NCBI GenBank assembly: GCA_030429145.1
Contig: JAUIDC010000001.1
Location: 660,001 to 692,000 of the forward strand
DNA from: Candidatus Saccharimonadota bacterium
GTDB lineage: Bacteria; Patescibacteriota; Gracilibacteria; Absconditabacterales; Absconditicoccaceae
Reading direction: 5' to 3'
Length of the DNA stretch: 32,000 nucleotides
This document shows, one piece after another, positions 1 to 32,000 of the stretch (its first letter is position 1; each line of letters opens with the position of its first letter). Both the position numbers and the translations under genes were made by a program. The notes under the pieces are model-generated. The model did not search any database. It was given only the letters and a program-made list of their open reading frames with translations, and was not told where the DNA came from.

Positions 1-651
1 TATCACAATCAAAAACGGCAGATCTTTTTTCTCTCTTCAGAGAATCTCTTCTGATACAGGTATTGTGGAAGCATTGTTGAGGGCGTAGATGAGTACGCCG
101 TATGGGAGGAACCATTGTGCTTTATCGCCAAGAAGAAAGTGTTCAGGTGTTGTGTGAAGAAATCCGTAGATGATCAGGAAGATGAGCATACACAGGAGTA
201 TGGTGACGATTTTTTTATCATACTTTTTTATGCCATCTACTCACTTGTAGATAAATCATCCCATGATGAGTGCGTAGACCGTCGCAGAAATAGCTGGTTC
301 GAATGCGCTGTTCGGTCAAAGGATAACATTGACAAAGATGCTACTCAAAGAGATATACGCAAACATCGTAGCAAGGTACTGCAAACATGTGGCAATGGTA
401 GCAAACTTCCCTCGCCTTTTAGGAAGCAACAATTGCATCATGGCTGGGAGGCGCATCCTGCTTGGGAGGCTAAGAGCTACCTCAGCGATGAGCAAATTGA
501 GGATGATCGCTAAAGAGCCAATAAGAAGTATCCACATAGTCCCTTGTAGCACTCAGGCCTGTGCAAAAGCATAGGGCACACCAAATAATCACGCTCCGAG
601 CGTGCCTCAGATGATAGTAGAAACTGCAATAAGATTATTTTTTGTTAACAT
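1..651 (-). CDS. Amino-acid permease-like integral membrane protein (Trp/Tyr-permease / Aa_trans-like); 3' end lies outside the window
   Basis: ATG at 651-649, 15 nt after the dnaE-C TAG in the same frame. Table-25 translation MLTKNNLIAVSTIIGGTLGAGLFGVPYAFAQAGVLQG... stays open to position 1 through 7 in-frame TGA (607, 589, 553, 316, 256, 241, 37). It shows a series of hydrophobic helices and the N-terminal GxxxGAG(L/M)xxxP motif of this permease class. Confidence 0.5.
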
Positions 652-666
652 TTTGTATGATAGTTT

Positions 667-3600
667 CTATGAGTCTAAAAGTGAACGTAATTTTGCAATG
701 CCAGTAGGATTCAACTGTCTTTCGATAGCTCCGATAGTGACCTGATGTTCTCCCGGATGTTGTTTGACAACCTGTGCTACCTGTTGTAGTAACGATGGGT
801 TATCAGGGAGGGCGAACTGCATAGGTCATGTGGCTTCTTCATTGCTTGAACTGCCTCAGCCAGTGCTGTTATTTTCGTCGTTGCTATTGCTATCACTATC
901 GCTTTCATCATCTCTGAGTTCGTCTGACGCTTTTTCAGCTTGTTTGAGGCTGATCGTCTCGCCTGTTTCGCTGTCGACGATCTCATCTTCGAGGTCTCCT
1001 GTACCGTGTGCCAGTGCATTGACACCGAGCCTGGTAGTTTTTACCTCCGCGACGGATTCATCATTGTATTTATTTGATTTTTTTGCTTCTTCTATGATAC
1101 TTTCTAGCGATGTTTTCACGATTTTACTGATCTTAAGAGATCTGTTTTTCCAACCTTCAATAATCAAAATATCAAACTTCTGGATATCCAAAGTCTCTTT
1201 CATGAAAAACTCTATCTCATCGGAAATATCTTCTACTGCGACAAAATATCACTTCTTTTTTGCTCTCTGAATGTTTCTCACGAAACAGAGGATCTTCACA
1301 TTGCCAAAGGCCTGTTCTTTGTCGTAATATTTGAACATGCTGATAAGCGAGTATCTTCCTTTGATATATGGATAGAGTCCATCAAATGGATGACCTGACA
1401 CAAATGTTTTAAATACATCATATTCGGTCAGCAGTTTTTCCATTTTACTGGTTGGCTCTGCTTGTTCGAGCTCGAGTTTTGGCTTCACATCGGCGACCGC
1501 AAATAAGCTCTGCTCAGCATTGTTGCTACCCGCCATTTTTACCCACTCAATGATGCGGGGCACATTGTGGAGGATTGTCTTGCGGTCAACAAAACCTGAG
1601 AACGCTCACGCCTTTGCGAGAGATTCCAGTGTTTTTTTGTTGATGAGACTCTCGCACCTTGTGAGAAAATCTTCGAGATCTTTGAACGGACCGTTCTGTC
1701 TTCTTTCTTGCTCGATCTGTTCGCTGACGTCGCCGCCGACTCATTTGATACATTGAAATCCAAGCCTGATCGAATCGTCTATGGCGGCGACATGTCTGAA
1801 CGACTCATTGACATGAGGCGGTAGCACGCGATATCCCTGCAGCTTCAGCTCATTAATAAACTTACTGAGTTTCTCAGCATCTTCTTCAACAGACCTTAGC
1901 AAGGCTGCATTGAACTCAATAGGGTAGTTCGCCTTGAGATAAGCCGTCTGATATGAGAGCATACCATATGTTACCGAGTGGGACTTATTGAATGAGTAGA
2001 ACGCTGCAGGTTCTATCATTTTTTCATAAATCCATGTACTCGTCTCCTCTTTATATCCTCTAAATGAAGCAGCTTTTTCGATGAACTGTCACTTAATTTC
2101 TTCAATAACTTCTTTAATTTTCTTACCAATACCACGTCTCAGATTGTCCGCTTCTGCAAGTGAAAATCACGCCATCGCTTGTACCAAGAACATGAGCTGT
2201 TCTTGATAGACAGCAATACCATAAGTTACTGCGAGAATAGGATCGAGGTCTTCCTCTAATTTTTTCTTTTCTTCCTGTGCCGTTGCCTCGTCGTATTTCT
2301 GTACGAGGATATCCCACAGCTCTGGAAGCATATAATTTTTTTCTTCTTCTCCGTGTTTTCTTGCGATATATCTTGGGATAAACTCCATCGGTCCGGGACG
2401 ATAGAGTGCACCCATCGCGATGATATCGTTTACGTCAGTTGGTTTGAGTTTTACCAAAAAGTTTCTGATACCATCTCATTCAAATTGAAACACTCATGAG
2501 GTGTCTCACTTTTGGAGAACTCTTTCGAAGGTGTTCTGGTCGTCCAATGGTGGTTCAAAAACCATCGTTTCAAAGTAGTTCTGGAAGATCTCTGGTAGAT
2601 CTTTACCAGCATTTTTATATTTCGCTCTGACGATTTTCATCGTATTTTTAATGAGCGTCAAAGTTCTGAGACCCAAAAAGTCCATCTTCAACAGTCCAAT
2701 ATCTTCAAGGTCGTGTCACTCATATTGTGTGACGAGTTCTTTCTTTTCTTCCTCTTCGGGTTTGCTTTTTCCTTGAGGCTTAGGTGGATGCTGTACTGGG
2801 GTATAGGTGGTAATTTCTTCTGGTGCAATGATGATACCACACGCGTGCACACCTGTTCCCCTTACTGTCCCTTCAAGTTTGATAGCTTCGTCAAATGTCT
2901 TTTTGATGATAGGATCATTTTCATACATGTTCCTCAAATCTTCTGTAGCATCGAGCGACGCTTGGATGGTTTTTTCATTGATAAGTGAGGCGATGAAATT
3001 TGATCTATCGAAAGGGATACCCATGACTCTTGCGACATCTTTGAATGCAGCACGAGCAGCCATGGTCATATATGTTCCAATATGTGCAACTTTTTCTTTA
3101 CCGTATTTGTCTGCGACGTAGTCTACTACCTTATCTCTCTGTACATCTTCAAAGTCCACGTCGATATCGGGCATCGACACACGGGCAGGATTGAGAAATC
3201 TTTCAAAGAGGAGATCATAAGGGAATGGATCGACATCGGTAATGCCGGTGAAATAGGCCATGAGTGAACCAGCGGCAGAACCACGTCCAGGGCCCACAGA
3301 GACATCATGTGTCTTTGCCCAGTTGATGAAATCCTGTACGATAAGGAAGTAGGTGTTATATCCCATCTCTTTTACTACTTTGAGTTCATATTCGAGACGC
3401 TCGATATAATCAGCAATTGATATTTTCCCATACAGATTCTCTTTATATTTTGCGATAAGTTTTTTCTTCTCTTCGGTGTAGGTGAGGGCAGTGATTTCTT
3501 TCAGTTCTGCCGGTGTCGTCTCTGTCAGTTTTTTCGTCAAATGACCTTTGTCAGTGATAGCAACCATGCTCAAAATATCTTGGTCTGACCATTCATCTAT

Positions 3601-3669
3601 CTCCATTCTTCTCTTCATCCCCGCATATGACAGGTAACGTAATTCAAATTCAAAAATATCCATTCTCAC
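667..3669 (-). CDS. dnaE: DNA polymerase III alpha subunit, C-terminal fragment (palm/thumb/fingers, beta-binding, HhH, OB and C-terminal tail); lacks the PHP domain
   Basis: Six track ORFs (2716-3669, 2506-2691, 2167-2457, 1741-2019, 1249-1563, 856-1203) share one frame and are joined only by TGA (11 in total). Motifs: GPGRGSAAGS, LLFERFLNPARVSMPDIDVDF, KMDFLGLRTLT, LYRPGPM, YGIAVYQEQ, FNKSHS. TGA aligns with conserved Gly (CIK[TGA]VGG vs E. coli AIKGVGEG; QAMA[TGA]FSLAEAD vs VLSGYTLGGAD). An in-frame TAA lies 7 codons upstream of the ATG at 3669, and the gene ends with TAG at 667. Confidence 0.93.
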
Positions 3670-3790
3670 TCAACTCGTGGAAAATTAAAACGGACTTTTA
3701 TTGTGTTTGCCCCCTTTATAAAAAAATGAGAATAGAAGTCTATGCGTAAATTAAAAAAACCTCCCGTAGGAGATTTTTCGTTGGAGTTTA

Positions 3791-4573
3791 TTATAGATCT
3801 TTTTCTTTGATATTAGTTTCGCTGTAGTCGTGTGTTGACTGTACTCTGTGTCAGCTTGCTGTTGACCAAGTTTTTCGCGATGCCAACCCATCATTGATTT
3901 TGAGAAACACCTTACCATCACGACCTATTGCGCCTCTCGCATAGAGGAGCAGGTTAATGCTTTGTTGTTCTTCGACGGTAAGATCTGATACATGATCGAG
4001 ATATACATACGCACTTCATTTGTTTGCTTGCAAGATTTTTCCAATGGCGTTCAGCGGCACATCTGTTTCAAATTTATAGACACTATTGAGTACTTCTTCT
4101 TTATTTTCTCTGTCATCAAAGCTTTGTAAAAACTTTTGAAACTCCTGTTTGTAGGTAGTCATGAATGCTTTATAGTCCTCAGAAGAAACTTGTTTCATTT
4201 CGTCGTTGATCATGCTTCTTTGTACTATTGATTTTATAGCCATTTCTTCACTTTCTCTCCCAGGATATTTGTTCATTACTGCGTGCATGATAGCAAACAT
4301 GACATCATCTTCTCCTTTTGCACTACAATCAACATACATAATTGGACTAGTGTCACTCAGCGCTTCTGCAAGCTGCTTTTGGTGCTTTTCTTGCATGATC
4401 TCAGAAATAGTTTTTTCTAGCTTCAACTCATTACCTTCTTTCCGAGGCACTTTTGATCTATCAAAATCAAAAGGCTTTGTCTCTTGATGCTCATACTGAG
4501 GACAAATCATCGTGCAGTCTTGGTAGTCTAAGACCATATCTATCACAATTGATGCGGGTGATTTCTGAGCCAT
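3791..4573 (-). CDS. Hypothetical protein (260 aa)
   Basis: Track ORF 4016-4573 continues through TGA at 4016 and 3851 to TAA at 3791. The extension (SAYVYLDHVSDLTVEEQQSINLLLYARGAIGRDGKVFLKINDG...) looks protein-like rather than random. I recognise no family. Confidence 0.6.
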
Positions 4574-5247
4574 TTTTTATCATGGGAGTATTTAAATGGA
4601 GATATTGTATCTAATTGTGTTGTTAAGTCAATGATTGAAAAAGAAATCCCCCAACTGATACAGCCGGGGGGATAGTTTGTTCATTGGAAATTTATTACCT
4701 TGCCTTTTGATGTTATACCTTCGCCCTCCCTAGGGTCAAACCCTTTGATGACATGTTCTAGTTCTGCATAGTATCGGATGTTGTGCGTATGCGAGATAAA
4801 GATCACATAATGCTCTTGTACGATGTCCTTGATACTTCTCCTGAGGTTCTCGTCAGTGCACTTATTTCGTTCGTCTAGCGAAATCTCATGAGCAGACAGT
4901 ATACAAGTTACTTCCACATCATTCTTTTCAAGTTCATCTTTCAGAAGCCTGGCCGAGTTTTGGGGTCGGTCCAGAGGACTGTGTACGATAATGACGCGTG
5001 TGTGTTGAGGGAGTTCACTCTGCAATAGCTTCCATACTTCGTGTGTTCTTCTGAGATTTTCTTGTGTGTGATGTGACATACTATCTCGGAATGTCCAGAC
5101 GCGTAGCAGAGAGTAATCGAATAAGGGCAGTGGTTCATCAATAGGAGCCTTAACGGTAATTGTTGTCTCGGGCTCATTTTGTTCTTTTTTTCGCAAAAAG
5201 GGCAATAGCGATGTAATAATATTCCAAATTGCATTTGGTTTTGACAT
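4540..5247 (-). CDS. Histidine-phosphatase (SixA/PGAM superfamily)-like protein. The literal table-25 model ends at TAG 4540; the recognisable domain ends at the TGA at 4681
   Basis: Track ORF 4681-5247 (188 aa) carries VIIVHSPLDRPQNSA (family motif SPLxRAxQTA) and FISHTHNI (second conserved His). The position of the RHG motif reads FRDS. After the TGA at 4681, the next non-TGA stop is 47 codons away, beyond the hairpin, and the extension overlaps the next gene's start. Confidence 0.45.
4604..4631 (-). promoter_or_regulatory. Sigma70-like promoter for the 3791-4573 gene
   Basis: On the minus strand: TTGACT (4631-4626), a 16-nt spacer, then TACAAT (4609-4604). It ends about 30 nt upstream of the ATG at 4573 and lies immediately downstream of the hairpin at 4646-4673. 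Confidence 0.45.
4646..4673 (-). terminator. Rho-independent terminator-like hairpin
   Basis: ATCCCCC (4646-4652) pairs with GGGGGAT (4667-4673), with an inner CTG/CAG extension. On the minus strand it is followed by TTCTTTTTC. It begins 8 nt after the TGA at 4681-4683. Confidence 0.55.
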
Positions 5248-5419
5248 AAGGCTCGTTTTGTTTTAGATCTGTATTCTATCGATTTGATGAAATAAGTCAA
5301 CATTGTTCGACTGGTAAGTCCATCGGTAAGTTGTAATATTTTCTTTTGCATTGACTATCTAAATCACTATTTATAGATGATAACTAGGTCGATTTTTTAC
5401 TATTGGAACAAATAGATAT

Positions 5420-7336
5420 ATGACAGCAAAGAAACAAGAGTATGATGCATCGCAGATTAAAGTCCTTGAGGGATTGGAGCCTGTGAGACAGAGACCCGGA
5501 ATGTATATTGGTTCGACAGATGTAAGAGGACTTCATCACTTAGTATATGAAATTGTCGACAATGGTGTGGACGAAGCACTGGCTGGATATTGTAACAATA
5601 TATCACTGACTATCCACAAAAATGGATGGGTGAGTGTGAAAGATGATGGTCGTGGTATCCCAGTGGATATTGTAGGGAAGACTGGAAAGTCAGGTCTTGA
5701 AACAGTGTTGACCGTGCTCCATGCTGGAGGTAAGTTTGAAAAGAGTGCATATAAGGTTTCAGGAGGTCTGCATGGTGTGGGTGCTTCTGTGGTAAATGCT
5801 CTTGCAACAGAACTGAAAGCAACTGTCTATAAACATGGGAAGATTCATACTATTTCATTCAAACGTGGTGTACCAACGTCTGAGTTGCAGGTGGTTGGAG
5901 AGACAGATCTTCAGGGTACAACTATTGAATTTCTTGCTGATGATACTATTTTCGAAACAACAAAATACAACTATGAAACTCTCTCATCTCGTTTGAAGTA
6001 TGCTGCATATCTTACTCCGGGTGTTACATTTACTATCACCGATGAGGCTGCTGGTAAAGCAGAAAGATTTTACTATGAAGGTGGTATCAAGACATGGTTG
6101 AAAAATCTTGTGGATGATCAAAAGCCATTGTCAGCACTACACTATGTTAATAAAGAAGGAAAGGATGTACTGGTTGAGATCTCATTTCAGTACGTAAACT
6201 CAAACAATGATAATATCCTCTCATTCGTAAATAATATTAATACCACAGACCACGGTACTCATGTCGTTGGTTTCAAAAACGCCATGACCAATGTGATCAA
6301 CGAAGTAGCGAAGGCAAAAGGTAAGATCGACAATAAAATTGGTGAGTTCCAAGCATCAGACATTACTGAAGGTTTGTATGCTATTGTGACAGTGAAGATT
6401 CCTGAGCCTCAGTTTGAAGGTCAGACAAAAGGAAGACTTGGAAATAGTTATGTAAAGAAAGAGGTTGAAGAGATTGTTACTGACTATCTCAGATCTCACT
6501 TTGCTGAAAACGAAGAAGAGTTTGACTCTATCCTTGAAAGGATTGTGCTTTCTGCAAGAGCAAGACTTGCAGCAAAGTTTGCTCGTGAAACAGTACTGAG
6601 AAAGAACGTGCTAGCTGGAGGAGTACTTCCAGGTAAGCTTTCAGACTGTTCAAGACGTGGTAAAGAGGGTACAGAGATGTTTATCGTCGAGGGTGATTCG
6701 GCGGGGGGTACTGCGAAGCAGGGACGTGATAGTGAATTTCAAGCTATCTTGCCACTCAGAGGTAAGATCCTCAATACCGAGCAAGCTATGGTACAGCGTA
6801 TCATGGGCAATAACGAAGTGAAGTCACTTATCACCGCTATTGGTGCAGGACTCAAAGATATGTATGAGGAAGACAAGTTGAGATATGATAAGATCGTTAT
6901 CATGACCGACGCCGATGTCGATGGTGCGCATATTAGAACACTTCTTCTCACATTCTTCTTTAGATATATGAGACCACTTATTGAAAATGGTCATCTCTAT
7001 ATTGCTGTTCCACCTCTCTATAAGGTAAAACAGGGGAAGAAAGAGCAGTATATCTATCCTGTAGATGATTCAGACCTTGCGGCTTCACTTAAGAAGTACG
7101 GCTTCAAAACCGATGAAAAGTATGAGATCCAGCGTTATAAGGGTCTCGGTGAAATGAATGCTGAGCAGCTCTGGGAGACAACTATGGATCCGGTAAGAAG
7201 AAAGATGTTGCAGGTGACAGTAGAAGATGCAGAGGAGGCAGACAAGCTCTTCCGTATCCTCATGGGTGACGATGTGATGAGTAGAAAGCACTTCATCCTC
7301 ACTCACGCAAAGAAAGTGAAAGAACTCGACGTATAA
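5420..7336 (+). CDS. gyrB: DNA gyrase subunit B
   Basis: Uninterrupted 638-aa ORF. Motifs: LEGLEPVRQRPGMYIG, GGLHGVGASVVNALS-type GHKL ATPase motifs, the Toprim EGDSAGG, and PLRGKILN, IMTDADVDGAHI and QRYKGLGEM. Stop is TAA. There are no in-frame TGA. Confidence 0.97.
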   Translation: MTAKKQEYDASQIKVLEGLEPVRQRPGMYIGSTDVRGLHHLVYEIVDNGVDEALAGYCNNISLTIHKNGWVSVKDDGRGIPVDIVGKTGKSGLETVLTVLHAGGKFEKSAYKVSGGLHGVGASVVNALATELKATVYKHGKIHTISFKRGVPTSELQVVGETDLQGTTIEFLADDTIFETTKYNYETLSSRLKYAAYLTPGVTFTITDEAAGKAERFYYEGGIKTWLKNLVDDQKPLSALHYVNKEGKDVLVEISFQYVNSNNDNILSFVNNINTTDHGTHVVGFKNAMTNVINEVAKAKGKIDNKIGEFQASDITEGLYAIVTVKIPEPQFEGQTKGRLGNSYVKKEVEEIVTDYLRSHFAENEEEFDSILERIVLSARARLAAKFARETVLRKNVLAGGVLPGKLSDCSRRGKEGTEMFIVEGDSAGGTAKQGRDSEFQAILPLRGKILNTEQAMVQRIMGNNEVKSLITAIGAGLKDMYEEDKLRYDKIVIMTDADVDGAHIRTLLLTFFFRYMRPLIENGHLYIAVPPLYKVKQGKKEQYIYPVDDSDLAASLKKYGFKTDEKYEIQRYKGLGEMNAEQLWETTMDPVRRKMLQVTVEDAEEADKLFRILMGDDVMSRKHFILTHAKKVKELDV

Positions 7337-7366
7337 TCTCTTATTTCTTATGATAATTATAGGTGT

Positions 7367-7918
7367 ATGCTACATCTTTTGAAATGACAGCTCGAGAATA
7401 ATGGAGGAAAAACTTTTCTCCACAATGACTTTCTTGGTATAGAGGTCTACTATGCTGGGAAACAAAAAAAAGGAACGTGGTTCCTTTTTCCATATATGGA
7501 TGAAAATCATAAGACTATAGTTTACTTTGCCTTTGATACGATAGAGCAAAGAGTCGCATTTGAGGAGGTGCTCAAAATATCTGGTATTGGCCCGAAGACA
7601 GCTTTTGCGGTGGCGGCTATTGATAAGAAAGAGCTCCAGAAAGCTATAGATGAGTTTGATGTCAAGGCGATTCAAAAGATCCCTGGTATCGGTCCAAAGA
7701 CAGCGAAAAGACTTCTTGTTGAGCTGAAGGCGACGCTTCGTCCAACAGATCTGAAGAAACTGGACATCGATGAGAAACTCTTTAAGAGTATCGTGGCCAC
7801 TATGAAGAATATGGGCCGAGATGCTACTACAGTGAAAAAGAAGTTAGCTGAGTGTCCGATCCCATTGGAAAAGGAGCACTTACAGGATATCATTAAGTGG
7901 CTTATCGGACAAATGTAA
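7367..7918 (+). CDS. ruvA: Holliday junction DNA helicase subunit RuvA
   Basis: The ATG at 7367 gives MLHLLK[TGA=G]QLEN..., matching the RuvA N-terminus MIxxLxG. This extends track ORF 7496-7918. Two HhH motifs are present (ISGIGPKTA and IPGIGPKTAKRL). Stop is TAA. Confidence 0.88.
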
Positions 7919-7943
7919 TCTGTGAATAAACTATTGAAATAAG

Positions 7944-7971
7944 AAAAAACCGTGCATTACGCACGGTTTTT
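7944..7971. terminator. Bidirectional rho-independent terminator
   Basis: AAAAAA-CCGTGC-ATTAC-GCACGG-TTTTT lies between the convergent ruvA (+) and the small acidic ORF (-). Confidence 0.8.
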
Positions 7972-7993
7972 CTATTAGAATCTGAGATCTAAG

Positions 7994-8158
7994 TTATGCA
8001 GCAGCAGCTTCGTTGTTTTCTTCATTGTTTTCTTCATTGTTGTTTTCAGTAGCTGGGTTTGCATTTCCCTCAGTAGTACTTTCTGTACCTTCTGCACCTG
8101 CGTTTTCTTCTGTTGCAGGAGTTTCAACGTTGTTTTCTTCCATATTCATCTTTGTCAT
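7994..8158 (-). CDS. Small acidic low-complexity protein (54 aa, Asn/Glu-rich)
   Basis: MTKMNMEENNVETPATEENAGAEGTESTTEGNANPATENNNEENNEENNEAAAA, ending in TAA. It sits between the dnaE-N stop and the terminator at 7944-7971, so it would be co-transcribed with dnaE-N. The start is uncertain (the track uses TTG at 8203) and there is no clear SD sequence. Confidence 0.35.
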   Translation of the reverse strand: MTKMNMEENNVETPATEENAGAEGTESTTEGNANPATENNNEENNEENNEAAAA

Positions 8159-8246
8159 GGTTGAGAGGATAAAAAAGCTACTACTAGGTAGTAACGACCT
8201 CAAAGGTACCCATTGTCTACCCTAATGCAAGCTTAAATTACGACAA

Positions 8247-9173
8247 TTAAGAAGCCGGTTTTGCACTGAATTGTTCGTATAAATGCTTGATTTCTGTCGG
8301 ACTTTCATATGCAGGGAAAAGGAGCTGATGGAGAGGGATTTTGACGTCAATCATGTTGATCAGTTGATTGTTGTTGTCAATCCGAGTCTGTATTTGTTCC
8401 TTAGAGTACCCATTTGCCTCTAAAAGAGAGATTACTTCCTTTTCGCTCATAATGTGCCAATCTCCTTCTGCTTTCTTTCTGCCATGTTCATAGTATTGTT
8501 TTCCGTCCTTGATACATCTTGCGATATCGAATGCGTCTTTTTCTTCTTCTGAGACATAGTGGAAGTTGTTGTCCACGAGACAAGGGATCGAGCTTGCCTT
8601 GCTCAGGGCTATGATAGCGTCATTTACTTTCTTTATGAGCGGGAGCTCGGTATGTGACTGTGCACATACTTCGAAGAAGAACTGATCAGCAGGAAAGTAT
8701 GAAGCGTAGAGCTGCATGAGTTCTGTCATTTTCTTTTCCGATTCTCATTGTTGTAAAAGCCAAGCTATGTAGCTATTTTCTCCTCAGATGACTCCTATAA
8801 GGTTTGTAGTTCTGTCACGAAGCTTTTCTATGGGGAAACAGGCTGTATTTTCTGAAGATCCTGTATGAGCTTCCGATACGATCTTAAGCAGTTCTTGGTA
8901 TCCTTCATAGTTCTTTGCAAGGAGGGTCATATAGTAGGGTTTGTCTAGTTTCCCTTCTTTCATCATATGCGTGCAGATGTCTACACCTACAAGAGGCTTA
9001 AGATCTTCTTTTTGTGCAACAATAAAGTGCTGAATAGCTCCATACATGCCATTGTAGTCCGAGATTGGCATGACAGTCTGTCCTAAGCTTTTTATCTTCT
9101 TCGCTATAGCTTTGAGATCACCGATAGCATGAAGGAGAGAGTAATGGCTATGTCAGTGTATGTGATTGAACAT
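8247..9173 (-). CDS. dnaE: DNA polymerase III alpha subunit, N-terminal fragment (PHP domain only, 308 aa)
   Basis: The ATG at 9173 gives MFNHIH[TGA]HSHYSLLHAIGDLK... (the PHP HxH motif). It joins track ORFs 8784-9071 and 8247-8729 through TGA at 8784 and 8745. It is colinear with E. coli DnaE residues 1 to about 285, up to LLFPAYESP (E. coli LPQFPTG), and then ends at a genuine TAA (8247) after ...EQFSAKPAS. Confidence 0.9.
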
Positions 9174-9375
9174 CTGATAAGGCAGATAATATAAAGAAGA
9201 AAATGGGTAGAGGAATCTGTCACAGGAGAGAACCCTATTCGTTTATCACTAGTGTATAATTATTTTGCTTGAGTGTTCAATGTCAATGGTGACCTATTTG
9301 CATTGGTATAAAACTTTCGTAGTATAGGAGTCGAGAAAAGAGGATGTTTTTATCATTTTATTGTCGATAGGAGGT

Positions 9376-11682
9376 ATGAAAAGGTATGTGATCAAATGAG
9401 TGACAGGAATATCATTGGGTGCTATTATGTTTACGGGCTTTTTGTTCGCAGATTCTCGAAATTTGCCAGGGGTAAACGTCGTGACGCGTGCAGAGTGGGG
9501 TGCTGATGAGACTATGAAATATGCATCTCGCCAAGAGTATCAAGAGATGGCAAGACTTGCAGAAGAACGTAGAAAGTATATGACAGAGATGGAACATGAG
9601 CATGCTGAAGAGGAGGCTCAAAAGTCTGCTACGGCGCGTGCGTATGCTTTAGAGAATTTTCCGAATGATATACTTCTCGATATGGTAGTTGATACTGAGA
9701 ATGGTCATAAGCTCTGGTGGAAAAAAGAGTATGTGTTCAATAAGACAAAGATACTTGTCCATCATACAGTAAATGATATGTCTAAATTGCAGTCGGAGTC
9801 TGATGTAAAGTCGCTTCTTCGTTCTGTCTATAGATTACACGCTGTCCAACATGGTTGGGGTGATATTGGTTACAATTTTGTCATTTCACCTGGAGGAGTG
9901 ATCTACGAGGGAAGAAGTGGGGGTGAGTGAGTCGTAGGTGCTCATGCTACGCGGAATAATCAGCCGAGTGTAGGTATTGCATTGATTGGTAATTTCCAGG
10001 TCGATCAGCCCACAGACGCTCAAATTGAGGCGTTGATTTCACTGAGTACTGCACTAGCAGCAAAGTATAAAATTGATCCTATGGTTCAGGTTGAATATCA
10101 TAAGAGCTCGTCGAGCTATCCATATGTAGCAACATTGACAAACTTTGCCATTGCTGGGCATAGGGACGTTGGTGCAACAGCTTGTCCAGGTGAGCAGCTT
10201 TATAAGCTTCTTCCAGCTATCCGTGACCGTATCACTTTACAGGTACCAAAATATCTTGCTCAGTATCCAAATGTAAAAGTTATCAACAAGCCAGTTGCTA
10301 CGGTGTCGAATACTACATCAAATATCTCTACATCTACTCCAACACTTCCAACCTCTACTACCGTCGTCAATAGTGTGACTAAAACACAGTTAACACTACC
10401 AGCAGCCTACGGACTTACTAATAATACCTATCTTGCGCGCACGCGCGCACCACATATGGGAACGACGCTGCCTCAGTGTAAGATTATTTCTGGAGAAGTA
10501 ACGCTTGCTGGTTGTATGTATCGCAATGGAGAACTTGTTGTAGGCATCAGAAAAAAGGGAAACAATACGAATCCATGAGTGATACGTGTTGAAGCAAAGT
10601 CTCGTCGCGTAGAGGTGCTATTTGATCTCCCTATAGCATGGGGTGGTAGTAATAATAGCGTTAGACCTTCTCTTCCGACAAGTTCGACTAATACTAATAG
10701 TAATACTTCAGTACAGCAGCCTACAGACCCCGTTCTGACTCAAAGAAGAGCTCAATTCCCCCTTACGATAGCAAATCCTATCACAAAAATTAGCTCACCA
10801 GTGTCTGTTTCACAAGTGCCAGCGCTGATGAAAAAAGATGTCTCAGTGCTTCTGTACAATGCTAGCATGCTCTCATCATCATGGACGTTTATCTGTTCAG
10901 GACAGTGTTCTCTGAGATGAACGCCGTTTGGGACGCTTTCTGTTTCGTTTCATGATGGGATGTTGACAGTGCAAAAATGACCGCTTTCGTGGAAAGAAGC
11001 AAGACTACAACTGGAAACTCAGGGAGATTCTACTATAGCTGTGCTTGATGGTTTGACCAAGAAACAGTATGGTATCTATAGGGGAGACATTACATTGGTA
11101 CCACAGAACATCAGAAAAATAGACGGTAATTATGTTAACCAATATGCTGTGGTAAATACGCTGCCGGTCGAACAATACTTGGCAGGTATGGCAGAGGCGT
11201 CAGATAGAGAGCCATTGGAAAAGACCAAGGTGTTAGCCCTTCTGACGAAGGCGTACGCTCTTTACTACATAGCCGGCAGCGGTCCACATCCTTCTATACC
11301 GAAGGATGCCGTATATCAGGCTATAGATGACCCTCGCTTCTTCCAGAAGTACGTAGGTGTCACTTGGGAGAGAGCATCAAAAAACTGGCCTATAGCAGTA
11401 GAGGCAACAAAAGACAAGTATATTGTCTACAACAATACTTTGCCTATCTTGCCGTATTTCCATTGTTCACCAGGCTTTACATGGTCGGCTCGTGAGAAGC
11501 GAGGACGAACAGACACACCATACCTCAAATCAGTTTTGGATGAGAGTGGTTGTACAAGCTTCGAATGACATGGTGTTGGTCTGAGCTGACAAGGAGCTAC
11601 AAAAAAGGCTGAGAATGGAGAAAAGGCGGAAGATATCTTGAAGTACTACTATGATGGTATAGAGCTGGTCACTATTAGGTAA
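9376..11682 (+). CDS. Secreted or membrane-anchored cell-wall hydrolase: N-acetylmuramoyl-L-alanine amidase (Amidase_2/PGRP type) fused to a SpoIID/LytB domain (768 aa)
   Basis: AGGAGGT lies directly upstream of the ATG at 9376, and the N-terminus has a hydrophobic signal/anchor. Four track ORFs (9400-9930, 9982-10578, 10579-10920, 11041-11568) share one frame and are joined by TGA (7 in total). Amidase_2 motifs: ILVHHT, WGDIGYNFVISPGGVIYEGR, GAHA..N..SVGIALIGNF, AGHRDVGATACPG. Ser/Thr-rich linkers follow. SpoIID motifs: YRGDITL, VNTLPVEQYLAGMAE, and the C-terminal [TGA]HGVGLS[TGA]QGA...ILKYYY. Stop is TAA at 11680. Confidence 0.85.
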
Positions 11683-11853
11683 AATGACACTATTATTACT
11701 ATGATGAGAGCCTTCCTAACTTACCCGTTAGAGAGGTTCTTTTATTCATAAGGGTTTTTCCTACCTATTTCGTGAAAATATTGCAAAAATGGCTGAAATC
11801 TCTATAATTGAATGCATTGGAAAATTGCATATTTGTGAATTTAATAATCCATT

Positions 11854-13068
11854 ATGAAGAAAATTCTGATGAATACCCAGCCATTTAAAGTGGCTGGTAT
11901 CGCAAGAGTAGTCAATAATATGGTGACAGACCCTCTTTTGCATGAACATTTTTCATTTGTGACAGTAGATCTTGAAGACACCAGTTGTGATGAGTCGACA
12001 TATAGATCTGTTGAAACAGCCTTTGGTAAGGAAGTTGTTGGTAATATTCCAAGGATACCAGCAGATGAGATGATACATTCCTCATATGATGAGCTTGTTC
12101 AACAGAACGACTATTATATTCAAGTTTATGAGAAGATTATAGCTGAGGAAGAGATAGATGCTGTAGTTGTAAATGGGACATATATTGTACCTCGATGTCT
12201 TCTGCAGGCTGCTAAGAGGGCAAATCTTCCTGTTATGACTTATTATCACGGTATTTTGACCAAAGAGATATCATTTAGTGACAAAAAAGACCTATTGCCG
12301 TTTTGTGAAATCCTAGAAAAAACATTTATATCAGATAGTGATAGCTTTATCTTCCCTTCAAATCTTACACATCGCCTTGTAGAGAAAAAATTTGGGGTAT
12401 TGCATCAACCTCATGTGGTCATTCCCAATGGGGTGCCAGAATCGTTTTTTGAGTATGGTGAGGATATGATACCATTAGGAGCAGAGAAGAAACAAGTAGG
12501 TTTTGTCATGTCCCGAAGCAAGGTAAAGAACAAAGACTTTGTCCTGTCTTTTGCAAAAGAGAATAAAGAAAAGTGAAATGTTGTCGACATTCATTTGATC
12601 TCTAGGCGCATAGGGGACAAAGATAAAAAGCTATTGGATAGCTATGGGGTAATCATACATAATGAGCGTGAACACTCTGATTTACCACATTTTTTCTCAT
12701 CTCTTGATATATTATTGAGTCCAAGTTACTTTGAGACATACGGAAATATCGTCCAAGAGTGTCTTGCATGTTGAGTACCTGTACTAGTAAGTGCTACTAT
12801 GGGAGTTTGTGAGATCCTAAGGAAGATTGGACTGGAGGGTATGATCTATGATTTTCATCATTACTCATTTCATTCTCTTGTGGAGGCTATAGATGAAGTA
12901 GTGAAAAATAATGAAACATCTTACACTAGACTCCTTTCAGATGAAGTAGCATTAGGTATAGTCAATAAAAAAAGAAAACAGTTTTTAGAGACTGCTTTCC
13001 ATGTTTCTAGATGGACCTTGTTAAAGTCTTTCTTTTATAGGTTAGTACCTTCATCACTAGTTAAATAG
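11854..13068 (+). CDS. Glycosyltransferase, GT-B fold (family 4-like), 404 aa
   Basis: Track ORFs 11854-12576 and 12799-13068 share a frame and are joined through TGA at 12574 and 12772. The C-terminal half has the GT4 signature ETYGNIVQECLAC[TGA=G]VPVLVS (family pattern E.fG....EA.A.G.PV). Stop is TAG. Confidence 0.75.
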
Positions 13069-13069
13069 C

Positions 13070-14095
13070 CTATGCCTTATCAGCCACTGGCTCAATATAC
13101 AATTTCTGAATAAGGACGATGATGATGGCGAGGAGTGGTGTCGCGAGGATTATGCCTATCCCGCCTGCGATGATACCCATGAATACCTGAAAGAGGATGA
13201 TATAGGCAGGTGGTAGGTTGACCATTTTTTGTTGGATGAGAGGAGTGATGAACTCGCCTTCGATATTCTGAATGACAACAAAGAGGATGATAACTCCTGC
13301 CGCGAGGGCTGGCGAGACAGTCAATGCAACGAGCGCCGCTGGAATGAGCGCAATCAATGGTCAAAAATTGGGAATGAAATTGAGTAATCCAGCAAGCAAG
13401 GCAAATAGTAATGCGAATGGTACGCCCATGATAGTGAGACCGATCCCTGTCGCGATAAAGACGATGATCATAGCGATGATCTGTCCAAGAATTCGTTTTC
13501 CAAGAGTATCGTAAAGATTGTACATGAGCTTGTTTATCTTTTCCCTCTTGCTCTGAGGGAACATTGCAAGAAATGTTTTTCTGTAGAGCATTGGCGTCGC
13601 AGTAAAGTAGATTGTCAGGATGAGCACAATGTAAAGATCTCCTAAAGCTCCAAAGGTTGATGAGAAGAAAGAGGTGATCGTGTCAGTAATTTTTTGCTCA
13701 TTGTCAGATCACTGGTTGACCAGTTGTTTACCCTGATAGAGAGCCCATTGACCAGCAGGAGTTTTGTTAAGCTCTTCAGTGATCGACTGTGAATAGCTTG
13801 GTAGTTCTCATTGAAAGTCTTTTGCCTGATTGCTAATTTTTGCTCCAGCACCTCGAATGAATCCACCTATGAGTGCAATGGTTCATACAATGACTATAAG
13901 AAGAGATAGTCGCTTTTTTATGCGAGTATGTTTTGCTAGTAGCTCAGCAAGTTTTCTGAAATAGACTGATACCAATATGGCTGCAAATACAAGAAGAAGT
14001 AAGCGAAAAGCTTCTTGTAGTCCTAGAAAGAGGATGACACCTGTGAGAATAACAACCGCAACAATAAGCGTTTTTTGTGTAAAGTTTTTTTCCAT
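13070..14095 (-). CDS. AI-2E family transporter (PerM/UPF0118), 341 aa
   Basis: ORFs 13883-14095, 13361-13627 and 13070-13357 share a frame and are joined by TGA at 13883, 13808, 13709 and 13358. The protein is polytopic and carries the family motif LNFIPNF[TGA=G]PLIALIPA and then IQNIEGEFITP. Stop is TAG at 13070. Confidence 0.85.
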
Positions 14096-14214
14096 CTGTT
14101 TTTGAAATAATAAAATGCTCTTTGTCTGAAGTGTAAAAAAGTAAAAGCAAACTGCAAACTATAATAACAATAAGGGCTCGAAATTTTATCTTATTTCATT
14201 ATACTCTCCATACT

Positions 14215-16050
14215 ATGAAAAACATCGTGGAACTTTTGGATACCATCGCAACTATACCTCACAAAGATGCTCTTAATGTGCTCAAGCGTACTAAGAGAGA
14301 CTTTGCGAAGAAGTATAATATTTCTGATATTCCAAGCAATGTTGATCTCTTGAAACAGTATCGTCAACTTGTGTCTACTGGTGTCTACTCTAAGAGTGAA
14401 CGTGTAGAACAACTTCTTAAGAAAAGAGGAGTGCGTTCTGAGTCAGGTATAGTGCCAATACAAGTTCTTACAAAACCTTTTTGGTGTCCTGGTGAGTGTA
14501 TCTTCTGCCCCAATGATGCTACCATGCCAAAGAGTTATATCAATACCGAACCAGGAGCGATGCGTGCATTGCTCAATCAGTTCGACCCGTATAAACAGAC
14601 CTACAATAGATTACTTTCTTTGCATATGACAGGTCATGAGACTGATAAGATAGAGATGATCGTTCTTGGGGGTACGTGGGATGTCTATCCAAATGGGTAT
14701 AAGAGAGATTTCTTGAAATGATTGTATGATGCATGTAATACTTTTGACCAGTTTCTCGAGCAGTATGAACAACACAATATTCGTTGTGGTAAGTATAACC
14801 TTGCGGACCTTGGGATAGACTATCCGAAAACGATAGATGAGTCGATGTTGATCAATGAGACAGCTAATCATCGCATGATCTGATTGACGATTGAGACGAG
14901 ACCTGAATATATGACAGATGAGAACTGTCAGATGTGGCGTAGCCGAGGAGTGACTCGTCTGGAGATGGGACTACAATCTATGTTCGATGATGTGCTGGAT
15001 GCAAACAAGCGTGGGCACTCTGTCCAGCAAGCGAGAGAGGCGGTACATAAGATGCGCCAGTATGGGTTTAAGTTCTCTATCCACTTCATGCCAGGACTTT
15101 ATGGATCGACGGTAGAGAAAGACATTGAGTCATTTAGGCTCGCCTATGAAGATCCGTATATTAAACCTGATGAGATTAAATTCTATCCGACGGCGGTTAT
15201 CCCGAATACGGAGCTCTATGAGCTTTATCGTAAAGGAAACTACAAACCGTTGGAGACAGAGGATATTATTCATATCATCCGTAAAGTGCAGGGGGATATT
15301 ATTCCGCCTTATACGAGAATCAAACGTTTGATTCGTGATATTCCTTCGACTGAAATTGTTGCAGGAAGTAATATTACGAACTTGAGACAGATCACTGAAA
15401 ATAAGATGCAAGAAGAGTTAAATGGAGATGAAGGTAAGAGAAAAAAGTTGTATGGGAGACTCTATGACCAATCCCAAGTTTTTGTTTCATTGACCGAGCG
15501 ATTACAGGCAAAACATGCTGATGAGGAGGTCGCTATCATCTGACAACAGCCTGATGCGATTTCTATGAGAAACTTTGTTGCGCTTGATACCAGAGCAAGA
15601 GAGATTCGTAACAGGAAAGATAAGCCTGAGCAAGAGAGTGCTAACCTAGTTGTTAGAAAATACCAATCATCTGTAGGAGATGAGTATTTTATCTCTTATG
15701 AGGATGAGCTTGGGTATCTGTATGGGTTTACGAGGCTCCTTCTTCCGAGAGACGAGCACGCATTTGAGTGGGAGTGACTGGGAAAACATACAGCACTCAT
15801 CAGAGAGTTGCACGTCTATGGTCAAATGGCGTCGCTTCGCGACGAATGAAAAATTGAAAATTGAAAATCTAAACACCCACACCAACAGCACAAGGGTTTT
15901 GGTTCAAGACTTATGGAGGCAGCAGAACAAATAGCCAAGCATTATGACTACCAAAAGATCTCAGTTATTTCTTGAATCTGAGTCAGAGAGTATTATAAGA
16001 AAATAGGTTATCAGAAAGAATGAACGTATATGGTTAAATCATTATCATAA
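14215..16050 (+). CDS. elp3: Elp3-family radical-SAM / GNAT acetyltransferase (tRNA U34 carboxymethyl-type modification enzyme), 611 aa
   Basis: ORFs 14215-14721, 14884-15543 and 15565-15777 plus the tail to 16050 share one frame and are joined by about 10 TGA. Radical-SAM cluster: KPFWCPGECIFCP (CX3CX2C). Also present: IETRPEY, GVTRLEMGLQS, and the GNAT motifs RELHVYG and QHKGFGSRLMEAAE. The C-terminus reads VIS[TGA]I[TGA]VREYYKKIGYQKE[TGA]TYMVK, matching the Elp3 pattern VISGIGTRxYYxKLGYxxxGxYMxK. Confidence 0.88.
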
Positions 16051-16241
16051 TGTTTGTATTCATCAAAGATTTTTTCATCTATCCGTTTGTGTCGGCAAGA
16101 GAATCGAATAGGTTCTATCAGTTTTTGCAGTTTCTTGGGAAGGACTATCCAGCTTACTTTTGGGCGAAGCCATCGTTTTGGCGCGTGATAGTGTTGCCGT
16201 TTTTGGCGATTCGTGTGATGATAAAAGGGAACGAGAAATAG
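16050..16241 (+). CDS. Possible small aromatic-rich protein (63 aa)
   Basis: Its ATG overlaps the elp3 stop (TAATG). The sequence is MFVFIKDFFIYPFVSARESNRFYQFLQFLGKDYPAYFWAKPSFWRVIVLPFLAIRVMIKGNEK, ending in TAG. I see no recognisable homology. It fills a 227-bp gap that is otherwise unexplained. Confidence 0.25.
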   Translation: MFVFIKDFFIYPFVSARESNRFYQFLQFLGKDYPAYFWAKPSFWRVIVLPFLAIRVMIKGNEK

Positions 16242-16277
16242 CTTTTTTTTGGATGTAGTTTTTGTATTATAGGAGGT

Positions 16278-17183
16278 ATGATAGTAGGAAATCAGTCGGT
16301 GCAGGAGATGATGCATGCGTTTATAGAGAAAATTAAGTCAGCAAAAGCTGTGTCTGCACCTTTTGTGATTTTTCATGGGCCTGAACATGTGGGAAAGAGT
16401 ACTTTGGCTCTTGAACTTGCGCAGGAACTTGTGTGACCTTTTGGTCAGAGCGACATTTTGCACATCAAGGATTTATCTCATGTTACTGGCAAGAAGCATA
16501 CGCTGAAAGTCGAGGCGGGAGATGATATTGAGCTAGATAATGGTTCAAAATATGAAGACCTTGGAGCAAGAGAGATTCGCGAATGGATGGCAAAATCAGC
16601 GATCGGCGAATATAAGGTACTGATATTGGAAAACATTGAACGTATGACCGCAAGTGCTGCGAATGCGTTTTTGAAGTACTTTGAGGAGCCATATCCGAGA
16701 ACGTTGATTATTGCAACAACAAGAAATAAAGGGGAACTCCTAGATACTATTGTCTCTCGTGCATTGCTTATCGCATTTAACTATGTGAAGGACAATGAAG
16801 TAGACAAGCTTTTTGAGAAGAAGTATCCGGAAATACCAGAGACAAAACGCCAGGCATTGGTTGATCTTGCTGGATGAAGTCCTGGGTTTGTCATTACATT
16901 GATGGGCAAAGACAAAGAGATGATCACTGATCTGCAGGATAGTATTTTACGTTTCGTCTCTCTCCACCAGCAGGGTGCGAGCCTCGTGAATGTGTTCCGC
17001 TTGTTGACAGAGATGAATGGGAAGTGATATATTGGTGTGTTTCTCGACACGTTACTGTATCACTATGAGCGTGAGGGAAACTATAAGATGATTAATGAGT
17101 TGATCCTGACGAGAAAGAGGATAGATGCAAATGTGTCTGTCGAGAATGTGCTTTTTAATTTCGCCTTGCATAACGTCGAGTAG
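16278..17183 (+). CDS. holB: DNA polymerase III delta-prime subunit (clamp-loader AAA+), 301 aa
   Basis: AGGAGGT precedes the ATG at 16278. Features: degenerate P-loop FHGPEHVGKSTLA, KVLILENIERMTASAANAFLKYFEEP, an SRA/sensor motif IVSRAL, and LAG[TGA=G]SPG. TGA at 16431, 16875 and 17025. Stop is TAG. Confidence 0.8.
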
Positions 17184-17185
17184 CT

Positions 17186-17671
17186 ATGTTGCCAAAATAT
17201 CAGAAACTCAGTTGAAAGGATGTACGTTTTCTGCTCCGTAAGAGAGGAATGATCTACGGTAAAGGGATGGTGTTTGTCGTCTATCCGCAATATGAAGACA
17301 GAAAATATCACCAGTGGAGTGTCCAAGTGTCGGTGAAGATAGCGAAGTCTTCTGTCAAAAGAAACCTTATCAAAAGGCTTTTTCTTGCGCAGTTGGCAAA
17401 AGATCTACCCGTTGGTGAACCTATCTGTGGAGGCTACTTTAAGATATTTGTCTACTTCCATAAAGACCTCCCTTCAGAGCTGACAAACATCCTTGCAAAT
17501 CCAGAAAAAAATGCTATAAACAGCCAAATACTTACTCATTTTCATGAGCACTTTATCTTATTTCCATCCCTTCTATGCCGTTATCTAGAATCATCAAAAA
17601 TATCGGGCACGCCATCAAGAAAAAGACCTCACGCATCAAGACAGCCAAGAGGAAAGAGCTTGAAGAAATAG
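17186..17671 (+). CDS. rnpA: Ribonuclease P protein component
   Basis: The ATG lies 2 nt after the holB stop. The sequence MLPKYQKLS[TGA]KDVRFLLRKRG...WSVQVSVKIAKSSVKRNLIKRLFLAQL carries the RnpA RNR-like motif (KK..AV.RN..KR). The last 30 or so codons overlap the next gene and may not be genuine. Confidence 0.7.
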
Positions 17672-18870
17672 AGCGCCTGTATAGTGAACTTGAGCAGAAA
17701 GATGTAGAGCTGGAACACGCTAAGGCACATGGTCACAGACAAAAGCGAGATACCAATAGTATTTTCAAGTTTTGGATTATCGGAGCATTTATTGTCTACT
17801 TGTCGTATCTTGCGTTTCAGACGCTGGATATTATCTACCTCGTTGGGGCAGCATTTATCTTCTCTATGGTGATGGATGCGCCGATAAACTATTTTTCAAA
17901 GCGTATGCCAAGAGGGCTATCACTCTTTTTGGCCTACTTTATCATGATCATCATCATTGCAGGGTTGCTCTTTATCGTCCTGCCGTTCATTTTCAATCAG
18001 ATAGGTGGAATCGTCACATTGGCTATCAATAAGATCAATCAGTTTAAACAGGCATTAGATTCTACTGGTCTCATAGGTATCGTTAATGATGCAGTATGGC
18101 TGCCGGCAGCCTTGAAAGACTATCTCTTACAAAGTCTTCGTGATCCAGCATTTCAGTCACAGGTCGTGTCAGGTCTTCAGCAAAATATCTCATCTTTGGT
18201 TTCACAGGGTACAAATTTTGCAACTAATATCGGTGGCTTTGCTGTCAATATCGTTACAGGTGTCTTTTCAACGATTGTACAGATTGGTCTTGTATTGACA
18301 CTTTCAGTACTGTTCTCTGTAGAAAAGAATAATGTGATCAACTTTATCTCACGTTTGGCATGAAGTCGTAGTTCGTCTACCTATGTGAAACTTCAACGTC
18401 TCTATGCAAAGCTTGGGTTTTGGCTCAAAGGACAGCTCATCGTATCAGGCTACATTGCCTTGATGGTCTTCCTTCTTCTGAATATCGTTGGACTATTTGG
18501 TATCAAGATACCGAGTACTGGATCGCTTGCACTGATAGCAGGTATGACGAATATCTTTCCGTACATTTGACCGATCCTGGGCTCAATACCTGCGCTACTA
18601 GTTGCTGCTCTTGCACTTGGTTGGCCAGGAATCATAGCAGTGCTTATTATATTTAGTATCACACAGTGGACAGAAAATAATATCCTTACGCCGATAGTGA
18701 TGAATAAGACATTAGGAGTAAGTCCGTTGGTTGTGCTTCTATGTATGATTATTGGTTGATTGGTATTTGGTTTTATTGGTGTGCTTTTTGCAGTACCTAT
18801 TGCAGTTGTCGTCAGTGTACTTGCTGATAGTGAAAAGAAAGAAGAGCAGCATAAATCAAAAAAATCATAA
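17575..18870 (+). CDS. AI-2E family transporter (second paralog), 431 aa, with a roughly 65-aa charged N-terminal extension
   Basis: ORFs 17575-18363 and 18385-18570 plus the tail share a frame and are joined by TGA at 18361, 18568 and 18757. Family motif: TNIFPYI[TGA=G]PILGSIPA, then TQWTENNILTP. Stop is TAA at 18868. Confidence 0.82.
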
Positions 18871-18900
18871 AGTTTATAAAGTTCATAAAATATTTTCTTG

Positions 18901-19740
18901 ATGAAAATCGGTATAGTGACATCATGAGTAGATATGTTGATATTGTTTCGTTTTCTAGCGAACTATAATTTTGAGTATGAGATAGTATATGATGATTTGG
19001 GTCGGCCGTGGGCTGATAAACCTGTTGAGTTTGGTATGGAACGTGCGAAGCAGGCTGTTGCATATTTACAGAAGCAAGGAGTAGAGAAAATCATCCTTCC
19101 TCCCGTCTTAGAATTGGCTTTGCACCATGAGAAAAAATATGCAGATGTCGTTTTACCCTTGCGACAGGGCTATGCCGAGAAAGCTCTAGCAAAGTCACCC
19201 GTAGGGAAGATTGGATTTGCAGGAGAGTATGCTGATATCCAGCAAAAAGAACTCTTTGAGACCTTCTGTCAAAGTTATCAACCAAATGAGACCCAGCTCC
19301 AAAGAGCAGCGGAACTCGCACAGAAAAGAAAAGGGCACAAGCGAGGAGTCTCTTTTTGGCGAAAAGAAATTTTTATGTGGAAGTACTATCTGACGAAGCT
19401 TTCATTTAAAAGTTGGCAGATACATCATGCCATGAAGGCTGACTGGAAGTATTTTAAAGATGCTGGAGTTGATACAATTATCCCTGTCAGTTATGGCTTT
19501 TTCACTTATGAGGTGCCTCTTGGGAAGTTTCTCAACACAAAAAAGCAGAGATTTCATAGACTTGCACTTGTAGAGGAGCAGTTTCATGCACTAACAAAAA
19601 ATCTTTCACAAACCTCATATGGCGTACATATTGCCTATACCGGAACCCTCGATCATCTTACTCGCGAGAAAAAACGAATGTGGATGCTCCAGAAAGGAAA
19701 GGACATTTCAATCAGCTCTGAAAAGATTAGCTTATTATAA
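18901..19740 (+). CDS. Glutamate-racemase (Asp/Glu racemase fold)-like protein lacking both catalytic cysteines, 279 aa
   Basis: MKIGIVTS[TGA=G]VDMLILFRFL...EIVYDDLGRPWADK parallels MurI (IGvFDSGvGGLtV...iiYfGDtarvPYG). The ACNTA position reads LPPVLELA and the GCTHYP position reads IPVSYGFF. Confidence 0.45.
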
Positions 19741-19746
19741 TAGATA

Positions 19747-20223
19747 ATGACATTGGATCTGTGTTCTAAATCTCCATTACAAAAGGGTATGCCGACTGAA
19801 ATGTTGGAGATTATTGATATATTGAAGGGCTGTAAAAGTCAGGAAGATTGCCTGCGCATGGTATATGACATTTTAACTAAGCGTTTTGCTGGTGACAGAT
19901 TGAAGACTGTTACCCATATTGCTTCACTTTTTGTTAAAGATATTTCTGTCTTGTGGACAAAAAAGTTCCTGCACTGTACCAATAGCAATTACATTTTAAG
20001 ACATCTTTTGATTGCCAGTGGACATTTTGTGGAGAAAGATATCCAACTAAAGTGGACATTTATTCGATATTTGTCTCCTCATCAATATGTACGTGTTTTA
20101 CTACAAGGGAATCGAATAGATGTTGATATTCGGGCAAGTGCATATGGCATTCCTTTCGGGGACCATGCTCATTGATTTCATTGAACTCTTTTTCGTAAAG
20201 AATGAAAAACATTGTCGTCTTAG
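19747..20223 (+). CDS. Transglutaminase-like cysteine-protease-fold protein
   Basis: The core FLHCTNSNYILRHLLIASG (C in a G/HCxxF-like context), a downstream His (SPHQYVRV) and an Asp (IDVDI) resemble the transglutaminase-core Cys-His-Asp arrangement. After the TGA at 20173, the table-25 model runs 16 more codons to TAG at 20221 and overlaps the next gene. Confidence 0.4.
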
Positions 20224-20651
20224 AAAATATACGTAGTGCCTACAATGTAGGTAATGTGATCCGTACAGCAGATGCTCTTTGATGGGATGTTGCTTTTTGT
20301 GGTTATACGCCGACGCCGATGAATCAGCCAAAAGTCGTAAAGACTTCATTGGGGGCAGAGAAATCTGTTGGTTGCAGAAGTTTTGAGGATACTGCTAATG
20401 CTGTAGAACTGCTACGCAAAGAATGATATGAGATCATTGCTGCGGAGATTACTGATGATGCTATAGGATTGGCTGAGTATACTCGTGATACAAAAAAACC
20501 TCTTGCCGTAGTGTTTGGCAATGAGGTTGTGGGAGTAGAAGGTGATACCTTACAGCTGGTTGATAGAGTGGTATATATCCCTATGAAAGGAGAAAAGGAA
20601 TCACTTAATATTGGGCAGAGTGCTGCGATATTTATGCGGCATCTTTGATAA
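20202..20651 (+). CDS. SpoU/TrmH-family RNA 2'-O-methyltransferase (149 aa)
   Basis: Motif 1: NIRSAYNVGNVIRTADAL[TGA=G]W. Motif 2: VVFGNEVVGV. Motif 3: IPMKGEKESLNIGQSAAIFM. The gene ends ...HL-TGA-TAA. Confidence 0.75.
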
Positions 20652-21078
20652 GATAGTGTTCCTTAACACTACTAGGAAATGATTTCCCATAGGTTTTTAC
20701 AAATGGCTCTCGTGAGTAGGCTTCTCGATGTTCAATTTTCTCTTCTGCAACCTCAAGGAGATCTGTGTCTTTAATCTCTTTCCTGAAGCTCATATTTATC
20801 TGTACATTTACAAATATTTCTTGCAGTTCATCCTTAAGGGCGGATGCGGCAGCAAGTAGCTCAGGAGTTTGTGTTCTATGTTCATATGCTTGCTTGATAA
20901 TTTTTGTGATATTGTTGAAGTAGTCATTGTAGGTTTCATAGAAGTTTTTCAATACATTGTGATCTACCTTTTCAGAAAATAACTTGTCTCACAAGGTATT
21001 TGCAAGTGCTTCATTTTCACCCCTGTAGACAGGAGAGCTATAAAAAGGCACGTGGATGTTTTGAGATTTATTTATCAT
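20632..21078 (-). CDS. Hypothetical protein (148 aa)
   Basis: The ATG at 21078 extends track ORF 20632-20952 through one TGA (20989). Stop is TAA at 20632. Its 3' end overlaps the convergent SpoU gene by 20 nt. I recognise no family. Confidence 0.5.
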
Positions 21079-21140
21079 TTTATGTTTTTACTTAATAGGT
21101 ATATATTAAGTATATCGTTTTATTGAAAGAAAATCAAATT

Positions 21141-22607
21141 TTACAGTCCGTCTACCATAACCATGAGATCTTGCTCGAGCTGTTTGTCATGTCTCATAAG
21201 TTTCTCGAAGTTCTCTATCGCGTAGATAACAGTTGCGTGGTTACGTCATCCAAAGTAATCTCCGATCTTCTCTAGTGTTCGGTCAAAGTACTTTTTCGCA
21301 ATGAACATGAGCATTTGTCTTGCTTGAGAGATCTCTTTTTTTCTACTATCTCATCTGACGTCGTTGACAGAGATATTGTAGTAGTTTGCTGCTTTATCGA
21401 CGATCTTTGAGAATGCTCCTGTACTTCTGTTGCTTACAGCTGTTGGTGTTTCTTCTTCGTCTGGTGTTACTTTGTATCCGAGTGTTCCAAGGCAGTCCAA
21501 CACGTCTTCAGTTTCGATCTCTTTTTCCATAAGAGCTTTCTTTGTCATAAGGATGTTGAGAGCTCCTTCTAGTTCTCTCACGTTTGTCTTGATGTGTTTT
21601 GCAAGCAACCCAAGCTCTTCACCAGAAAGTCTCTCACCGCGATTTGCCAATTTCGACTGAAGAATTGCAACTCTTGTCTCGTAGTCTGGAGCTTTAATGT
21701 CACAAACAAGACCAATAGCAAAGCGAGTTCTCAGTCTTTCTTCAAGAAGGGTAAGTTCTCTTGGCGCACGATCAGAGGTAAGGATGATCTGTTTCTTTTT
21801 TGACTGAAAATCATTGAAGATATTGTGAAATACCTCCTGTGTCTTTTCTTTTTCCGCGATAAATTGGATGTCATCAATCATGAGGACATCAATACTATCG
21901 AGTCTTTGCATAAGGTCATGCATCTTGTTTTTTCTTGTTGCATCAACTATCTCATCGATAAGCTTGGTAGCAGGGAGGTAGACTACTACTTTGTCAGTAT
22001 AGAGCTTCATGATTTCATTACCGATAGCCTGCATGAGATGTGTTTTCCCAAGTCCAACTTGTCCGTAGATGAAAAGAGGATTGTATGCTGTACCTGGCTT
22101 TTCAGCGGTTTGCTGTGCTGCGTTAAATGCCATTTTACTGCTAGATCCAGCAACGAAGTTGTCGAAAGTAAATTTCTCATCGAACATAATACCGAATTGA
22201 TCGGTGAAAGTTTTCTTCGTTTTATTGTCGATTTTCATTTCTTTCTCAGGTTTGTCTGCAATGTTGAGTACCTTTTTGAGATCAATGAGTAGGTCATGTT
22301 TACCCGCTTGAAAAGGTGCATAACAGATGAGTTTGAGAGAAAATTGTGGATTGTAGACGTCTTCTATCGCTTGATTCAGCCCTTTAGTAAGAAATTTTTT
22401 AATCTGAGAAAGTGAGAATTCGTTCGCAACGCCCACATAGATATGTTTGGTCTTTTCATCAATCGCTACGATACCGCTCTTACTGAGAAACGTAAAAATC
22501 TTTTTTATATCGTAGTGCTGTCCGAGGTGGATAACTATCTTGATCCAGAGCTCTTTAAGAAACTGCTTTTGCTCTGTATCATAATCTTTAATCATATCAA
22601 CTAACAT
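21141..22607 (-). CDS. dnaA: Chromosomal replication initiator DnaA (488 aa)
   Basis: Track ORF 21351-22607 has Walker A GQVGLGKTHL, the box VLMIDDIQF and the sensor LTSDR. It continues through the TGA at 21351 into domain IV: SQARQMLMFIAKKY...IGDYFG[TGA=G]RNHATVIYA (consensus FGGRDHTTV). Stop is TAA at 21141. Confidence 0.95.
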
Positions 22608-22718
22608 GATAATCTCAGACAGGAATAAAATACCGGTGCCTGTAACGATACGAAAGTAGATAGAGTTTTCAACACAATTAAGAGAATATTTTTCACTGTT
22701 TTGCTTGACAAAAATATA

Positions 22719-22746
22719 TTGATAATTTTAAAAAATATCTTATAGT
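22719..22746 (+). promoter_or_regulatory. Sigma70-like promoter for the 22768 gene
   Basis: TTGATA (22719-22724), a 16-nt spacer, then TATAGT (22741-22746). It ends 21 nt upstream of the ATG at 22768. Confidence 0.4.
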
Positions 22747-22767
22747 ATAAATCTAAATCGAATAATT

Positions 22768-23169
22768 ATGAAACAGAAAAGATCATTAGCAGATAGTCCG
22801 GTGAGGTTCTCTCTGGCCGTTATATTTATTACTGTTACTTTAGGGCTGATTGTCATCTCATTTGTGCATTGGCCTCCAGAGACCATGCTTTTGTTGTTGT
22901 GTGTTAATCAGGTTATTAAGAACTGGAAAGAAGTTTTAGCAATATGTGTTATTTCTTTCTTTACCTGCCTGATTTCCTTCTCAATAGTTTCATTGCTTGG
23001 TTGGTTATTTGACTGGGGAGAAGCAATGCGAACTGTAAGTCTTATTTTATTGGGCATTTATGTCCTGGGACTTATTCTTGATGAACATAATCGTCAGCCA
23101 TATATTTGGTTATGGCAAGAAGGGAAGAGACTATTTCGTCGTAAAGCTGGACCAATGCTATTAAACTAA
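22768..23169 (+). CDS. Small membrane protein (133 aa, 3-4 predicted helices)
   Basis: Uninterrupted ORF with hydrophobic segments (FSLAVIFITVTLGLIVISFV, VLAICVISFFTCLISFSIVSLLGWL, VSLILLGIYVLGLIL). Stop is TAA, followed by a strong terminator. I recognise no family. Confidence 0.55.
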   Translation: MKQKRSLADSPVRFSLAVIFITVTLGLIVISFVHWPPETMLLLLCVNQVIKNWKEVLAICVISFFTCLISFSIVSLLGWLFDWGEAMRTVSLILLGIYVLGLILDEHNRQPYIWLWQEGKRLFRRKAGPMLLN

Positions 23170-23188
23170 TGAACTGTCATTATTTGAT

Positions 23189-23217
23189 AAAGCCGCTGTA
23201 ATACAGCGGCTTTTTTC
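23189..23217. terminator. Bidirectional rho-independent terminator
   Basis: AGCCGCTGT-AAT-ACAGCGGCT followed by TTTTTT. It lies between the convergent 22768 gene (+) and the UPF0371 gene (-). Confidence 0.8.
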
Positions 23218-24311
23218 TATTCTTCTTTTTCTATTCTATTCTTCTCAAACTCCTGTGCTTTCTCATAGAGCTTGTCGCTCATCTCTAGCCATTTTTTGTC
23301 TCCTTCTCATCTTTCTACTACTTGGCTGTATCGTTCTTTTCTTCTGAGGATTTCCTCTGTTGAGGCCTTGCGACACTGCTCGTCATTGGTTATTGCGAAG
23401 CCAGCTTTATTGATTCCCATGTCGGTTGGGGATTGGTAGCTTCTCGTGAAATTCTTTTCAGGAAGGAAGCTGTTTGCTAGCTTTTTGACGATCTCAAACG
23501 CTTCGACATCGCGGTTGTAATTAACACTTTTTTCGCCATAAGCCTTTTCGTGAAATGGGTCGTACATGTTGTAGTCTCCAATGTCGATGGTTGCAGCTTC
23601 ATATGCTAGGTTAATGGGATGCTCGAGAGGAAGATTCCAGATAGGAAACGTTTCGTATTTTGCATATCCACTATCTACGCCATGAGTATATTCGTGGTAG
23701 ATTTGACCAAGACAGGTGGACATTTTACCGCTGTTTGAAGCAGCGCCTGTGACGATGACAAGCTTGTTTGTTACAGGTATGTACTCGTCTTTTCCATAAC
23801 CATCCTTGCTCAACACCTTCTCTGTCTCATGAGGATATCCATCCATCATATATCTTTTGAAGAGCTCATATCCTGCAAAGGTTGAAAGCACTCTCAGCAT
23901 ATTGGCACTGTTTTTCTCCTCGATAGGAATCATATTGACAGCAATATATGGTTTAATCCCAAGACTTCATTCGATCTTACTTACCATTTTTTTACAGTAG
24001 GTGAGATAGTCTATATCTTCATTGCTCAACTGTCTGTCACTCACGATGTCTTTATAGTTGATGCAGAAAATAATATCAGCCTCTGATGCGAGATTTTTAA
24101 AAATCTTTCTTTTACTTTCTGGATCGAAACCAGGCAACACTCTCGCAGCATGTGGATCATATAAAAACTTTCCACCTATCTCGAGGTAGAGTCTTCCACT
24201 GAACTTATTCATCCTTTCACGAATGGCTTCCGCCTGGAGCTCAATATATTTCGCTCCATCAAATCAGATCTGTTCAGCTGTATATTCGATAATGTCAGAA
24301 GAGTTTATCAT
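23217..24311 (-). CDS. UPF0371/DUF1846-family protein (364 aa)
   Basis: The ATG at 24311 gives MINSSDIIEYTAEQI[TGA=G]FDGAKYIELQAEAIRERMNKFSGRLYLEIGGKFLYDPHAARVLPGFDP. Later motifs: TGAASNSGKMSTCLGQIYH, SGYAKYETFPIWNLPLEHPINLAYEAAT, SPTDMGIN. ORFs 23967-24212 and 23307-23933 are joined by TGA. Stop is TAG at 23217. Confidence 0.7.
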
Positions 24312-24351
24312 AGTGTGCGTCTACGAAAATAAGATAAATGATTACCTTATA

Positions 24352-24380
24352 AGTATACTCTCTGATTTGCTTTTTGTCAA
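24352..24380 (-). promoter_or_regulatory. Strong sigma70-like promoter for the UPF0371 gene
   Basis: On the minus strand: TTGACA (24380-24375), a 17-nt spacer, then TATACT (24357-24352). It ends about 40 nt upstream of the ATG at 24311. Confidence 0.55.
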
Positions 24381-24400
24381 AAATATAATAGGTGAAATGC

Positions 24401-26494
24401 CTATTTTACAATCTTTTCGTGAATAGTCATCTCTATCTCCTTGAGAAATTTTTGATAGATTTTCGATGAGATGATCTCCTTGTTTTGTAGGTCAGTGATG
24501 ATCTTTTCTTCTTGGTCCATTAGTCATTTTTCAAAAAGCTTATTATTGAGTATGTTGATATCATCTTTGTGTTCTGCGTAGATCTCTTGCATCCTTGCAA
24601 CGGCCATAGCGTGAAATTGGGCATAGAGAGATTCCACTTCTTCTACTATGCGTGAAGGGTAGCCGCATTCCATACTCTTCAGCGAGTCAAGATATCTCAG
24701 AACTCTCGAGATGATAATTTCTTTTGTTCTATTTTTTATGTATGCTTGCTTATAGTCTCATGTGCCACGATGAAGAGTCATATTTATCTTTGTGAGCATA
24801 TCGTAGCTGGTTGTTTTTTCTTCAATACCTTTAATCTGGGCTTGTCACTCATGTATTCTATCAATTTGCGTGTCTATCTTGTAGATGAGGTGTAGGTAAA
24901 GATTTTCTGACATCTCATTGGTATGATAGAGCCTTTTGACATACTGTTTTTCTACTCCAAGTGCCTCTAGTGAGATGGCCTGAAAGATGATGCGTTCAGC
25001 ATCTTCAGTCTTCTTCATAAAAGTGCAGATGTTATTCCTTGTATTTTCTATCTTACGGGTAAATGTATTTTTGAGGTGAGTGTAGTTGTCGTCGGTAAGG
25101 TGGTAATGTGTTTTCATGAACTCGATTTTTTCAAGAATTTTATGATAGATGAGAAGTTCGGACTGATATTGTTCAAAATCATCTAGTGGTGACTTGTCTC
25201 ATATATGTAACTTTTTCAAAAGAAGGGTAATAGTAGTTCCTTTTACAAAAAGACTATAGAGAATTTTTGTAATGACAATAGTCATCAGGAAGGCTTTTAT
25301 AGAAAAATCAAATTCCCATCCAGGAATAGTGAAGCTGTTATCAATGAGGAGGACCATCATAAATGCTAGTGCTCACCTGAGACTTCATCGTGCTAAGAGA
25401 TGTTGCCAAGCCATAGGAATGCGCTTCTCAATGCGTAAGAGATTGAGGATGTTGATAGGTAGATAGACACTGATCGCTCTCGCTAGACTTGTTATCACAA
25501 GTAGCACAATGATCGGCCAAATAATAACGTTAAATGGGATAGTGATATCATTGATCATCAGACCAATGAGGATAAATACGAGTGAGTTTGCGGCAAAAGC
25601 AAAGAATGACCAGAACTTTTCCATCGCTTCTTCTACCTTTGGAGAAATTTTTGTTCTTCCATAATTTCCCATGATGATAGCAGCGTATGCGGTAGCAATT
25701 ACACCAGATATTTTTACTCCAAATCAACCTATAATAACGTTGGCACTGATAAGATCTGCCACAAGAAAGGTGAAATGTGCAAGGAGCATAGTCAACAATA
25801 TCTCTACTGGTTCATTGTTTTTAATTCTTTTGATCATGTATGCGAAGCCAAATCAGAAAACTGCTCCAAGAGCAATTCCACCGATAATCATGGAGAGAAA
25901 CTGTGTTATACCAGAAACAAGAATTCATTGGCTAAATACACCTGAACGAATGATCTCATAGATGACTAAGAAGAGAGCAAGGCCGGTTCCATCATTGAAA
26001 AGGCTTTCTCCCTCAAAGAGAAGGGTCAGTCTTTTTGGAGCTCCGAACTCTTTGAAAAGAGCTAGTACAGCGACCGGGTCGGTAGAAGAGATGATCGCTC
26101 CAAAGAGGAGGACTATAGAAAAAGGGATATTGTATCAAAATTTTTGGAGCACGAAGGAACCAGTTCGACCGATGATCAGAGCGGATATGATGAGGCCAAC
26201 AATAGCGAGAGACCGTATTGCTCGTGTGTTTTTTGATATTTCTCTATACTTGATGTTGTATGCTGATTCGAAGAGGAGGATCGGTAGAAAAACATAGAAC
26301 AACAACTCTGGTGTAAGTGAAAAACTATCAAGAAATGAGAATGCAGATAACTTTGACAGCGGAGCGAGGAGAAGTCCAATGACAACTAATAAGATAGTGT
26401 ATGATACTTTGATTCTTTTCGAAAGCACATTTGTTAGTCCCGCTATCACGAGTAACAACAATATAGCAATGGTAGTTGATATAAATCCGTCCAT
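24401..26494 (-). CDS. nhaP: Na+(K+)/H+ antiporter, CPA1 (NhaP/NHE-type) with a long cytoplasmic C-terminal domain (697 aa)
   Basis: ORFs 26135-26494, 25385-25672 and 24845-25117 share a frame. I checked every intervening codon and the only interruptions are TGA (10 in total). Motifs: LLFESAYN, FGAIISSTDPVAVLALF, LFEGESLFNDGTGLALF. Stop is TAG at 24401. Confidence 0.85.
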
Positions 26495-26565
26495 GAGAGA
26501 TTTTCTTTCACATTTTTTAAAGCAGCGGAGGAGAGGATATACAACTGGATAATCTTTTGCAAGAA

Positions 26566-26590
26566 TAAAAAAAGCCTCCGAGAGGAGGCG
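26566..26590 (-). terminator. Rho-independent terminator
   Basis: On the minus strand: GCCTCC-TCTC-GGAGGC followed by TTTTTTT. It begins 22 nt after the TAA of the 26612-27013 gene. Confidence 0.75.
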
Positions 26591-26611
26591 AATTACATGT
26601 GTAGAATAAGA

Positions 26612-27013
26612 TTATTTCTTTTTCTTGGTTTTTTGTATTTTTGCTATTCTTAATGTTTTGCCTCATGCTTGTTTTCATATAACCTTATTAGTTGTGTTTG
26701 CTGTTTCTGTTTGTTTTCTCTGTCTTTCTGCATGAGATGTAACATGTGCATAAAAACCTTTTAGATGCTGTCTGAGCCATTCTTGCTCCCTAAACACAGC
26801 ATTTTCATAGCCATTTTGTGCTGAGTGATGTGCTGCATCAACTGGTATATTGTTGTGTGGGAAGTAGCGTGGAGCAGGACTGCTAGAGAGGGAAATAACT
26901 ATGGCTTTCTTTGTTTTATCTGTATTGTTTATGTTTCCTCATGATGGTTGGGAGGATGGGTCTTCACTGAGTCATTCTGATCCATTCAAAGGTACATTAT
27001 TGCTTGCTCACAT
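26612..27013 (-). CDS. Hypothetical protein (133 aa) with a Lys-rich tail, visible only under table 25
   Basis: No ORF of 60 aa or more exists here in the supplied track. With TGA=Gly (5 codons: 27008, 26972, 26939, 26675, 26663) the frame is open from 27136 to TAA at 26612. I checked it codon by codon and found no TAA or TAG. The sequence includes ...RYFPHNNIPVDAAHHSAQNGYENAVFREQEWLRQHLKGFYAH...KIQKTKKKK. A terminator follows. An alternative start is the ATG at 27130. Confidence 0.5.
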
Positions 27014-27169
27014 AATCTTATTCGACAATGAATAAAAGCGTCCAGTGGAAAGTGTAGAGAAGAAAAGAAACTTTTCAATAGTATATTTTTTTGGAATGTT
27101 CTTGCATTTTGTGATAGCATCTATATACATTACGTGCTATATTTTATATGTAAGCGAATAAGATAATAG

Positions 27170-28123
27170 ATGTACGATTTTGATCCACAGAAAGATTATT
27201 ATAGTGTCTTAGGCCTTAGTGAAGGGGCTACTGATGAGGAGATAAAGAAGGCTTATCGTAAGCTTGCTATGCAGTATCATCCAGATAGAAATAAGGGTGA
27301 TAAAGAGGCAGAAGAGAAATTTAAAGAAATTAATGCTGCAAAGGATGTCATTGGTAATCCCCAAAAGCGTCAGCAGTATGATGCCGTGAGAAAAGGAGGT
27401 TTCGGTTGATTCGGTTGAGGTGGTTTCGGTGATGGCGGATTTGGTTGATTTAGTACCGATGGTGCAACCTTCCAGTTTGGTGGAGGAGATATTGGAGATA
27501 TCTTTGGTGATCTACTAGGTGGTTTCTTTGGCTGAGGTGGAGGATTTTCAAATAGACCACGTAGAGGTGATGACTTGGAGATGATCATGAATATTTCATT
27601 TGAGCAGTCGTATTTTGGCTTAGAGAAGGAAATAGAGTATGTCGTGATCACTGACTATGATATGGAGACGAGACGTGCTCATGAGGCAAAGAAGAAGATA
27701 GAAGTCAAAGTGCCAGCAGGTATCATGTCATGACAATATATAAAATTTTCAGGAGAGGGGCACGCAGGCCGTAATGGTTGACCAGCAGGCGACCTCTACA
27801 TTAAGATCATGGTGAAACCTGCAAACAACTGGCAACGTGAGGGTGATAATATTGTCGTGAAAGCTGACGTCTCTGTTTATGACCTCGTGCTCGGTGCTGA
27901 CATTCCTGTGGAACACCCAGATGGGAAATTGACAGTGAAGATACCTAAAGGAACGCAAGTGACGGACATCCTCAAAGTTTCCAACAGAGGATTCCCAAAG
28001 ATGTCGAGCGGACTTGGAAGTAAAAAAGGAGACATGCTCGTCAAACTCCGTGTCAGCATGCCCAAGAAAATTTCGAAAAAAGAAGAAAAGCTTTGGAGAG
28101 AGCTGGCAGGTAGAGGTGAGTAG
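27170..28123 (+). CDS. cbpA: J-domain co-chaperone, type II (CbpA-like DnaJ without the zinc-finger domain), 317 aa
   Basis: J domain: [33 protein letters not shown]. The G/F region is written partly in TGA: GGFG[TGA]FG[TGA]GGFGDGGFG[TGA]F...GGFFG[TGA]GGGF. The substrate-binding CTDs include GRNG[TGA]PAGDLYIKI (consensus GGPxGDLYV). No CxxCxGxG repeats are present. Stop is TAG at 28121. Confidence 0.88.
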
Positions 28124-28154
28124 TGAAAATGCATATCTCATTCTCATAAAAGGA

Positions 28155-28178
28155 AAAGAGCCATATGGCTCTTTTTTA
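28155..28178. terminator. Bidirectional rho-independent terminator
   Basis: Perfect palindrome AAGAGCCAT/ATGGCTCTT (28156-28173) followed by a T-run. It lies between the convergent cbpA-like gene (+) and the 28176-28952 gene (-), whose TAA sits in the T-run. Confidence 0.75.
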
Positions 28179-28952
28179 TTTTTCTGTTTGTATACGTAAG
28201 GCTTGTAGTCCGTCGGTTAGATAAATAATAGGTTCTCCATTTTTACCAACGCAATACCCCATGTTTTCTAGATTTTCTGCTCACTCATTCCCATGATAAT
28301 CTCTGGCACTAAAATCATCTGATACTAGCACTTTCCCTTCAGGTATTGTAACGTTAAATGCGTAGTATTTATCATCTATAGATAGATCTTCTCCTTTAGA
28401 TTGATCTTTGCTCGCCAGCATGTGTACGGTATCATGTCGATCTACAATAAACTTTTGAATAGAATCTATGTGCTCAGAAGAGATTTCGACCTCTCATGTA
28501 GAGATGCTTCTGAAGTCTGTTAGACCTTCTATCCATTCTACGATGGTTATTTCTTTGTTGTCTTTTCTAGTATGGTAATATATTTTAGGAATCTTTAACT
28601 CATATGGTGGTTTATCAGGGTAATAGCTATCTTTTATCTTGTTGGCGATGATTTTATATCCTTTGAAAATAGCAGCTGCCCATGCTTTATGATCTATGTT
28701 AGTGTGAGGGTGCTCATTGTTATCTCCTATAATTCCTACATACTTCTTTCATCCTAACATAAATGACTTCACAGTTCATGTCCTATTTAAATCTCGAGTA
28801 TTTGCTTTGTTGTTTTTTAACCATTTCATAAAATCACCATCTAATATCTCAGAAAGAGATCTACTGATTTCCTTCTCTCTGCCTGAGGTTAATCATTGAT
28901 GGGGTCTGTTGTTCCAATTCTCACTATCACCAGGAATGTGTTTTCGACGCAT
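28176..28952 (-). CDS. Hypothetical protein (258 aa), visible only under table 25
   Basis: There is no minus-strand ORF in the supplied track here. With TGA=Gly (5 codons: 28893, 28776, 28749, 28494, 28281) the frame is open from the ATG at 28952 to TAA at 28176. I verified it triplet by triplet. The sequence is MRRKHIPGDSENWNNRPHQ...GDNNEHPHTNIDHKAWAAAIFKGY...EWIEGLTDF...CVGKNGEPIIYLTDG. I recognise no family. Confidence 0.55.
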
Positions 28953-28958
28953 ATAAAA

Positions 28959-28980
28959 AGTATACCCAAGAAGGTATACT
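28959..28980 (-). terminator. Hairpin (possible weak terminator or attenuator) between ruvB and the next gene
   Basis: AGTATACC-CAAGAA-GGTATACT is a perfect 8-bp stem, 17 nt after the ruvB TAA. On the minus strand it is followed by only TTTTAT and then the ATG at 28952. Confidence 0.4.
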
Positions 28981-28996
28981 TTTGCAAAAATATGAA

Positions 28997-29947
28997 TTAC
29001 ACTATAATTCTTCCTTTCGTTGTCTTCTCTATCTTACCAAGTTTGAGAAGTAGCGGTTCGATATCTTCCTCGATAGACTTTTCTGAGACTCAGAGCTTTG
29101 CTGCGAGTGTTTTGACTCCGACTGGGGCGTCGTACTCTCAGAGCACATCAAGATATTTTTTATGGAGAGAGGTGAGTCATCACTTGTCGATGTTGACCCA
29201 TTGGTCAAAGTCCTCTCGAAATGACTCATCGAACGAAAAGTCCTTGCCATTGTGTTCGGTATGAGAGATAAGATAGTCTCTGATCTTGACGATAAAGTTG
29301 TGAATTTCTCTTGGTGTAGACTCTACTTTCTCTTCGATCCTTTGGATGATAGCATCTATTGCTTCGATAAAATAGAGCTTCATATATCTTTTGATGATTT
29401 GAATTTTTTCTTCTTGTGAGTAGTCGTTGAAGTGAAACTTATAGACGAATCTATTTTTGAGCGGAGTGGCCACAGCTTCCAGTCTGGTCGTTGCGCCAAT
29501 AAGTGTAAATGGATTGATAGGAATCCTTACGCTTCCGCCTTCAGGCATGACCATGTCGATGACAAAGTCTTCCATCGCAATGTAGAGTATCTCTTCGATA
29601 TTTGGCTTTAGTCTATGGATTTCATCGATAAAGAGGATGTCTCATTTTTCGACATTATTCAGGATAGAGATGAGCTCTGAAGGCTTTGTGATAGCGTAGC
29701 CGGTCACGATTTTGATGTTCACGCCAAGCTCTTTTGCAATGATCTGAGCTAGCGTTGTTTTTCCATGTCCGCTTTCACCAGAAAACAGGATATGCCCGAG
29801 GGGATGTCCTGCTTGTTTTGCTGACTTGATAGCTGTATATACAATTCTTTTTATCTCTTCCTGTCCAATGAACTCGGCCAACAGTCATGGTCTTATCGGT
29901 GCGCTTTCATCTTGTTTCGTCTCGACGCGTATCTTCTTAATTTCCAT
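28997..29947 (-). CDS. ruvB: Holliday junction DNA helicase RuvB (316 aa)
   Basis: The ATG at 29947 gives MEIKKIRV...RP[TGA=G]LLAEFIGQEEIK. Walker A: GESGHGKTTLA. Walker B: ILFIDEIHRL. Also EEILYIAMEDF. The C-terminal winged helix reads NIDK[TGA][TGA]LTSLHKKYLDVL[TGA]EYDAPVGVKTLAAKL[TGA]VSEKSIEEDIEPLLLKLG. ORFs 29642-29881 and 29180-29575 are joined by TGA. Stop is TAA at 28997. Confidence 0.92.
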
Positions 29948-29977
29948 CTGCTCAGCAATTGTATATGCATAAAATGA

Positions 29978-31771
29978 CTATTGTATAGAACCAGTAGTGT
30001 TTACCGATCCTGTTGTGTTCACGCTTCCTGTAGTAGCGTTGCTACCAGTAGATGTTGATGGATTGTTGTTCATGTATCCTGGTTGGAGAGGAATGATCTC
30101 TTTGATAACATAGTATGGAGGAGTGCTTGGTCAAAGCGTATAGCTTGCTTTCCCGTCAGCAAATGGTCTGATAGTTCCTTCGATAACCGCGGTGTCATTG
30201 ACCATGAAATTTGCAATACCCACTTTTCTCGTACCGTCGAGAGAGTAGATGTCTCCATACCAAACATATTGTTTGTCATAGTATTTATGTACAGTGTTCT
30301 TTTCTATCTTATATGTAGTGCCAAAGACATCTATGAGGAAGTAGTCGTTGTTTTGGTCGAGAAGGTAGGTGTTCATAAGGATGTATCCTCTTGCCCAGTC
30401 GCCAGTATTGACGATAAGGTTTTTATCGTTTCCTATCATGGTGATGAGTTGGTTTTTCATGATGTCACTATTTAGACTCTGTACAAGAGTGTTTTTCACT
30501 CTGAGTCTGTACATAAGTGTCGCCATCTCATATCTCGTTACAGGTCTGTTAAAGTTCTCACTACTTGCTTCATTGATAAGTCCTAGTTCATTTGCTTTCG
30601 TAAAGTAGTTTGACCATCGAGGTATGATGTTTTCATCTTGTGGTTGGTCGAACATCCTGAGAAGGACAGCAATAGCCTCAGCTCTTGAAAGAGATTTTGT
30701 CGGAGCAAAATAACCATCACCTCACTTGAGGATATTGAGCTGACATGACTTTTTGATCCAGCCGCTGAGTGTCGCATCAGCATTGCCAATGTCGCTAAAT
30801 GTACAACTATCTGGTGTTACAACCGTCTTGTTTGGAAACATAAGCTCTCTGTATTGTACAAGCATCTTTGCTGCTTGCTCTCTGGTGAGTACGTCAAATG
30901 CACCAAATCCTGCTGCACCAGTAAACTTTGTTAACCCATTGTCATACATCCATCGAACAGCTTCTTTGAATTCGATGTCGTCAGTTGCGTTTGAGCCCTG
31001 TCCGATGAGATTGAGGACGCTGTTGTTGCTGCTACCAGTTGTTGACACCGAACCTGATGTGCCAATCTGTGACGCAGGCACTAGTGGTTCTACTGGCTCT
31101 CCGTCCGCATAGATCTTCTTAAATCTGTGGAGAATAAGCGCGAGCTCATATCTTGAAACAGGATTTCGGAAGTTTTCCATGTTGGTTTCTTTAGTCATAC
31201 CAAGCTGTTGAGCTTTGACGAAGTAGTTTGACCACCATGGTGTTACTGACTCGTTGAGCTGTCCATCGCTGAACATTCTAATGAGAGCAGCACTGAGCTC
31301 TGCTTTTGTGATAGTTCTGCCTGGAGCAAACAGTCCTTCTGACCCTTTGAAAATGCTGAACTGACAAGCGTCGAGAATATAGGGCTTCAGTGTTGGATCT
31401 GCATCTGTCGTGTCAGTAAACTGACAGTTGCTGATGTCTACTCTTGGAGGATTTTCCACATATGTTGTGAAGAACTGTGCGAGCATTTTTGCTGCCTGTT
31501 CTCTTGTCACCATATTAAATGGAGCATATGTCTCCTGTGTATTATATCTCGTGATTTGTGTGTTATACATCCATCCGAGTGCAGTGTCAAACTCGCTATC
31601 ATCTACAACAGTCTTTGTCTGTACTGTTCCAGATGTCGCCGTATATGTGTCTGCGATAGCGTTTTGTACGATATCTCCAATCGGAGCATTCACGTCATCT
31701 GCAAATACAGCACTACCTAAAACAAGTGCTGTTAATCCTGTAAATATACCAATTCTATAAAGAGATTTCAT
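29978..31771 (-). CDS. Secreted surface protein with two tandem triplets of SLH-like domains plus a C-terminal domain and an S/T/N-rich tail (597 aa)
   Basis: Signal peptide: MKSLYRIGIFTGLTALVLGSAVFA/DD. ORFs 30722-31771 and 30131-30655 plus the tail are joined by TGA at 30722 and 30131. Repeated SLH-like units carry the TRxE/TKAE motif (VTREQAAKML, ITKAELSAALIRMF, VSRYELALILHRF; second copy LTREQAAKML, LSRAEAIAVLLRMF, VTRYEMATLMYRL). The TAG at 29978 lies 28 nt before the ruvB ATG. Confidence 0.8.
30540..31770 (-). repeat. Diverged tandem duplication (about 620 bp x2) inside the SLH gene
   Basis: DNA-level echoes lie about 618-620 bp apart. AAGTAGTTTGACCA occurs at 30603 and 31221. ATCTTTGCTGCTTGCTCTCTGGT (about 30865) matches ATTTTTGCTGCCTGTTCTCTTGT (about 31485). 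The encoded three-domain modules are colinear. Confidence 0.6.
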
Positions 31772-31945
31772 GTCTCACCATGATAAAATAAAAATCAGTG
31801 TTAAAACTATACAATCCGTAGTGACTTGCAACAGTTTTGTACCATTTTTTTATGTTTTTATGATATAGTATACTAGGTCTTGAAACCTGAGAACCTATAT
31901 GTATACTGAGTACAAATATAAGGTTTATTCCATTTCGTTTTCTCT

Positions 31946-32000
31946 ATGGCTGAGGATAAACTGCTCAATCTTTTAGGTGTTGTCATCGACAACTATATCA
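31946..32000 (+). CDS. Start of an unidentified ORF running off the window
   Basis: The ATG at 31946 gives MAEDKLLNLLGVVIDNYI..., open to the window edge and divergent from the SLH gene. It is too short to assess. Confidence 0.2.
   Translation, partial: MAEDKLLNLLGVVIDNYI

What the first reader, a model, noticed from the sequence alone, without database searches (positions are those of the whole stretch)
667..9173. dnaE is encoded as two separate genes (PHP domain and polymerase core) 4.6 kb apart, with no intein
Seen directly: the 308-aa product of 8247-9173 is colinear with DnaE residues 1 to about 285, the whole PHP domain (HIHGHSHYSLL...LLFPAYESP). It stops at a real TAA.
The 1000-aa product of 667-3669 starts at an ATG seven codons after an in-frame TAA. 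It picks up where the first piece ends: EFELRYLSYAGMKRR aligns with T. aquaticus LRELTFLGLLRRY, then GPGRGSAAGS and onwards to the C-terminal tail.
Both halves are on the minus strand in N-to-C order. Between them lie two orphan genes, gyrB, ruvA (opposite strand), a small acidic ORF, two terminators and at least one promoter. One transcript or read-through therefore cannot rejoin the halves.
The cyanobacterial split DnaE is rejoined by a split intein. Here there is no Cys/Ser-initiated ~100-aa N-intein and no ~35-aa C-intein ending in HN+Cys/Ser/Thr.
Inference: the replicative polymerase may assemble non-covalently from a free PHP subunit and a core subunit. This would parallel the split genes of Nanoarchaeum-type reduced symbionts. 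I do not know of a described precedent for an intein-less PHP/core split of DnaE.
Basis: partly seen in the sequence, partly recalled or inferred. Interest (0 to 1): 0.85.

Follow-up and report, generated by a model that had tools for sequence, protein, structure and literature searches.

The report
Two-gene DnaE replicase without intein
In this TGA-recoded (SR1/Absconditabacteria-like) bacterium and in all its sampled relatives, the main DNA-copying enzyme is encoded as two separate genes, a small PHP piece and a large polymerase piece, with nothing to splice them together, so the enzyme probably works as two proteins that dock onto each other.

Summary
Read with TGA = Gly, 8247-9173(-) encodes a 308-aa PHP protein and 667-3663(-) a 998-aa polymerase core. 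Together they tile the DnaE model (positions 6-293 and 295-1105 of 1146) and an intact Gracilibacteria DnaE, with no overlap, no loss and no intein or intron.

The split is neither an assembly artefact nor gene decay.
- The same break, to within a few residues, occurs in 42 species-level genomes and about 60 protein clusters at 50% identity.
- One of these is the closed genome RAAC1_SR1_1, where the pieces lie 197 kb apart on opposite strands.
- Both pieces are under purifying selection.
- The split clade is monophyletic. Its sister group is TGA-recoded bacteria that keep an intact dnaE.

Two changes came before the break:
- loss of most PHP metal ligands (3-4 of 9, against 9 of 9 in other CPR bacteria);
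- a linker insertion of about 20 aa, which the break directly follows.

Best explanation: one ancient gene fission gave a heterodimeric alpha subunit with a non-catalytic PHP subunit acting in trans. Physical assembly is inferred, not shown. I found no published description. Interest is moderate to high, as a new variant of a known kind.

The parts
8247..9173 (-). dnaE-N: free-standing PHP subunit, 308 aa. It has three in-frame TGA = Gly codons (aa 7, 130, 143) and stops at TAA. It carries the whole PHP domain plus the strand LFPxY and a clade-specific tail helix (..I..LY..).
   Evidence: Pfam PHP E 1.6e-24; PRK05673 model positions 6-293. AF2 model of the 72%-identical homologue P0002 has pLDDT 85 and matches the Pol III alpha PHP domains of Taq, Mtb and E. 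coli (TM about 0.76-0.79).
667..3663 (-). dnaE-C: polymerase core, 998 aa, from ATG 3663 (a GTG at 3669 is a less likely alternative start). It contains palm (PDIDVDF), thumb, fingers, HhH, the clamp-binding motif EQSLF, an OB-like region and a C-terminal domain with an acidic low-complexity insert. It has 11 TGA = Gly codons.
   Evidence: DNA_pol3_alpha 1e-92, finger 6e-49, HHH_6 6e-25; PRK05673 positions 295-1105; at least 82 of 120 homologues begin with the same M-D-I-F-E-F-E-L-R-Y; in L005 the ATG directly follows an in-frame stop.
9259..9286 (-). Promoter-like site (TTGACA-16-AATAAT, 11/12), about 85 nt upstream of the PHP gene's ATG. It lies in the divergent intergenic region shared with the amidase gene.
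   Evidence: This is a consensus match only.
8177..8195 (-). Terminator-like hairpin plus T-run, 52 nt after the PHP gene's stop codon.
7994..8158 (-). Small acidic ORF (54 aa, MTKMNMEENNVETPATEEN...) downstream of the PHP gene. L005 has a counterpart of similar position and composition.
   Evidence: No family hit.
7944..7972 (.). Strong 13-bp hairpin with T-runs, placed between the convergent small ORF and ruvA. Probably a bidirectional terminator.
   Evidence: The weak sub-threshold Rfam hits here are chance matches to the hairpin.
5420..7918 (+). gyrB (5420-7336) and ruvA (7367-7918), on the opposite strand between the two dnaE pieces. The divergent gyrB/core pairing is conserved in L005, L086 and L087.
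3791..5247 (-). orfB (4540-5247) and orfA (3791-4573): lineage-specific orphan ORFs between gyrB and the core gene. A hairpin plus T-run (about 3775-3750) follows orfA, ahead of the core gene's 127-nt leader.
   Evidence: no family hits; no counterpart in L005; sequence.
9376..11682 (+). Amidase_2 + SpoIID cell-wall hydrolase gene, divergent from the PHP gene. This pairing is conserved in more than 30 related genomes and marks the PHP gene's own conserved locus.

Best explanation
dnaE underwent one ancient gene fission in the common ancestor of the SR1/Absconditabacterales-like, TGA = Gly clade to which this genome belongs. The break lies in the connection between the PHP domain and the palm, roughly E. 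coli alpha residue 285-290 or Taq residue about 310. It comes directly after a linker insertion of about 20 aa that the clade shares with its intact-dnaE sister group.

Since then the alpha subunit has been made as two polypeptides from two independent transcription units: PHP, about 35 kDa, and core, about 114 kDa.

The steps below are inferred, not shown.
- The two proteins associate non-covalently to rebuild the normal alpha fold.
- The conserved segments flanking the break (LFPxY..P..I..LY at the PHP C-terminus and MDIFEFELRY at the core N-terminus) contribute to docking.
- The PHP subunit is catalytically dead and acts as a structural stabiliser. As in E. coli, it may also be the docking site for a separate proofreading exonuclease.
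- All polymerase chemistry, clamp binding and DNA binding reside in the core.
For: SHOWN
- Exact tiling. DnaE model positions 6-293 and 295-1105. Against the intact recoded DnaE L068, PHP aa 2-302 maps to 4-300 and core aa 5-770 maps to 315-1042. The junction read by eye shows no duplication or loss.
- Same break across the clade. All 23 close homologues of the PHP piece are free-standing proteins of 209-327 aa. 42 GTDB species genomes have a stop at 305-315 aa. The top ~62 clusters in an exhaustive search of 1.84 billion proteins are free-standing; scores then fall without a gap (232 to 228 bits) to intact DnaE proteins of mostly 950-1500 aa. The best 120 core homologues all lack a PHP domain. 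Projected PHP ends and core starts cluster at L068 coordinates 301-310 and 311.
- Independent loci. In the closed genome CP006913 the core is at 378,490-381,318 (+) and the PHP gene at about 578.7-579.6 kb (-). Of 21 split loci with at least 9 kb on both sides, only L005 has the core nearby.
- Purifying selection, window vs L005: PHP pN 0.22 against pS 0.86; core pN 0.13 against pS 0.77.
- Single origin. An NJ tree makes the split clade monophyletic and sister to the intact recoded L045/L068.
- No rejoining device. No Hint or intein family, no Rfam intron or ribozyme, and a conserved ATG start and stop codon.
- Dead PHP. The window keeps 3 of 9 metal ligands and the clade typically 3-4, while 49 of 54 intact relatives keep all 9. 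L068 and L045 already have only 3 and 4.
- The PHP piece is predicted to fold as a complete PHP domain on its own.

FROM THE LITERATURE
[quoted passage not shown] - E. coli PHP residues 1-270 are stable alone and bind epsilon (PDB 4GX8/4GX9; PMC3664792).
Against: - No direct evidence that the two proteins bind each other.
- The rest of the genome could not be searched for a second intact dnaE or polC.
- The PHP piece evolves faster than the core (65% vs 80% identity to L005). The genes are unlinked in most genomes, which would also fit some functional independence.
- No dnaQ-like gene was seen in the loci held, but these cover only local neighbourhoods.
- The NJ tree has no support values.
Confidence: 0.8

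Rival explanations
1. Neofunctionalised PHP. The core polymerase works without any PHP domain, and the free PHP protein has taken on an unrelated role, such as another phosphoesterase-like or scaffolding function.
For: The genes are unlinked in most genomes. PHP evolves faster than the core. The PHP gene sits in its own conserved neighbourhood beside a cell-wall amidase.
Against: Most metal ligands are lost and the remaining positions vary, which argues against a new enzymatic role. The break-flanking tail and the core N-terminus are among the best conserved parts of each protein. No C-family replicase lacking a PHP domain is known, and PHP integrity is needed for Pol III stability (PMC3666897; PMC3919608). 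Both pieces are retained together in all three genomes where both could be located.
Confidence: 0.1
2. The halves are rejoined after transcription or translation, by an atypical split intein, RNA trans-splicing or another ligation, to give a normal single-chain alpha.
For: The cyanobacterial DnaE precedent. Atypical split inteins can have very short N-fragments.
Against: No Hint or intein family in either piece. There are no spare residues: only about 6 + 4 residues lie outside the alignment to intact L068, far too few for either intein half. The core begins with a conserved Met and not with a C-intein ending in HN followed by Cys/Ser/Thr. No intron or ribozyme was detected. The split site differs from the cyanobacterial one.
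Confidence: 0.03
3. Artefact or decay: a mis-assembled contig, a sequencing frameshift, or a dying dnaE whose function has passed to an intact paralogue.
For: The window is a single metagenome-type sequence. Fragmented dnaE genes caused by frameshifts do occur (PMC3919608). L084 looks like one.
Against: The same break is found in 42 independent species genomes and in a closed genome. The start and stop are conserved. Both pieces are under purifying selection while synonymous sites are saturated. Real genes lie between the pieces on the opposite strand.
Confidence: 0.02

Closest known systems
Canonical single-chain DnaE1 Pol III alpha (E. coli 2HNH/5FKU, T. aquaticus 2HPI, M. tuberculosis 5LEW)
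   Same: Same domains in the same order: PHP, palm, thumb, fingers, HhH, clamp motif, OB/CTD. Sequence and predicted-fold matches are strong.
   Different: The PHP domain is a separate polypeptide from a separate, usually unlinked gene. There are extra linker insertions around the PHP-palm junction.
Cyanobacterial split DnaE with split intein (Synechocystis/Nostoc DnaE-n and DnaE-c)
   Same: The replicative alpha subunit is encoded by two distant genes.
   Different: From established knowledge, the cyanobacterial break lies much further downstream (about residue 774), and the halves carry N- and C-intein fragments that ligate them. Here the break is at the PHP-palm junction and no intein is present.
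E. coli-type degenerate PHP domain that binds the epsilon proofreader (4GX8/4GX9; Barros 2013, Ozawa 2013)
   Same: Metal ligands are lost, so the domain probably has a structural or docking role. The isolated domain is a stable folding unit.
   Different: In E. coli the domain is covalently part of alpha. Whether SR1 has an epsilon that docks on the free PHP protein was not tested.
Split protein-coding genes of reduced symbionts (Nanoarchaeum equitans type)
   Same: An essential information-processing protein is encoded as two unlinked ORFs that tile the intact orthologue and are presumed to work as a non-covalent heteromer.
   Different: A different domain of life and a different protein. 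Here the fission is fixed across a whole bacterial clade of many species and not seen in one genome only.

Membership tests
C-family replicative polymerase DnaE (Pol III alpha) | Polymerase core: palm with the PDxDxDF catalytic motif, fingers and an HhH DNA-binding domain | tested here: met
   Pfam DNA_pol3_alpha 1.1e-92, DNA_pol3_finger 5.7e-49, HHH_6 6.2e-25. TIGR00594 scores 744.8 bits against a cut-off of 434. PDIDVDF is visible in the sequence.
C-family replicative polymerase DnaE (Pol III alpha) | N-terminal PHP domain on the same polypeptide | tested here: not met
   The PHP domain is on a separate 308-aa protein. None of the 120 best core homologues carries PF02811.
C-family replicative polymerase DnaE (Pol III alpha) | Score above the DnaE equivalog cut-off (PRK05673, 1002 bits) | tested here: not met
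   The core scores 771.8 bits and the PHP piece 148.7 bits. Neither reaches 1002, and nor does their sum. This is expected for a split and divergent CPR protein.
C-family replicative polymerase DnaE (Pol III alpha) | Internal beta-clamp-binding motif (QxxLF) and C-terminal OB/tau-binding region | tested here: inconclusive
   EQSLF is present after the HhH domain (sequence). The NCBIfam alignment runs to model position 1105 of 1146. There is no Pfam OB hit.
Split-intein DnaE (cyanobacterial type) | N-intein at the C-terminus of piece 1 and a C-intein ending in HN plus Cys/Ser/Thr at the N-terminus of piece 2 | tested here: not met
   No Hint or intein Pfam hit. The pieces tile intact L068 with about 10 residues to spare. 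The core starts MDIFEFELRY.
Active PHP proofreading exonuclease (Taq/Mtb DnaE1 type) | Nine conserved metal-binding residues (H, H, D, H, E, H, C, D, H) | tested here: not met
   The window keeps 3 of 9 (H6, H8, H205). Most split-clade proteins keep 3-4, while 49 of 54 intact relatives keep all 9.
Degenerate PHP plus separate DnaQ-epsilon proofreader (E. coli type) | A DnaQ-like exonuclease with a PHP-binding tail encoded in the genome | not tested
   Only local loci could be searched. A tblastn with E. coli DnaQ (sequence written from memory) found nothing in them.
Non-covalent split-gene heteromer (Nanoarchaeum-type gene fission) | Two ORFs that tile the intact orthologue, each with its own start and stop, conserved and under selection | tested here: met
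Non-covalent split-gene heteromer (Nanoarchaeum-type gene fission) | Physical association of the two products | not testable with these tools
No proteomic data are available.

The most novel reading that the evidence does not exclude
The SR1/Absconditabacterales replicase is a naturally heterodimeric Pol III alpha, with a catalytically dead PHP domain as a dissociable, separately expressed subunit. This would be the first C-family replicase known to use its PHP domain in trans. The fission would have been made possible by earlier loss of PHP catalysis and by a linker insertion. The free subunit could be dosed or exchanged independently, for example to recruit a proofreader. It would give a natural system for isolating the long-debated non-enzymatic role of the PHP domain.
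Probability: 0.6. Interest if true: 0.72.

Novelty: new variant of a known kind. Interest (0 to 1): 0.65.

Why it matters
Surveys and structural work treat the PHP domain as a strictly conserved, covalent part of every bacterial replicative polymerase (PMC3666897, PMC3919608), and its non-catalytic role is still not understood. A whole bacterial clade, including human-oral and predatory SR1 bacteria, that has kept PHP and polymerase as two proteins over deep divergence has several consequences.
- It shows that the covalent link is dispensable.
- It offers a natural two-component system for studying what PHP does for the polymerase: stability, allostery or proofreader docking.
- It marks a permissive split site for engineering DnaE.
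- It provides a clean genomic synapomorphy that separates the SR1-type lineage from its intact-dnaE, TGA-recoded sister lineage.
- It matters for annotation and completeness scoring of these genomes. The core falls below the DnaE equivalog cut-off, and the PHP gene is easily mis-called under the wrong genetic code.

Tried and rejected
- Table-11 ORF calling fragments both genes, so I re-called ORFs with TGA as sense.
- A MAFFT column comparison seemed to show that the PHP tail and the core N-terminus both match the same helix of intact DnaE, which would mean a junction duplication. Inspecting the intact recoded L068 and L045 showed this is an alignment artefact caused by a clade-specific linker insertion, so there is no duplication.
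- My first choice of two PHP ligand columns was off by one. It was redone using Taq motifs.
- The short (about 290-490 aa) non-SR1 hits in the exhaustive search were checked. They run on into the palm helix, so they are truncated fragments of intact genes and not further splits.
- A tblastn with E. coli DnaQ against all held loci found nothing. This is uninformative, because only neighbourhoods were covered.
- Rfam scans for intron or ribozyme pieces were negative. There are no tRNAs in the window.
- PHROGs and NCBIfam gave nothing for orfA, orfB or the small ORF.
- Nine literature searches found no description of an intein-less PHP/core split. The library lacks most subscription journals, so absence is not proof.

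Full report

Under the standard code the region breaks into short ORFs. One is 8247-9173(-), 308 aa. The other is 667-3669(-), 1000 aa from a GTG, or 998 aa from the ATG at 3663.

The 14 in-frame TGA codons of the two genes align mainly with glycine in 40 intact, non-recoded homologues. At the four best-conserved columns 32-38 of 40 are Gly, and Trp is essentially absent. The genome therefore uses code 25. The PHP gene ends in TAA. The ATG of the core gene lies seven codons after an in-frame TAA.

NCBIfam's DnaE equivalog PRK05673 (1146 positions) aligns PHP aa 2-296 to positions 6-293 and core aa 58-977 to positions 295-1105. Pfam finds only PHP in the first protein. In the second it finds DNA_pol3_alpha, the finger domain and HHH_6. 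PDB searches give Pol III alpha of T. aquaticus, E. coli and M. tuberculosis as best matches for both pieces.

The genes between the two pieces are as described:
- two orphan ORFs on the minus strand;
- gyrB and ruvA on the plus strand;
- a 54-aa acidic ORF;
- terminator-like hairpins;
- a strong promoter-like site upstream of the PHP gene.

**2. Is it an artefact, decay, or a real state?**

It is a real and ancient state.

- All 23 close homologues of the PHP protein are free-standing proteins of 209-327 aa, with identity as low as 31%.
- A scan of one genome per GTDB species found 539 relatives, of which the best 80 were kept as loci. In 42 loci the PHP ORF stops after 305-315 codons. Two more are cut by contig ends. 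The other 36 carry longer ORFs, mostly 1050-1440 codons, that run on into the polymerase core.
- The 42 split loci are almost all TGA-recoded. They carry SR1, Absconditabacterales, 'Peribacteria' or Gracilibacteria labels. The loci with an unbroken ORF are mostly other CPR lineages.
- An exhaustive profile search of 1.84 billion cluster representatives puts about 62 free-standing PHP clusters at the top. Scores then pass without a gap (232 to 228 bits) to intact proteins of mostly 950-1500 aa. The few short lower-ranked hits are truncated fragments of intact genes.
- The best 120 homologues of the core are 894-1105 aa and none contains a PHP domain. They include proteins named DNA polymerase III subunit alpha from Absconditabacterales, Absconditicoccaceae and candidate division SR1.
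- The break is at the same place throughout. Projected onto the intact DnaE of locus L068, the PHP proteins end at coordinates 301-310 and most cores begin at 311. At least 82 of 120 cores begin M-D/H-I/L-F/H-E-F-E-L-R-Y.
- In the closed genome of SR1 bacterium RAAC1_SR1_1 (CP006913) the core lies at 378,490-381,318 on the plus strand. The PHP gene lies at about 578.7-579.6 kb on the minus strand (L029). They are 197 kb apart on opposite strands.
- Of 21 split loci with at least 9 kb on both sides, only L005, the window's closest relative, has the core nearby.
- Between the window and L005, synonymous sites are saturated (pS 0.77-0.86) while non-synonymous differences are few: pN 0.22 for PHP and 0.13 for the core. 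gyrB (0.09) and ruvA (0.17) are comparable. Both pieces are therefore under purifying selection.

**3. Is anything present that could rejoin the halves?**

Nothing was found.

- Neither piece hits a Hint or intein family.
- Against the intact, TGA-recoded DnaE of L068 (1325 aa), PHP aa 2-302 aligns to 4-300 and core aa 5-770 to 315-1042. Only about ten residues are left unaccounted for. That is too few for either half of any split intein, including the atypical ones with short N-fragments.
- The core starts with a conserved Met. In L005 this Met directly follows a stop codon.
- Rfam finds no group I or II intron or ribozyme, either at gathering thresholds across the window or at E <= 1 in 3500-9500.
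- A single transcript is irrelevant in any case. The products would still be separate, and in other genomes the genes are on opposite strands.

**4. How did it arise?**

A neighbour-joining tree of the core region, without support values, makes the split clade monophyletic. Its sister group is two TGA-recoded lineages that keep an intact dnaE: L068 (Gracilibacteria UBA9566) and L045. Other CPR bacteria fall outside. Two changes came before the break.

First, the nine PHP metal ligands are complete in 49 of 54 intact relatives. They are reduced to 3-4 both in the split clade (the window keeps H6, H8 and H205) and in the intact L068 and L045.

Second, L068, L045 and the split clade share insertions around the PHP-palm junction. 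One is a segment of about 20 residues (...LY..Y...P.G) between the last PHP-associated strand (L-F/I-P-x-Y/F) and the first palm helix (E-F/W-E/N-L-R-Y-L..G). The gene is broken immediately after this segment.

An apparent duplication of the junction helix, suggested by an automatic alignment, turned out to be an artefact of this insertion.

Synteny gives two conserved blocks. The PHP gene is divergently paired with an Amidase_2/SpoIID gene in more than 30 genomes. The core is divergently paired with gyrB in the window, L005, L086 and L087. Only the window and L005 have the two blocks side by side. The window lineage is nested within the clade and not basal. Whether this adjacency is ancestral therefore remains open, as does the question of insertion or inversion at the junction against later rearrangement.

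**5. How does it most likely work?**

The following points are shown.
- The core carries the catalytic palm motif (PDIDVDF), the fingers, the HhH domain and a clamp-binding motif (EQSLF).
- The PHP protein is predicted to fold alone into a complete PHP domain. The AF2 model of the 72%-identical P0002 has pLDDT 85 and pTM 0.82. Its best structural matches are the Pol III alpha PHP domains, and it also matches the isolated E. coli PHP-epsilon chimera 4GX8.
- Confidence in that model dips at the former ligand loop (residues 12-16) and at the LFPxY strand next to the break (281-290).
- The segments flanking the break are among the best conserved parts of each protein. In the PHP tail, F286, P287 and Y299 are invariant and Y289 reaches 95%. 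In the core, the first 16 columns average 0.77 against 0.64 overall.

From the literature:
[quoted passage not shown] - In E. coli the epsilon subunit docks on the PHP domain (PMC3664792).

I therefore infer that the two proteins reassemble non-covalently into a normal alpha fold, and that the PHP subunit acts as a non-catalytic stabiliser. It may also serve as the proofreader docking site. This last step is the weakest. No dnaQ could be looked for genome-wide, and no interaction could be modelled.

**6. Comparison with what is known**

It works like a canonical DnaE1. It fails the family's architectural definition on one point, because the PHP domain is not on the same chain. It also falls below the equivalog score cut-off.

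It is not a member of the cyanobacterial split-intein class. The split site is different and there is no intein.

It resembles the E. coli type of degenerate PHP domain. In genetic logic it resembles the unlinked split genes of Nanoarchaeum-type reduced genomes.

The large survey of Pol III alpha architectures mentions only intein-split cyanobacterial genes and frameshifted fragments (PMC3919608). The Vampirococcus genome paper does not mention the split (PMC8080830). Nine full-text searches found no description. The library lacks most subscription journals, so prior mention cannot be excluded. The proteins are in public databases, where the cores are simply labelled 'DNA polymerase III subunit alpha' or 'hypothetical protein'.

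**7. Verdict**

It is extended from one genome to a whole clade. It is also refined: the PHP subunit is catalytically dead, a linker insertion preceded the break, and the two genes are usually unlinked.

- Real, conserved two-gene DnaE: about 0.95.
- The two products form the functional alpha: about 0.8.
- Novelty: a new variant of a known kind.
- Interest: 0.65.

Noticed in passing
window 4540-5247 (orfB) and 4573-4690: orfB's first in-frame TGA (4683-4681, codon 189) is followed at once by a strong terminator-like hairpin (4670-4648), a promoter-like site (4631-4604) and orfA's ATG (4573). This is the layout of a gene that ends at TGA, which is odd in a TGA = Gly genome. orfA and orfB have no family hits and no counterpart in the closest relative L005. 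They could be recently acquired foreign DNA, or the match could be coincidence.
   Followed up: partly
window 7994-8158 (-); L005 11197-11319: A small, very acidic ORF (54 aa, rich in E, N and T) lies just downstream of the PHP gene. The closest relative has an ORF of similar position and composition. No family hit; function unknown.
   Followed up: partly
window 21141-22607 (-), 16278-17183 (+), 28997-29947 (-): The window is a replication and repair neighbourhood. It holds dnaA, a holB-like delta' subunit and ruvB (far from ruvA at 7367-7918), as well as gyrB and both dnaE pieces. The 0.6-kb gap upstream of dnaA (22608-23216) is a candidate origin region and was not examined.
   Followed up: no
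window 14215-16050 (+): An Elp3-like protein (Radical_SAM + Radical_SAM_C + GNAT acetyltransferase), conserved at 74% identity in L005.
   Followed up: no
window 9376-11682 (+) and more than 30 related loci (e.g. L002 7655-9901): A large Amidase_2 + SpoIID fusion protein is divergently paired with the PHP gene across the clade. The shared intergenic region carries the best promoter-like sites. The reason for this conserved pairing is unknown.
   Followed up: partly
protein P0147: One cluster representative is a 653-aa protein made of the free-standing PHP piece (residues 1-309) plus a tail of about 340 aa with no Pfam hit. It could be a gene fusion or a mis-called read-through.
   Followed up: partly
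L084 10925-13235: In this genome an otherwise intact, non-recoded DnaE aligns as two adjacent segments, and its ORF ends after 690 codons. It looks like a frameshift or sequencing error, unlike the clean split studied here.
   Followed up: no
L068 and L045 (intact recoded DnaE), residues about 285-400: The intact-dnaE sister lineages share with the split clade about 20-aa and about 50-60-aa insertions around the PHP-palm junction, and also a degenerate PHP site. The polymerase was therefore already unusual before the fission.
   Followed up: partly
protein P0001 (database record of the window's own PHP gene): The public gene call for this genome's PHP protein starts at Met35 (274 aa), so it lacks the HxH motif. 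The database writes TGA as Trp. Annotation of these genes is unreliable under the wrong code or start.
   Followed up: no

What the first reader, a model, noticed from the sequence alone, without database searches (positions are those of the whole stretch)
14215..16050. Elp3, a bacterial Elongator-type radical-SAM/GNAT enzyme, in a UGA-recoded genome: a possible link to the U34 anticodon that reads UGA
Seen directly: an intact 611-aa Elp3 with the CX3CX2C cluster, the GNAT acetyl-CoA motif QHKGFG and the family C-terminus.
Established knowledge: Elp3 is the catalytic subunit that initiates cm5-type modification of wobble U34 in eukaryotes and archaea. Bacterial homologs are rare (for example Dehalococcoides). 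In yeast, its substrates include tRNA-Gly(UCC).
Inference: table-25 organisms must decode UGA with a tRNA-Gly carrying U34 (anticodon UCA) while avoiding UGG (Trp). The chemistry at U34 is exactly what controls that discrimination. A dedicated Elp3 could therefore be part of the machinery that makes the reassignment workable. This is a hypothesis, not something the sequence shows.
Basis: inference. Interest (0 to 1): 0.65.

Follow-up and report, generated by a model that had tools for sequence, protein, structure and literature searches.

The report
Elp3 tRNA-modifying enzyme, recoded CPR genome
The gene is a real, intact Elp3 (the enzyme that starts chemical modification of the wobble uridine in tRNA anticodons) in a bacterium that reads UGA as glycine, but related bacteria with the standard genetic code have Elp3 too, so it is not a special add-on for the altered code.

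Summary
Observation confirmed. Window 14215-16050 (+) encodes an intact 611-aa Elp3 if its nine in-frame TGA codons are read as glycine. It scores 493 bits against NCBIfam TIGR01211 (cut-off 350), all catalytic residues are present, and a confident model matches only Elp3 structures. TGA = Gly, not Trp, was shown directly.

The proposed link to code 25 is not supported by distribution. All 27 close relatives found are recoded. However, 12 of 12 DNA-checked loci from standard-code CPR bacteria also carry Elp3, as does a named Peregrinibacteria protein. None of 120 relatives of a standard-code Elp3, and one of 108 distant relatives of the second recoded family, shows the recoding marker.

Two points keep the idea partly alive. 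Elp3 is retained, catalytically intact, in two separate recoded lineages. The window's lineage has a monophyletic, derived subfamily with a unique ~50-aa insertion and no zinc-motif cysteines.

Absence of MnmE/MnmG/MnmA could not be established. No tRNA gene lies in the window. In passing, CGA/CGG are read as Trp here.

The gene is an ordinary, already annotated Elp3. The decoding hypothesis remains untested.

The parts
14215..16050 (+). Elp3 coding sequence: 611 codons plus a TAA stop, with nine in-frame TGA = Gly codons starting at 14719, 14881, 15541, 15775, 15847, 15862, 15973, 15979 and 16021
14215..14412 (+). N-terminal helical extension (aa 1-66). It resembles the ELP3_N region that archaeal and eukaryotic Elp3 use for tRNA binding and that Dehalococcoides Elp3 lacks
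   Evidence: weak Pfam PF23613 hit; helices at 2-12, 19-33 and 42-54 with pLDDT 87-95; role of the N-terminus from PMC6367351
14413..15414 (+). Radical-SAM domain with its C-terminal extension (aa 67-400)
   Evidence: Pfam PF04055 and PF16199; alignments to solved Elp3 structures
14485..14508 (+). [4Fe-4S] cluster motif C91-x3-C95-x2-C98 (CPGECIFC), with bacterial-type spacing
   Evidence: invariant in 25 recoded and 12 standard-code Elp3s; motif comparison
14668..14676 (+). SAM-binding GGT motif (G152, G153, T154)
14743..14805 (+). Insertion 1 (aa 177-197), helical. It lies in a loop that also varies in length in other bacterial Elp3 groups, so it is not distinctive
14893..14895 (+). E227, equivalent to M. 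infernus E207, which is essential and lines the acetate tunnel
   Evidence: residue role from PMC13315578
15178..15186 (+). K322 and Y324, equivalent to M. infernus K302 and Y304, which are essential active-site residues
   Evidence: PMC13315578
15418..15570 (+). Insertion 2 (aa 402-452): a confidently modelled small alpha/beta module in the central linker, unique to the recoded Elp3 family 1
   Evidence: this region holds a median of 88 residues in family 1 against about 22 in every other group; pLDDT 82-96
15580..15597 (+). Remnant of the Zn-binding CxCxxC motif (ALDTRA). All three cysteines are replaced (A456, D458, A461)
   Evidence: [quoted passage not shown]
15622..16047 (+). GNAT/KAT acetyl-CoA domain (aa 470-611), including the flexible blocking loop 538-559
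   Evidence: Pfam GNAT hits; alignment; the low-pLDDT segment 538-559
15886..15903 (+). Acetyl-CoA motif QHKGFG (Q558, G561, G563)
15991..15996 (+). Conserved C-terminal Tyr-Tyr (Y593, Y594)
14944..14946 (+). CGA codon 244, most likely read as Trp in this lineage
15499..15501 (+). CGA codon 429, most likely read as Trp in this lineage

Best explanation
The ORF encodes a functional, stand-alone bacterial-type Elp3, the radical-SAM/GNAT enzyme that makes 5-carboxymethyluridine (cm5U) at wobble position U34 of tRNAs. By analogy with characterised Elp3s, the C-terminal GNAT domain binds and hydrolyses acetyl-CoA when tRNA is bound. Acetate then passes through an internal tunnel to the radical-SAM site. 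There the [4Fe-4S] cluster (C91/C95/C98) cleaves SAM, the 5'-deoxyadenosyl radical abstracts a hydrogen from acetate, and the resulting radical adds to C5 of U34. E227, K322 and Y324 position the acetate. The host is an Absconditabacteria-type CPR bacterium that reads UGA as Gly and CGA/CGG as Trp. The gene is a housekeeping gene in the conserved origin-proximal neighbourhood (gyrB, ruvA, holB, dnaA). Elp3 is widespread in CPR bacteria whatever their code, so it is better seen as a trait shared across the radiation and kept in the recoded lineages than as a device acquired for code 25. It probably modifies the usual split-box U34 tRNAs and, by default, may also modify the lineage's new U34 tRNAs. 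Shown here: identity, integrity, conservation of catalytic residues, fold, genetic code, and distribution across codes. Inferred: activity, substrates, and vertical inheritance.
For: Family and fold: TIGR01211 at 493 bits against a 350 cut-off; Pfam domains; PDB sequence matches only to Elp3; AF2 model with pLDDT 90.7 and pTM 0.89; the top 11 Foldseek hits are all Elp3 (TM 0.84-0.92), with other radical-SAM enzymes at 0.55 or below. Function retained: every catalytic residue tested is invariant in 25 recoded orthologues, including the residues shown experimentally to be essential in M. infernus Elp3 (PMC13315578). Genetic code. Not code-specific: 27 of 27 high-identity loci are recoded, while 12 of 12 loci at 34-40% identity use the standard code and still carry Elp3; named Peregrinibacteria, CPR3 and Patescibacteria records carry it; the P0253 gene translates under table 11; none of 120 clusters near the standard-code L030 Elp3 and one of 108 near P0387 show Trp at invariant Gly columns. 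Bacterial-type signature: the CPGxCxxCP....MPKSY motif is shared with all nearest relatives and differs from the archaeal spacing. Housekeeping context and synteny with gyrB/ruvA in many recoded relatives.
Against: No biochemical data exist for any CPR Elp3. The deep placement of the recoded clade is unresolved: in the neighbour-joining trees, standard-code CPR loci are almost never its immediate neighbour, so vertical descent from a CPR ancestor is plausible but not shown. [quoted passage not shown] How often Elp3 occurs in recoded versus standard-code CPR genomes was not measured, so an enrichment in recoded lineages is still possible.
Confidence: 0.8

Rival explanations
1. Elp3 is a dedicated part of the code-25 machinery: it modifies U34 of tRNA-Gly(UCA) so that the tRNA reads UGA but not UGG, and its presence is tied to the reassignment.
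For: Elp3 is kept, catalytically intact, in every recoded locus recovered: 27 loci, and 88 of 120 database relatives carry the recoding marker. A second, heavy-TGA recoded lineage also keeps it. The window's lineage has a monophyletic, derived Elp3 (100 of 100 bootstraps) with a unique insertion and loss of the Zn motif. The UGA/UGG ambiguity is a recognised unsolved issue (PMC8629427). No MnmE, MnmG or MnmA was found in the DNA examined. From established knowledge, mammalian tRNA-Sec(UCA), which reads UGA, carries Elongator-dependent mcm5U34.
Against: The second recoded lineage has a canonical-looking Elp3, with the Zn motif kept and no insertion 2, so the derived features are not required for UGA = Gly. 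From established knowledge, xm5U34 modifications generally permit or promote reading of G-ending codons as well as A-ending ones, as with cmnm5U on tRNA-Trp(UCA) in code-4 organisms. A cm5-type group alone therefore does not obviously exclude UGG. The MnmE/G/A negatives are weak: only Elp3 neighbourhoods were searched, and the metagenome scan had no positive control.
Confidence: 0.12
2. Pre-adaptation form of the hypothesis. An Elp3 shared across the CPR replaces MnmE/MnmG as the only xm5U34 pathway. Because it modifies any U34 anticodon loop, it allowed new U34 tRNAs (tRNA-Gly UCA, tRNA-Trp UCG) to work in newly split codon boxes. The derived subfamily reflects later tuning to those tRNAs.
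For: Elp3 is present in both standard-code and recoded CPR. The recoded lineage has two reassignments that create split boxes needing purine-restricted U34 reading: UGA = Gly and CGA/CGG = Trp. The recoded Elp3 is more diverged from the archaeal and Dehalococcoides enzymes than the standard-code CPR Elp3s are: mean Kimura distance to M. infernus Elp3 of 1.08 against 0.95 (1.11 against 0.98 to Dehalococcoides Elp3), and 307 against 430 bits to M. infernus Elp3. It also carries a unique insertion in the linker next to the tRNA-binding cleft.
Against: Absence of MnmE/G was not established. Faster evolution may simply reflect genome-wide rates in these symbionts. Nothing is known about substrates. 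The heavy-TGA lineage manages without the derived features.
Confidence: 0.2
3. The ORF is a decayed pseudogene, or a protein (histone-type) acetyltransferase and not a tRNA enzyme.
For: Nine in-frame TGA codons under the standard code. Old database names such as 'Histone acetyltransferase, ELP3 family'.
Against: TGA is a sense (Gly) codon genome-wide and falls on conserved Gly columns. All catalytic residues are invariant across 25 orthologues. Lin et al. [quoted passage not shown]
Confidence: 0.02

Closest known systems
Standard-code CPR Elp3 (e.g. P0253 from Candidatus Peregrinibacteria CG1_02_41_10; loci L028-L039)
   Same: Bacterial-type cluster motif CPGxCxxCP....MPKSY, an N-terminal extension of about 65 aa, all catalytic residues, and no other Elongator subunits. 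These are the nearest non-recoded sequences by similarity, at 34-43% identity.
   Different: About 530-570 aa, with the Zn-binding CxCxxC motif intact and no insertion 2. They score much closer to archaeal Elp3 (430 against 307 bits). Their genomes use the standard code.
Dehalococcoides mccartyi Elp3 (PDB 5L7J, 6IA6)
   Same: A stand-alone bacterial Elp3 with the same rSAM + KAT fold (TM 0.91-0.92), identical cluster-motif spacing, and a blocking loop over the acetyl-CoA site.
   Different: DmcElp3 lacks the N-terminal extension and keeps the Zn motif (PMC6367351). The window protein is about 150 aa longer.
Methanocaldococcus infernus Elp3 (PDB 6IA8; reconstituted cm5U synthase)
   Same: Best sequence match among solved structures (3e-90). 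Has an extended N-terminus. The essential residues E207, K302 and Y304 correspond to E227, K322 and Y324.
   Different: Archaeal CX4CX2C spacing with a 5-aa insertion after the cluster motif; Zn-motif cysteines present; no insertion 2.
Eukaryotic Elp3 within Elongator (PDB 8PTX, 8ASW)
   Same: Best structural matches (E = 2e-38). Like the window protein, it lacks the Zn-motif cysteines (PMC6367351) and has an N-terminal extension.
   Different: Works inside the six-subunit Elp1-6 complex, has CX9CX2C cluster spacing (from memory), and its products are processed further to mcm5/ncm5 by Trm9/Trm112.
Second recoded Elp3 family (P0387, P0397-P0404; loci L045, L048)
   Same: Also encoded in UGA = Gly genomes. 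It is the nearest neighbour of the window's clade in 57 of 100 bootstrap trees.
   Different: Keeps the Zn motif, lacks insertion 2, and has an N-terminal extension that is much longer in the alignment (about 150 residues in that region against about 64). Its hosts use TGA for most glycines (453-630 per 10,000 codons) and have a richer gene content.
MnmE/MnmG (bacterial cmnm5U34 pathway)
   Same: A functional analogue: it installs an xm5 group on wobble U34 of split-box tRNAs.
   Different: Unrelated proteins and chemistry (GTPase plus FAD/folate enzyme). Not found in the DNA examined, but absence from the genome is not established.

Membership tests
Elp3 (NCBIfam TIGR01211; tRNA U34 carboxymethyl synthase) | Whole-protein profile score above the curated cut-off | tested here: met
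   493.4 bits against a cut-off of 350
Elp3 (NCBIfam TIGR01211; tRNA U34 carboxymethyl synthase) | Radical-SAM domain with a three-cysteine [4Fe-4S] motif and a SAM-binding GGT motif | tested here: met
   C91/C95/C98 and G152/G153/T154, invariant (T154 in 24 of 25) across 25 recoded orthologues; Pfam PF04055 and PF16199
Elp3 (NCBIfam TIGR01211; tRNA U34 carboxymethyl synthase) | C-terminal GNAT/KAT domain with the acetyl-CoA motif Q/RxxGxG/A and the conserved C-terminal Tyr-Tyr | tested here: met
   QHKGFG at 558-563 and Y593/Y594, all invariant; Pfam GNAT hit at 26 bits against a 20.7 cut-off
Elp3 (NCBIfam TIGR01211; tRNA U34 carboxymethyl synthase) | Experimentally essential tunnel and active-site residues (M. 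infernus E207, K302, Y304) | tested here: met
   E227, K322 and Y324 are invariant in all groups; residue roles from PMC13315578
Elp3 (NCBIfam TIGR01211; tRNA U34 carboxymethyl synthase) | Two-domain Elp3 fold | tested here: met
   AF2 model with pLDDT 90.7; the top 11 PDB matches are all Elp3, TM 0.84-0.92 normalised to the target
Elp3 (NCBIfam TIGR01211; tRNA U34 carboxymethyl synthase) | cm5U34-forming activity on tRNA | not testable with these tools
   Needs anaerobic reconstitution with SAM, acetyl-CoA and tRNA, or nucleoside LC-MS
Bacterial/archaeal Elp3 subgroup as described by Lin et al. 2019 | [quoted passage not shown] | tested here: not met
   A456/D458/A461 in the window. All three cysteines are replaced in 25 of 25 recoded family-1 loci and present in 12 of 12 standard-code CPR loci and in the M. 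infernus and Dehalococcoides enzymes. The basal member P0249 keeps them.
   Standard-code CPR genomes carry Elp3: 12 of 12 loci by DNA, P0253 from Peregrinibacteria, and none of 120 clusters with the recoding marker
   Found in 27 GTDB species-level recoded genomes, in complete or near-complete ones (L002, 1.1 Mb; RAAC1_SR1_1; Vampirococcus lugosii), and in a second recoded lineage. There is no denominator: genomes lacking the gene cannot be seen with these searches.
   No hits in the 32-kb window, in 488 kb of recoded DNA or in 213 kb of standard-code CPR DNA. The metagenome scan for a TGA-spelled MnmG FAD motif gave only chance hits, with no positive control possible.
   No tRNA gene in the window, and no tRNA-Gly(UCA) in the 38 related loci scanned
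MnmL/YtqA (TIGR01212), an Elp3-like radical-SAM tRNA enzyme | Profile score above the cut-off; single-domain architecture without a GNAT domain | tested here: not met
   74.8 bits against a cut-off of 180, matching only the rSAM core at 218-410

The most novel reading that the evidence does not exclude
CPR bacteria in general may rely on an archaeal/eukaryotic-type Elp3 route, not MnmE/MnmG, to modify wobble U34. This pre-existing, promiscuous U34 modifier may be what let the Absconditabacteria lineage install two new U34 tRNAs in newly split codon boxes: tRNA-Gly(UCA) for UGA and tRNA-Trp(UCG) for CGA/CGG. The lineage's derived Elp3 subfamily, with a unique ~50-aa linker module replacing the zinc knuckle, could be an adaptation to those tRNAs.
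Probability: 0.15. Interest if true: 0.75.

Novelty: new member of a known kind. Interest (0 to 1): 0.35.

Why it matters
How code-25 bacteria keep UGA (Gly) and UGG (Trp) apart with a U34 tRNA is an acknowledged open question. Wobble-uridine chemistry is the natural place to look, so identifying the enzyme that acts on U34 in these genomes is a useful lead. This analysis narrows the lead. Elp3 is not a signature of the altered code, because it is common across CPR bacteria with the standard code, so presence or absence alone explains nothing. The testable points that remain are these. First, a catalytically intact Elp3 is kept in two independent-looking recoded lineages. Second, the window's lineage carries a distinct, well-defined Elp3 subfamily with a unique insertion and no zinc site. 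Third, the same lineage also reads CGA/CGG as Trp, which creates a second split box needing a restricted U34 tRNA. The results also correct the view that bacterial Elp3 is rare: the 50%-identity library holds 857 representative clusters at E <= 1e-30, and among the best matches bacterial-type sequences far outnumber the few recoded ones.

Tried and rejected
1. Pseudogene reading: rejected, because TGA is a genome-wide sense codon that falls on Gly columns.

2. Code 4 (TGA = Trp): rejected, with 0% Trp and 67% Gly at aligned columns. The protein database translates these genes with code 4, which I used as a marker of recoding.

3. A tRNA-Gly(UCA) near Elp3: none in the window or in the 38 related loci scanned.

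4. The SpoU methylase at 20202-20651 as the wobble 2'-O-methyltransferase TrmL: rejected, at 26.5 bits against a 190.6 cut-off; it resembles RlmB/TrmH more.

5. MnmE/MnmG/MnmA by tblastn with the E. coli proteins against all held DNA: no hits, but only Elp3 neighbourhoods were covered.

6. Metagenome scan for MnmG's GxGHAGxEA motif spelled with TGA: nine chance, out-of-frame hits in ordinary contigs.

7. Supplementary gene tables of the Vampirococcus and Gracilibacteria genome papers: no mention of Elp3 or mnm genes.

8. Literature linking Elp3 to Gracilibacteria, Absconditabacteria, Patescibacteria or CPR: nothing relevant. Searches for Elp3 with MnmG or MnmE failed technically.

9. Source names for the unnamed representatives: truncated or absent.

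10. Deep phylogeny by neighbour-joining: clade monophyly is robust, but its sister group is unstable and exposed to long-branch attraction. No maximum-likelihood software was available.

11. Looking up the window's own record: not indexed.

12. Promoter and terminator scan around the gene: not above chance.
Full report
OBSERVATION. Under the standard bacterial code the frame 14215-16050 (+) is broken into pieces. All nine interruptions are TGA, at codons 169, 223, 443, 521, 545, 550, 587, 589 and 603, and the frame ends on TAA. With TGA read as sense it gives a 611-aa protein. It scores 493.4 bits against NCBIfam TIGR01211 (Elp3; cut-off 350). It contains Pfam Radical_SAM, Radical_SAM_C and GNAT domains. 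Among solved structures it matches only Elp3 proteins: M. infernus at 3e-90, Dehalococcoides at 1e-87, and eukaryotic Elp3 at about 1e-83.

GENETIC CODE. In 26 window genes TGA occurs 103 times in frame and never ends a gene (14 TAA, 11 TAG). I aligned 25 recoded Elp3 genes with 12 standard-code ones. At columns where a recoded gene has TGA, the standard-code proteins have Gly in 67% of cases (background 6.5%) and Trp in none. At 20 invariant-Gly columns TGA is the most used codon (136 uses, against 127 for GGA). So TGA is Gly (code 25), not Trp. The public protein database holds this protein (P0001) translated with code 4, so it has Trp at exactly these nine positions. I used Trp at invariant-Gly columns as a marker of recoded genes.

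THE PROTEIN. Every catalytic residue tested is invariant (one, T154, in 24 of 25) in the 25 recoded orthologues. These are the three cluster cysteines, the GGT SAM motif, E227/K322/Y324, the acetyl-CoA motif and the C-terminal Tyr-Tyr. E227, K322 and Y324 correspond to M. infernus E207, K302 and Y304, which a 2026 reconstitution study showed to be essential and to line the acetate tunnel (PMC13315578). An AlphaFold2 model built on an 83-sequence alignment is confident (pLDDT 90.7, pTM 0.89). The only disordered stretch, 538-559, corresponds to the known acetyl-CoA blocking loop. The top 11 Foldseek matches in the PDB are all Elp3 (TM 0.84-0.92 normalised to the target), and other radical-SAM enzymes reach at most 0.55. 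The most likely function is therefore the canonical one, cm5U34 synthesis: tRNA-triggered acetyl-CoA hydrolysis in the GNAT domain, transfer of acetate through the tunnel, and radical addition to C5 of U34 in the radical-SAM site (mechanism from PMC6367351 and PMC13315578). Activity and substrates here are inferred, not shown.

CONTEXT. The window is ordinary chromosomal DNA near the replication origin. It carries dnaA, gyrB, ruvA, ruvB, holB, dnaJ, a dnaE split into two genes, transporters and cell-wall genes. Elp3 lies between a divergently transcribed AI-2E-family transporter gene and holB. In many recoded relatives it stays within a few kilobases of gyrB and ruvA. The window has no tRNA gene, and none of the 38 related loci scanned has a tRNA-Gly(UCA). 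Promoter-like and terminator-like sites around the gene are not above chance.

DISTRIBUTION, THE KEY TEST. Reading the code from the DNA gave a clean split. L001-L027 (49-75% identity, proteins of about 600-710 aa) are all recoded. They have 5-25 in-frame TGAs in Elp3, and long-ORF coverage collapses under table 11. L028-L039 (34-40% identity, about 530-570 aa) are titled Peribacteria, Gracilibacteria, Patescibacteria group or Saccharibacteria. They have no in-frame TGA and normal table-11 ORF coverage (about 0.87 in most), yet all carry Elp3.

A protein search seeded with one of these standard-code proteins found 120 clusters at 53-93% identity, none with the recoding marker. A third search showed named standard-code holders: Candidatus Peregrinibacteria CG1_02_41_10 (P0253), 'Patescibacteria group' and candidate division CPR3. 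The P0253 gene translates correctly under table 11. Shulgina & Eddy independently report 'Gracilibacteria' in another GTDB order that keep UGA as a stop (PMC8629427). The 50%-identity library contains 857 Elp3 representatives at E <= 1e-30. Of 120 near-full-length representatives among the best 150, 113 show no recoding marker, and those inspected all carry the bacterial-type cluster motif.

Elp3 is therefore neither rare in bacteria nor tied to code 25 among relatives.

WHAT STILL FAVOURS A CONNECTION. First, Elp3 is kept intact in every recoded locus recovered, including complete or near-complete genomes (L002, RAAC1_SR1_1, Vampirococcus lugosii). Second, I found a second recoded Elp3 family: P0387 and P0397-P0404, nine clusters. 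Their DNA shows extreme TGA = Gly usage, 453-630 TGA per 10,000 codons against about 95-194 for all GGN codons. Third, the window's family is monophyletic (100 of 100 NJ bootstraps) and derived. It is further from the archaeal and Dehalococcoides enzymes than the standard-code CPR Elp3s are (307 against 430 bits to M. infernus Elp3; Kimura distance 1.08 against 0.95). [quoted passage not shown] It also has a unique, confidently folded ~50-aa alpha/beta insertion just before that motif.

However, the second recoded family keeps the Zn motif and lacks the insertion, so these features are not required for UGA = Gly decoding. A basal member of family 1 (P0249) has the insertion and still keeps the cysteines. 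The sister group of family 1 is unresolved. It is the second recoded family in 57 of 100 replicates and a mixed set of unnamed bacterial sequences otherwise, and long-branch attraction is a real risk.

MnmE/MnmG/MnmA. None is in the window, in 488 kb of recoded DNA or in 213 kb of standard-code CPR DNA that I hold. All of that DNA is Elp3 neighbourhood, so this says little. In heavy-TGA organisms the MnmG FAD motif GxGHAGxEA should usually be spelled with TGA, so I scanned the metagenome collection for that pattern. All nine hits were chance, out-of-frame matches in ordinary contigs. The question stays open.

MECHANISTIC PLAUSIBILITY (established knowledge). xm5U34 groups typically restrict U34 to purine-ending codons and tend to permit G as well as A. 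In code-4 organisms cmnm5U on tRNA-Trp(UCA) reads both UGA and UGG. A cm5-type modification alone is therefore not an obvious way to exclude UGG. On the other hand, mammalian tRNA-Sec(UCA) carries Elongator-dependent mcm5U and reads UGA. The direction of any effect cannot be predicted from sequence.

NOTICED IN PASSING. In the recoded Elp3 genes, CGA and CGG never align with Arg. In one column all 25 genes have TGG (6), CGA (14) or CGG (5). In 17 recoded gyrB genes all 19 CGA/CGG codons fall in four TGG columns. This lineage therefore also reads CGA/CGG as Trp, as Shulgina & Eddy predicted for Absconditabacteria. Window Elp3 residues 244 and 429 are probably Trp. This creates a second split codon box that depends on a U34 tRNA.

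VERDICT. The gene is a genuine, probably functional Elp3, and automatic pipelines already annotate it as such in this lineage. The proposed special relationship with code 25 fails the distribution test. The narrower idea, that this Elp3 modifies tRNA-Gly(UCA) and affects UGA/UGG discrimination, remains untested and moderately plausible. No paper in the searchable library links Elp3 to these lineages. Novelty: a new member of a known kind, with lineage-specific variant features. Interest: modest.

Noticed in passing
window 14944-14946 and 15499-15501 (CGA codons in Elp3); window-wide CGA 39.7 and CGG 7.1 per 10,000 codons: CGA and CGG behave as Trp codons in this lineage. In 25 recoded Elp3 genes they never align with Arg, and they alternate with TGG in the same columns. 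In 17 recoded gyrB genes all 19 CGA/CGG codons fall in four TGG columns. This matches the Absconditabacteria CGA/CGG-to-Trp reassignment predicted by Shulgina & Eddy 2021, so translating this window with table 25 is still slightly wrong.
   Followed up: yes
L045 (Elp3 at 10001-11941), L048 (Elp3 at 10001-11746); proteins P0387, P0397-P0404: A second TGA = Gly lineage in which TGA is the dominant glycine codon (453-630 per 10,000 codons; GC 27-33%). It carries a different Elp3 subfamily, with the Zn motif kept and a long N-terminal extension. Its gene context is unusually rich for a CPR bacterium: aconitase, GGDEF/EAL, RelA/SpoT, HSP90, pyruvate:ferredoxin oxidoreductase and TGT. Its taxonomic identity is unknown.
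   Followed up: partly
window 667-3669 (-) and 8247-9173 (-): DNA polymerase III alpha (DnaE) appears split into two separate genes about 4.5 kb apart: a 308-aa PHP-domain protein and a 1000-aa polymerase core starting at the NTPase domain. gyrB, ruvA and two unknown ORFs lie between them. The same arrangement is seen in L001 and L002 (and at least the PHP gene in L003/L004).
   Followed up: partly
window 15580-15597 (Elp3 aa 456-461): [quoted passage not shown] A group of about 25-34 unnamed bacterial representatives ('group A', e.g. P0261, P0266, P0268) has also lost it, apparently independently.
   Followed up: partly
window 20202-20651 (+): A minimal 149-aa SpoU-family RNA 2'-O-methyltransferase lies 4 kb downstream of Elp3. 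It is not TrmL (26.5 bits against a 190.6 cut-off) and is closer to the catalytic domains of RlmB and TrmH. Its target is unknown.
   Followed up: yes
window 23217-24311 (-): The DUF1846 protein appears truncated: 364 aa cover only positions 2-336 of the 494-position PRK13663 model, at 374 bits against a 631 cut-off.
   Followed up: no
window 13070-14095 (-) and 17575-18870 (+): Two AI-2E-family transporter paralogues bracket the Elp3-holB segment.
   Followed up: no
window 17186-17671 (+), overlapping the start of 17575-18870 (+): A basic 161-aa ORF just after holB has no family hit and overlaps the next gene by about 95 nt. It is conserved in L001 and L002 (61% identity). Its position and composition suggest a divergent RNase P protein or a similar small RNA-binding protein, but this was not tested.
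   Followed up: no
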